Shown here: in pieces, positions 1 to 18,186 of the stretch
How positions within the stretch are numbered: position 1 is the first letter of the stretch
Layout of the letters: each line of letters starts with the position of its first letter
Virus genome (UHGV): UHGV-1600942
Source of the DNA: a virus
Length of the DNA: 18,186 nucleotides
Direction: 5' to 3' (one strand)
Program-made: the position numbers and the translations under genes
The notes under the pieces: model-generated
What the model saw: only the letters and a program-made list of their open reading frames with translations
What the model was told of the DNA's origin: nothing
Database searches by the model: none

Positions 1-1651
1 TAATCAGCGCAACTGCACCATCGATTTTGTTTTCCGCCTGCTCTTTGACGGGCTTCACCACATCATCGTTACCCGGAATGGTTTTGCCGACCACGTTGCC
101 GATACACCAGGTCATGATGGGATTGCCATCATGATGAAAGCGCCCCGATTCAATTGCCGCTTCCAGCTCTTTCATCGGGTCGGACATGTTGGTGTAGTTC
201 TGAATGATAGTGATGGGGTTCAGGTCTTCATCAGCAAGGTCATGTGACAACCCGGTCGCCCCGAAGGGGTCAATGGGTGACTCACTGACCGGGCTGATTT
301 TGTTCGCCGCTTTGGCCTCCTCGAGGATGTAGCGATAATCCACCTCCGCACCATCGGTAACGGTCAGAACGCCCATTTCCACCCATTTCTGAAAGCGTTC
401 GGCTGTCCGTCGATCTTCATTTTTCTCGACGCTGTACACCGTGTCATACGGTACCCAGAAACGCGGGGCCACACTGTAGTAATGCGTTTTACCGTCAATC
501 TCGCGGGTATAAAGTCGCGCCATGCTGTTCATATCCAGCTTACGCGCCAGGTCAAAGGCCAGAATGCACGGCTGCCCCTCGAACTGCTCAAGGGTCAGTG
601 ATTTATCCTCGCAGCTCTGCCAGCTCACCAGGTTGAAATACGCCGAACGCGCCGACACCCAGATATTGAGGTGTTTTGTTTTAAAGACGTTTGCCAGACG
701 GGCGTTATTTTTCGCACGCTGCTGCTGACTTAACAAAAATTCGCGATAAACCGACACGCCAATATTCGGGTTAGCTTTTTCCAGCACCTGCGGGTCGGTC
801 CAGTCATCGCCTTCGTCAACGGTATAGATGATCCCGAACAGTTCATCGTTGGGTACCGACCCGTTGAGCATCTCGATAACTTCCCGTCGCTTGTCGTAGC
901 ACGGCCCCTCAATGTTGTACCCGGCAGTAGTAATGGCCCACATCAGTGGCTGACGTCGCGCCCCCATCCCGGTAAGCATCGTGGTGTAAAGCGCATCGGT
1001 GGCGTGCTCGTGATATTCATCCACCACCGCACAGTGGGGTGATGAACCATCACCGGGGTTACCGATCAGCGGTTCAAACCGCGCGCCATCCTCCGGACGG
1101 TTCATGTTTGAGGCGTTAACCTCAATCCCGAACGCTTCCGTCAGCATGGGCGTGCGTTTACACATCAGTCGCGCCGGGCGAAAGACTTCCCACGCCTGTT
1201 TCTCTGTCGTGGCACCGGAATACACTTCCGCGCCAAACTCGTTATCACAGGCAAAACAATACAGGGCGACACCGGCAGAGATTGCCGATTTGCCGTTCTT
1301 ACGGGGGATTTCGGTATACACCTCCCGGAAGCGGCGCAGCCGGGAGCCTTTATTGACCCAGCCAAACGCACAGCAGATCACAAAGAGCTGCCACGGCTCC
1401 AGCGTGATGGGCATCCTCTTGAATGCCCACTCACCCTTGGTGTGCGGCAACAGCTGAATAAATTTGGCGGCCCGTTCAGCCAGGTCCTTGTCGAAGCGGT
1501 AACGAAACGACTTACTTTTTTCCGCCATCAGGTCATCAAGATGGCGCTGGCAGGCCTGAATCACAAACTGGCAGGCAACAATCTTTCCGCGCACGACATC
1601 CCGGGCATACTGATTGGCAGCATTTACGTTGGGGTAAGATTTCCGGCTCAT
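1..1651 (-). CDS. Phage terminase large subunit (partial; C-terminus lies beyond window start)
   Basis: Uninterrupted minus-strand reading frame from ATG at 1649-1651 to the window edge, translated by hand: [22 protein letters not shown]... with Walker-A-like PRKNGKS and Walker-B-like [11 protein letters not shown] overlaps the stop of the upstream small-subunit gene (ATGA). Not in the ORF track because no stop falls within the window. Confidence 0.85.
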
Positions 1652-2151
1652 GATTCGATAATTTTCAGAAACGGGTTAGTGGCTTTCTTCTGCCCCGCCA
1701 GGCCAATCAGACGCTGGCGGCTGCTGGGGTCGAGTCCGAGCATTGCCCCCGTACTGCTCATCTCGGACTCCTGTTCTTTTTTGGCGGTCAGCTCCGGATT
1801 TTTGACCATGCCGCCCATTGCACCGGTGATGGTGTTGCCCTGTCTGGCAATATTTTTCACGGCACGTCGCCAGAACTCATAGGCCACGCACCACCGCTCA
1901 AGCACTGCGAGGTCAGTCACGCACAGCAGGCCCTGACCGCAGAGTTCTTTGGTTGTCAGTTGCCACATGATCGTGGCGAGAGGGAGCTCTTCTTCAGCGA
2001 ACCACTCCGGTGGCTCAACACCTTTGATGGGCGTAAAAACGGGTTCATCTTTGTTCAGGGCTCGCTTGCCGGGGTTTCCGGCCAGCGCCTTGCGCGCCGT
2101 TGGCTTGGGGCGACGCCCGGAACGCCCCGCCGTTCCAGCCATATGCGGCAC
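1648..2151 (-). CDS. Phage terminase small subunit (P27-like)
   Basis: 167-aa ORF immediately upstream of and translationally coupled to the large terminase. Track start at 2151 is GTG; internal ATG (MAGTAGRSG..., 2140-2142) is preceded by AGGAG and may be the true start. Basic N-terminus and small size fit TerS. Confidence 0.75.
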
Positions 2152-2267
2152 TCCTGGTTAAATTTCATTTTTCGCGGGTATAAAAAAACGATGGGGCGGG
2201 CAGTCCGGAAGACGTCAGGTCACAGGGATTTGACCCGCCCCTCCCCTCTGGCAGTGGGAACTGGTTC
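2152..2267. other. Candidate cos / packaging-initiation region (HNH-TerS intergenic)
   Basis: 116-bp non-coding gap between HNH and TerS with A-tract (tataaaaaaa, 2180-2189) and GC-rich inverted repeat GGGGCGGG (2193-2200) / CCCGCCCC (2234-2241). In HK97-type phages cos sits between the terminal HNH gene and terS. Confidence 0.25.
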
Positions 2268-2618
2268 TTACTTCAGCCGTTCACGGGCCGTCTTCGCCTT
2301 ATGACACGGCCAGCACAAACTCTGCAGATTACTGTCGACATCAGTGCCGCCATGCGATTTAGGGATGATGTGGTCAACGGTCTTCGCCTCACGCACCACA
2401 CCAGCACGCAGACATAACTGACACAGGCCTTTGTCACGCTTCAGGACACGCGCGCGGATACTGTCCCACTTCGAACCGTAGCCGCGCTGATGACGTGACA
2501 GGCCTGGTTTGTATTGCTTCCAGCCTTCGCTTTTGTGGCTTTCGCAATAGCCTGACGGGTCAGTAGTGGTATTGCGGCAACCGCGAACGCGGCAGGCTTT
2601 TGGTGTACGTGGTGGCAT
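2268..2618 (-). CDS. HNH endonuclease (terminase-associated)
   Basis: Track ORF 2268..2705; likely start MPPRTPKACRVRGC... at ATG 2616-2618 with AAGGAAA SD 8 nt upstream. Cys pairs (CRVRGC, CQLC, CWPCH) and H/N residues (DHIIPKSHGG, DSNLQSL) fit the HNH zinc-finger nuclease fold. Confidence 0.8.
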   Translation of the reverse strand: MPPRTPKACRVRGCRNTTTDPSGYCESHKSEGWKQYKPGLSRHQRGYGSKWDSIRARVLKRDKGLCQLCLRAGVVREAKTVDHIIPKSHGGTDVDSNLQSLCWPCHKAKTARERLK

Positions 2619-2691
2619 TAATTGTTTCCTTAAGCCATTACGATGCGTCTGAAAATGAGTTAATCTGAAAATTCCTTCACTATGCGAGAGC

Positions 2692-2997
2692 ATGACAATG
2701 GTCATAGGACAAGAAGATCAGAAATGCTGCCCGGCTTGCAATTCAGATGCGACCTGGCAGAACCGTGATACCGCTTGGTTAATTAGATGCCCGATGTGTG
2801 AAACATTTCTCATCAGGAATTCCACCATTGAAATTTTGCGAAGTGACGTTGTGTATCGGACATTAGCTGGTGACCTTCTCAAACAAGAAGGTGGGTGTGA
2901 CTACATGCTTACAAGAGGAAGGCTTGCGAACTTCGCGAAAACCCAGCTCCCAAAATCAAAGTTTCAGGAATACTTCCCTGGTGACAACTACGAATAA
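2692..2997 (+). CDS. Hypothetical zinc-ribbon protein (opposite-strand moron at the bor-like position)
   Basis: 101-aa plus-strand ORF filling the only gap (2619-3036) with no minus-strand ORF. Two CxxC pairs (CCPACNS...CPMCET). Weak SD; 9-bp direct repeat tctgaaaat at 2648-2656 and 2664-2672 upstream. Confidence 0.45.
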   Translation: MTMVIGQEDQKCCPACNSDATWQNRDTAWLIRCPMCETFLIRNSTIEILRSDVVYRTLAGDLLKQEGGCDYMLTRGRLANFAKTQLPKSKFQEYFPGDNYE

Positions 2998-3037
2998 GCC
3001 ATTACAAAGCCCACCCGCAGATGAGCTTTGTAATGGC
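2998..3037. terminator. 13-bp perfect inverted repeat hairpin between convergent ORF101 and Rz1
   Basis: GCCATTACAAAGC (2998-3010) ... GCTTTGTAATGGC (3025-3037), 14-nt loop. Sits exactly between the 3' ends of two convergent genes. Confidence 0.4.
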
Positions 3038-3294
3038 TACTGTGAGTTGCGTGACGTTTCTATCTTCCTGATACTGGCCTTGTCGATGTTGCACTGGCCC
3101 AGCGCCGAAAGCAGGCTCACATTCAGATCCAGACTGGCCCCATAGGTCAGCGGGTCGGGAATGACTGGCTGGGGCGTTTCAGTGGTCAGGCTTGTTGGCA
3201 GCGGTACCGCCGGAACCGGCACGTAAACTGTTCGCGTACTTCCGCAACCGGTCAGCAGCGGCAGCAGGCACATGACGTGAAGCACAATCATCAT
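3037..3294 (-). CDS. Rz1-like o-spanin (outer-membrane lipoprotein), overlapped architecture
   Basis: Alternate frame overlapping the 3' end of Rz and extending past it. Candidate start MMIVLHVMCLLPLLTGC with lipobox LLTGC; Pro-rich mature region (PVPAVPLPTSLTTETPQPVIPDP) typical of o-spanins. Confidence 0.6.
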   Translation of the reverse strand: MMIVLHVMCLLPLLTGCGSTRTVYVPVPAVPLPTSLTTETPQPVIPDPLTYGASLDLNVSLLSALGQCNIDKASIRKIETSRNSQ

Positions 3295-3571
3295 CCGCAA
3301 CAGCCACTTTGATATCTTCCTGGGTTCTCTGTGACTCCAGTGCGATCTGCTGTTTTGCATGCTGGTTAGCCTCTATAACTGTATTGATGATTTGCAGTGA
3401 TTGCAGAACGTTACGGGTAATGGCAGTTGCTGATTCAGCATTTCGTACAGCCTCATCAGCACGCTCCTTTTCGTGCTGATATTTGCTGTAGTAATGTCCA
3501 GCAGACCAGATGAAGGAACCAATGACGCTAACAACGAAGGCAACAATAACCAGCTTATATCTCAGCCTCAT
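3179..3571 (-). CDS. Rz-like i-spanin
   Basis: 130-aa ORF directly downstream of the endolysin, overlapping its 3' end. N-terminal TM segment (LVIVAFVVSVIGSFIW) followed by a charged, coiled-coil-like periplasmic domain. Confidence 0.8.
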   Translation of the reverse strand: MRLRYKLVIVAFVVSVIGSFIWSAGHYYSKYQHEKERADEAVRNAESATAITRNVLQSLQIINTVIEANQHAKQQIALESQRTQEDIKVAVADDDCASRHVPAAAADRLRKYANSLRAGSGGTAANKPDH

Positions 3572-4031
3572 TTACTACCCCACCAGCTTTTTTAAATCGG
3601 GCAATCAGGTCACCGATTTTATGTTCATACTGACCGTAACCTGCACCAGGTAACGACGCCCAGATATTGCTGCAACGGTCGATTGCCTGACGAATACTGC
3701 CGCGGTCAATCATCGGTAAAGCACCACGCTCTTTAATCTGCTGCAGAGCTACAGCGTCCTGGCTTTCTGGAGAAAAATCTTTCAGGCCAAGCTGTTTACG
3801 GTAAGCATCCCACCAGCGTGAAAGAAGCTGGTAACGTCCGGCAGCTGTTGATTTGAGTTTGGGGTTTAGCGTGACAAGTTTGCGAGGGTGATCGGAGTAA
3901 TCAGTGAACAGTTCGCCACCAACAATAACATCATAACCGTGGTTACGTGTCGGTTGTCGCCCGTTATCCGTTCCTTCTGACCATGCCACCATATCCAGGA
4001 AAGCTTTACGCTGGGAATTTAGTGCCTGCAT
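3555..4031 (-). CDS. R: Endolysin, lambda R-type lytic transglycosylase
   Basis: 158 aa, near-identical over its length to lambda R as I recall it (QRKAFLDM.AWSEGTDNGRQ.TRNHGYDVIVGGELFTDYSDHPRK...). AAGGAG SD 6 nt upstream of ATG. Confidence 0.95.
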   Translation of the reverse strand: MQALNSQRKAFLDMVAWSEGTDNGRQPTRNHGYDVIVGGELFTDYSDHPRKLVTLNPKLKSTAAGRYQLLSRWWDAYRKQLGLKDFSPESQDAVALQQIKERGALPMIDRGSIRQAIDRCSNIWASLPGAGYGQYEHKIGDLIARFKKAGGVVNEAEI

Positions 4032-4034
4032 AAA

Positions 4035-4370
4035 TTACTCCTTCGAGCTACCAAATTTGTTACCGATTACTCGCATTGCAGCCCCACGAATAGCATCGAC
4101 ACCGATCAGCCCCACGCCACCACCAATGGCAACAGAAAGCGATTTAGGCCATCCGACATATTCAAGAGCGGATGCAAAGGTCAGCGTCAGAGCGCCACAT
4201 AGCAAAATCTCGAGCGTTTTTCGCTTCCAGCCACCACCACCGCCAAAATAGGCGATGCGCAAACCAGCCATAACGATCGACATAATCACTGCACCCAGCG
4301 GTGTGTCTCCACGCCACCAGCTCTGAAACAACTCCAGCCAGTCCGGCCAGGTATTTGGGTTATGAGACAT
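4035..4370 (-). CDS. S: Holin, lambda S-like class I
   Basis: Track ORF 4035..4466; likely start MSHNPNTW... at ATG 4368-4370 with GAGGTGA SD. Three hydrophobic segments and a charged C-terminus; sits immediately upstream of R. Confidence 0.8.
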   Translation of the reverse strand: MSHNPNTWPDWLELFQSWWRGDTPLGAVIMSIVMAGLRIAYFGGGGGWKRKTLEILLCGALTLTFASALEYVGWPKSLSVAIGGGVGLIGVDAIRGAAMRVIGNKFGSSKE

Positions 4371-4410
4371 TTCGTCATCTCTCACCTCGCGATATTTGCG
4401 GGTGCTGTGT

Positions 4411-4439
4411 TGGAAATAAAAAGGCCACGCAACGTGGCC
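4411..4439 (-). terminator. Rho-independent terminator (minus strand) between methyltransferase and holin
   Basis: Stem GGCCACG (4423-4429) / CGTGGCC (4433-4439) with 3-nt loop; on the minus strand it is followed by TTTTTATTTCC. Confidence 0.6.
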
Positions 4440-4446
4440 ACCAGAA

Positions 4447-5499
4447 TTATTTCCCCACCAGTTCACTTACCTCTTTCACCGTCTGATTAAACCGCTCTGA
4501 CTCAAGTTCAACACCTAACGCCCGACGCCCCAGCGCCATTGCTGCTTTTATTGTGGAACCGGATCCCATAAAGAAATCAGCAACCAGATCACCAGGTCGA
4601 CTACTGGCATTGATTATTTGCCGGAGCATATCCGCCGGTTTCTCGCACGGATGTTTACCCGGGTAGAACTGAACGGGCTTATGCGTCCAGACATCGGTAT
4701 AAGGCACGGAGACTGATACGGAGAAATAGCGCCGGAGAGATTTAAACTCATCCAGCAATTCAGAATATTTGCGATTCAGTGAATCATAAGATGCCACCAG
4801 CTGGTGGTGTGGTTGTTCCAGTTGTTGTTCCTGAAACTTCTCTGCCGCTATACGGGAAAACAGTGCCTGTAACTTCCGATAGTCAGCCTCATTCGGCAAC
4901 TGCCACTGACTGGCACCAAACCAGTGGGAAACCATATTTTTCTTACCTGTGGCTTCGGCAATTTGTTTTGCCGTTATACCCAGTTCGGCACGAGCATCCC
5001 TGAAATACGATATCAGCGGTGCCATTATGTGCTGTTTGAGTTCCCTTTCTTTTGCCGCATAGCCGTCACTTTTGCCGCGATATGGCCCCTGGTAATGTTC
5101 AGCAAACAGAACGCGCTCTGTGGCAGGAAAATATGCGCGCAGACTTTCTTTATTACACCCATTCCAACGTCCGGACGGCTTCGCCCAGATGATATGGTTA
5201 AGCACGTTGAAACGTTCACGCATCATGATCTCAATATCAGATGCCAGGCGATGCCCACAGAACAGGTAAAGGCTTCCGGCAGGTTTCAACACCCGCCAGA
5301 ACTGGGCCAGACAGTGGTCCAGCCACTTAAGGTAATCTTCGTCCCCTTTCCACTGATTGTCCCAACCGTTAGGTTTCACCTTGAAGTAAGGCGGATCGGT
5401 AACAATCAGGTCAATGGAATCATCAGGCAGGGACTGAATAAAATGCAGGCAATCAGCGTTGATTAAATCAACACTGTTTATTTTTACAGTATTTTTCAT
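4447..5499 (-). CDS. Orphan DNA methyltransferase, beta-class (N6-adenine or N4-cytosine)
   Basis: 350 aa with motif IV DPPY (LIVTDPPYF) near the N-terminus and AdoMet-binding FxGxG (FFMGSGST) near the C-terminus. That motif order is the beta-class permutation. No restriction endonuclease partner is present. Confidence 0.85.
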   Translation of the reverse strand: MKNTVKINSVDLINADCLHFIQSLPDDSIDLIVTDPPYFKVKPNGWDNQWKGDEDYLKWLDHCLAQFWRVLKPAGSLYLFCGHRLASDIEIMMRERFNVLNHIIWAKPSGRWNGCNKESLRAYFPATERVLFAEHYQGPYRGKSDGYAAKERELKQHIMAPLISYFRDARAELGITAKQIAEATGKKNMVSHWFGASQWQLPNEADYRKLQALFSRIAAEKFQEQQLEQPHHQLVASYDSLNRKYSELLDEFKSLRRYFSVSVSVPYTDVWTHKPVQFYPGKHPCEKPADMLRQIINASSRPGDLVADFFMGSGSTIKAAMALGRRALGVELESERFNQTVKEVSELVGK

Positions 5500-5649
5500 G
5501 GATCAGTAAGCGTAACTCTGGTAGGCTCACTCTGCTTTTGCGCTAAAGCAGTGGGCCGTGGTTCGCTTGTGACCAGTAAGCATGAGCGAATGGCTGGCAG
5601 GTGCTACCAACACCCACCAGCCGCCCATTTTCACAGCAGGAAACCGCCA

Positions 5650-5877
5650 TTACTGGCAGCGTCTGAATTTATTCCCATACCCGCCGTTATCCTTCGCCAG
5701 ACCCGCCAGAACTAACTGAGTCAGTATTAACTGGCACCGGGCTTCGCTTACTCCGGTAGTTCTCGTCATCATGCGTGGCGTTACCCACTTGTCAGCAGGT
5801 AAGAAATGAAGGACTACGGCGGCGGTTTCTGTCATATCTTGCTGTTTTAGCATGTCTTTTTCCCTTCTGGTTAACAT
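5650..5877 (-). CDS. Hypothetical small protein, possible winged-helix regulator
   Basis: 75-aa ORF upstream of and co-oriented with the methyltransferase. Alternative start at M9 has AGAAGGGA SD. HTH-like segment TRTTGVSEARCQLILTQLVLAGL. Confidence 0.45.
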   Translation of the reverse strand: MLTRREKDMLKQQDMTETAAVVLHFLPADKWVTPRMMTRTTGVSEARCQLILTQLVLAGLAKDNGGYGNKFRRCQ

Positions 5878-5975
5878 GACATACCAATAACTCTTGTCTA
5901 AAAAGCCAGCAAGATAAAAAGTCAGTATTCACGACCACCAGCGTGTTTACTGTACTGCACCAAGTTTACAGGTAC

Positions 5976-6000
5976 AAAAAAACCGCTCAGCGGCGGGTTT
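5976..6000. terminator. Candidate tR'-like hairpin flanked by A-run and T-run
   Basis: AAAAAAA-CCGC-tca-GCGG-cgggTTT; reads on the minus strand as hairpin followed by T7. Stem is short (4 bp), so strength is uncertain. Confidence 0.35.
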
Positions 6001-6172
6001 AAGCTGTGTGGCGAAGTAACCACTCTTAACACAGTAATCTAGAAAATGCGGACCGCGTTAGTGATTTTTATCTGTTTTTCCATTATTTTTTTGCCACACA
6101 ACTTAAAACGAAAAATAAAGCAGGCGTTGCCAAACCTCACGGTGACAGTTGGCTTAGAATGAGGACATACTT

Positions 6173-7192
6173 TTGGATAAGTTTGATGAGATTCATGTAG
6201 ACATTGAATCTGAGCAGCAAGCCTTCGATTTGCTTGAAAGCTATCTTGATGGTTATGGTTTACCTGACAGTTTAAGTTTCAACGGATGGCCAAACCTTAC
6301 CATCAGATTAACCGGTGAAAAATTCAACAGATCGCTAACACCTTCAGTTATGAAGGGATTTGTTGAAATGCAAGCTCAAATCAACAAATCATATGCCCTT
6401 GCCAAGTACGGTGTCCCTGACGTCCGCAAACTGACCAAAGAAGAACTTGATGCCCTAGAAATAGAAGTTACGGTAGAACAGGGTTCTTCAATAGTAGAAA
6501 TCAACATTGATGGCTTTTTAACCAAACTCACACAGGAACTTGTTGGTAAAATGAACGCAACTGAGATCATGTTTACTGTTCTCGGCGCAGCAGTCATCTG
6601 GGGCGGAGTAACAGTATTTAAACGGTTCTTGGACAACCGCAAAGATATTCGCCTTGCAGAAATTGCTAAGGATGGAGAGAAAGAACATCTCCGGACTATG
6701 CAGATCATGAGCGAGCAAGAAACTAAACGCCTGCGGGTTATTTCAGAAATGATTGCGGAAAAACCACTTCTCGATAACATGGACCGTATGTCGTATGACG
6801 CTAAAACCCAAATGGTCAAATCCTTTGTGCGTTCAGATAACGCTCAAATTGATGGCGTTACTATTGATTCTGAAATGGCGAAAGAGTTGGTTACGAATGC
6901 TCGTAGACGTTCATCAGAAATGAGGATTGATGGTATTTACCGAATTGAAGAAGTCAATAATACTGACCCAGAGAGTTTCAAAGTTAAGGTCCGACGCGTA
7001 GATACCGACCAACGTCTAACCTGCGTAGTTCAGGATGTTTTCCTTGATGAATCCGGAAACAAAGAAGCATTGCAGCGAGCTGAGTGGGAAAGAAAGCCTG
7101 TACATTTGAGCATTAACGCAAAACACGTCGATGGTGACATTAAGTCAGCAGTAATTCTCTATGTTCGAGATGTGGAACAAAAGCCCGAGTAA
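6173..7192 (+). CDS. Hypothetical 339-aa single-pass membrane protein (AT-rich cargo gene)
   Basis: Long plus-strand ORF on the opposite strand to all flanking phage genes. TTG start at 6173 preceded by GAGGA SD with 7-nt spacer. One hydrophobic segment (EIMFTVLGAAVIWGGVTVF) between an acidic N-terminal domain and a charged C-terminal domain. Visibly lower GC than neighbours. I recognise no family. Confidence 0.7.
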   Translation: MDKFDEIHVDIESEQQAFDLLESYLDGYGLPDSLSFNGWPNLTIRLTGEKFNRSLTPSVMKGFVEMQAQINKSYALAKYGVPDVRKLTKEELDALEIEVTVEQGSSIVEINIDGFLTKLTQELVGKMNATEIMFTVLGAAVIWGGVTVFKRFLDNRKDIRLAEIAKDGEKEHLRTMQIMSEQETKRLRVISEMIAEKPLLDNMDRMSYDAKTQMVKSFVRSDNAQIDGVTIDSEMAKELVTNARRRSSEMRIDGIYRIEEVNNTDPESFKVKVRRVDTDQRLTCVVQDVFLDESGNKEALQRAEWERKPVHLSINAKHVDGDIKSAVILYVRDVEQKPE

Positions 7193-7199
7193 TCGGGCT
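7182..7199. terminator. Hairpin between convergent ORF339 and Q
   Basis: AGCCCGA-gtaa-TCGGGCT; the ORF339 stop codon TAA (7190-7192) lies in the loop and the Q stop is 8 nt away. Confidence 0.4.
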
Positions 7200-7206
7200 T
7201 CAATAA

Positions 7207-7584
7207 TCAATCTTTAACTTCGGGGTCCATCTCTAGACTAATTTCCAACATCGATAGGCAGCCATCAATAAACCCCTCAGCCATCTGTATCTCAATGCGT
7301 ATTAGTTTCTCATCCTTTTTACGAGCCTTGGCGAGCTTTCTTTTAGAGATACCGTATAGGTAATGGGCAACAAGAAGCGAGTGTTCTTCAGGTCTTTTTT
7401 GCTTTAGACGAGCAAGACAACCTTCAATAATTAATGCATCACTATCTGAACAAGCCTGACGTGTTTTGCTTGTATAGGGAAGAAGCCCTTTAAACCCAGC
7501 AGCTATAGGCGAATAGTCTACCCCAGAACTATCACTCGCCGCCCATGCCCCCCAACGATCCAGAACCATCTGAATATCACGCAT
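7207..7584 (-). CDS. Q: Late-gene antiterminator Q (phage 82/21-type)
   Basis: Track ORF 7207..7599 (TTG); likely start MRDIQMVLDRWGAWAA... at ATG 7582-7584 with GGAGA SD. The N-terminal motif matches what I recall for Q antiterminators of lambdoid prophages. Confidence 0.8.
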   Translation of the reverse strand: MRDIQMVLDRWGAWAASDSSGVDYSPIAAGFKGLLPYTSKTRQACSDSDALIIEGCLARLKQKRPEEHSLLVAHYLYGISKRKLAKARKKDEKLIRIEIQMAEGFIDGCLSMLEISLEMDPEVKD

Positions 7585-7601
7585 CAACTTTCTCCACAAA
7601 A

Positions 7602-8597
7602 TCAGGCCAGCACGCCAATTGCCAGCGCGCGATCGATAAAACGAAATATCAGCTCCAGCTGGGAGCCATACTTCTCTTCAAATGCCACGGTATCCGCATG
7701 CAGCTCGTCGTGATGCTTTCTGCACAAAGGCAACACAAAGAGGTCATGCGCTTTTGTACCCATTCCCCCCTGACCGTGGCCTATCAGGTGGTGGGGATCA
7801 TCAGCGGGCTTTCCACAACATGCACACGGCTGTGTCTTAACCCAGCGCGTGTACTTTTCATTAACCCAGCGGCGACGTTTTGGGCGTAACATAAAAGACT
7901 CCGGCGACTCCGGATCCACTTTCAGCGCCAGCACCTTTTTTGCCTTATCCTGGATGATGCTGGTGGCAGGAACCGAAGGCACAAGGTCACTTTCCCGGGT
8001 GACAGACGGCACAACAGGCTTTGGTAATCTCAGTGCCTTACGGGCTGCACTTTCCGGTAAGGCATCCGCCAGGTCATTACGAATCAGCCACCAGCACAGT
8101 TCCGGCATTGTCACAACGTGACTATCATCAAAACCGAGATCCCGACGCACAACAGACAACACCCAGCGGGCACAGTTATCCGTTGCCATTGATTCCAGCC
8201 GTTCCGTGAACTGATCGCGCAGCTGGTTATCACAGTGCCAGCACAGACGGATTGCGCCCGGAGCGTGTCGCATTGTGGTCATGTTCTCGCTGTGCCAGTC
8301 GGAATGAGGCCACTGGCAGCCTTTTTCACGAAGTAACCAGCTTTCAAGACATTCCACGCCACCAGCACGACGGATCACTGCCTCATTGCGGAACACGGCC
8401 CGAACAGCAGGATCATCCGCCAGCGGTTGTGATGCCGCGGGAACGGCACCACTGGCGAAAGATGAATAACGTTCCGGCTCAGGCTCCAGCAGTACACGCC
8501 CCTGCATAAACAGGGGCATCAGCTCTGAACCTGGTCTGAACAATACGATCCCCATACGCGGGGCTATTTCAGGGGTCAGTAGTGCTCTCACGGTCAC
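7602..8597 (-). CDS. DUF968-family nin-region protein with C-terminal HNH-like zinc motif
   Basis: 331-aa ORF; C-terminus CACCGKPADDPHHLIGHG...CRKHHDELH. Start codon uncertain (GTG at 8597, or internal ATGs). Confidence 0.75.
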   Translation of the reverse strand: MTVRALLTPEIAPRMGIVLFRPGSELMPLFMQGRVLLEPEPERYSSFASGAVPAASQPLADDPAVRAVFRNEAVIRRAGGVECLESWLLREKGCQWPHSDWHSENMTTMRHAPGAIRLCWHCDNQLRDQFTERLESMATDNCARWVLSVVRRDLGFDDSHVVTMPELCWWLIRNDLADALPESAARKALRLPKPVVPSVTRESDLVPSVPATSIIQDKAKKVLALKVDPESPESFMLRPKRRRWVNEKYTRWVKTQPCACCGKPADDPHHLIGHGQGGMGTKAHDLFVLPLCRKHHDELHADTVAFEEKYGSQLELIFRFIDRALAIGVLA

Positions 8598-8598
8598 C

Positions 8599-9408
8599 TC
8601 AATGAACGGTATCGAGCAACTTTAACAGCTCAGGGAATCGGGATTCGAAGAAATGCGGCTGCGTCTCGCGCGGATTTGCGGGACTGGTGATGTTCTTGCC
8701 GAACATGCAGCCTTTCGCCGTCAGCGACCAGAATTTTTTGATGTTGTTAATCGCAGTGCGGCTGTATCGTTCACGTTGTTCAACGATCCCCAGCTTCGCC
8801 ATCTGGTGATATGCCTGATTAGCTGTCAGGCGGATACCATACTGCTTCAGCAGTGCACTCAATGATAGCGTGGGGCGGCTTGAGCCATCAGGCGCGTCAG
8901 CAGGAGCATCAATGGCATAGCGCGGTGCCAGATTCGGTAAGCCAACAGCCTCCTGGAGTTTCTGACAGGCACCAAGCACTGAAGAGTTAGACAGGTTTAA
9001 CTCCCGGCGCATAAAGTCCAGCAGGATCACGCCAGCCTGCATCTTGTCAGCAGCCTGTCCGGATAATTTTTCCGGTGCGCTGGTTACCATATCGAAAGTA
9101 CGGATCACCTTCAGATGGAATGACGGGCTGATCCACATTGCATAGGCATACACCAGTTCCTTGCAGACATACGTTCCCCGTTCATTTCCCCCATGAATCA
9201 CACTCACCGGGTCAACACCCAAATTCTGGGTGTTGGTCAATTCATGAACAAGCTCAACAGTTTGTTGGCTGGAAAGAAACTTTCCCGGCTCCTTGGTTCT
9301 GGCATTTGCACCAGATGCTACTGCTGCGCGATGCAGATCGTTCAGGCTGTAACGCCCATAAGCATCACGACGAACTTCAATACCATCAATGACCATCAGA
9401 TTATTCAT
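8599..9408 (-). CDS. KilA-N domain protein (antirepressor-like)
   Basis: 269 aa; N-terminal region (VIDGIEVRRDAYGRYSLNDLHRAA...) resembles the KilA-N/APSES DNA-binding domain. GAGGAG SD 9 nt upstream. Confidence 0.75.
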   Translation of the reverse strand: MNNLMVIDGIEVRRDAYGRYSLNDLHRAAVASGANARTKEPGKFLSSQQTVELVHELTNTQNLGVDPVSVIHGGNERGTYVCKELVYAYAMWISPSFHLKVIRTFDMVTSAPEKLSGQAADKMQAGVILLDFMRRELNLSNSSVLGACQKLQEAVGLPNLAPRYAIDAPADAPDGSSRPTLSLSALLKQYGIRLTANQAYHQMAKLGIVEQRERYSRTAINNIKKFWSLTAKGCMFGKNITSPANPRETQPHFFESRFPELLKLLDTVH

Positions 9409-9427
9409 ACTTCGTTTCTCCTCTTAA

Positions 9428-9817
9428 TCAGGCGGCTGCACCCGCCGTTTTCTCGTACTTACTGATAGTGATCTCGACCTTCCCTTCCGGGATAACCGGT
9501 CCCCACTCCACCAGCATTCTTTTCACCTGACTGTCGTCTTCCCACACACCCGCGTGGGTCAGGGCGTCAAACAGCGCCTTGTTATAGTTGTCCAGATCGC
9601 GGATCCGGTTATCCGGAGGAAACAACACGATCTCCACTGAAGCAGGTGCCGACGTTGGTTTCGGCAGACGACGTAACTGCTCAACTATTGCTGCGCACGC
9701 CGCGCTCTGGAATTTTCGCCCCGCCGCGCTTATCAGACTCTTACCAGCAAACGCCCCTTTGTTGGGGTGTCGCCAGTACGTGTTCACGCTGGGCGGGAAA
9801 GGCAAGATCAGCTTCAT
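9428..9817 (-). CDS. rusA: Holliday-junction resolvase RusA
   Basis: 129 aa; motifs PPSVNTYW and RDLDNYNKALFDALT match the RusA family. GAGAGAGG SD. Confidence 0.9.
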   Translation of the reverse strand: MKLILPFPPSVNTYWRHPNKGAFAGKSLISAAGRKFQSAACAAIVEQLRRLPKPTSAPASVEIVLFPPDNRIRDLDNYNKALFDALTHAGVWEDDSQVKRMLVEWGPVIPEGKVEITISKYEKTAGAAA

Positions 9818-10140
9818 ACTTTCAGGCCTCTCTCATGTAACCAGTGGGCTGCACGCAGCCTGGCGTTTTCCTCACCGGCAAGCAGTGCGCGGATAATCCC
9901 GACCGCCTCGCTGTCGTCGTCCTTCACCGCGGTATGAAGCGTTATCCCCCGGGCCACGCCACGCTTTATCGTGATGACGCCTTTTTTCTCCAGTGCACGA
10001 AGATGCTCTACCGCTGCATTCACTGAACGGTATCCCAGCATGGTTGCCACCTCCTGATTGGTTGGCGGAAAGCCACGCTCTTTCTGGTAAGAAATCAGCA
10101 TATCCAGCACCTGCTGCTGGCATTGAGTTAACGTCGTCAT
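9814..10140 (-). CDS. LexA N-terminal DNA-binding-domain homolog lacking the S24 peptidase domain
   Basis: 108 aa; QQQVLDMLISYQKERGFPPTNQEVATMLGYRSVNAAVEHLRALEKKGVI closely parallels the LexA winged-helix domain. No Ser/Lys protease domain follows. Translationally coupled to flanking genes. Confidence 0.7.
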   Translation of the reverse strand: MTTLTQCQQQVLDMLISYQKERGFPPTNQEVATMLGYRSVNAAVEHLRALEKKGVITIKRGVARGITLHTAVKDDDSEAVGIIRALLAGEENARLRAAHWLHERGLKV

Positions 10141-10790
10141 GCCGCCATCTCCCTGACCAGTTTTTCCGCCTGCTGGCGAACCTGCACCAGAAAGGCTTCA
10201 CCACATGCCTCAAGTTCATCGCGCCCGATGTAGCTGATTGCCGGTCCCTTCCAGGTCTTGTCGAAAACAGCAATAGCACCAGCGAAGAAAGCGCCTGTCG
10301 GCACCTGCTTCTCATCCTTCGGGATAAACCAGGCAGGCAGTTCAAAACCAATACGCCCGCGAATAAAAGCAATATGGTCCGCATCTTCCGGCCACCACAC
10401 TTCGCTGGTGGCAGCTTTGATCAGGAAAACATAGCGCCCGCCCTTATCACGCATGGCACTGGCATGTTTCATGATGTAACGCATGCCGGTGATGTATTGC
10501 CCCTCATGCTGACTGGCGCGGCTGTATGGGGGATTACCAAAGGCAGCACCTTTAAGCTCCGCAAGACGTTCTGACCAGTCATGCGCCAGCGCGTTATCTT
10601 CCGCCGTGTAATACGCGGCACATTTGGCGTTATCACCGTCAGTAAACAGATCCAGAACAAACGGGCCAAACAGGGTGTTAATTCCCCAGAAAATGTTGTC
10701 CGGCGTGCGCCACTGATCGCCCACTTCCTTCAGTTCATGGGCTGGTTTGTTCCGCAATTCCACCAGCGCCTGGCAATATTTATTACTCAT
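10137..10790 (-). CDS. Phage Dam-type N6-adenine DNA methyltransferase
   Basis: Track ORF 10137..10823; likely start MSNKYCQ... at ATG 10788-10790, overlapping the upstream stop. Catalytic NPPY motif (GNPPYS). Confidence 0.85.
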   Translation of the reverse strand: MSNKYCQALVELRNKPAHELKEVGDQWRTPDNIFWGINTLFGPFVLDLFTDGDNAKCAAYYTAEDNALAHDWSERLAELKGAAFGNPPYSRASQHEGQYITGMRYIMKHASAMRDKGGRYVFLIKAATSEVWWPEDADHIAFIRGRIGFELPAWFIPKDEKQVPTGAFFAGAIAVFDKTWKGPAISYIGRDELEACGEAFLVQVRQQAEKLVREMAA

Positions 10791-11284
10791 TAAGCCCCCA
10801 CGTAATTCCCTGACAGATACCACTCTTCACCCGATGCAGCGCGCTTGCTGCTTTTCCGTAAGCACCGCTCACGACGCGCCAGAAAATTGTTTCGTTCTGG
10901 CTGGGAGTGGCTTTCACGGAATGCCGCCATCCACACGGTTGCAGCACGACGGTATAAGCCCATGGACTCCAGTTCTTCAGCCTGGCGGGTCAGGCACAAA
11001 ATCACCCGTGGATCGTTAGTGCCGACATAGAAATTGCGCACAGGTCTGGTTTCTCGAACTGGTTGTGGTTCCGGTTCCTGCGCTCTCTCAGTCAGGCGCG
11101 GGAAATGTCTGCGTGTATCTCCTTCACAACGGTGAGCCACACGCCCACTCTGACGTAACTTGCTTGCTGACTGCAGAACGCGCTGCCGTGAGTAACCTGC
11201 AAAAGCATCCGCAATGTCTCCGGAAGTACATCCCGGATGGGCTTCAATGAATTTCTGAACTTCATTCAAAAGACTCATGATCAC
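10790..11284 (-). CDS. Hypothetical protein with possible N-terminal winged helix
   Basis: 164-aa ORF coupled to the replication initiator upstream (GTG start overlaps its stop; alternative ATG at 11276-11278) and to Dam downstream. Confidence 0.6.
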   Translation of the reverse strand: MIMSLLNEVQKFIEAHPGCTSGDIADAFAGYSRQRVLQSASKLRQSGRVAHRCEGDTRRHFPRLTERAQEPEPQPVRETRPVRNFYVGTNDPRVILCLTRQAEELESMGLYRRAATVWMAAFRESHSQPERNNFLARRERCLRKSSKRAASGEEWYLSGNYVGA

Positions 11285-12222
11285 CCCCTGAATCCTGCCG
11301 GGATCTGGCTGTAGTCCACGTTGTCGTAACTGGATTTGAAGTACGGGTCTTCGCGTTTTTCGATGTACGTGCTGACGGACGGTGATAAGCGCAGGGAAAG
11401 CTCATCCCATTTTTCCCGCAACTTCGACGGGCTGAGCACGTTACGGCACCAGAACGGATCGCGGCTGACGCGGCTGTACATCTCGCAGATTTGTTTGTGA
11501 GTACGACCATCCTGCACACACATCAGGCGAATTTCGTTTGCCCAGGCTGTCCAGTTCGGTTCTTTGGGACGAACCACCTTGCCGTCACATTCGGCGGCTT
11601 GCTCGTACAGGGCGATGATTTTTTTCCAGAGCCACTGTGCGCAGGTCAAATCATCCTGCGTTCCCCACTGGCGCTTTTTAGGGCTGAATACAACCGCATC
11701 AGGATGGCGAGTTAAAAAATCCTGTTCATCCGTCTGCGTGTCCGGTTGCGAAGCGTCCGGACGAGAAGGTTTTTTATCTGACGGATCATGTTTTGATTTT
11801 ACTGACGGATCCCCGCCAGATTCTGACGGGTGAAAACCCGCTTTTTTGCCAGATTTCGACGCATCAAATTTTGACGGGTCAGATTTTGATGCGTCAGATT
11901 TTGACGGGTCAGAATCTGACAGTTGAGAAAATGCCGCTGCCTGAAGCTTCGCAACGTTAAGCTGATAAACATTCGACGCATTGCGGTTACCCTGGCGACG
12001 CGCCTTACGCGTTAACCAGCCTTCTGCTTCCAGCCGTGCGATAGCCGTCCTGACGGTACTCATCCCCGCGCCAATCTGACGGGCAATGGTTTCAATTGAT
12101 GGCCAGCACACACCTTCGTCATTACTGAAATCAGCCAGGCGGGCCATAATTGCCACGCTGGATAATTTCATGCCTGACGCAGCGCAACCATCCCATACAT
12201 AGCCGGTTAATTTAGTGCTCAT
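11281..12222 (-). CDS. Replication initiator (lambda O-like) with internal origin repeats
   Basis: 313 aa; N-terminal HTH/winged-helix (IETIARQIGAGMSTVRTAIARLEAEGWL), a low-complexity SD(P/A)SK repeat linker encoded by the iteron array, then a C-terminal domain. AGAGG SD. Confidence 0.75.
   Translation of the reverse strand: MSTKLTGYVWDGCAASGMKLSSVAIMARLADFSNDEGVCWPSIETIARQIGAGMSTVRTAIARLEAEGWLTRKARRQGNRNASNVYQLNVAKLQAAAFSQLSDSDPSKSDASKSDPSKFDASKSGKKAGFHPSESGGDPSVKSKHDPSDKKPSRPDASQPDTQTDEQDFLTRHPDAVVFSPKKRQWGTQDDLTCAQWLWKKIIALYEQAAECDGKVVRPKEPNWTAWANEIRLMCVQDGRTHKQICEMYSRVSRDPFWCRNVLSPSKLREKWDELSLRLSPSVSTYIEKREDPYFKSSYDNVDYSQIPAGFRG
11776..11927. repeat. Iteron array (candidate phage origin) inside the initiator gene
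   Basis: About 8 copies of a 15-16-bp unit with core TGACGG(G/A)TC: atctgacggatca, ttactgacggatcc, agattctgacgggtga, agatttcgacgcatca, aattttgacgggtcag, attttgatgcgtcag, attttgacgggtcag, aatctgacagttgag. Confidence 0.6.
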
Positions 12223-12231
12223 GACCGACCT

Positions 12232-12570
12232 CTATTTCCCTGAATTTACAACGAAACTGTTCGAGCGGGCTGAAGCACTCATGCTCATAGCCTTCACGGA
12301 GGTAGATAACCCGTTGTGTTTCCGGCTCCCAACGAATGACTCTGACGGGCACTCCGTAGTGATCTTTGAACCAGCGGTTAACTTGTCGCAAAGGACTGTC
12401 TCCTTCTGCCGGTTGAAATCACCCACAGCCCACTCTGCAAAGCTGTGGGTTACAATTTCCCTGTCACCTAGTACATTTACTGCATAGCAATACTCCACCT
12501 TCGCTTTTCCACCCGGTACAGGAAGCGCAATCAGTTGCGAGCGACGGTAGTGTGTTGTTAAACTGTTCAT
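12232..12570 (-). CDS. Hypothetical protein
   Basis: 112-aa ORF whose ATG (12568-12570) overlaps the stop of the upstream CII-like gene (ATGA) and which ends 10 nt before the initiator start. Preferred over the overlapping plus-strand ORF 12215..12487. Confidence 0.45.
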
Positions 12571-13130
12571 GCGTTAGTTTCTCCACAGTCACGACACGCC
12601 ACGGCGCCCGGAGCTGCACACTCGCGGGCGTCACTACTTTCTGAAACGCAAAAGATTTTGTAGACCAGTGCTGCATGCTCCTGCAGCTTCGAAATTGAGA
12701 GGTACAGCTCATCGTTAATTGCTGTCTTCTCATGCGGTTCCACTACACCGTCTTCAATTGCTGAACGAATCTGTTTTGAATAACTGCCGATCTGTTCAAT
12801 GACTTCCAGCAGGCGTTGGTTGATATCGGCGTTGTCCACATCCTCGACGTCAGGAAGAGACACAAAGACGCCATTTGCAGACTGCGCCACAGCATCAGCA
12901 ATGAAGTGAGTGCCACCAGCACGCTGTAAAACCATTGCCCATCCCAGCGGGAAAATCTGATCGCCATCTGCACGAAGGCGGTTGAATAAAGCGTTTTCTG
13001 TTACATCGAGCCAGTCAGCCGCTTCAGCGTAACCACCCGGCAACGCCGCGATAGTTTTTCTGACAGCTTTCACGTACCACTCAGGCTGTTTTTCTATTTT
13101 CCAGTGATGCTTACCCACGGTTAGCCTCAT
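12567..13130 (-). CDS. Early regulatory protein (CII-like / YdaT-like, tentative)
   Basis: 187-aa ORF directly downstream of cro in the early-right operon. Family call is by position and vague recollection only. Start may be ATG 13130 or GTG at codon 4. Confidence 0.5.
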
Positions 13131-13161
13131 CGTTCTGTGGTTAAAAATTGAAAGTGTTCTG

Positions 13162-13362
13162 CTAATCTTTCGGATAGATATCCGGTCTTAAGTCAGATTT
13201 CGTAATTGCACCTGACGTGCATTGCTCAAGTTTTTTAGCCAGCACAAAACTGGCTTTTTTATAGCCATTGAAAACCAGCCGTAAGTAGCCAGGTGTTGAG
13301 CCAACTTTTCCGGCCAACTCGCCCTGCTGTTCTTTGGTTAAAGAGTCCCAATACGCTTTCAT
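13162..13362 (-). CDS. cro: Cro-like repressor
   Basis: Track ORF 13162..13665 is an over-extension; likely start MKAYWDSLTKEQQ... at ATG 13360-13362 with GGAGG SD. 66 aa, HTH-like (ELAGKVGSTPGYLRLVF), divergent from cI. Confidence 0.75.
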   Translation of the reverse strand: MKAYWDSLTKEQQGELAGKVGSTPGYLRLVFNGYKKASFVLAKKLEQCTSGAITKSDLRPDIYPKD

Positions 13363-13365
13363 ACA

Positions 13366-13388
13366 ATATGTACCTCCGGTGTACATAT
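13366..13388. promoter_or_regulatory. Operator site A (TGTAC-N7-GTACA) overlapping candidate pR -10
   Basis: Perfect palindrome ATATGTAC-ctccggt-GTACATAT. On the minus strand a TAATAT -10 candidate overlaps its left arm and a TTGAAG -35 lies 16 nt upstream. Confidence 0.6.
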
Positions 13389-13416
13389 TACATGATTGAA
13401 ATGAACCTTCAAGATA

Positions 13417-13437
13417 CTTGTACCTTAACGGTACAAG
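13417..13437. promoter_or_regulatory. Operator site B (TGTAC-N7-GTACA) overlapping candidate pRM -35
   Basis: Perfect palindrome CTTGTACC-ttaac-GGTACAAG with the same half-site spacing as site A. Candidate pRM: -35 TTGTAC (13418-13423), 17-nt spacer, -10 TTTAAT (13441-13446), giving a near-leaderless cI mRNA. Confidence 0.55.
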
Positions 13438-13452
13438 GGTTTTAATTTCGTT

Positions 13453-14127
13453 ATGAAAACAATCCATGACATCCGGCGGTCTAACGCCAGAAAACTGAGA
13501 GATGGTGTTGGCGGGAATTCTTCCTTTGCCACTATGATTGATCGCGAGCCAACCCAGACCAGCAGGTTTATGGGAGATGGTGCTACTAAAAATATCGGTG
13601 ACAGCATGGCACGACACATCGAAAAATGTTTCGACCTGCCTGTCGGATGGCTCGATCAAGAACACCAGACAACGAACATCACAAAAAAACCTGATGTTTC
13701 AATCACTAATAAACAAATCACATTAGTCCCTGTCATATCATGGGTACAGGCCGGAGCATGGAAAGAAGTTGGATATTCTGAGGTTGATTTGAGCACAGCA
13801 GAAACGTATCCCTGCCCTGTACCCTGTGGGGAAATGACTTATATCTTGCGGGTGATAGGTGATTCAATGATTGATGAGTACCGCCCGGGAGACATGATTT
13901 TTGTCGATCCTGAAGTACCTGCCTGCCACGGTGACGACGTTATTGCATTGATGCACGATACAGGCGAAACCACCTTCAAAAGGTTGATAGAAGATGGGAC
14001 ACAGCGTTATCTCAAAGCGTTAAACCCAAACTGGCCTGAGCCTTACATTAAGATCAACGGTAATTGCTCTATAATTGGTACAGTGATTTTCTCAGGAAAA
14101 CCAAGAAGATACAAAATCAAAGCCTAA
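13453..14127 (+). CDS. cI: CI-like prophage repressor (HTH + S24 LexA-like autopeptidase)
   Basis: 224 aa; N-terminal HTH region, Ala-Gly cleavage site (WVQAG/AW), and S24 catalytic Ser (VIGDSM) and Lys (FKRL). Confidence 0.9.
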   Translation: MKTIHDIRRSNARKLRDGVGGNSSFATMIDREPTQTSRFMGDGATKNIGDSMARHIEKCFDLPVGWLDQEHQTTNITKKPDVSITNKQITLVPVISWVQAGAWKEVGYSEVDLSTAETYPCPVPCGEMTYILRVIGDSMIDEYRPGDMIFVDPEVPACHGDDVIALMHDTGETTFKRLIEDGTQRYLKALNPNWPEPYIKINGNCSIIGTVIFSGKPRRYKIKA

Positions 14128-14139
14128 TCAATGTTTATG

Positions 14140-14163
14140 AACCTGCTTCGGCAGGTTTTTTTA
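14140..14163 (+). terminator. Rho-independent terminator downstream of cI
   Basis: AACCTGC-ttcg-GCAGGTT (7-bp stem, UUCG tetraloop) followed by TTTTTTT. Confidence 0.8.
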
Positions 14164-14166
14164 TAC

Positions 14167-14194
14167 TTGACAATGTACCTTTGAGATACATAAT
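14167..14194 (+). promoter_or_regulatory. pL-like early-left promoter with embedded operator-like half-sites
   Basis: TTGACA (14167-14172), 16-nt spacer, CATAAT (14189-14194). Spacer contains TGTAC-N7-ATACA (14174-14190), resembling the TGTAC-N7-GTACA operators. Confidence 0.55.
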
Positions 14195-14284
14195 GTACCC
14201 AAGCGAAACAACGAACAGGCAGGACGCCCACGAAGTAGCCGCCTGGGGCATATGAAGTCCAGGATGATTCGTTAGCAACAAAAA

Positions 14285-14317
14285 AGCGCCCTACAGGACG
14301 CTTAGCTCTTTAACAAT
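14285..14317 (+). promoter_or_regulatory. rrn-type antitermination element (boxB-like hairpin + boxA)
   Basis: GCTCTTTAACAAT at 14305-14317 is identical to the 13-nt core of the E. coli rrn boxA (TGCTCTTTAACAATTTATCA) as I recall it. It is preceded by an A-run and a hairpin (AGCGCC-ctaca-GGaCGCT), the same boxB-then-boxA order as rrn leaders. Confidence 0.5.
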
Positions 14318-14361
14318 CTGGTCCCCATCAACAAGTAACTGATAACTTGAGGAGATGTGAA

Positions 14362-14568
14362 ATGCACAAAACAGAACCCAAAATCGTCGCGCCTGGCTAC
14401 ACAGATGAGGAAATTTATGAGTGGATGACAAAGAAGCTGGCAGCTATAAACCAGCTTCGTGAAGTGCTGTCTTATCGACAGGAAACAATAGACTCCTTAA
14501 AAAAACTGGATCAGGAAATCACGGTTTTATCACAGGATGTTACTTTAGATATTGTGCAGACAAATTAG
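14362..14568 (+). CDS. Hypothetical 68-aa protein
   Basis: ATG at 14362 preceded by GAGGAG SD with 7-nt spacer. AT-rich; predicted helical (LAAINQLREVLSYRQETIDSLKKLDQEI). No Arg-rich motif, so not N-like. 3' end overlaps the convergent ORF144 by 29 nt. Confidence 0.45.
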   Translation: MHKTEPKIVAPGYTDEEIYEWMTKKLAAINQLREVLSYRQETIDSLKKLDQEITVLSQDVTLDIVQTN

Positions 14569-14974
14569 GATCCCATTCATTTTCGTCAAAATCATCAAAG
14601 TGATGAATTTGTGATCTCCAGTCTCGATAATCTAAAAATTTCTGGGCGGTTACGCTTATTTTATCAAGTGTGAGTTCATCCTGAATTGAAAGAAGAAGTT
14701 CATCAAATTTCATCTCATTAATCTGTTTTGGCATCCAGTGATGCTTCATCAGAATAAGGTGAACCAGAGCCTTTTTCCCATTCAACTGATTATAGGGAGT
14801 GCCGAATTTCTTCCGGTGCTCATGTAAGACAAGGTCCAAAAGAGTAAGTAATGTTGCCCTTGATTCAACTTTGCTTATTTCGACTGATGACACTACCCCA
14901 CTGATTTCAATGCCCCGATACTTTCCAACATTTTCACAGTGGGATTTGTACAGCGTATAGATATTACCGGACAT
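14540..14974 (-). CDS. Hypothetical 144-aa protein (AT-rich cargo gene beside the immunity region)
   Basis: Minus-strand ORF antisense to the early-left operon. ATG 14972-14974 with AAGGAAAAG SD 6 nt upstream. Low GC; acidic C-terminal tail. I recognise no family. Confidence 0.65.
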   Translation of the reverse strand: MSGNIYTLYKSHCENVGKYRGIEISGVVSSVEISKVESRATLLTLLDLVLHEHRKKFGTPYNQLNGKKALVHLILMKHHWMPKQINEMKFDELLLSIQDELTLDKISVTAQKFLDYRDWRSQIHHFDDFDENEWDPNLSAQYLK

Positions 14975-14990
14975 TTCTTTTCCTTTTGCG

Positions 14991-15038
14991 TTGTTGGGGA
15001 TAACCAGATTAACCGAATCCTTGTTGTTGGGGAATAAC
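14991..15038. repeat. Two direct repeats TTGTTGGGGA(A)TAAC upstream of ORF144
   Basis: Copies at 14991-15004 and 15024-15038 (33-bp period), 17-65 bp upstream of the ORF144 start codon. Confidence 0.4.
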
Positions 15039-15044
15039 TAGGTC

Positions 15045-15490
15045 CACCTCGCCTGATGTGGCTAAAAGCAGGCACATAACAGCTAAGTATTTTCAACCAG
15101 AGAGAATCCTTAGCGTTGTGGTGAATGCGGCTCAGCGCACGCGGGTTAAGGTTGAGGCTGACAGTCGACCTTCTGTGGATACCCACCCGCCTGGTGTGCA
15201 ACCTTCGCCAGGCACCGGGAGGCACCCGGCACCACAACTTTATGCTGTGTGTAGTCCTGGCGGTACCAGTTTGTACCCTTGCTTCCGGCTGGTACCGTCC
15301 TTTTTACAAAACAGAGAAGAGCATCACCGGACGACGGGCTCATAACCCAATCCATCCGGGCGGCTGCCACCGCAGGTGTTCTTCTCTGTTTTGTGGAGAA
15401 ACTAACCGCCCCTACGGGGGCATTTATGGAAATGTAATTGACTCAATAACCGCCGGACGGTGAGGGCTTCCTTTTACCCGAATTCAGCGC
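15045..15490. other. GC-rich, hairpin-dense non-coding segment (candidate structured RNA or protein-binding locus)
   Basis: About 450 bp with no credible ORF. Perfect 15-bp inverted repeat ACAAAACAGAGAAGA (15306-15320) / TCTTCTCTGTTTTGT (15380-15394) around 59 bp; 9-bp inverted repeat CGGTACCAG (15261-15269) / CTGGTACCG (15289-15297); further GC stems (CCGGG/CCCGG, GCCCC/GGGGC). Confidence 0.3.
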
Positions 15491-15518
15491 GGTGCAGCGC
15501 ATATACGTGGAGAACAAA

Positions 15519-16055
15519 ATGTCATTTATTAAAACTTTTTCCGGGAAGCATTTTTATTATGACAGGATAAATAAAGACGACATCGTTATTAACGATATCG
15601 CGGTTTCCCTTTCAAATATCTGTCGCTTTGCAGGACATCTTTCACACTTCTACAGTGTCGCCCAACATGCGGTGCTTTGCAGCCAGCTGGTGCCGCAGGA
15701 ATTTGCTTTTGAAGCTTTAATGCATGATGCAACAGAAGCATATTGCCAGGACATCCCCGCACAACTGAAACGACTTCTTCCTGACTATAAACGGATGGAA
15801 GAAAAAATAGACGCCGTAATCCGTGAGAAATACGGGTTACCTCCTGTTATGAGCACGCCAGTGAAATATGCCGATCTCATTATGCTGGCAACCGAACGCC
15901 GCGATCTCGGGCTTGATGATGGCTCTTTCTGGCCTGTGCTGGAAGGTATCCCGGCAACAGAGATGTTCAACGTGATTCCACTGGCTCCAGGCCATGCCTA
16001 CGGGATGTTTATGGAACGCTTTAACGAATTATCGGAGTTACGCAAATGCGCATGA
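15519..16055 (+). CDS. HD-domain phosphohydrolase (YfdR-like 5'-deoxynucleotidase family)
   Basis: Track ORF 15492..16055; likely start MSFIKTFSGK at ATG 15519 with GGAGA SD. HD motif (ALMHDATEA) and upstream His (FAGHLSHF); 178 aa. Confidence 0.85.
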   Translation: MSFIKTFSGKHFYYDRINKDDIVINDIAVSLSNICRFAGHLSHFYSVAQHAVLCSQLVPQEFAFEALMHDATEAYCQDIPAQLKRLLPDYKRMEEKIDAVIREKYGLPPVMSTPVKYADLIMLATERRDLGLDDGSFWPVLEGIPATEMFNVIPLAPGHAYGMFMERFNELSELRKCA

Positions 16056-16408
16056 ATGTTTTCGAAATGGAAGGGTTTCTTCGTGGGAGATGTGTACCGC
16101 GAGATCTGAAAGTGAATGAAACGGATGCTGAATACCTGGTGCGTAAATTCGATGCGCTTGAAGCTAAATGTGCAGCACAGGAAAACAAAGTAATACCAGT
16201 GTCAACTGAACTGCCACCAGCAAATGAAAGTGTTTTGTTATTCGATGCTAACGGAGAAGGCTGGCTAATTGGCTGGCGTTCTCTCTGGTACACCTGGGGA
16301 CAAAAAGAAACCGGAGAATGGCAGTGGACATTTCAGATCGGGGACCTTGAAAACGTCAATATCACTCACTGGGCAGTAATGCCAAAAGCACCGGAGGCTG
16401 GAGCATAA
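16046..16408 (+). CDS. DUF551-like prophage protein
   Basis: 120 aa; C-terminal W-rich motif (WYTWGQKETGEWQW...THWAVMP). Overlaps the HD gene stop; GGAG SD 8 nt upstream. Confidence 0.75.
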   Translation: MRMNVFEMEGFLRGRCVPRDLKVNETDAEYLVRKFDALEAKCAAQENKVIPVSTELPPANESVLLFDANGEGWLIGWRSLWYTWGQKETGEWQWTFQIGDLENVNITHWAVMPKAPEAGA

Positions 16409-16713
16409 TGACCACTTTTACCGACAAAGAACTGATTAAAGAAATTAAAGAGCGTATCAGCAGCCTTGACGTGCGAGACGATATTGAGCGCCGTGCTTAT
16501 GAAATCGCACTCCTATCTCTGGAAGTAGAACCAGATGAACGCGAAGCTTATGAATTATTCATGGAAAAGCGTTTTGGTGACTTAGTAGATCGTCGGAGAG
16601 CAAAAAACGGCGATAACGAATACATGGCATGGGATATGACTCTCGGTTGGATCGTCTGGCAGCAACGAGCTGGTATCCATTTCTCAACAATGTCACAGCA
16701 AGAGGTGAAATAA
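16408..16713 (+). CDS. Hypothetical 101-aa protein (early-left operon)
   Basis: ATG overlaps the upstream stop (TAATG) and its own stop overlaps the xis start (TAATG); acidic, helical. Confidence 0.6.
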   Translation: MTTFTDKELIKEIKERISSLDVRDDIERRAYEIALLSLEVEPDEREAYELFMEKRFGDLVDRRRAKNGDNEYMAWDMTLGWIVWQQRAGIHFSTMSQQEVK

Positions 16714-17063
16714 TGGAGCCATACAGCCTCACACTCGATGAGGCCTGTCATTTTCTCAAGATATCCAGACCGACTGCCATTAACTGGATACGCACAGGGC
16801 GTCTTCAGGCAACACGCAAAGATCCCACTAAGAATAAATCTCCTTACCTCACAACACGACAAGCCTGCATTGCGGCTCTTCAGTCTCCGCTGCATACTGT
16901 CCAGGTGAGCGCGGGTGATGGCATAACAGAGGAAAGAAAATGTCACTCTTCCGCAGAGGTGAAATATGGTACGCCAGTTTCACATTGCCGAACGGTAAAA
17001 GATTTAAACAGTCTCTTGGAACAAAGGACAAAAGGCAGGCGACAGAACTCCATGACAAGCTAA
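16713..17063 (+). CDS. xis: Excisionase-like HTH protein
   Basis: Track ORF 16629..17063; likely start [31 protein letters not shown] at ATG 16713. Immediately upstream of int; the ORF runs 124 nt into int in another frame. Confidence 0.6.
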
Positions 17064-17950
17064 AGGCTGAAGCATGGCGGGTCAGCAAACTTGGTGAAAT
17101 ACCTGATATAACGTTCGAGGAAGCGTGTGTCAGGTGGCTTGAAGAGAAAGCACATAAAAAATCACTGGACGATGACAAAAGCCGGATCGGATTCTGGCTT
17201 CAACATTTCGCAGGAATGCAACTAAGAGACATTACTGAATCAAAAATTTATTCAGCAATGCAGAAAATGACGAACCGGCGTCATGAGGAAAACTGGAAAC
17301 TCAGGGCAGAAGCATGCAGAAAAAAAGGGAAACCTGTTCCAGAATACACGCCAAAACCAGCGTCCGTTGCAACGAAGGCTACGCATCTTTCATTTATAAA
17401 GGCCCTACTAAGAGCCGCAGAGCGTGAATGGAAAATGCTGGATAAGGCACCAATTATTAAAGTGCCTCAACCAAAGAATAAACGGATCCGCTGGCTGGAG
17501 CCCCATGAAGCACAAAGGCTGATTGATGAATGTCCGGAGCCATTAAAGTCTGTTGTTGAATTTGCACTGGCAACAGGCTTAAGACGCTCGAACATCATCA
17601 ACCTTGAATGGCAACAAATAGATATGCAGCGCCGGGTGGCATGGATAAACCCGGAAGAGAGTAAATCAAACCGCGCAATTGGCGTTGCGCTGAATGATAC
17701 TGCATGTCGCGTATTGAAAAAACAAATCGGGAATCATCACCGTTGGGTATTTGTGTACAAGGAAAGCTGTACCAAACCAGACGGAACGAAAGCGCCAACA
17801 GTAAGGAAGATGCGGTATGACGCAAACACAGCCTGGAAAGCGGCGCTGAGACGGGCTGGTATTGATGATTTCAGATTTCACGACTTGAGACACACCTGGG
17901 CAAGTTGGCTGGTTCAAGCCGGAGTCCCGTTGTCAGTGTTACAGGAAATG
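16940..17950 (+). pseudogene. int: Tyrosine integrase, 3'-truncated (lacks the catalytic Tyr region)
   Basis: ATG 16940 with AGAGGAAAG SD; N-terminus [14 protein letters not shown]..., R and HxxR boxes ([25 protein letters not shown]). After ~17950 the frame continues without a stop but the integrase-like C-terminus, as I recall it for this family (GGW...RYAHL), is absent. Confidence 0.6.
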
Positions 17951-18186
17951 AAACGGAAGAAAAAGCTGACTGTGATCATGTCCCTGCATGAGATTGAACT
18001 GGCAGAGATTATCTCCGATCATATTCTGTGTATCCGGGAACACCGGGTAGACCGGATGGGAACTCCGGCAGAGGTACTGGACAAAGGATATATTGCGAAG
18101 CTGTTCGATATTACAGCGGGAAGCTACGAGGAAACAACCGGAAATGTGGAGTTGCCGGCACCACGGGGAGAGCCTGAGGTTTTTGT
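17951..18186 (+). pseudogene. Host-derived fragment resembling the C-terminal part of a siderophore/heme-type ABC transporter ATPase
   Basis: In-frame continuation [54 protein letters not shown] matches the post-Walker-B pattern of FecE/FhuC/FepC-like ATPases (H-loop LH(D/E), then G.P.EV). Walker A/B are not present in the window. Confidence 0.45.

What the first reader, a model, noticed from the sequence alone, without database searches (positions are those of the whole stretch)
6173..7192. Opposite-strand, low-GC 339-aa membrane protein inserted between Q and the late/lysis region
Q is normally followed directly by its target late promoter. Here a 1-kb gene on the opposite strand sits between Q and the candidate late promoter/terminator, with its own SD and TTG start, a hairpin separating it from Q, and clearly lower GC than the flanking nin and lysis genes. 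The protein has an acidic N-terminal domain, one TM helix and a charged C-terminal domain, and I recognise no family. Position, orientation and composition are those of a lysogen-expressed moron; an exclusion, abortive-infection or envelope-modifying function is plausible but unproven.
Basis: partly seen in the sequence, partly recalled or inferred. Interest (0 to 1): 0.75.

Follow-up and report, generated by a model that had tools for sequence, protein, structure and literature searches.

The report
Uncharacterised prophage membrane-protein cargo gene
A real, strongly conserved 339-aa gene of unknown function sits as swappable cargo between the Q antiterminator and the late leader of an E. 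coli prophage; its relatives mostly occupy the slot that holds rexAB in lambda, so it is probably a lysogen-expressed anti-phage protein, though nobody has tested this.

Summary
A 339-aa ORF (6173-7192, + strand, TTG start, GAGGA Shine-Dalgarno) lies opposite to all flanking phage genes, between Q (7207-7599, -) and the conserved late leader. It is low in GC (42% against 50%) and ends in a hairpin.

It is a genuine gene: pN 0.08 against pS 0.81 versus Enterobacter, and at least 1,521 sequence clusters of relatives. It is also true cargo. A related phage joins Q directly to the leader, and other E. coli prophages carry different low-GC cassettes at the same junction, including a RexAB-like pair and lipoproteins.

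Relatives in eight genera lie directly downstream of the cI repressor on the same strand, including the exact lambda rexAB slot in E. coli.

No Pfam, NCBIfam, PADLOC or PDB match exists; PHROG 6191 has no assigned function. The AlphaFold2 model (pLDDT 87.6) has an N-terminal domain of no known fold, one marginally hydrophobic helix, a charged helical region and a C-terminal OB-fold.

The identical protein, WP_000357056.1, is listed but untested in DefensePredictor (Science 2026), log-odds 6.55.

Best reading: a lysogen-expressed, membrane-anchored anti-phage protein (about 0.55). The mechanism is unresolved. Moderate interest.

The parts
6173..7192 (+). Coding sequence of the 339-aa cargo protein (TTG start, TAA stop). 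Identical in sequence to WP_000357056.1 and a member of phrog_6191.
   Evidence: phrog_6191, E 1.6e-152; pN 0.08, pS 0.81.
6161..6165 (+). Shine-Dalgarno GAGGA, 7 nt upstream of the TTG start.
   Evidence: Sequence read directly. GAGG and TTGG are conserved in the six-genus alignment.
6076..6172 (+). AT-rich upstream spacer that belongs to the inserted cassette and is the presumed location of the gene's own promoter. No promoter has been identified.
   Evidence: Homology to gene-less PPyecE_EH1910 ends near 6070. The only hit is a 9/12 promoter-like match (GTGACA-18-CATACT) that would start transcription inside the ORF. No -35/-10 pair with conserved spacing appears across genera.
6173..6556 (+). 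N-terminal alpha/beta domain (residues 1-128, net charge -10). It is the most conserved part of the family (core 45-110; Q67, L87, G104 and S105 nearly invariant) and has no known fold.
6563..6619 (+). Hydrophobic helix (residues 131-149, IMFTVLGAAVIWGGVTVF), the predicted single membrane anchor. It is followed by a K/R-rich flank (KRFLDNRKDIR).
   Evidence: The segment is conserved in position in 95% of 259 relatives, with C-flank K+R of 4.1 against 2.0 on the N-flank. It is marginal in part of the family.
6908..7177 (+). C-terminal OB-fold domain (residues 246-335).
7181..7200 (.). GC-rich hairpin (AAGCCCGA-GTAA-TCGGGCTT) between the convergent ends of the cargo gene and Q, with the stop codon in the loop.
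   Evidence: -16.9 kcal/mol on the + strand (z -3.9) and -15.8 kcal/mol on the - strand (z -3.1). It was not called as a canonical terminator.
7207..7599 (-). Antiterminator Q (PF06530), convergent with the cargo gene.
   Evidence: (E 1.1e-52) and the annotation.
5982..6075 (-). Conserved late leader shared with prophages that lack the gene. It contains a terminator-like hairpin plus U-run (5994-5982) and a GCGGACCGC element (6048-6056), and is the candidate PR'/tR' region. The promoter itself is not pinned down.
   Evidence: Alignment to PPyecE_EH1910 and to five other genera. Terminator-like site. The same sequence appears in L035 and L037.
5650..5877 (-). First ORF downstream of the leader (75 aa, phrog_331, function unknown). 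It forms the left flank of the cargo site and is conserved in strains carrying other cargo (WP_000917724.1).

Best explanation
The gene is mobile prophage cargo (a moron). I think it is expressed in the lysogen and protects the lysogen against infecting phages from the inner membrane.

Shown:
- It is an insertion of about 1.13 kb between Q and the late leader.
- The insertion site is a cargo hotspot.
- The family is old, under purifying selection, and confined to prophage contexts in the loci examined.
- Its usual position is directly downstream of the cI repressor on the same strand. That is the slot that holds rexAB in lambda.

Inferred:
- In the lysogen the gene is transcribed from its own promoter, and a conserved weak TTG start keeps the protein level low.
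- Because it converges on Q, antiterminated early-right transcription would run antisense through it and shut it down once the prophage is induced.
- The protein is held in the inner membrane by one helix. By the positive-inside rule, the charged helical stalk and the OB-fold face the cytoplasm.

The mechanism I commit to is Rex-like, but within a single polypeptide. The C-terminal helical and OB module binds an infection cue at the membrane, such as entering DNA or an ejected or early phage protein. The conserved N-domain and membrane helix then oligomerise and compromise membrane function, aborting the infection. I give this about 0.30.

A non-lethal block of genome entry is nearly as likely, at about 0.25.
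For: Cargo status:
- Gene-less PPyecE_EH1910 aligns up to about 6070 and again from about 7201.
- The gene is present in 96 of 5,426 complete E. coli genomes, 86 of them at 99% identity or more.
- The same junction carries other cargo in other strains: a DUF6731 protein plus a 4-TM 147-aa protein (RexAB-like architecture), or a 148-aa lipoprotein. All are low in GC and on the same strand as this gene.
- DUF6731 is tied to a DefenseFinder RexA cluster in DefensePredictor Table S5.

Expression context:
- Relatives lie 25-150 bp downstream of an S24/HTH repressor on the same strand in Salmonella, E. coli (cro-cI-gene-N-ral-cIII-kil-gam-bet), Morganella, Pseudomonas, Treponema MAGs, Moraxella phage Mcat17 and E. 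coli phage phi458. In Acinetobacter two genes intervene.
- Other copies lie among tail genes or next to a type VI retron.

Selection:
- pN 0.08 against pS 0.81.
- The TTG start is conserved across genera.

Membrane anchor.

Structure.

Independent prediction:
- DefensePredictor Table S10 lists WP_000357056.1 as a predicted novel defence gene, with mean log-odds 6.55 against a strict cutoff of 4.
- Of the transcription units tested in that study with log-odds 4.55-8.55, 15 of 29 protected against phage (my count).

Precedents:
- DS-34 is a validated membrane protein encoded downstream of CI.
- Tai of phi80 is an opposite-strand defence gene. Its authors hypothesise that this arrangement switches it off during the lytic cycle.
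Against: - There are no experimental data for any family member. This protein was not among the units tested by DefensePredictor.
- No promoter could be identified upstream.
- The hydrophobic helix is marginal. The uncharged run has a median of 18 residues; Kyte-Doolittle reaches 1.6 or more in only 125 of 194 relatives; the unweighted Hessa sum has a median of +2.85 kcal/mol.
- The N-out topology implied by the charge bias would require exporting a 128-aa domain with 12 K/R and no signal peptide.
- The full-length model has pTM 0.74. The N-domain drops from about 89 to 72.8 pLDDT when modelled alone. This suggests that it packs against the rest of the protein, which fits poorly with two domains on opposite sides of a membrane.
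- No catalytic or pore-forming domain is recognisable. The OB domain is not basic (K+R 16, D+E 19).
- No PADLOC model matches.
- About half of comparably scored predictions failed to protect.
Confidence: 0.55

Rival explanations
1. Superinfection exclusion by blocking genome entry. The membrane-anchored protein sits at the site of DNA injection and stops translocation stoichiometrically, without killing the cell. It would bind the tape-measure or ejection proteins, or the DNA, through the OB-fold. This works like P22 SieA, T4 Imm or HK97 gp15, or like SNIPE without the nuclease. It is a sub-variant of the defence reading and the main alternative to the Rex-like mechanism.
For: - The protein has one predicted anchor helix and no enzymatic domain.
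- The predicted cytoplasmic OB-fold lies close to the membrane.
- SNIPE shows that a single-pass protein with a cytoplasmic DNA-binding domain can act on entering DNA.
- Lipoprotein cargo at the same hotspot is the sort of gene that excludes phages at the envelope; that comparison rests on my own knowledge.
- The P. aeruginosa copy sits between tail genes I and J.
Against: - Known entry blockers are small and narrowly distributed. That statement rests on my own knowledge.
- This family spans at least 1,521 clusters at 50% identity, from Enterobacterales to Moraxella and to MAGs assigned to Treponema. Its most conserved part is the N-domain, which does not suggest co-evolution with particular phage proteins.
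- The OB domain is not basic.
- The conserved weak TTG start and occasional disruption hint at a cost of expression. One genome has an IS1 insertion and truncated copies exist.
Confidence: 0.25
2. A lysogenic-conversion gene unrelated to phage defence. It would be an envelope or stress-related membrane protein that benefits the host, for example in serum resistance, metal handling or adhesion. Bor, Lom and Iss are prophage cargo of this kind.
For: - A membrane anchor is predicted.
- The same prophage type in APEC O78 carries iss.
- Many carriers are animal or clinical isolates.
Against: - There is no signal peptide or lipobox.
- The charge bias places the OB domain in the cytoplasm.
- The family also occurs in Halomonas/Vreelandella, Acinetobacter, Rahnella and MAGs assigned to Treponema, so it is not tied to pathogens.
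- Its predominant position is the cI operon, and it shares both of its slots with Rex-type cargo.
Confidence: 0.12
3. A prophage housekeeping or regulatory factor expressed together with cI. It would be a membrane-tethered modulator of the lysis-lysogeny switch or of induction. RexA of lambda is reported to modulate the switch in this way.
For: - The gene is co-oriented with cI and lies within 25-45 bp of it in at least five lineages: phi458, Pseudomonas (two loci), Treponema and Mcat17.
- RexA is reported to influence the switch, as cited in PMC12894663.
Against: - The gene is dispensable and sporadic: 1.8% of E. coli genomes carry it, and closely related prophages lack it.
- It also occurs far from cI, beside Q, among tail genes and beside a retron.
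- A core regulator would be expected to stay with its immunity region.
Confidence: 0.06
4. Not a membrane protein at all. The hydrophobic helix would be the buried core of a compact soluble or oligomeric protein whose N and C domains pack together. Its function would still be unknown, and it could still be defensive.
For: - pTM is 0.74 for the whole chain, and pLDDT over the hydrophobic helix is 94-96.
- The N-domain loses confidence when modelled alone.
- Hydrophobicity is marginal in about a third of relatives.
Against: - An uncharged stretch of about 18 residues rich in I, L, V and F is conserved at one position in 95% of relatives, with a consistent K/R excess on one flank.
- It contains small-xxx-small and GG motifs, which are typical of interacting membrane helices. 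That last point is my own knowledge.
Confidence: 0.2

Closest known systems
Lambda RexA/RexB abortive-infection system
   Same: - Both are lysogen-expressed prophage cargo.
- The family's commonest position is the rexAB slot, including cro-cI-gene-N in an E. coli lambda-like prophage.
- At the Q/leader hotspot of this window's prophage type, an alternative cassette has Rex-like architecture: a soluble DUF6731 protein plus a 147-aa 4-TM protein.
- Both include a membrane component.
   Different: - This is one gene, not two.
- It has one marginal transmembrane helix, against four or five in RexB.
- There is no sequence relation to RexA (hhalign probability 0.1), and neither PF15969 nor PF15968 is hit.
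- No PADLOC model matches.
SNIPE (PD-lambda-1), a membrane-bound nuclease acting on injected DNA (PMC13190303)
   Same: - Both are single polypeptides.
- SNIPE has one membrane helix with its large part in the cytoplasm (shown experimentally); the same is predicted here.
- Both have a nucleic-acid-binding type of domain near the membrane (DUF4041 in SNIPE, an OB-fold here).
- Both are prophage or mobile cargo in E. coli.
   Different: - This protein has no DUF4041 and no GIY-YIG nuclease.
- Its anchor is central, at residues 131-149, and is preceded by a conserved 128-aa domain. SNIPE's N-terminal region is short and variable.
DS-34 (a CI repressor plus an AbiZ-like membrane protein), validated in DefensePredictor
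   Same: Both are membrane proteins encoded directly downstream of a prophage CI. DS-34 was shown to protect against phage.
   Different: The sequences are unrelated. DS-34B has several C-terminal hydrophobic segments and an HHblits match to AbiZ. This family has no HHblits or Foldseek match to any known defence protein in Table S10.
Tai (phi80 orf63), a tail-assembly-inhibition defence gene (PMC11364771)
   Same: Both are prophage cargo on the strand opposite to the surrounding phage operon. The Tai authors suggest that taiEcA is expressed constitutively in the lysogen and hypothesise that its arrangement switches it off in the lytic cycle.
   Different: There is no homology (hhalign probability 0.3). 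The word 'transmembrane' does not occur in the Tai paper. Tai lies inside the late operon, whereas this gene lies between Q and the late leader.
Small inner-membrane superinfection-exclusion proteins (P22 SieA, T4 Imm, HK97 gp15)
   Same: All are prophage-encoded or phage-encoded inner-membrane proteins that protect against incoming phage. That description rests on my own knowledge.
   Different: Those proteins are much smaller and have no globular domains. No Pfam family of that kind is hit.

Membership tests
phrog_6191 / DefensePredictor cluster WP_000357056.1 (uncharacterised) | Full-length match to the family profile, with a constant architecture of about 320-350 aa. | tested here: met
   phrog_6191 matches at E 1.6e-152 over residues 3-337 of 339. 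There are 101 homologues at E 1e-25 or better. A profile search finds 1,521 clusters; the 150 best listed are nearly all full-length matches. The sequence is identical to WP_000357056.1.
Moron (independent cargo unit in a temperate phage) | Present or absent between otherwise conserved neighbours. | tested here: met
   PPyecE_EH1910 lacks the gene. Alternative cargo occupies the same junction in other strains. The gene occurs in 1.8% of E. coli genomes.
Moron (independent cargo unit in a temperate phage) | Base composition different from the flanking phage genes. | tested here: met
   The gene is 42.1% GC, against 49.8% for the window and 55.6% for DUF968. Q, at 44%, is also low.
Moron (independent cargo unit in a temperate phage) | Its own promoter and terminator, with expression from the repressed prophage. 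| tested here: inconclusive
   No convincing or conserved sigma-70 promoter was found. The 3' hairpin is strong but lacks a U-run on the + strand. Expression cannot be tested with these tools.
Lambda RexAB | Homology to RexA (PF15969) or RexB (PF15968). | tested here: not met
   Pfam gives no hit for this protein, while lambda RexA and RexB hit at 1e-97 and 8.5e-92 in the same kind of scan. hhalign against RexA gives probability 0.1.
Lambda RexAB | A two-gene unit of a soluble sensor plus a multi-pass membrane effector. | tested here: not met
   This is a single gene with no conserved partner across about 25 loci.
Lambda RexAB | Location directly downstream of cI in the same orientation. | tested here: inconclusive
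   This is met by relatives in eight genera, including E. coli L033. It is not met by the window copy, which lies beside Q. The window's own cI is at 13453-14127.
SNIPE (PD-lambda-1) | [quoted passage not shown] | tested here: not met
   There is no such Pfam or PADLOC hit. The defining features are taken from PMC13190303.
Tai (phi80 orf63) | Sequence or profile similarity to TaiEcA. | tested here: not met
   hhalign probability is 0.3. tblastn against 50,697 phage records does not hit phi80.
OB-fold superfamily (C-terminal domain only) | A five-stranded closed beta-barrel with a helix between strands 3 and 4. | tested here: met
Single-pass inner-membrane protein | A membrane-spanning helix that is experimentally inserted, with a defined topology. 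| not testable with these tools
   Only hydropathy and charge bias are available.
Known anti-phage defence systems (PADLOC-DB v2.0.0) | A match to any of the 5,027 models. | tested here: not met
   No families match at E up to 1. Distant relatives phi458 Orf11 and Pmp14_0057 also give none.

The most novel reading that the evidence does not exclude
This would be the founding member of a new, widespread, single-polypeptide anti-phage system of temperate phages. There are at least 1,500 sequence clusters, from Enterobacterales to Moraxella and to MAGs assigned to Treponema. The N-terminal domain has no known fold. It would be functionally interchangeable with RexAB at two different prophage slots. 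It would couple an OB-fold sensor at the inner face of the membrane to a membrane-acting module, in effect a one-chain Rex.
Probability: 0.3. Interest if true: 0.65.

Novelty: new variant of a known kind. Interest (0 to 1): 0.5.

Why it matters
If the protein protects against phage, it adds a broadly distributed defence family with a new fold. It would also show that the Q/late-leader junction of this prophage type is a second hotspot for Rex-type cargo, alongside the cI-downstream slot. The same cargo classes shuttle between the two sites. That gives a simple rule for finding more exclusion genes in lambdoid prophages.

It would also provide a minimal one-protein system for asking how a membrane-bound sensor recognises infection.

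The finding is tempered by two facts. The exact protein is already on a public list of 1,041 predicted but untested E. coli defence clusters, and only about half of comparably scored predictions have been validated.

Tried and rejected
Sequence family searches gave nothing usable.
- Pfam gave only a sub-threshold hit to GpJ FNIII-A (E 0.002, 18.6 bits against a cutoff of 27).
- NCBIfam, PADLOC, PDB by single sequence and PDB by profile all gave nothing.

Fold searches matched only the OB domain.
- The AFDB50 library was unavailable.

Specific identities were tested and rejected.
- Tai and RexA showed no relation.
- SNIPE was rejected for lack of its defining domains.
- The validated DefensePredictor systems of similar size or context were read directly and are unrelated: DS-17/NUCS is Shedu-like, DS-34/CITO is AbiZ-like, and DS-3 is a PIN protein.

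A role as retron effector was rejected. In Pasteurella phage Pmp14 the neighbouring HTH_VI and RT_VI genes match the two PADLOC type VI retron models, so I read them as a self-contained type VI retron on my own knowledge of that class. The family member is only adjacent to it.

The promoter search found no conserved -35/-10 pair. The good TAGAAT at 6155-6160 lies too close to the Shine-Dalgarno sequence to be useful.

Literature searches by accession, by PHROG number and by keywords found no characterisation. The Brenes & Laub 2025 paper on E. coli prophage defence could not be read.

Model coordinates and PAE could not be obtained. Whether the N and C domains pack together is therefore unresolved.

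A lysis function was rejected. The gene is on the wrong strand, and its relatives lie in the cI operon.
Full report
**What is there**

The window is part of an E. coli lambdoid prophage whose phage genes run on the - strand. From high to low coordinates these are:

| Coordinates | Strand | Feature |
|---|---|---|
| 13453-14127 | + | cI (S24 repressor) |
| (not determined) | - | cro-like and CII-like genes, a replication gene, PerC |
| 10137-10823 | - | adenine methylase |
| 9814-10140 | - | LexA-like fragment |
| 9428-9817 | - | RusA |
| 8599-9408 | - | KilA-N |
| 7602-8597 | - | DUF968 |
| 7207-7599 | - | Q (PF06530) |
| 5650-5877 | - | 75-aa ORF |
| 4447-5499 | - | second DNA methylase |
| 4035-4466 | - | holin |
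| 3555-4031 | - | lysozyme |
| 3037-3571 | - | Rz/Rz1 |

It starts with TTG, 7 nt after a GAGGA. RefSeq annotates the same coordinates as WP_000357056.1, 'hypothetical protein'. The window protein is identical to it, with one synonymous difference.

**It is a real gene under constraint**

An open frame of this length is expected about 6e-5 times by chance in the window. Against the Enterobacter orthologue, non-synonymous divergence is 0.08 while synonymous sites are saturated at 0.81. The pattern holds out to Pseudomonas.

A word-indexed search found 101 relatives down to 26% identity, all named 'hypothetical' and none with a Pfam domain. An exhaustive profile search of 1.84 billion representative proteins found 1,521 clusters at E 1e-3 or better and 590 at 1e-30 or better. 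The 150 best listed are 256-430 aa, mostly about 320-360, and nearly all match over the full length, so the architecture is constant.

The TTG start is conserved in E. coli, Enterobacter, Entomohabitans, Rahnella, Serratia and Salmonella. I read this as selection for weak translation.

**It is cargo, and the site is a hotspot**

Phage PPyecE_EH1910 has a related Q (about 80% identical) and DUF968, and the same 75-aa ORF, methylase and leader. Its Q stop codon, however, lies about 25 bp from the leader. Homology with the window runs from 5500 to about 6070 and resumes at about 7201. The insert is therefore about 1.13 kb, made of the gene and about 100 bp of upstream spacer.

Only 96 of 5,426 complete E. 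coli genomes carry the gene: 86 at 99% identity or more, and 10 with a roughly 65%-identical allele. One copy is split by IS1.

Searching with the flanks showed other cargo at the same junction:
- Strain AREA_494 carries a 310-aa DUF6731 protein followed by a 147-aa protein with four hydrophobic segments.
- Strain AREA_497 carries a 148-aa lipoprotein.
- Strain Esc4 carries a 141-aa lipoprotein beside a different Q.

All of these are 35-39% GC. The first two are on the same strand as the gene studied here.

The DUF6731 plus 4-TM pair has the architecture of lambda RexA/RexB. DefensePredictor's Table S5 ties DUF6731 to a DefenseFinder RexA cluster. BLASTP against lambda RexA and RexB shows nothing.

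**Where relatives live**

I looked at about 25 loci. All are prophage or phage contexts.

1. Beside Q on the opposite strand: E. coli, Enterobacter, Entomohabitans and Rahnella (Serratia has DUF968 on that side). These are close relatives, 73-100% identical, with different lysis cassettes downstream.

2. Directly downstream of an S24/HTH repressor on the same strand, with gaps of 25-150 bp:
   - Salmonella
   - E. coli L033, where the order is cro-cI-gene-N-ral-cIII-kil-gam-bet-exo, exactly the lambda rexAB slot
   - Morganella
   - two Pseudomonas loci
   - MAGs assigned to Treponema
   - Moraxella phage Mcat17
   - E. coli phage phi458 (a distant member, hhalign probability 98.1)
   - Acinetobacter, with two genes in between

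3. Among tail genes: P. aeruginosa, between I and J, and Vreelandella maris.

4. Next to a type VI retron at the end of Pasteurella phage Pmp14 (hhalign probability 99.5).

The cI-linked position is the commonest and the most widespread. Gaps of 25-45 bp in five lineages imply co-transcription with the repressor, and hence expression in the lysogen. This is the strongest evidence for when the family is expressed. For the window copy itself it remains an inference.

**The protein**

AlphaFold2 with a 52-sequence alignment gives a confident model (pLDDT 87.6, pTM 0.74). Its parts are:
- an alpha/beta N-domain (1-123)
- a hydrophobic helix (129-144, continuing to 163)
- a highly charged helical region (167-218)
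- a small hairpin plus helix
- a C-terminal beta-barrel (248-333)

The N-domain core (45-110) is nevertheless the most conserved region. Q67, L87, G104 and S105 are nearly invariant in 194 diverse sequences. No catalytic motif is recognisable.

**Is it a membrane protein?**

The hydrophobic segment is conserved at the same position in 95% of 259 relatives. Its median uncharged run is 18 residues. The C-terminal flank carries twice as many K+R as the N-terminal flank (4.1 against 2.0; C exceeds N in 78% of sequences). By the positive-inside rule the OB half would be cytoplasmic.

There are reasons for caution:
- Hydrophobicity is marginal in about a third of the family.
- An N-out topology would need export of a 128-aa domain without a signal peptide.
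- The high pTM, and the fall in N-domain confidence from about 89 to 73 when it is modelled alone, suggest that the domains pack together.

I could not obtain coordinates or PAE. I put membrane anchoring at roughly 0.6-0.7.

**What is already known**

No paper mentions the accession or the PHROG. DefensePredictor (DeWeirdt, Mahoney and Laub, Science 2026) lists WP_000357056.1 in Table S10. That table holds 1,041 uncharacterised predicted defence clusters of the E. coli pangenome. The entry has mean log-odds 6.55 (range 4.51-9.74, strict cutoff 4) and no HHblits or Foldseek link to known defence proteins.

The protein is not among the cloned transcription units in the two of three parts of Table S6 that I read, either by accession or by size. 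The accession is also absent from the whole of Table S6. Within +/-2 log-odds of its score, 15 of 29 tested units protected against phage (my count).

The validated systems of similar size or context (DS-17, DS-34, DS-3) are unrelated in sequence or domain. DS-34 is a precedent for a membrane protein downstream of CI. Tai of phi80 is a precedent for an opposite-strand defence gene; its authors hypothesise that this arrangement switches it off during the lytic cycle. There is no homology to Tai.

**Interpretation**

The moron reading is well supported. I put the defence reading at about 0.55. It rests on five points:
- the cI-operon context of most relatives
- interchangeability with Rex-type and lipoprotein cargo at two slots
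- sporadic distribution under strong purifying selection
- adjacency to other defence genes in some phages
- an independent machine-learning prediction

Between mechanisms I lean slightly to a Rex-like, one-chain sensor-effector acting on the membrane (about 0.30). My reasons are the very broad distribution, the highly conserved non-sensor-like N-domain, the conserved weak start codon, and occasional inactivation. A non-lethal block of genome entry is nearly as likely (about 0.25). A non-defence conversion function (about 0.12) or a regulatory role (about 0.06) cannot be excluded.

**Verdict**

The gene belongs to a large uncharacterised family with a partly new fold, so it is not 'already known'. 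It is, however, one of about a thousand publicly listed predicted defence candidates in E. coli, and its category, prophage-borne lysogen-expressed exclusion cargo, is familiar. Interest is moderate (0.5).

The most useful by-product is the Q/late-leader junction itself. It is a cargo hotspot that exchanges the same cargo classes with the cI-downstream slot.

Noticed in passing
window 6031-7206; loci L011, L035, L036 and L037: The junction between Q and the late leader is a cargo hotspot in this prophage type. It is empty in PPyecE_EH1910. In AREA_494 it holds a DUF6731 310-aa protein plus a 4-TM 147-aa protein (RexAB-like architecture). In AREA_497 it holds a 148-aa lipoprotein, and in Esc4 a 141-aa lipoprotein beside a different Q. 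All cargo is 35-39% GC.
   Followed up: partly
window 14540-14974 (-): A 144-aa ORF of 37.9% GC lies just downstream of this prophage's own cI (13453-14127, +) but on the opposite strand. It has no Pfam or PADLOC match. It may be a second piece of cargo, in the rex slot of this very prophage.
   Followed up: partly
L019 (Pasteurella phage Pmp14) 3653-6017: Genes matching the PADLOC HTH_VI and RT_VI models (a type VI retron) lie immediately upstream of a distant family member (Pmp14_0057) at the end of the phage genome. Rfam found no retron ncRNA at E up to 1.
   Followed up: partly
L002 (P. aeruginosa prophage) 15237-16969: A DarT plus Macro-domain (DarTG-like) pair lies a few kb downstream of the family member, beyond the tail-tip gene. 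This is more defence-type cargo in the same prophage.
   Followed up: no
window 4447-5499 (-) and 10137-10823 (-): The prophage carries two DNA methyltransferases. One (N6_N4_Mtase, PADLOC MTase_II at 1.6e-152) lies inside the late operon between the leader and the holin. The other, an adenine methylase, lies in the early-right operon. No cognate nuclease was seen.
   Followed up: no
window 6048-6056 and 5982-5994: A GCGGACCGC palindrome and a terminator-like hairpin with a U-run are conserved in every Q-site locus, whether or not it carries cargo. They are probably part of the Q-dependent late promoter, leader and terminator. No -35/-10 pair reached the scan threshold, so the late promoter itself is not located.
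   Followed up: partly
E. coli PD7, NZ_CP074047.1 3578284-3580080 (hit H44): The cargo gene is interrupted by an IS1B element in one complete genome, and truncated copies (137-190 aa) occur in draft assemblies. This is consistent with occasional inactivation of a costly gene, but there are too few cases to test.
   Followed up: no
L010 (Acinetobacter sp. BY419) 6308-10193: Downstream of cI, the family member is flanked by an HSDR_N-domain protein (390 aa) and a GGDEF protein (315 aa). Neither matches PADLOC. This looks like a stack of unknown cargo in the immunity region.
   Followed up: partly
window 6173-7189, residues 247-291: There is a sub-threshold Pfam match of the OB region to the FNIII-A domain of tail-tip protein J (E 0.002, 18.6 bits against a cutoff of 27). 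In P. aeruginosa the family member sits immediately upstream of J. This is probably chance.
   Followed up: no

Follow-up and report, generated by a model that had tools for sequence, protein, structure and literature searches.

The locus analysed here raises the question of which operators a phage protein would occupy when it carries a LexA DNA-binding domain and lacks the LexA protease. A first-pass annotation had proposed that such a protein could sit on SOS boxes without being cleavable through RecA, or could titrate LexA. The window, the whole 18,186-nucleotide stretch that was analysed (UHGV virus genome UHGV-1600942), is a lambdoid prophage. Genes on its minus strand run in the order cII-like, O-like (replication), PerC, Dam, LexA-like, RusA, KilA-N, DUF968 and Q, and a cI-type S24 repressor lies on the opposite strand at 13453-14127. 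The nin-like operon setting described earlier is borne out, with all genes from the cII-like gene to Q on the minus strand. The gene and its immediate surroundings are as follows.

10149-10152, minus strand: GGAG Shine-Dalgarno sequence, 8 nt ahead of the ATG and within the 3' end of dam (read from the sequence).
10137-10823, minus strand: upstream gene, phage N-6-adenine methyltransferase Dam (PF05869; Pfam E 1.1e-45), with a 4-nt overlap.
9814-10140, minus strand: gene of the LexA-like protein, 108 aa (ORF list, Pfam PF01726, PHROG 362, purifying selection).
9428-9817, minus strand: downstream gene, RusA Holliday-junction resolvase (Pfam E 6.1e-15), whose start overlaps the LexA-like stop (ATGA).

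The open reading frame and its coordinates are as first annotated; it starts with ATG and encodes 108 aa, the stop codon being counted within the end coordinate. The TGA stop of dam overlaps its ATG (ATGA). Across 80 related loci, the 5' junction is of this dam type in about 50, and the stop codon of PerC overlaps the ATG (TAATG) in about 25. The stop/start overlap with rusA is present at all junctions examined in the 80 loci, and also in members with 67% (P0086), 49% (P0126) and 44% (P0131) identity. A search of the minus strand between 9300 and 11400 for promoters (sigma-70-like) and terminators returned a single weak promoter match, 3' of rusA. The LexA-like gene shares a transcript with dam and rusA and is translationally coupled to both. 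The operon is labelled delayed-early and rightward from the lambdoid layout, and we infer that the LexA-like protein is a delayed-early lytic product. Unlike canonical LexA, the gene has no SOS box or promoter upstream. As to autoregulation, no SOS-like site upstream of the gene was among the ranked matrix matches, and the sole nearby match (5.9 bits) falls within the coding sequence of the gene itself.

The protein can be divided into a LexA-type head and a short tail.

9931-10140, minus strand: LexA-type winged helix-turn-helix, codons 1-70 (AlphaFold model, Foldseek to 3jso_B, phmmer to 1lea).
9985-10023, minus strand: recognition helix VNAAVEHLRALEK, codons 40-52 (LexA alignment, published contact residues, family comparison).
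9832-9924, minus strand: conserved helical hairpin, codons 73-103, with helices at 73-88 and 93-103 (family alignments A1 and A4, AlphaFold secondary structure).

The Pfam profile LexA_DNA_bind (PF01726) matched residues 1-65 over its full length (profile positions 1-65 of 65, E 2.9e-19) with a score of 69 bits, the cutoff being 23.7. Among solved structures, phmmer ranked the N-terminal domain of E. coli LexA highest (1lea, E 6.5e-16), with residues 2-70 on 2-70 and no gaps, and BLASTP gave 43% identity to E. coli LexA across 90 residues (E 1e-21). The AlphaFold monomer model, made from 44 sequences (pLDDT 84.9), showed the winged-helix layout with helices at residues 6-22, 28-35 and 40-52 and wing strands at 56-58 and 66-68. 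Comparison of the model with DNA-bound LexA 3jso_B by Foldseek showed an r.m.s.d. of 1.0 Å over 68 columns at 50% identity. The fold and its register are those of E. coli LexA (1lea, 1jhh, 3jso), with 50% identity over residues 1-70, and the homology continues through the linker up to the cleavage-site position. The near residue-for-residue parallel that the first-pass annotation had noticed was reproduced in the gapless alignment and in the recognition region, which reads RSVNAAVEHL in the phage protein and RSPNAAEEHL in LexA. The open reading frame is a real coding gene, and its resemblance to LexA is far beyond chance.

Canonical LexA combines an N-terminal winged helix-turn-helix with a C-terminal S24 peptidase containing the Ser119/Lys156 dyad. 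The former is present in the LexA-like protein; the latter is absent, as the protein finishes at residue 108. The Pfam search found no match to Peptidase_S24 (PF00717) in the 108-aa protein, and no S24 remnant is present 3' of the gene, where the protein stops 38 residues past the wing and the rusA reading frame follows. This agrees with the earlier description of a protein ending about 40 residues on with no S24 domain. The score against the NCBIfam LexA equivalog TIGR00498 was 70.5 bits, below the cutoff of 110.95, and the match covers profile positions 1-91 of 203. A88-G89 of the LexA-like protein aligns with the LexA self-cleavage site Ala84-Gly85; however, the catalytic domain is absent, and LexA-style self-cleavage is therefore impossible. 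The S24 domain with its Ser119/Lys156 dyad doubles as the LexA dimer interface. LexA dimerises via this C-terminal domain (PMC3091678), and the phage protein, which is without it, would not form a LexA-type dimer. The titration of LexA that had been proposed as a second role is unlikely because the LexA dimer interface is missing.

The LexA N-terminal cleavage fragment (residues 1-84) is likewise a LexA DNA-binding domain split from the protease. Some SOS-box binding and repression have been reported for the free LexA N-terminal domain, which ClpXP must remove (PMC10584840). In contrast to this fragment, which is cleared by ClpXP, the phage protein runs on past this point to a folded hairpin, and the phage makes it as a product in its own right. 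The hairpin is also a difference from E. coli LexA, which has none. In alignments A1 and A4, the final ~35 residues form a conserved module. Relatives with as little as 40% identity retain its motif, EAxxxIRALLAxExxARxRAxxxLxxRG, and A97 and L101 do not vary across the family. The window protein carries this motif in both the alignments and the model, in which the hairpin part has a pLDDT of 87-88 and residues 71-80 form a low-confidence linker. The hairpin is too small for a core of its own, suggesting that it packs either against another copy of itself, as a four-helix bundle, or against a partner protein. As judged from the monomer model, it is probably a substitute dimerisation module for the missing LexA C-terminal domain.

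The E. coli LexA residues contacting DNA are S39, N41, A42, E44 and E45 (PMC3091678, PMC13416735). The base-contacting residues, which the first-pass annotation had proposed to follow by alignment with LexA, are conserved at four of these five positions (S39, located just ahead of the recognition helix, N41, A42 and E45), but E44 is replaced by Val. H46, K53 and R64 are also retained from LexA. In tail-bearing relatives, position 44 is V, A, F, T, L or Y and never Glu, whereas Glu occupies it in 26 of 29 other LexA-like sequences. R28 and S63, present in 27 and 28 of the same 29, are both substituted across the tail-bearing family. These LexA-conserved positions (R28, E44 and S63) probably face DNA, and their changes may make the affinity or one base of the half-site differ from that of LexA; the replacement of Glu44 may have an effect on specificity. 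Residues 42-45 differ among family members, with NAAVEH in the window, NTIAGH in P0086 (Citrobacter), and NAATDM and NGAFEH in others. Since this variability includes the enterobacterial member P0086, one fixed SOS-box target throughout the family is hard to reconcile with it; the argument from the Citrobacter protein assumes that enterobacteria share the E. coli SOS box. Owing to the replacement of E44, R28 and S63 and the variability of residues 42-45, SOS-box binding by the LexA-like protein is rated, from sequence, as plausible and not higher.

The gene is not new; it is a member of a prophage family that is very common and that databases already list, with annotation by homology only. The match to PHROG 362 ("transcriptional repressor") covers residues 1-108 and the whole profile (1-106 of 106, E 1.6e-59), and the RefSeq name is "LexA family transcriptional regulator". 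Proteins 96-99% identical are present in 50 phage records, including SfV, SfII, SfIV, cdtI, mEp460, Stx2c and some Stx2a phages, under annotations such as "LexA-like protein", "LexA DNA binding domain protein" and "SOS-response repressor and protease LexA", the last of which is wrong. The lambdoid prophages of this PHROG and RefSeq family (SfV, SfII, SfIV, cdtI, mEp460, Stx2c) keep the gene at the same position, between dam or PerC and rusA, and the window does not differ from them. The 327-nt gene was found in 2233 of 5426 complete E. coli genomes (41%), in up to 4 copies per genome. A survey of Stx phages gives the gene merely as a family with pfam01726 (PMC8136144), and a full-text literature search found no functional study of PHROG 362 or the LexA-like family. 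PADLOC returned no meaningful match for a role in anti-phage defence. What is added here is the conserved C-terminal hairpin, the purifying selection, the optional nature of a gene adjoining rusA, and the altered DNA-facing positions. Several database entries of the family are frameshifted or fused. Among phages generally, small proteins with a LexA head only are widespread (BFVD matches), and tandem double-head LexA proteins occur in metagenomes.

The 80 IMG/VR viral loci gave 53 DNA alleles of the LexA-like gene, in which 54 variant sites are synonymous and 9 non-synonymous, with no non-synonymous site in residues 21-54. The gene is under strong purifying selection. A scan of IMG/VR with the family alignment gave loci of 98-100% identity only, which offered mosaic contexts and no added diversity. 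The upstream neighbour of the gene varies among Dam, PerC, a C5-methylase and a replication protein. In the syntenic phages F1055, 716R3, ST147-VIM1phi7.2 and YeP1, Dam is followed directly by RusA and the LexA-like gene is absent, and in the Edwardsiella phage EPP-1 the LexA-like gene and rusA are not adjacent. The LexA-like gene is an optional, portable accessory gene.

Candidate operators were scored with a position weight matrix of 20 E. coli SOS boxes from the literature, which are not a curated set; the canonical motif of such boxes is CTGT-N8-ACAG. One strong LexA-type candidate was found in the window.

5472-5491, minus strand: near-consensus SOS box TACTGTAAAAATAAACAGTG, codons 3-9 of a late-region DNA methyltransferase (4447-5499), matrix score 22.7 bits.

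The maximum across 100 shuffles was 18.4 bits. CTGT..CAG of this box is invariant in 9 homologues down to ~70% nucleotide identity, including those of Hafnia and Providencia phages. Third-codon positions are held while the intervening amino acids change, so the box is very likely a functional site. By organism name, the phages with the box region (phiP27-like Stx2a phages, phiNP and a Providencia phage) are not among the LexA-like matches listed, and SfII and SfIV, which carry the LexA-like gene, are not among the box matches listed. A specific pairing of the LexA-like gene with the methyltransferase box was therefore rejected, as each appears to occur without the other by organism name. The presence of the box in phages apparently without the LexA-like gene indicates that it is first of all a site for host LexA. 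A structured RNA in the conserved methyltransferase leader was also considered and rejected, with no Rfam match and an unfavourable covariation term in RNAalifold.

In the 80 related loci (885 kb), 40 sites reach 16 bits or more. Some fall within the gene of a 230-aa cI-type repressor, in its linker codons; others are found at the start of the methyltransferase, ahead of a moron (an additional gene that has a promoter of its own) transcribed divergently, or in the interval separating rusA from a KilA-N gene. In about 42 of the 80 loci no strong SOS box lies within 6 kb, and the matrix scan found no strong boxes in the loci of distant family members. No exact palindrome with 6-nt arms in the LexA-like/rusA module is common to four subfamilies, and a search of the window for one-base variants of CTGT with AT-rich spacers of 6-10 nt showed no convincing palindrome. 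An excess of CTG-N10-CAG (15 versus 4.7 expected) was discounted, since E. coli uses the codons CTG and CAG often and dinucleotide-preserving shuffles do not retain codons.

The explanation that we favour, though only tentatively and with less than even confidence, is that the LexA-like protein is a RecA-insensitive stand-in for LexA and occupies SOS-type operators during lytic growth. The hairpin would replace the LexA C-terminal domain as dimeriser and place two winged helices on a palindrome. Retention of S39, N41, A42 and E45 points to a CTGT-like half-site. Most likely, the protein would repress in trans during lytic growth, at operators of the SOS type carried by the host, by co-resident prophages and by the phage's own genome. 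The protein would act after cleavage of host LexA, or while phage replication generates the SOS signal, and the bound promoters would be uncoupled from RecA. A portable gene with no linked operator fits a trans-acting factor. The case for a stand-in is based on this portability, on the four retained contacts, and on the repression that the bare LexA N-terminal domain is reported still to exert; the frequent SOS boxes in related phage loci and the one strong box in the window were also counted in its favour. Counted against it were the family-wide change of Glu44 to hydrophobic residues, the replacement of R28 and S63, the variability of residues 42-45, the absence of a strong box from about 42 of the 80 loci, and the precedent of GIL01 gp6, which binds its own palindrome and activates. 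Thus, of the SOS-box occupancy without RecA cleavage that had been proposed, the insensitivity to cleavage stands with the absence of the catalytic domain, but the occupancy is left at plausible by the altered DNA-facing positions and the lack of a consistently linked SOS box.

Gp6 is a 66-aa truncated LexA homologue of GIL01, a tectivirus of Bacillus thuringiensis. From its site GaCACAnnTGTGaC, a palindrome overlapping the -35 element, it activates P3, a late promoter (Fornelos et al. 2018, PMC6182141). It is the only characterised truncated LexA homologue and the closest characterised analogue of the LexA-like protein. Like the latter, it is a phage-encoded LexA DNA-binding domain without the catalytic domain, and it is an early-gene product. 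However, gp6 has no C-terminal hairpin, and late control in the window phage is exerted by the Q antiterminator. BLASTP found no alignment between gp6 and the LexA-like protein at E <= 100. As the two share no sequence similarity, each LexA head was probably captured independently, that of the window phage from a LexA of proteobacterial type. The first-pass annotation had mentioned neither the conserved hairpin nor this precedent of a private operator combined with activation.

By analogy with gp6, the captured LexA head may have re-evolved for a non-SOS site, borne by the phage or the host, and may switch a specific lytic promoter on or off. The family-wide alteration of E44, R28 and S63 and the variation of residues 42-45 among members fit such a regulator, as does the gp6 precedent, in which the palindrome is a different one and the target is a late promoter. 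The LexA-like gene lacks a consistently linked SOS box, and the PHROG and RefSeq class is that of a generic transcriptional regulator only, both of which are compatible with a private operator. However, neither the LexA-like/rusA module and its flanks nor the CTGT-variant scans of the window contain a conserved palindrome that could serve as one. Mosaic flanks and the optional nature of the gene would often part the regulator from a target in cis, the late genes are already served by Q, and the window allele retains four of the five LexA contact residues. We regard a private operator as the main rival, somewhat less likely than the stand-in for LexA.

An accessory role in recombination, in which the LexA-like protein is not a transcription factor and aids RusA by tethering or modulating the resolvase on DNA, would account for the position of the gene directly 5' of rusA, with the 4-nt overlap conserved even in members of 44-67% identity while the upstream neighbour changes. 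However, RusA homologues of 60-80% identity follow straight after Dam in F1055, 716R3, ST147-VIM1phi7.2 and YeP1, which lack the LexA-like gene, indicating that RusA has no need of the LexA-like protein, and the two genes are apart in EPP-1. To our knowledge, RusA does not require a partner. This role is improbable.

Still less probable, to a degree that makes it hard to credit, is a decoy. The homology to LexA reaches residue ~90, and the tail segment IIRALLAGE aligns with the cleavage region LVGRVAAGE, placing its Ala-Gly pair on A84-G85. The segment could thus dock in the active site of an S24 protein (LexA, UmuD or a cI-type repressor) or be cleaved in trans, altering the rate of RecA-driven inactivation. 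The Ala-Gly pair is, however, lost in distant members (TR, SG, DD, AC, AE, AD) and is Ser-Gly in one E. coli allele. IIRALLAGE is modelled as a helix and not as a strand, and the LexA C-terminal domain required for heterodimers is absent. Least likely of all, and very unlikely, is a non-functional remnant of a captured lexA, for which the protein being shorter than LexA and the frameshifted or fused database entries could be cited, against the excess of synonymous sites (54 to 9), the tail kept to 40% identity, the intact translational coupling, and the presence of the gene in 41% of complete E. coli genomes.

None of this would surprise a phage specialist. Which operator the LexA-like protein binds would matter for SOS control in a large share of E. 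coli lysogens. If the protein has a private operator, it would be the second case after GIL01 gp6, and probably an independent one, of a LexA head serving as a dedicated phage regulator, here with a dimerisation tail of its own. If the protein binds SOS boxes, a large share of E. coli strains, including lysogens of Stx2c, cdt and Shigella serotype-converting phages, would have a factor able to uncouple the SOS regulon from DNA damage on induction of the prophage concerned. Such binding would matter for the induction of prophages by antibiotics, for the release of toxins from strains that harbour several prophages, and for SOS mutagenesis. Taken furthest, the RecA-insensitive stand-in leads to a speculative and rather doubtful proposal: about 40% of E. 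coli genomes would hold a RecA-proof LexA substitute in a prophage, and lysis by that prophage would re-repress SOS-box promoters in the service of prophage competition and host takeover. If true, the LexA-controlled antirepressors of rival prophages, the SOS-induced toxins and the prophage's own LexA-controlled genes would be silenced.

Two adjacent features lie at the start of a methyltransferase gene in the late region.

5472-5491, minus strand: near-consensus SOS box TACTGTAAAAATAAACAGTG, in the DNA methyltransferase gene of the late region (4447-5499), codons 3-9
5500-5625, minus strand: non-coding leader 5' of the methyltransferase gene

Sequence comparisons showed that the CTGT..CAG of the box is unchanged in nine homologues with nucleotide identities down to ~70%, and that third-codon positions are likewise conserved. 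The box and its conservation suggest that the phage methyltransferase gene is controlled by LexA or bound by LexA at this candidate site. The leader is more conserved than the coding start in phages of E. coli, Klebsiella, Citrobacter, Hafnia and Providencia. Two hairpins are predicted for the leader, but with an unfavourable covariation term in RNAalifold, and comparison with Rfam gave no match.

A weaker SOS-like site, an over-represented sequence pattern and an additional open reading frame were also found in the window.

3484-3503: weaker SOS-like site TGCTGTAGTAATGTCCAGCA, 15.3 bits by the SOS-box matrix, inside a 130-aa ORF (3179-3571)
6173-7192, plus strand: 339-aa ORF between the antiterminator gene Q and the late genes, on the opposite strand to them

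The weaker site scores higher than roughly 95% of the shuffle maxima, and the surrounding ORF lies in a region that seems to hold the lysis genes. The pattern CTG-N10-CAG occurs 15 times in the whole window against 4.7 expected from dinucleotide-preserving shuffles; rather than a set of binding sites, this excess probably reflects codon-usage bias (CTG, CAG). The 339-aa ORF matches PHROG 6191 (unknown function), with no match in Pfam or PADLOC, and is an uncharacterised moron-like gene.

The LexA-like protein was also aligned with the cleavage region of LexA.

9874-9900: segment GIIRALLAGE, codons 81-89 of the LexA-like gene, aligned with LVGRVAAGE of LexA

The Ala-Gly of this segment sits at the position of LexA A84-G85, and its conservation is lost in distant family members. 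In eight metagenomic proteins (P0133, P0134, P0148, P0151, P0154, P0157, P0161 and P0164), two LexA DNA-binding domains are arranged in tandem without S24; these would amount to single-chain 'dimers' of the LexA head, another way of making up for the lost dimerisation domain.

SOS boxes occur at three further places in related viral loci.

L010 3095-3114 and L035 2330-2349: box in a cI-type repressor gene, in 18 of the 80 loci
L046 6765-6784, also L081: box in the 150-nt gap from rusA to a variant KilA-N gene
L019 10349-10368, also L076: box TACTGTTTATGCATACAGCA, just 5' of a small divergently oriented gene

The first lies in a 230-aa HTH+S24 repressor gene, within its linker codons 'SNTVYKNSN', and is the same or nearly the same as the umuDC box (TACTGTATATAAAAACAGTA); this prophage repressor gene contains a predicted LexA site. 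The L019 box adjoins sequence shared with a window region that we read as the late promoter and its terminator, and the small divergent gene may be a LexA-controlled moron. The window has a 19-nt gap between rusA and the KilA-N gene, without an SOS box, and the box in the longer gap suggests that a KilA-N or antirepressor-like gene is under LexA control in some relatives.

Follow-up and report, generated by a model that had tools for sequence, protein, structure and literature searches.

Here, we describe an rRNA-type boxA in the early-left operon of a temperate phage and propose, with moderate confidence, that it directs N-independent, Nus-factor antitermination, which would shield an untranslated pL transcript from Rho while RNA polymerase crosses an oppositely oriented cargo gene. 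The DNA studied, called the window below (the whole stretch analyzed, 18,186 nt of UHGV virus genome UHGV-1600942), is from a temperate phage of the SfIV/SfV/e14 type with a lambdoid layout. Positions 13400–15100 share 98.6% identity with Shigella phage SfIV and recur unchanged (100% identity) in prophages of several E. coli chromosomes. The features on which the analysis draws are as follows.

7207–7599, − strand: Q-type late antiterminator
13453–14127, + strand: cI-like LexA-family repressor (ymfK type), co-directional with pL; annotated cI/ymfK in SfIV, SfV, and E. coli matches
14139–14166, + strand: intrinsic terminator of the cI transcript, GAACCTGCTTCGGCAGGTTT (14139–14158) and then a T-run
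14167–14199, + strand: pL-like early-left promoter, TTGACA at 14167, a 16-nt spacer, and CATAAT ending at 14194
14210–14273, + strand: structured leader RNA of 64 nt with three helices (RNAalifold, covariation, covariance model)
14277–14303, − strand: predicted intrinsic terminator for cargo transcription, AAGCGUCCUGUAGGGCGCUU and then UUUUUUGUU (terminator scan)
14305–14322, + strand: rrn-type boxA with spacer-type 3' flank, GCTCTTTAACAAT + CTGGT
14362–14568, + strand: first pL-operon ORF (orf68), 68 aa, phrog_1744, not Arg-rich; Shine-Dalgarno (SD) GAGGAG about 30 nt past boxA
14540–14974, − strand: convergent cargo gene, ECs1072 family, phrog_5286; crossed in antisense by pL transcripts
15492–16055, + strand: distal early-left gene, 5'-deoxynucleotidase-like (PHROG/Pfam matches)
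16046–16408, + strand: distal early-left gene, DUF551 (PHROG/Pfam matches)
16408–16713, + strand: distal early-left ORF with no function assigned by PHROG/Pfam searches
16629–17063, + strand: distal early-left gene, excisionase (xis; PHROG/Pfam matches)

The pL-like site agrees with the sigma-70 consensus at 11 of 12 positions, lies directly after the cI-like gene and its terminator, and is annotated as a promoter in phage Ayreon; the cI terminator carries a terminator annotation in both SfV and Ayreon. Transcription is predicted from the sequence to start at about 14201. The motif ATGTACC occurs only three times in the window, with two copies overlapping the pL-like promoter (14173 and 14193) and the third in the cI/cro intergenic operator region. 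Since the motif is confined to these two places, we predict that pL is a repressor-controlled early-left promoter that reads the + strand. Downstream, the start codon of orf68 follows boxA by about 45 nt, and roughly from 14570 to 15490 there are about 900 nt with little sense translation. A stretch with more C than G (14860–14960) falls within this poorly translated part of the transcript, and the composition suggests that the region downstream of boxA is Rho dependent. Within the untranslated part, a stretch (15085–15307, + strand) resembles the sRNA STnc100 in Rfam, although at 43.1 bits (E = 1.5e-6) the match stays below the gathering score of 47. Elsewhere in the window, a 339-aa ORF (6173–7192, + strand) with no PADLOC or NCBIfam match faces the Q gene and is possibly a further cargo gene.

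The 13-mer GCTCTTTAACAAT is present as a single exact copy in the window (14305–14317, + strand), about 105 nt past the transcript start predicted for this promoter with its operator motifs. It is identical to the boxA core of the E. coli rrnB leader (TGCTCTTTAACAATttatc) and fits both the functional consensus GYTCTTTAANA (PMC5725501) and the rrn sequence GCUCUUUAACAA. An initial reading of the letters alone, referred to here as the sequence-only reading, had claimed an exact rrn boxA core that is beyond chance. Both claims hold: by simple arithmetic, about 5e-4 exact copies of a 13-mer would be expected in 2 x 18.2 kb, the element is conserved as a unit (see below), and the match extends beyond the core into a spacer-type flank. 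Many Gammaproteobacteria have the 17-mer GCTCTTTAACAATCTGG as the boxA of their 16S-23S spacer. A scan for it using one genome per species gave at least 120 loci, including Photorhabdus, Aeromonas, Yersinia, Rahnella, Pectobacterium, Photobacterium, and Proteus. A 23S rRNA lies just downstream in at least 78 of these, and most of the 18 short contigs among the matches listed show the same spacer flank. With its flank, the window boxA is one base off the E. coli rrnB spacer, which reads GCTCTTTAAAAATCTGGAT; the identical 19-mer is found in phage variants L031 and L052.

The surroundings of boxA resemble the rRNA spacer as well. The order in the E. coli rrnB 16S-23S spacer is hairpin-T-GCTCTTTAAAAATCTGGATcaagctg, and the window hairpin likewise ends 1 nt before GCUC, with the CUGG flank also present. 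No GU-rich boxC element follows the window boxA: rrnB has caatctgtgtgggcac where the window has AATCTGGTCCCCATCAAC, and the sequence downstream of boxA differs between variants. Aligned with rrn boxB, boxA, and boxC, the window shares boxA and an rrn-like placement of the hairpin, boxC is missing, and the hairpin makes a doubtful boxB. A search for a second boxA on the pR side gave only 9-mers with one mismatch, such as ACTCTTTAA inside cro. As neither a boxA nor a copy of the leader RNA was found on that side, the device appears to be specific to the left operon.

No N gene accompanies this signal. None of the window's real ORFs has an Arg-rich N-terminus, and no ORF of the pL operon matches an N-type family in PHROG or Pfam. 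According to the SfIV genome paper, phages SfII, SfV, and SfIV are without N, cII, and cIII (PMC3851460), in agreement with the ORF scan, the family searches, and the original statement that no Arg-rich N-like gene is encoded.

That statement had come with a demand for conservation in related phages, and conservation is what we found. The boxA-hairpin unit is present in 764 of 5426 complete E. coli genomes (~14%), as well as in Shigella and Klebsiella phages; among the matches listed, it is without annotation in E. coli genomes. The whole 96-nt region occurs in the GenBank phages SfIV, Kati, 569R4, and 689R6. PhiR29 and PhiR49 have just 14270–14321 in common with the window, followed directly by a different convergent gene. 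In Klebsiella phages of the Kp4882 type, the common part is just 14278–14319 (92.9%), and the repressor, promoter, leader, and convergent gene all differ. SfV shares the leader to about 14274 and then diverges, with neither hairpin nor boxA. Mosaic breakpoints fall at the edges of the hairpin-boxA unit. Joints at the edges of RNA modules were also noted more widely: Ayreon and Stx2c phages match the window up to ~14210, Kati-type phages match it from ~14210 on, and SfV and PhiR29 match it up to ~14274 and ~14321, respectively.

Scans of IMG/VR anchored on the hairpin, boxA, or leader yielded about 40 distinct versions of the unit. They differ freely in the hairpin loop, which takes at least 10 forms, and in the linker, which can be A, C, T, or missing altogether. 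In boxA, apart from one point mutant (L072), the only variation is C or A at position 10, which is both the N of GYTCTTTAANA and the site at which the E. coli rrn leader and spacer differ. An intact boxA is kept in 33 of the 35 distinct leader-anchored contexts that have the hairpin; one cassette type (L084/L099) has the hairpin and no boxA. The unit sits behind at least eight unrelated immunity/promoter types and two leader types, and at least five unrelated cargo families lie downstream of it. Judged by these comparisons, the boxA-hairpin unit is under selection, and it looks like a small mobile junction unit that marks the entrance to a slot for oppositely oriented cargo. The leaders of SfV, K-12 e14, and ST64B type have the same leader RNA and no boxA. 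Many relatives thus do without boxA, some of them still with convergent ORFs, so boxA is not obligatory for this phage type.

The hairpin itself is best understood from the opposite strand. An A-run (14277–14285) and a hairpin (14284–14303, AAGCGCCC-TACA-GGACGCTT) lie directly upstream of boxA, and the stem of 8 bp with 5 GC pairs is followed on the − strand by the U-run UUUUUUGUU. One stem position is a C·A mismatch in + strand RNA and a U·G wobble in − strand RNA, and all 40 phage variants compared fold more stably on the − strand, at a mean of −11.6 kcal/mol against −6.9 kcal/mol on the + strand. The loop of the Klebsiella Kp4882 hairpin reads UUCG on the − strand. In all cargo variants, the hairpin lies downstream of convergent ORFs, and the stop codon of the convergent gene is 5–35 nt from the hairpin-boxA unit in PhiR29 and Kp4882. 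Because it is more stable on the − strand, has its U-run there, and adjoins the convergent stop codon, the hairpin is predicted to be the intrinsic terminator of the convergent cargo gene. The strand asymmetry and the U-run on the − strand speak against the boxB role that had been assigned to the A-run and hairpin. The hairpin may have a secondary, rrn-like upstream role on the + strand RNA. Such a role is not needed, since rrn boxB is reportedly dispensable and boxA alone is said to suffice (Berg, Squires and Squires, 1989). A second terminator-like hairpin of the − strand, with a 9-bp stem and a weak U-run, lies inside orf68 (14433–14458), and the cargo transcript may have two stop points.

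Between pL and the boxA unit lies a structured leader RNA. Its helix P1 pairs 14210–14215 with 14268–14273 (AACGAA/UUCGUU), P2 is a small GGC/GCC hairpin (14218–14220 with 14226–14228), and P3 pairs 14242–14246 with 14259–14263 (CCUGG/CCAGG) around the loop GGCAUAUGAAGU. Conservation extends to the single strands that join the helices, CACGAAGUAGCCG and AUGA. RNAalifold, given 38 diverse sequences, predicts essentially the helices that were assigned by hand. Across these helices, 94% of cells pair, compared with 23–43% in slid controls, and 108 cells changed on both sides, compared with 28 in shuffles (0/500). P1 alone is found as ACGAA/UUCGU, GCGAA/UUCGC, GCAAA/UUUGC, GUCAUC/GAUGAC, and CCACC/GGUGG. 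A covariance model of the leader matches the window once (14208–14279, 94.5 bits), with no match on the pR side. It also matches SfV, Aeromonas phage pAEv1818, the T5-like Providencia phage PR1, and E. coli K-12 e14, where the copy lies in the 5' UTR of ymfJ (L437 4107–4179, − strand); BLAST adds copies in SfII, ST64B, ZF40, YeP1, mEp237, and mEp460. The model has no match in HK022, HK639, T7, Ayreon, or Kp4882, and when both leader types were compared with HK022 and HK639 by short-word BLAST, nothing above noise emerged. Rfam at permissive thresholds matched neither the leader RNA nor the hairpin and boxA. On this comparative evidence, we regard the leader as a well-supported new structured RNA, absent from Rfam and unannotated even in K-12, and it could be either the antitermination device itself or a partner of boxA.

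In many relatives, the leader RNA is followed by a further segment, here called part 2, with a motif CGG[TC]GCGACAG(G)TAAAC that resembles HK639/HK022 putL; the window has the leader RNA (part 1) only. Part 2 (..CGGTGCGACAGGTAAACGTTCCGC..) shares a motif of 15–16 nt with the annotated putL of HK639 and with putL of HK022, and may be a relative of put. We observed it in mEp237 (L315, ~1560–1640), Kp4882-1 (L006, 2960–3000), L019, and L052, where it follows the leader RNA, precedes the hairpin-boxA unit, or does both. Behind a common leader, part 2 and boxA seem to be modules that can stand in for each other or be combined. Their apparent exchangeability lends circumstantial support to an antitermination role for boxA.

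We also looked at what lies behind the leader, in the sample anchored on the leader, which was chosen for having no bias with respect to boxA. In its 102 distinct downstream contexts, boxA lies within 200 nt in 33. By a greedy longest-ORF tally, which makes the counts approximate, a convergent ORF dominates the next 500 nt in 32 of the 33 contexts with boxA, compared with 32 of the 69 without it, many of the latter being spurious ORFs over RNA leaders. As the contexts are phylogenetically related, the counts overstate independence, and we regard the association between boxA and a convergent gene as supportive rather than as a clean statistic. These data fit the earlier idea that pL is read antisense through the cargo gene; the antitermination activity attached to that idea is one that we infer. 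The slot behind the unit (14540–14974, − strand, in the window, with counterparts in L005, L006, L008, L053, L182, and L014) holds at least five unrelated convergent families, among them ECs1072, a Cys-rich protein of 155–175 aa, a two-TM protein of 150–166 aa, and a weakly LprI-like secreted protein. The cargo families of the slot have no significant Pfam or PADLOC match, and for the window's cargo gene NCBIfam gives just the uncharacterized ECs1072 family.

BoxA is also found in the sense orientation away from convergent genes. In L131 it follows a pL-like promoter, with neither hairpin nor convergent gene. In the terminal repeat of the virulent, T5-like phage PR1 (L314 1500–1603), a promoter precedes the same leader RNA, which is separated by 13 nt from CGCTCTTTAAAAAT; no hairpin is present, and a co-directional gene comes next. 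Leader RNA and boxA seem to have been paired independently here. The early leader of T7 contains the identical 18-mer GCTCTTTAACAATCTGGT about 65 nt after early promoter A3. In T7 coordinates, GACGCTCTTTAACAATCTGGT lies at nt ~812–831 (L310 413–432), between promoter A3 and the R0.3 site, and T7-like IMG/VR contigs (L148) carry two such boxAs ~390 nt apart. That L131, PR1, and T7 have a sense-strand boxA and no convergent gene is a reason to see the + strand RNA as the form that functions.

We propose the following scheme. In a lysogen, pL would be off, and the cargo gene would be expressed with its transcripts stopping at the hairpin, which would keep them out of pL and cI and so shield this region from antisense transcription. 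Once pL fires, the nascent boxA would be bound by host NusB-S10 (NusE), and together with NusA, NusG, and SuhB this would make RNA polymerase resistant to Rho, as happens on rRNA operons and CRISPR arrays. So modified, the polymerase could then cross the ~900 nt antisense to the cargo and reach the deoxynucleotidase, DUF551, and excisionase genes. As the pL RNA downstream of boxA is antisense to the cargo and largely untranslated, it would otherwise be a Rho target; in rRNA operons and CRISPR arrays, boxA and the Nus factors are known to keep Rho from terminating RNA that is not translated (PMC5725501, PMC7665894). The presence of boxA, its rrn identity, strand, and place after a promoter-like site, its conservation and modular distribution, the hairpin asymmetry, and the lack of N are seen in the sequences; Nus-factor binding, Rho resistance, and dependence of the distal genes on boxA are inferred. 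Against this reading stand the 45-nt spacing between boxA and orf68, the lack of a boxC-like element, the relatives that have no boxA, and the chance that the leader RNA is the true antiterminator.

The alternatives differ mainly in which part of this stretch they take to be active. The leader RNA (14210–14273) might be the main processive antiterminator, acting on RNA polymerase directly like HK022 put, with boxA as an accessory that helps in loading, RNA folding, or looping, or that provides a redundant second system. The strong covariation of the leader RNA, its far wider distribution than that of boxA, and its place at the 5' end of the pL transcript, as for HK022 putL (PMC9378689), all speak for this, as does the occurrence in many relatives of the leader followed by part 2, with the motif common to HK639/HK022 putL. 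Furthermore, put-like mechanisms in N-less lambdoid phages have already been suspected (PMC12315714). However, the window leader is without part 2, both the covariance model and BLAST are negative against HK022 and HK639, and a leader sufficient on its own would leave the strict upkeep of boxA in cargo-bearing phages unexplained; we consider this explanation unlikely. The spacing mentioned above raises a different one, in which boxA acts as in the suhB 5' UTR and the Nus complex represses orf68 translation, promotes Rho termination, and damps early-left expression. A boxA about 45 nt upstream of an ORF is at the distance at which Nus factors repress, not activate, suhB, and with the SD only ~30 nt away the window boxA is within the range of repressive boxAs (PMC5725501); an orf68 homolog also follows boxA in another variant, L075. 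Most cargo variants, however, have no sense ORF after boxA, with the convergent stop codon 5–35 nt on, and where an untranslated stretch begins, Rho would already do the work of a repressor of the distal xis gene; we find this account quite improbable.

The conserved unit could instead act on the − strand or as DNA, either as an anti-boxA or sRNA-like seed or as a mere recombination linker at a mosaic joint. The unit does lie inside the cargo transcript, with the boxA complement AUUGUUAAAGAGC in the 3' UTR of the cargo mRNA just before the terminator, and mosaic breakpoints flank it, as a linker would have it. Against this, boxA tolerates a single change, one that NusB/S10 recognition permits and that rrn also shows; L131, PR1, and T7 have the motif in sense orientation where no gene converges on it; and a linker need not copy an rrn spacer boxA and its flank exactly. 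We therefore hold a − strand or linker function to be very improbable. We give almost no credence to a λ-type nut site served by an unrecognized N-like protein or to a chance or relic match with no function. BoxA is part of lambdoid nut sites too, and small function-unassigned ORFs lie nearby, but no GC-rich boxB-type stem-loop follows the window boxA, no ORF is Arg-rich, and the order is hairpin and then boxA, the opposite of boxA and then boxB. All that the 45 nt past boxA offer is a weak, AU-rich pairing, CAAGU/ACUUG, overlapping the SD region. With neither a boxB nor an Arg-rich ORF, an N-type nut site was rejected, and chance or relic status is excluded by the conservation pattern.

A broader view, which we offer tentatively and regard as somewhat unlikely, is that a protein-independent, N-less nut site is built from the leader RNA plus the rrn-spacer-type boxA, as a third class of phage early antitermination beside N/nut and put. 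The leader RNA would replace N-boxB by binding RNA polymerase or by stabilizing the Nus complex, and boxA would load NusB-S10. If so, temperate phages of the SfV/SfIV/e14/ST64B and mEp237 types would use such sites, as would even T5-like phages, and boxA and the put-like part 2 would serve as output modules that can replace each other.

Returning to the preferred reading, Nus-factor antitermination by boxA across the cargo gene, we found no description in the accessible literature of a phage early-operon boxA of this kind. Control by a stand-alone boxA has so far been described for rRNA, suhB, and CRISPR arrays (PMC5725501, PMC7665894). A 2025 comparative paper treats early antitermination in N-less lambdoid phages as unsettled and guesses that it is "put-like" (PMC12315714). 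The phages concerned include SfII/SfV/SfIV, e14, LLS, and many prophages. If the proposal is right, one large N-less group simply takes over the antitermination signal of host rRNA and needs no phage protein for it, and stand-alone boxA control extends to phage early operons. It would also explain how oppositely oriented cargo can sit inside an essential operon, with a terminator facing one way and an anti-Rho signal the other. The presence of the leader RNA in E. coli K-12 itself (e14) makes experiments easy.

Among known systems, the T7 early leader has the identical 18-mer after an early promoter for host polymerase. T7 differs in being virulent, with no convergent gene or terminator at this place and with RNase III site R0.3 and translated genes following; to our knowledge, no function has been established for the T7 boxA. 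Like the nut sites of λ and P22, the window boxA lies ~100 nt past pL, with presumed read-through into the distal early-left genes. Unlike them, it has no N gene and no boxB after boxA, the hairpin comes before boxA, and boxA matches the full rrn consensus, whereas the λ boxA is CGCUCUUA. The put systems of HK022 and HK639 share with the window an N-less, lambdoid type of phage and a structured RNA at the very start of the pL transcript, and relatives of the window phage carry a module with a put-like motif. However, the window leader RNA is not detectably homologous to put, and put needs neither Nus factors nor boxA (PMC9378689). The boxAs of CRISPR arrays and suhB are, like that of the window, stand-alone consensus boxAs outside rRNA operons, and the CRISPR-array boxA protects a long untranslated RNA from Rho (PMC7665894, PMC5725501); the window boxA differs in being in a phage and in being coupled to a convergent terminator and a cargo slot. 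Finally, compared with the rrn signals, the window boxA is in a repressor-controlled phage early operon and has no boxC, a separate leader RNA precedes it, and its hairpin is unrelated in sequence and optimized as a terminator for the opposite strand. In other respects, the two agree: the window core is that of the rrnB leader, core and 3' flank (GCUCUUUAACAAUCUGG) are those of the spacer boxA of many Gammaproteobacteria, the window and the rrnB spacer both have a hairpin that ends 1 nt before GCUC, and the transcript is largely untranslated.

Follow-up and report, generated by a model that had tools for sequence, protein, structure and literature searches.

A convergent two-gene cassette beside the repressor of an SfIV/e14-like prophage as a candidate phage-exclusion or toxin-antidote-like system

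Do two small genes that converge next to the repressor of a temperate phage belong together, and if so, what could they do for the prophage that carries them? The question arises from the viral genome UHGV-1600942, analysed here over its 18,186 nucleotides (the window). Positions 14340-14974 hold a gene coding for 68 aa on the plus strand and another coding for 144 aa on the minus strand. An earlier note, made from the sequence alone, had described the pair as convergent and AT-rich and had proposed a two-component defence or toxin-antitoxin-like module, whose expression would be flipped by transcription from the early-left promoter pL upon induction. The open reading frames and the sequence confirm the pair as described, including its low GC content (0.392, compared to 0.498 for the whole window). 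Both are genes and not chance ORFs, since they belong to conserved families and have pairwise dN/dS values of 0.1-0.5.

The window belongs to an SfIV/e14-like prophage and the cassette is found just downstream of the cI terminator and pL. The YmfK-type cI repressor gene (Peptidase_S24, E=1.5e-26) ends at 14127 and is followed on the plus strand by an intrinsic terminator (14139-14166) made of a GC-rich 8-bp hairpin (14139-14158) and a T-run, which the annotation of SfV places at the same spot after cI. Next to it, at 14167-14199 on the plus strand, there is a pL-type early-left promoter with operator-like ATGTACC repeats. The promoter itself (14167-14194; TTGACA, 16 nt spacer, CATAAT) matches 11 of the 12 consensus positions and is overlapped by TGTACC/GGTACA palindromes that are also present at OR, between cI and cro; pL is repressor-controlled. 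This region is 98.6% identical to that of e14 in E. coli K-12, where ymfJ, the first gene behind pL, is known to be induced late in the SOS response.

BLAST breakpoints against SfV and e14 delimit a replaceable AT-rich cassette, or moron, at 14274-15043 (GC 0.399), with inner breakpoints at 14321 and 14990 when other cassettes are compared. In SfV, e14 and two further loci (L007 and L008) unrelated DNA takes its place between the same flanks, and the same applies to other E. coli prophages, so that the slot beside the repressor is indeed a replaceable accessory site, as the earlier note had supposed by analogy with lambda. The cassette combines a deviant base composition with presence or absence among otherwise near-identical phages, two marks of a moron. 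Of 5426 complete E. coli genomes, 408 (ca. 7.5%) have it over its full length. Its edges are partly common property of the slot. At the left edge a strong intrinsic terminator on the minus strand (14284-14303; AAGCGTCCTGTAGGGCGCTT then TTTTGTTGCT) is common to unrelated cassettes and lies inside the flank shared with L007, and the 5′ region of the large gene is likewise common to unrelated cassettes in this slot.

The statement that neither protein matches a recognisable family has to be corrected, as both belong to named, though uncharacterised, families. The large gene (14540-14974, minus strand; ATG at 14974, stop at 14540) codes for a member of NCBIfam NF033230, the ECs1072 family (157.8 bits against a cut-off of 70, residues 4-144 aligned to model positions 2-142), and of PHROG 5286 (E=1.5e-90, residues 1-144). 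The namesake ECs1072 of strain Sakai matches the profile of the large family with an hhalign probability of 96.9%. The small gene (14362-14568, plus strand, i.e., in the direction of pL; ATG at 14362, stop at 14566-14568) has a longest ORF form of 73 aa starting at a TTG at 14347, and its product matches PHROG 1744 over its full length (E=6e-35, residues 1-68). Both are preceded by the strong Shine-Dalgarno sequences previously noticed, GAGGAG 7 nt upstream of the small-gene ATG and AAGGAA (14980-14985) 5-6 nt upstream of that of the large gene. Neither ORF is a remnant of N or Rex, the outcome that would have undermined the proposal, as both are full-length relative to their families. Of 80 viral contigs closely related to the window, 79 carry the 68-aa ORF intact and the last was unscorable (no start found or contig edge). 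Its dN/dS was 0.22 in the comparison with locus L006 and 0.15-0.5 for the small gene overall. Frameshifted variants of about 80 aa arise at a run of seven A within the small gene (14499-14505, plus strand), where the reading frame shifts in variants P0047, P0052 and P0056 and in the Escherichia albertii locus L005.

Structure prediction and remote-homology searches, suggested earlier as a way to find out more, were run for both proteins and gave helical models and uncharacterised families only. The model of the 144-aa protein is all-helical with eight helices (pLDDT 82, pTM 0.82). The 68-aa protein, acidic (pI 4.8) and devoid of a DNA-binding domain, is predicted to consist of a conserved N-terminal tail of 14 residues followed by a single helix of 45 residues (15-59, pLDDT 86). 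Both proteins are hydrophilic and acidic (GRAVY -0.5), have neither signal peptide nor membrane segment and, judged by these features, are expected to be soluble. Within the alignment of 37 sequences of the main large family, H72 and W134 are invariant and W80 nearly so; the remote Sakai member does not keep all of these three, which weakens the case for an enzymatic site. On the model of the large protein, H72 and W80 share a face with the conserved R54. The small partners share the N-terminal motif (E/Q)PY(F/I)(F/Y)NPG..E.LE.WL, and the 68-aa protein conforms to the looser version (E/Q)P..(N/A)PG...E.(L/I).(D/E)W followed by the long helix; M1, P6 and W21 are invariant when it is aligned with partners from other clades.

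We searched Pfam, PADLOC and NCBIfam with both proteins, 37 family members and the proteins of the alternative cassettes, and obtained only the two hypothetical families. The profile of the small family retrieved 130 proteins, all of them annotated as hypothetical. None of the 5027 PADLOC models matched either protein, the large-family profile found nothing among the PDB sequences, and the small-family profile found there only designed coiled coils, a match of composition. Over PADLOC, Pfam, PDB and BFVD neither protein had similarity to a known defence, exclusion or toxin protein, and nothing in these searches links the pair to a known defence or toxin-antitoxin family. Two names recurred among the non-significant structural hits and were rejected. 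The HEPN identity fails because the family does not conserve the Rx4-6H motif (only ca. 60% of the members have R or K at position 67) and TM-scores are around 0.2, and the Bcl-2-like hits also had TM-scores of ca. 0.2.

The clearest result of the comparison, and the new one, is that the two genes form a single mobile accessory cassette of temperate Enterobacterales phages. Among about 40 sequence variants, diverging down to ca. 22-35% identity, in Enterobacterales prophages, the large gene is nearly always accompanied by a convergent, 3′-overlapping small partner, and nearly all of about 50 loci have a convergent small partner carrying the N-terminal motif. Relatives are found in prophages of Salmonella, Klebsiella, Citrobacter, Enterobacter, Serratia, Yersinia, Photorhabdus and Xenorhabdus. 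The divergence of the large protein is correlated with that of the small one (rho 0.87) and both are under purifying selection (pairwise dN/dS 0.1-0.5). Three genomic slots are occupied: behind pL next to cI (this window and loci L130-137), between Q (PF06530) and the holin gene, where the copy of ST64B is located, and in the pR operon between cII-like and O-like genes in Sakai Sp4. Whichever slot is occupied, the lytic operon runs in the direction of the small gene and against that of the large one. The genes were convergent in every locus examined, and the upstream flanks carry ORFs on the strand of the small gene in 34 of 37 cases. Co-occurrence and co-divergence in three slots thus uphold the idea of a functional pair.

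These data also bear on whether the 68-aa ORF might be unlinked to its neighbour, either as just another early-left gene or as a by-product ORF that would serve only to keep ribosomes on the operon mRNA across the antisense cargo. Its C-terminal part varies in length and in most clades is constrained by the C-terminal codons of the large gene on the opposite strand, and translation across an antisense insert could lower Rho-dependent polarity in phages lacking an N homologue. However, members of one small-protein family are found beside the large gene in three operons of unrelated context and down to ca. 22-35% identity, and the conserved part of the protein is precisely its N-terminal 55 residues, which lie outside the overlap, with dN/dS of 0.15-0.5. 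We regard independence of the two genes as very improbable.

The association is not without exceptions. Locus L004 has an intact large gene and no small partner (searching the E. coli genomes for this variant gave short flank matches only), L005, L130 and L131 have an intact large gene next to a disrupted partner, and overall disruption of either gene is found beside an intact copy of the other. The singly disrupted copies and the orphan argue against strict toxin-antitoxin addiction. The corresponding explanation would be a protein-protein system in which the 144-aa product is a growth-arresting toxin and the 68-aa product a labile antitoxin, either stabilising the prophage or firing once the host's transcription has been shut down. 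Such a system would fit the pairing of a larger, better conserved protein with one that is small, acidic, helical and partly unstructured, as well as the similar co-expression levels in ST64B lysogens (see below) and the presence, among the best although non-significant Foldseek hits, of HEPN toxins from MNT-HEPN systems. Against this, the genes are convergent rather than arranged as an autoregulated bicistronic operon, the smaller product lacks a DNA-binding domain, the HEPN assignment fails as explained above and, where the cassette is found in a pL or pR operon, the small gene sits behind a repressor-controlled promoter, which would leave the large protein unopposed in lysogens. A classical toxin-antitoxin system is for these reasons weakly disfavoured, and we think it quite unlikely.

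The fixed geometry extends to the transcripts. As originally reported, the coding 3′ ends overlap by 29 nt (14540-14568); the overlap ranged from 29 to 194 nt across the loci compared, being 71 nt in ST64B, and reaches 317 nt in Sakai. The first terminator-like hairpin available to the transcript of the large gene is a 9-bp stem on the minus strand (14433-14458), embedded in the small-gene codons for KKLAAINQLR. An equivalent hairpin was present within 150 nt of the large-gene stop in 25 of 37 variants, for an expectation from shuffled sequences of 0.05 per locus, and usually falls inside the codons of the conserved helix of the small protein. The two terminators of the large gene in the window (14458-14433 and 14303-14284) are located 80 and 235 nt inside or beyond the small gene, while transcripts from pL would have to cross the large gene to reach the yfdR-like gene (at 15492, after a truncated yfdP, among the early-left genes). 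Since each terminator is situated beyond the 3′ end of the partner, the convergent transcripts should overlap, and the arrangement is predicted to produce transcripts reaching into the oppositely oriented neighbour, i.e., an excludon.

Such an architecture could be regulatory and intrinsic to the prophage, with no role against other phages: the large protein, or antisense transcription, would damp leaky lytic transcription at pL, pR or pR′, and the small protein or its transcript would relieve the brake, tuning the choice between lysis and lysogeny or the timing of the lytic operon. The cassette is always directly downstream of a major lytic promoter and in a fixed polarity, the transcripts are predicted to overlap as just described, and the ymfI-ymfJ pair that fills the same slot in e14 was scored as a convergent excludon by RNA-seq. 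On the other hand, close relatives have no cassette or have unrelated ones, as one expects of accessory cargo rather than of core regulation, and the purifying selection and conserved motifs in both proteins would not be explained by interference at the RNA level alone. Overall, we judge a purely regulatory pair rather unlikely.

Published expression data for relatives indicate when the large gene is used. In ST64B, the homologue of the large gene is STMMW_20121 and that of the small gene is STMMW_20131 (profile E=5e-38 and 2e-38, respectively). In RNA-seq of ST64B lysogens their median TPM values were 113 and 93, compared to 3.7 for the adjacent holin gene, and STMMW_20121 has its own promoter and transcription start, antisense to the lytic genes (Owen et al., 2020). 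The partner (sb50 or STMMW_20131) had not been recognised as part of the ST64B unit. In one of 17 conditions the ST64B large gene was down to 4.9 TPM, a condition taken to be late stationary phase on an assumed order of the data columns. ECs1072 of Sakai was detected in uninduced cultures and fell more than 4-fold at entry into stationary phase, matching the drop in ST64B insofar as the condition of the latter has been assigned correctly. In short, relatives growing as lysogens transcribe the large gene from a start of its own and shut it down in stationary phase. A literature search with the protein accessions, ECs1072, STMMW_20121 and sb50 retrieved no functional study.

The promoter proposed for the 144-aa gene is accordingly borne out in relatives, by the ST64B start and the detection of ECs1072 in uninduced cells, but no convincing sigma-70 promoter was found upstream of the gene in the window. 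Its 5′ region (14975-15043, minus strand), as defined by an alignment of upstream regions, contains two direct repeats, GTTAT(T)CCCCAACAAC, at 14990-15004 and 15023-15038. The extended -10 element located 33-36 nt upstream of the large-gene start in other clades is absent here.

The growth-phase-dependent expression in two independent data sets could also speak for lysogenic conversion, that is, for a large protein acting on host physiology (stress, growth phase or virulence) with the small one as its modulator. The SfIV authors proposed ORF35/36 for virulence studies, and the cassette occurs in pathogens and commensals alike. Nevertheless, both proteins are hydrophilic and devoid of signal peptides and membrane segments, and an effect on the host would account neither for the fixed polarity nor for a partner tied to lytic transcription. 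We consider this explanation unlikely.

The reading that we favour, putative and with a probability of roughly 40%, is that the large protein is an exclusion-type effector expressed in the lysogen and the small protein its cognate partner or neutraliser. In the lysogen the 144-aa protein would be made and the 68-aa gene would be silent because it depends on pL, which is repressed by cI. The effector might then interfere with the development of phages, by superinfection exclusion or abortive infection. Upon induction, transcription from pL would both yield the small protein, acidic and helical, and run antisense through the large gene, leaving both mRNAs complementary over at least ca. 135 nt, and the small protein would bind or neutralise the large one. 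Having the small gene in the lytic operon, the phage that carries the cassette would be spared when going lytic. The predicted shapes of the proteins are compatible with an effector and a helical binder. The clean flip on induction proposed in the earlier note does not hold in general, as the copy of ST64B in the Q-holin slot transcribes both genes in lysogens and its large gene does not fall under inducing stress; given this co-transcription, an antidote made only on induction cannot be the general rule.

A more ambitious version of the exclusion reading would make the cassette a new family of prophage immunity, in which self-immunity is provided by polarity: a soluble effector of new fold, encoded backwards in a lytic operon and expressed in lysogens, would abort or exclude incoming phages, and a dedicated protein antidote would be encoded forwards in that operon, across the 3′ end and terminator of the effector gene, with entry into the lytic cycle switching the effector off at the RNA and protein levels, in a design portable between pL, pR and pR′ operons. 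We hold this extension to be doubtful. On these data the cassette is a good though unproven candidate for a new system of phage exclusion, or for one resembling a toxin and its antidote.

The logic of the exclusion reading would resemble that of sieB/esc/sas of P22 (also in lambda and Rac), with the difference that the antidote would be a separate protein from the opposite strand. SieB, with ca. 190 aa, is a membrane protein, and Esc is made in frame from an internal part of sieB; in the original P22 work sieB was reportedly antisense to the pL operon and sas derived from the pL transcript. Like the large gene, sieB is embedded in the early-left region; it is an exclusion gene expressed from the prophage. 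It is countered in the carrying phage by the antisense RNA sas and the inhibitor protein Esc (PMC12197685, PMC7067206), and rac sieB-ydaF behaves as a convergent excludon in RNA-seq. In contrast, both proteins of the module are predicted to be soluble and have no detectable similarity to that system. Exclusion genes antisense to lytic operons have several precedents (PMC7067206, PMC12197685, PMC9936078).

The e14 genes ymfJ and ymfI occupy exactly the same slot, with flanks 98.6% identical through cI and pL and 89% on the far side, and there too a small gene in the direction of pL converges on an antisense gene, with an overlap of 63 nt and overlapping transcripts in RNA-seq. Homology of the module to YmfJ/YmfI was considered and rejected (hhalign probability 0.1%, nothing by BLASTP). 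A comparable layout is found in the Pseudomonas phage Fc02, in which olg1 and gene 10, located next to the repressor, overlap while lying on opposite strands. Transcription of one takes place in the lysogen and that of the other comes from the lytic operon, and both are reported to give superinfection exclusion. The likeness is one of gene layout; Fc02 is Mu-like, infects another host and differs in the geometry of the overlap, having an additional same-strand overlap with a third gene. In lambda, rexAB is also a two-gene exclusion system expressed in lysogens and adjoining cI, in an analogous slot, but its genes share both strand and transcript with cI, RexB is located in the membrane and there is no sequence similarity.

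With morons such as lambda bor, ST64B STMMW_20121 and BTP1 bstA the cassette shares low GC, patchy presence, a predicted terminator of its own and, in relatives, transcription in the lysogen, whereas the classic ones are described as single transcription units and here an oppositely oriented partner travels with the cargo. The module resembles type II toxin-antitoxin systems in pairing a small acidic helical protein with a larger conserved one and in being mobile, prophage-borne and, in one context, co-expressed. It differs from them in that its genes are convergent and not an operon, its small protein is without DNA-binding domain, neither protein has toxin homology, and orphan and singly disrupted copies occur. 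Type I systems of the hok/sok kind differ too, as the products of the module are both hydrophilic and acidic and conserved proteins are encoded on both strands.

Two hypothetical proteins thereby become a defined and testable unit, with fixed geometry, fixed polarity and homologues expressed in lysogens. BstA, highlighted in the same transcriptomic study as the ST64B homologue, reportedly acts by abortive infection with self-immunity. If the cassette is an exclusion system, it would provide a new effector fold and a new coupling of immunity to the state of the prophage itself; if it regulates induction, it would matter for how stable prophages with serotype-conversion and Shiga-toxin genes are. 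The repressor-proximal slot, whose flanks are conserved and which accommodates at least five interchangeable cassettes (ymfJ/ymfI of E. coli K-12 among them), is itself a natural place to mine for further accessory genes.

Beyond the cassette, the conserved block at 15044-15125, a possible place for a promoter of the 144-aa gene, could equally serve the yfdP-like gene on the plus strand. This early-left gene (15125-15463), outside the module and mentioned as context, is truncated by comparison with SfIV. A GC-rich, ORF-poor stretch at 15000-15460 had been considered as a structured RNA and was rejected, and an Rfam scan of the whole window at gathering thresholds gave no RNA family. The stretch is what a deletion of 1292 bp (junction at 15408-15419) left of yfdP and yfdQ, now fused; it truncated the former and removed the latter. 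The equivalent yfdP ORF of E. coli strain 165 is marked as frameshifted in RefSeq.

The convergent gene pair was found where the earlier note had placed it, as a 68-aa ORF running on the plus strand from an ATG at 14362 to 14568 (the small gene) and a 144-aa ORF running on the minus strand from 14974 to 14540 (the large gene). The two overlap by 29 nt, each has a good ribosome-binding site, and the GC content of the pair and its cassette is low (0.39–0.40 vs. 0.50 for the window). Identity to Shigella phage SfIV is 98% over 13400–15600, and large parts also match SfV, phage cdtI, Stx2c phages and E. coli prophages. The immunity region is of the lambdoid type, with an S24/LexA-type repressor (13453–14127, plus strand), a minus-strand YdaS-like cro and a CII/CP76-like gene, and over 13000–14276 the window is 98.6% identical to the e14 cryptic prophage of E. 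coli K-12 (ymfL-ymfT-ymfK). Directly 3′ of the repressor gene lie an intrinsic terminator (14139–14158) and then a plus-strand promoter (14167–14194) matching 11 of 12 consensus positions. TGTACC-type palindromes overlap this promoter and are also found between cI and cro, and therefore we identify it as the early-left pL. The first gene behind the equivalent promoter of e14 is ymfJ, which is induced late in the SOS response. Downstream of the cassette in the pL direction there is a truncated yfdP-like ORF (15125–15463) followed by yfdR-, yfdS- and yfdT-like genes. Compared with SfIV, 1292 bp are missing from the window through a deletion at a 12-bp microhomology (15408–15419), which took away the whole of yfdQ (DUF2303) together with the 3′ end of yfdP and left a fused 112-aa ORF. 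This deletion explains the GC-rich stretch poor in ORFs at 15000–15460 and rules it out as an RNA element. E. coli strain 165 has a matching arrangement, with yfdQ missing and the yfdP-like ORF annotated as frameshifted.

The site between cI-pL and the early-left genes is a cassette-exchange slot, which supports the idea of a moron beside the repressor. Similarity to SfV and e14 ends at ca. 14274 and restarts at 15044. SfV carries here orf33 and a terminator, while in the identical slot of e14 (L010, 5498–6085) we found ymfJ and ymfI, convergent and overlapping by 63 nt. Two further E. coli prophages hold unrelated minus-strand genes of 171 and 167 aa. The five cargoes are unrelated to one another by sequence comparison and hhalign, and none of them matched the defence models. 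The convergent overlapping geometry at this slot may have been selected independently of the cargo, ymfJ/ymfI being unrelated in sequence to the pair studied here. The flanks that the window has in common with the 171-aa and 167-aa cassettes reach 14321 and 14990 and contain a strong minus-strand terminator (14303–14284). They also take in ca. 70 nt ahead of the minus-strand gene. Two direct repeats GTTAT(T)CCCCAACAAC lie there, just upstream of the antisense gene (14990–15038, minus strand, spaced 33–34 nt start to start). The repeats are kept in four compared loci (L004, L006, L007 and L008), upstream of unrelated cassette genes as well as of divergent module copies, and may act as a binding site or as a promoter element of an unconventional kind. 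The full-length cassette of the window was present in 408 of 5426 complete E. coli genomes.

The earlier note recognised no family for either protein; both do match families, though these are uncharacterized. For the 144-aa protein the search hit NCBIfam NF033230, "ECs1072 family phage-associated protein," at 157.8 bits, above its cut-off of 70, and also PHROG 5286, and the 68-aa protein matches PHROG 1744; Pfam and PADLOC gave no match for either. The SfIV paper lists the two genes as ORF35/36 with "no clear function," and the literature searched reports no functional test of any member of the module. A profile search of 1.8 billion representative proteins retrieved 76 relatives of the large protein, and those appearing full-length were mostly single-domain proteins of about 145–155 aa. 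Over an alignment of 37 sequences H72 and W134 were invariant and L46, L50, R54, L64, G66, A69 and W80 nearly so. A weak HEPN-like lead, raised by an (R/K)x4H motif at 67–72 and by HEPN toxins among non-significant Foldseek hits, failed on both conservation and structural scores. The small-protein profile collected 130 database clusters, all annotated as hypothetical, from Citrobacter, Salmonella, Klebsiella, Enterobacter, Kluyvera, Serratia, Pantoea, Yersinia, Photorhabdus and Xenorhabdus. The protein is acidic and is predicted to have a conserved N-terminal segment of 14 residues followed by a single helix of 45 residues (pLDDT 86). Its gene contains an A7 run (14499–14505) that is the exact frame-shift point of many database variants and of the E. 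albertii locus L005, giving an 80-aa product. Its tail, ..GSHSFSSKSSK, shares its relative frame with the longer tails found in other clades (..LSFPYSSSP..). The shift could be a sequencing error, or genuine slippage or phase variation.

The key result is that the large and the small gene are one module, in agreement with the two-component nature proposed before. In the metagenomic locus L006, whose large protein is 52% identical, the convergent ORF encodes 66 aa, 53% identical to the 68-aa protein. A Serratia homologue (35% identity) sits at a different site, between the lysis genes and a Q-like gene, and again has a convergent overlapping small ORF, starting MDKNEPYFFNPDLSSEQLEDWL where the window has MHKTEPKIVAPGYTDEEIYEWM. 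Among 44 additional, diverse viral contigs and the remaining loci retrieved, nearly every large gene had a convergent partner bearing this N-terminal motif, with an overlap of 29–194 nt. The exceptions were a large gene without partner (L004), disrupted small partners (L005, L130 and L131) and truncated large genes beside an intact small one (L119, L124 and L125). For both genes dN/dS was 0.1–0.5, and the divergences of the two proteins were correlated (rho 0.87).

The module occupies three slots with a single polarity. The first is cI-pL (the window and the clade L130–137), the second has the antiterminator Q (PF06530) on one side and the genes for holin and endolysin on the other, and the third is in the pR operon of prophage Sp4 of E. 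coli O157:H7 Sakai (module at 4168–4816 of L140). There the family namesake ECs1072 (now ECs_5703) is antisense, between a cII-like gene and an O-like replication gene, and overlaps by 317 nt an unannotated convergent ORF of ca. 169 aa that begins MSNDKKLTLSVYENSPHIWRGGLSDVELAEWL. H72 and W80 are substituted in this remote member. Whichever of the three slots is occupied, the small gene reads with the lytic operon around it and the large gene against it. The strand of the small gene carries the flanking ORFs in 34 of 37 upstream flanks, and the exceptions in the downstream flanks are mostly due to the divergent pR operon beyond cI. One Q-slot clade (L108–L114) has an extra ORF of ca. 135 aa immediately upstream of the large gene (ca. 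400 nt upstream, same strand), which may represent a third gene added to the antisense unit.

Of 37 variants, 25 have a terminator-like hairpin within 150 nt past the large gene's stop, whereas shuffled sequence gives 0.05 per locus. It sits inside the small gene, in the codons of a conserved helix motif (EKAALEERL in most clades; KKLAAINQLR in the window, at 14458–14433), so that one DNA segment serves as terminator on one strand and encodes a conserved peptide on the other. An extended −10 (TGnTATyxT) precedes the large gene's start by 33–36 nt in the L130–137 clade and in most clades of the Q slot. The window's clade lacks it, and a convincing promoter for the 144-aa gene was not found in the window.

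That the antisense gene is expressed independently, as proposed from the window, is supported by its homologues. By tblastn we located the module in Salmonella phage ST64B (L138, NC_004313.1, 2345–3068), between the Q-like sb49 and the holin sb51, where a 144-aa ORF missing from the phage annotation converges on sb50. The large and small proteins match the family profiles with E = 5e-38 and 2e-38, and the annotated sb50 (119 aa) probably begins too far upstream, the likely product being 85 aa long and starting MQDGKQQPYFFNPG. The counterparts in S. Typhimurium D23580, STMMW_20121 (435 bp) and STMMW_20131 (360 bp), overlap by 71 nt as in ST64B. STMMW_20121 had been picked out as a candidate accessory locus with its own promoter, antisense to lytic genes and transcribed in almost all conditions (Owen et al., 2020). 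The table of the same study gives median TPM values of 113 for the large gene, 93 for the small gene and 3.7 for the adjacent holin, with 1.5–7.3 for the Q-like gene. The large gene drops to 4.9 TPM in one condition, late stationary phase if the column order is as we assume. A microarray study of uninduced Sakai cultures independently recorded a decrease of more than 4-fold in ECs1072 as the cells entered stationary phase. Therefore, the large gene is lysogen-expressed and growth-phase-regulated in two distant members. The small gene of ST64B is also transcribed in lysogens, plausibly from a pR′-like promoter immediately past Q that fits the consensus at 10 of 12 positions; a terminator precedes the holin gene. 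Under the oxidative stresses that induce ST64B it rose to 148–258 TPM, with the large gene near its median (Owen et al., 2020).

The small gene of the window has no visible promoter of its own and should therefore be expressed as pL is, silent in the lysogen and active once the prophage is induced, and transcripts from pL would have to traverse the large gene in antisense to reach yfdR. The flip in expression by pL read-through put forward in the earlier note is thus plausible as a state-dependent switch in the window and in the pR slot; it is not universal to the module, since both genes are on together in the Q-holin slot. A strict toxin-antitoxin reading is disfavoured by the convergent genes, the orphan and singly disrupted copies, the lack of any detectable toxin or antitoxin domain, and the repressor control of the small gene in two of the three slots. 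The analysis establishes that the pair forms a mobile and conserved accessory cassette of two genes, whose polarity is fixed and whose terminator has a dual use. We infer that the large protein may be a lysogen-expressed effector interfering with phage development, to which the lytic operon would supply a cognate partner or neutralizer in the form of the small helical protein. Alternatively, the module may only regulate the lysis-lysogeny behaviour of the phage that carries it, or may serve a host-directed conversion function. In logic the closest precedents are P22 sieB/esc/sas and the overlapping exclusion genes of Pseudomonas phage Fc02. In anatomy the closest is e14 ymfJ/ymfI, in the very same slot, a pair that RNA-seq scores as a convergent excludon.

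Elsewhere in the window there is a type II DNA methyltransferase gene (4447–5499, minus strand; PADLOC MTase_II, E = 1.6e-152). Divergent from it, and antisense to the surrounding right operon, an AT-rich ORF of 339 aa (6173–7192, plus strand) lies within an AT-rich island at about 5850–7350. It matched no family and may be the cognate restriction endonuclease or another moron. A second methylase gene, of the Dam type, is found at 10137–10823 on the minus strand.

Follow-up and report, generated by a model that had tools for sequence, protein, structure and literature searches.

Introduction

The described system closest to the locus reported here is that of dicF. The DicF RNA is made by termination and RNase E, or alternatively by RNase III, as described for the Qin prophage only, and RNase III yields from the full-length transcript a DicF of 72 nt, which exceeds the 53 nt of the terminated form by 19 nt (PMC9438474, PMC5069750). 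DicF was previously thought to be limited to defective prophages, and a published BLAST search of phage genomes for it found nothing (PMC5069750). A second family, STnc100 / EcOnc27 / PasD, is prophage-borne and Hfq-associated (PMC12711010; bioRxiv 10.64898/2026.05.13.724894), Hfq binding being reported for canonical STnc100 copies only (PMC12711010). Both kinds of RNA meet in K-12 Qin, where ydfC is followed by a structured element, then DicF, an STnc100-like element and dicB.

Hairpins processed by RNase III are known from phage early transcripts, in the lambda N-leader and sib and at the T7 R sites. Anticodon arms of tRNAs are mimicked in mRNA leaders, as in the thrS operator, and the T4 species 1 and 2 are tRNA-like RNAs in a phage tRNA cluster.

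Here we describe a 446-nt segment (15045-15490) of an 18,186-nt stretch of viral DNA (UHGV-1600942, the window hereafter). Existing annotations leave this region blank or assign it a hypothetical or frameshifted protein, but it is actually a set of conserved RNAs: the segment is a genuine non-coding stretch with three conserved folded RNA modules on the + strand, namely module A, a DicF-like sRNA tail and module B. We think it rather likely that it constitutes the pL-operon non-coding RNA locus of a temperate phage of the SfII/SfV/e14 type, composed of A, a DicF-like sRNA of the Hfq type, B and a spacer, and working through a terminator and RNase processing.

Results and discussion

The segment lies in the leader of an early-left operon

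The following features frame the segment:

13453..14127, + strand: cI-like (LexA-family, ymfK) repressor gene, from the RefSeq annotation of a 99.9% identical prophage and synteny with SfII, ST64B, Stx2a_WGPS2 and phiNP
14139-14158: cI terminator, directly ahead of the pL-like promoter
14167..14194, + strand: pL-like sigma-70 promoter, TTGACA-16-CATAAT, from a consensus scan (11/12 matches); a pattern match whose function is suggested by its position
14540..14974, - strand: cargo gene in reverse orientation, ECs1072 family (phrog_5286, of unknown function), situated between pL and the RNA modules
15044..15081, no strand assigned: left boundary block CCACCTCGCCTGATGTGGCTAAAAGCAGGCACATAAC with the hairpin GCCTG...CAGGC, from separate BLAST matches to the block alone (H99-H102, H110)
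15519..16055, + strand: yfdR, an HD-domain 5'-deoxynucleotidase, the first gene past the RNA modules in this phage

The order of cI, pL-like promoter, leader and first early-left gene is common to the window, SfII, ST64B, Stx2a_WGPS2 and phiNP, and the RNA modules lie on the + strand, which is the strand of the pL operon, downstream of the cI-like repressor and a near-consensus promoter. The repressor gene fixes the direction of the early-left operon. The left boundary block goes with the cargo slot and not with module A, and in loci that lack module A (L139, L131, L053, L111) it directly adjoins the sRNA seed. PADLOC returned no match for the cargo gene or its neighbours. A promoter scan of the + strand over 14756-15700 found no promoter-like site and none directly upstream of module A; the pL transcript must pass the reverse-oriented cargo gene to reach A.

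The segment differs in composition from the DNA to its left, with a GC content of 0.51-0.57 over 14950-15549 vs 0.36-0.42 over 14500-15099. It carries a perfect 15-bp inverted repeat (15306-15320 / 15380-15394, arms separated by 59 nt), which lengthens to 25-nt arms at 84% complementarity, a perfect 9-bp repeat (15261-15269 / 15289-15297, 19 nt between the arms) and a second perfect 9-bp pair (15115-15123 / 15230-15238) that encloses 106 nt. GC windows and a repeat search thus bear out the GC-richness and the 15-bp and 9-bp repeats described in an earlier, sequence-only reading of this DNA. That reading had also called the segment too structured for a plain promoter region, and it does fold far better than shuffled sequence: as + strand RNA it folds at -184.5 kcal/mol vs a shuffle mean of -147.2 (z = -5.8, equalled by 0 of 100 shuffles), while the - strand gives z = -2.7. 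Folded separately, module B reaches z = -7.3, the sRNA with its terminator -3.1 and module A -2.7; the 97 nt at the 3' end (15395-15491) show nothing unusual (z = +0.5). The split into modules is based on a comparison set of several hundred related phage and prophage loci, and folding combined with covariation across relatives, both proposed in the earlier reading, revealed compensatory changes in modules A and B.

Module A belongs to the STnc100 superfamily by fold and alignment

Module A comprises the following elements:

15115..15238, + strand: module A, a five-way junction of the STnc100 superfamily (Rfam RF02076 match, MFE fold, 49-sequence alignment)
15115-15123 / 15230-15238, + strand: closing helix (MFE fold)
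15120-15126, + strand: GGUGAAU motif
15127-15131 / 15137-15142, + strand: Pa hairpin (MFE fold)
15148-15155 / 15165-15172, 15175-15178 / 15183-15186 and 15189-15196 / 15206-15213, + strand: inner hairpins (MFE fold)
15215-15219 / 15225-15229, + strand: terminal hairpin CCGGG-AGGCA-CCCGG (MFE fold)

The Rfam/Infernal scan suggested in the sequence-only reading gave a mixed answer: at gathering thresholds nothing was found in the whole window, but below them the STnc100 model (RF02076) matches 15085-15307 over its full length with 43.1 bits (E = 1.1e-7; gathering score 47). The ST64B and phage P1 relatives score 35.1 and 33.4 bits. The STnc100 architecture is fully present in the MFE fold of the window and aligns with 48 other superfamily members, module A sharing with the family the closing helix, GGUGAAU, the Pa hairpin and the invariant CACCGGGAGGCACCCGGCACC. 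Across the 49 aligned sequences, compensatory changes occur in the closing helix and Pa (9 of 18 pairs). As judged from the E-value and this covariation, module A is a genuine STnc100-type RNA.

Its setting is nevertheless different from that of the canonical copies. These lie in the late region, downstream of stx2 and between Q and the lysis genes (PMC12370729), whereas module A stands in an early-left leader. Canonical copies have a TTGAC-N17-TAAAT-like sequence just upstream, the family's own terminator and nothing in particular downstream; no promoter is detected at module A, which is joined to a DicF-like tail instead of the family terminator.

The sRNA tail and the layout correspond to the dicF locus

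Module A is followed directly by the sRNA tail:

15239..15258, + strand: single-stranded seed of the DicF-like sRNA, UUUAUGCUGUGUGUAGUCCU (86-module alignment; alignment with Qin DicF)
15259..15305, + strand: intrinsic terminator of the sRNA, a 13-bp stem (15259-15271 / 15287-15299) and then C + U5 (15300-15305)

The 9-bp repeat at 15261-15269 / 15289-15297 is part of this terminator stem, whose 5' arm UGGCGGUACCAGUUU corresponds to UUGGCGGUAUCAGUUU of DicF. In relatives the stem is swapped for other complementary sequences, GUCGGCGUC.../...GACGCCGAC in ST64B and GGCGGCAUC.../...GAUGCCGC elsewhere, and a run of at least 5 T is found within 45 nt upstream of 136 of 152 B copies. With its predicted 13-bp stem and U5 and this complementary replacement in relatives, the sRNA terminator can be taken as real. 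The seed segment is exchanged for other sequences in related loci: aligning 86 distinct modules located upstream of B reveals five or more seed variants attached to the same terminator arm.

The DicF model (RF00039) scores only 15.7 bits at 15246-15300 (E = 2.5; gathering score 48), and 28.2 bits in a relative (L126). As module A also stays below the gathering score of RF02076, neither family membership is formally reached. The location is that of DicF: early-left operon, after the repressor gene, with an end at a Rho-independent terminator. Indeed the two loci share their map place, after a cI-like repressor in the early-left operon, their succession of structured element, short seed, Rho-independent terminator, second structured element and first downstream gene, and a nearly identical 5' terminator arm (UUGGCGGUAYCAGUUU). 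The upstream structured element of Qin has ~90% identical copies in viral loci, directly before a seed, the same terminator arm and B. The A cassette of the window, on the other hand, differs from that of Qin, its seed is unrelated to that of DicF, and the terminator is followed by B and yfdR vs an STnc100-like element and dicB in Qin. Altogether, the locus in the window is, by its layout and terminator arm, an allelic form of the ydfC-dicF-dicB locus of the Qin prophage. DicF is thereby seen to be one allele of a modular locus, in which seed and flanking structured domains are swapped like cassettes in active temperate phages such as SfII, SfIV, SfV, ST64B and Stx phages. From such swapping one would expect many phage sRNAs, differing in their targets, that are still untapped. 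DicF itself is characterised by a seed with complementarity to ftsZ, xylR and pykA. In a crude test, RNAduplex energies with the ftsZ leader were no better than those of shuffles for the window seed and DicF alike, the known DicF-ftsZ pairing being missed too.

Module B is a conserved three-way junction

Module B begins directly after the terminator:

15306..15394, + strand: module B, a three-way junction (covariation, fold z = -7.3)
15306-15325 / 15375-15394, + strand: helix P1, 20 bp, which includes the 15-bp perfect repeat
15327-15331 / 15355-15359, + strand: helix P2
15336-15338 (GGG), 15339-15345 (loop CUCAUAA) and 15346-15348 (CCC), + strand: tRNA-fMet-like anticodon arm
15360-15363 / 15370-15373, + strand: helix P3

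Among 66 distinct sequences, pairing is kept in 95.8% of cells, vs only 39-54% in slid controls, and double changes occur in 10 pairs (110 cells), a score that none of 500 shuffles equals. Of the 29 pairs in P1, P2 and P3, 10 change on both sides, 8 are invariant and 9 vary on one side only or differ only by unpaired cells. G-U pairs make up 6% of the cells and would be mismatches on the opposite strand; 95.8% of cells are paired on the + strand vs 90.9% on the - strand. Covariation and wobble asymmetry together identify module B as a + strand RNA structure, and the question raised in the earlier reading, whether the 15-bp arms are conserved as DNA or compensate as RNA, is answered in favour of RNA: the arm sequences change and the pairing is kept. 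Rfam has no family that matches module B. A mid-helix mismatch (alignment pair 16-110) is conserved in many B variants.

Module B is present in 2492 of 5426 complete E. coli genomes (~46%), at up to five copies each, which places it among the commonest unannotated structured RNA motifs of this species. It is also found in Citrobacter, Enterobacter, Klebsiella, Kosakonia, Leclercia, Mixta, Erwinia and Pantoea; a search of the window returned one B only. A literature search found no description of B, of the seed variants or of transcripts of this leader.

The apex of module B resembles the anticodon arm of initiator tRNA

Fourteen contiguous bases of B (CGGGCUCAUAACCC) are identical to the anticodon arm of E. 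coli tRNA-fMet (metZ), including the three initiator-typical G-C pairs, and the hairpin has the form of a tRNA anticodon arm: a 7-nt loop with U33 and CAU, on a closing stem with three G-C pairs. Every genuine B copy has UCAU in a loop of 7 nt (of 8 nt in L296) that is closed by GGG/CCC, while positions 32 and 38 and all helices vary. Distant phage P1 copies retain UCAU in the loops GUCAUAU and UUCAUAU. When metagenomes were scanned with the loop left free, genuine B was found in 14 of 120 loci (loops CUCAUAA and CUCAUUC), the rest being mostly chance matches in unrelated coding regions. In Klebsiella and Raoultella phages, B is the terminal member of tRNA arrays, at the usual inter-tRNA spacing, 71 nt long and with an R-CCA end; its helix P1 has only 6 bp there, too short for RNase III. 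In one phage P1 relative, a canonical T-arm (GGGUUCGAAUCCC) is borne on a similar long helix.

tRNA detection programs do not accept these RNAs. ARAGORN found no tRNA in the window and, with relaxed or mitochondrial settings, nothing credible in B (only weak calls that disagree in their anticodons and lie mostly on the reverse strand); the Rfam tRNA model retrieved the true neighbouring tRNAs only and no form of B. Like the thrS operator, the B hairpin copies a specific anticodon loop and stem top upstream of a ribosome-binding site; like the T4 species 1 and 2, B is in other phages a tRNA-sized, CCA-ended last member of a tRNA array. It differs from these systems in that it has no cognate protein gene nearby, mimics an initiator tRNA on a three-way junction carrier and is missed by tRNA finders.

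Two further resemblances were discarded. A hammerhead ribozyme was considered for the CUGAUGA string of type-2 B, but this string is part of the P2 stem, is missing in type-1 and is not followed by a GAAA core after stem II. An integron attC or a tRNA-derived attP core misfits the GTTRRRY core, and int/attP are ~2 kb distant.

A proposed processing model for the pL transcript

In the model that we favour, pL transcription would reach the sRNA terminator, and terminated transcripts would be trimmed, by RNase E as for DicF, to an sRNA pairing with host or phage mRNAs via its exchangeable seed. In read-through transcripts, RNase III would cut the long helix P1 of B and part the sRNA from the yfdR-xis-int mRNA; the same cut might also free the apical domain of B, which would then be a small RNA of tRNA size. 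In this model, pL transcription, dependence on Hfq, cleavage by RNase E and RNase III and the existence of any target are all inferred. The putative cleavage of B is proposed by analogy with the 72-nt DicF: on the Qin sequence, the end of this form maps to the element after the terminator, within its 14-bp closing helix, and P1 of B begins at the first base past the U-tract, at the position equivalent to that end region. P1 has 20 contiguous pairs including wobbles, which corresponds to the approximately two turns (at least 20 bp) of an RNase III substrate. As in the lambda and T7 sites, a long near-perfect 20-bp helix is thus located between an upstream RNA and the ribosome-binding site of the first gene, in an early operon leader. 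An invariant three-way junction at the apex, as in B, is however absent from the lambda and T7 sites. Since mere RNase III cleavage would require no invariant 22-nt apical sequence, the processing account leaves the most conserved part of B unexplained. Other observations that go against this account are the sub-threshold scores of A and DicF, the lack of a promoter by A and the 6-bp P1 of B in tRNA arrays.

Alternative explanations

A first alternative is that B itself is the functional product, an initiator-tRNA anticodon-arm mimic that would act as decoy, competitor or sensor towards whatever recognises this arm, be it MetRS, the 30S P site together with IF3, or a VapC-type toxin specific for tRNA-fMet. 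RNase III would release it from the long P1 of operon leaders, and tRNA-processing enzymes from the short, CCA-ended P1 of tRNA arrays. We consider this unlikely. The 14 shared bases with their three initiator G-C pairs, the constancy of UCAU and GGG/CCC against variable helices and positions 32 and 38, the last slot in Klebsiella/Raoultella tRNA arrays with 71 nt and R-CCA, and the T-arm of the phage P1 relative all speak for mimicry; yet neither ARAGORN nor the Rfam tRNA model accepts any form of B, the anticodon stem is retained for 3 bp only, the ST64B group has a U at position 37 that real tRNAs avoid, the window copy has no CCA, and ancestry from a decayed tRNA gene could give the same resemblance. 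Such mimicry is compatible with the processing explanation. If functional, the loop would link phage early transcription to the host translation-initiation machinery or to toxins directed against it. Slightly more doubtful still is the extension by which B and its T-arm relatives would form an unrecognised class of phage RNAs, each presenting one part of a tRNA, here the initiator-tRNA anticodon arm, on a helix and serving as decoy or sensor towards host factors that recognise that arm (for example VapC-type toxins cutting tRNA-fMet, or the P site with IF3); temperate phages could by this means blunt or monitor attacks on translation initiation. To the same low degree, the modules might be a cis-acting leader (riboswitch, protein operator or translational control) for the first early-left gene, here yfdR. 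In leader-type loci, B and the GGAGAAAC-hairpin are always ~50-130 nt from the ribosome-binding site of that gene, the five-way junction of A with its invariant unpaired bases and the three-way junction of B with its invariant loop are typical of ligand- or protein-binding RNAs, and the AUGAG start context of many yfdP-type genes can pair with loop CUCAU. Nevertheless, this pairing is missing for yfdR, RdgC-type and WGPS2-type starts, the Shine-Dalgarno is free in predicted folds, both the first gene (yfdP-like, RdgC-like, yfdR or others) and the spacer vary among loci, canonical STnc100 copies come with a promoter-like sequence and a terminator of their own and have no particular follower, and B also stands among tRNA genes in phage P1 and Klebsiella phages, all of which makes the earlier suggestion of a leader for the HD gene improbable. 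Pairing of the CAU loop with start codons was rejected, as it reaches up to 7 bp with some yfdP-type genes but no more than 3 bp with yfdR and other first genes.

The other readings are far less probable. For processive antitermination of the early-left operon by an HK022 put-kind RNA, to which we give very little weight, one can invoke the lack of an obvious N gene in these phages, a terminator inside the operon leader and a suitable position in the pL transcript. B, however, comes after the terminator to be suppressed, A-type elements are also stand-alone genes with their own terminator and B occurs inside tRNA arrays; moreover, no second B copy lies downstream of pR in the window, unlike putL/putR, and the pL-proximal conserved element (14195-14300), to which the comparison was confined, resembles nothing in the HK022 early region and occurs only once in the window. 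Of the antitermination or processing RNA that the sequence-only reading had placed in the pL transcript, processing is thus favoured, by the + strand, the covariation and the match to the dicF locus, and antitermination is not, given the place of B and the lack of put-like similarity in the pL-proximal leader. That the repeats act as double-stranded DNA, as a dimeric-protein site or cruciform, is less probable again: a perfect 15-bp palindromic pair has the classic appearance of such a site, also evoked in that reading, but further conserved helices lie in the 59 nt between its arms, arm sequence varies with pairing kept, P3 ranges from 14 to 40 nt in length, and the G-U asymmetry (6% of cells) favours + strand RNA. 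A coding or decaying gene is just as improbable, even though an ATG ORF of 112 aa (15125-15463), which the earlier reading had passed over in seeing no credible ORF, is annotated in some records, as hypothetical protein SfII_35 in phage SfII, and the last 80 nt are truly left over from the yfdP-yfdQ deletion. RefSeq calls this ORF a frameshifted pseudogene in an identical E. coli prophage. It has no Pfam, NCBIfam or PHROG match and is intact in 10 of 35 distinct homologous sequences but broken in 25, with a stop at codon 7 in ST64B; variable columns by codon position 1/2/3 (42/52/52) show no periodicity and no third-position excess; the predicted product is Arg- and Cys-rich and would cover independently exchanged modules, and substitutions compensate as RNA pairs. 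By these measures the 112-aa ORF is not a gene: the dismissal of coding capacity holds, and the decayed protein gene that could have overturned it finds no family match or conserved frame.

The downstream spacer reflects the loss of yfdP-yfdQ

The following features lie between helix P1 of B and yfdR:

15393..15422, + strand: conserved GUGGAGAAAC (15393-15402) and a short hairpin (15408-15412 / 15417-15421), kept, with covariation in the hairpin, by almost every type-1 locus
15409..15518, + strand: the yfdQ-yfdR spacer of other phages (alignment with Stx2a_WGPS2, synteny)
15508-15513, + strand: yfdR Shine-Dalgarno GGAGAA, with the ATG at 15519

The junction of the spacer with the B leader falls inside two similar hairpins, so that yfdP-yfdQ must have been deleted here. 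The proposal that the segment is the remnant of a deleted gene thus survives for 15409-15491, as the spacer left after this loss, but not for the rest. K-12 CPS-53 (yfdP-yfdT) is without modules A and B. The element at 15393..15422 may be a truncated A module, because it is similar to the 5' start of A (GUGGUGAAU and the Pa hairpin). In phage P1 and L296, a full A module begins at the equivalent place and overlaps the 3' arm of helix P1 of B.

The hairpin-rich segment belongs to the early-left operon leader

The window DNA is closely related to the Shigella phages SfII, SfIV and SfV, and many E. coli chromosomes carry prophages 99.9% identical to it. The segment at 15045-15490 is part of the early-left operon leader, because a repressor gene and a promoter precede it and yfdR-yfdS-yfdT-xis-int come after it, all on the + strand. 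This gene order bears out the pL-operon placement proposed by the sequence-only reading.

Features in and around the segment
13453-14127, +: cI-like repressor gene, ymfK type
14139-14158: terminator after the repressor gene
14167-14194: near-consensus promoter TTGACA-16-CATAAT, directly after that terminator
between this promoter and the cargo gene, +: short ORF
14540-14974, reverse-oriented, 5' of the segment: cargo gene, ECs1072 family
15115-15238: module A
15239-15305: sRNA tail (seed, 15239-15258; terminator, 15259-15305)
15306-15394: module B
from ATG at 15519, +, 3' of the segment: yfdR, yfdS, yfdT, xis, int
minus strand in window orientation: late and early-right genes

The composition and repeats reported from the sequence alone were all recovered: GC content rises from 0.36-0.42 beside the segment, where the AT-rich cargo lies, to 0.51-0.57, a perfect 15-bp inverted repeat spans a 59-nt gap (15306-15320/15380-15394), a perfect 9-bp repeat spans a 19-nt gap (15261-15269/15289-15297), and several more stems are present. 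Folding of the + strand was 5.8 SD better than dinucleotide shuffles (2.7 for the - strand). The claim that the segment holds no credible ORF needs a qualification, since a 112-codon ORF (15125-15463), annotated in some records, overlaps it. This ORF had no match in Pfam, NCBIfam or PHROG, its frame is unbroken in just 10 of 35 distinct homologues, and the variable columns are spread over codon positions 1/2/3 as 42/52/52, which together rule it out as a gene.

BLAST comparison with phage genomes gave a separate distribution for each of several sub-blocks, which makes the segment a mosaic whose modules are independent of one another. Window 15044-15419 recurs whole in phages of the SfII/SfIV/SfV group, ~15099-15406 is shared with ST64B at 77% identity, 15258-15419 stands by itself in Stx2, mEp460 and cdtI phages, ~50 nt (15312-15362) are shared with Klebsiella phages and 32 nt (15114-15145) with phage P1. 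A multiple alignment of five phages likewise showed conserved blocks with unrelated sequence between them in the interval from cI to the first gene.

Module A is a member of the STnc100 superfamily

An Rfam scan, suggested as a check by the sequence-only reading, gave no match at the gathering threshold; at relaxed thresholds the sole significant match was STnc100 (RF02076), over the full model length at 15085-15307 (E = 1.1e-7), its 43.1 bits lying below the gathering score of 47. Both module A and the sRNA tail score below curated Rfam thresholds. The invariant 3' motif of module A, CACCNGGAGGCACCNGGCAC, was present in at least 120 stretches of viral contigs, and at least 92 distinct A-type elements were counted among all loci collected. 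When 49 sequences were aligned, compensatory changes (for example GCAUGGUG/CACCAUGC, GUUGUGGUG/CACCACAAC, GAUGCGGUG/CACCGCAUC and CUGCUGUG/CACAGCAG) were seen in the closing helix and in the first hairpin, with double changes in 9 of 18 predicted pairs, and the window copy folds as the five-way junction common to its aligned relatives. The Rfam match, the compensatory changes and the shared junction therefore establish module A as a genuine, somewhat divergent STnc100-superfamily member. Known from Salmonella, the prophage sRNA STnc100 is located downstream of stx2 in EHEC, where it overlaps the Hfq-bound EcOnc27, and it was recently grouped with PasD (PMC12370729, PMC12711010, bioRxiv 10.64898/2026.05.13.724894). 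Unlike canonical STnc100, module A of the window has no promoter-like sequence that we could find directly upstream.

The sRNA tail resembles DicF

Module A is followed by ~20 unpaired bases, a 13-bp hairpin, within which the 9-bp repeat falls, and CUUUUU. Among 86 distinct relatives, the hairpin is kept through different complementary sequences, its 5' arm being mostly UUGGCGG, and the unpaired seed has at least five unrelated versions. The Rfam DicF model matches exactly this tail, weakly (15.7 bits in the window, 28.2 bits in the IMG/VR contig L126), and the DicF terminator arm (UUGGCGGUAUCAGUUU) matches that of the window (UGGCGGUACCAGUUU). In the K-12 prophage Qin, a structured element closed by GUUGUGG/CUGCAAC lies upstream of dicF, and the dicF-dicB interval holds an STnc100-like element whose closing helix has 14 bp; in viral contigs, a ~90% identical copy of the first of these elements stands before another seed, which is joined to a terminator of the window type and to module B. 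The shared Qin-type context, the matching terminator arm and the STnc100-like element after dicF make the segment an allelic form of the dicF locus, with A cassette, seed and post-terminator element exchanged. The modules are absent from K-12 CPS-53.

The element in the K-12 Qin dicF-dicB spacer (2455-2590 of locus L153; GUGAUGUGGUGAAUGCGGCUGAGCGCACGCGG ... CACCUGGAGGCACCAGGCACUGCAUCAC) is without annotation in RefSeq, and many viral contigs have the same arrangement. In L126, the A slot upstream of module B holds, between GUUGUGG and CCACAAC, a cassette with a tRNA-like D arm (GTAGCTCAATTGGTTAGAGC), a T arm (CGGGTTCGAGTCCCGG) and a long insert, for which ARAGORN made no tRNA call.

Module B is a conserved + strand RNA

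The core of module B (GACGGGCTCATWAYCCAATCCA) was found by scanning public collections in at least 120 viral contigs and 24 species-representative genomes (Escherichia, Shigella, Citrobacter, Enterobacter, Kosakonia, Leclercia, Mixta, Phytobacter, Pseudescherichia, Pseudocitrobacter, Raoultella, Klebsiella, Buttiauxella, Erwinia, Pantoea and one record labelled Chryseobacterium). Among 5426 complete E. coli genomes, 2492 carry module B, in one to five copies; it matches no Rfam family. One structure fits 66 distinct copies of the leader type: a 20-bp P1, a 5-bp P2, GGG/CCC closing a 7-nt loop, and a P3 of variable length (14-40 nt). In the alignment of these copies, 95.8% of cells are paired on this structure, as against 39-54% when partners were slid by 1-3 columns, two-sided changes occur at 10 pairs (110 cells), and the covariation score was reached by none of 500 column shuffles. 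Of the two possibilities left by the sequence-only reading, that the arms are conserved as DNA or compensate as RNA, module B thus shows the second. G-U pairs make up 6% of cells and the reverse strand would pair at only 90.9%, so the RNA is that of the + strand.

Fourteen bases at the apex (CGGGCUCAUAACCC) are those of the E. coli initiator tRNA anticodon arm, three G-C pairs and the loop CUCAUAA. When metagenomes were scanned with all seven loop positions free, every genuine copy had CUCAUAA or CUCAUUC, the remaining matches being chance hits in unrelated contexts; a covariance model also detected distant copies, in one viral contig and in the P1 ban operon, which is under C1 control (loops GUCAUAU and UUCAUAU in P1). 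The constant feature is so UCAU in a 7-nt loop (8 nt in locus L296) closed by GGG/CCC. We consider it improbable that the apex mimics the initiator-tRNA anticodon arm. A second form, in Klebsiella and Raoultella phages, has a 6-bp P1 (GGCCUG/CAGGCC) followed by R-CCA, measures 67-71 nt and occupies, at normal inter-tRNA spacing, the last slot of Asn/Phe/Thr/Arg tRNA arrays between Q and the lysis genes. Neither form was accepted as a tRNA by ARAGORN or the Rfam tRNA model. In P1, a third helix of this kind bears a canonical T-arm (GGGUUCGAAUCCC) instead, and from such sequence likenesses the leaders seem to be built from helices displaying tRNA parts.

The tRNA-array form was seen at 3009-3079 of locus L004 and at ~13 other loci (L021, L023, L045, L049, L054, L058, L067, L084, L106, L145, L246, L263). 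The modules recur densely in the P1 ban operon (L003, AF234173, 1650-3130): first a structured element of the Qin type with a dicF-like tail, next two tRNAs, and last three pairs, each made of a long helix with a tRNA part and, after it, an element of type A. Two ORFs annotated on the - strand, plp and upl, cover the same ground as these + strand RNA structures and are possibly spurious. P3 and the hairpin after module B often share a loop, (U/G)UGCAG or UGGCAG, on different stems (e.g. L132, L105, L034, L006), and the hairpin after yfdQ (GCCCCUGCGGGGGC) carries the same loop type, which may be a protein-binding or recombination motif.

A proposed route from leader to sRNA

DicF is made by termination plus RNase E trimming or, alternatively, as a 72-nt form by RNase III, which cuts the full-length transcript (PMC9438474, PMC5069750). 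In the Qin sequence, the point 19 nt past the 53-nt end falls within the helix that closes the post-terminator element. By analogy, pL transcription would reach the terminator at 15259-15305, and the terminated RNA would be trimmed, as DicF is, to an Hfq-type sRNA, with module A either remaining as its 5' domain or being removed; its targets would be set by the exchangeable seed. Read-through RNA would be cut by RNase III in the 20-bp P1 of module B. P1 begins immediately after the U-tract, at the position of the RNase III-dependent DicF end in Qin. Cleavage here would separate the sRNA from the message for yfdR-xis-int, and the apex could also come free as a small, roughly tRNA-sized RNA, the counterpart of the tRNA-array form that tRNA-processing enzymes would release.

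Module B to yfdR and neighbouring elements

GUGGAGAAAC and a short hairpin, whose sequences covary, are conserved 3' of module B. This is where, in phage P1 and in L296, a whole A module begins, the 5' strand of its closing helix overlapping the 3' arm of helix P1 of module B, and the window version looks like a truncated A start (GUGGUGAAU and the first hairpin). In relatives, a yfdP-like gene and yfdQ (DUF2303) stand between module B and yfdR. The window from 15409, structurally unremarkable (z = +0.5), matches the Stx2a_WGPS2 spacer from the end of yfdQ to the start of yfdR, and the deletion join falls inside two similar hairpins, of the kind that carries the shared loop; both genes have been lost from the window and from SfII.

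Upstream of the cargo gene, for which PADLOC gave no match, the region 14975-15081 (- strand sense) holds two direct repeats, TTGTTGGGG(A/G)AT (14985-15001 and 15015-15032), and a hairpin block; the arrangement recurs in other loci (L131, L139, L111) and seems to be the signature of a slot for cargo, placed between pL and the RNA modules. The 38-nt block 15044-15081 is part of this slot and not of module A.

IsrK and C4 antisense RNA genes score above Rfam thresholds in early-right regions of related phages (L005 21-97, -; L015 5052-5128 and 5153-5240, +); Rfam found neither in the window. The presumed pL transcript opens with a ~65-nt element (AACGAACAGGCAGGACGCCCACGAAGTAGCCGCCTGGGGCATATGAAGTCCAGGATGATTCG, 14205-14272, +), found once in the window and without similarity in the HK022 early region. 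It is 80-98% conserved in phages of Salmonella, Citrobacter, Pantoea, Yersinia, Pectobacterium, Providencia and Aeromonas, and may represent a leader RNA, whether nut/put-like or of another kind.
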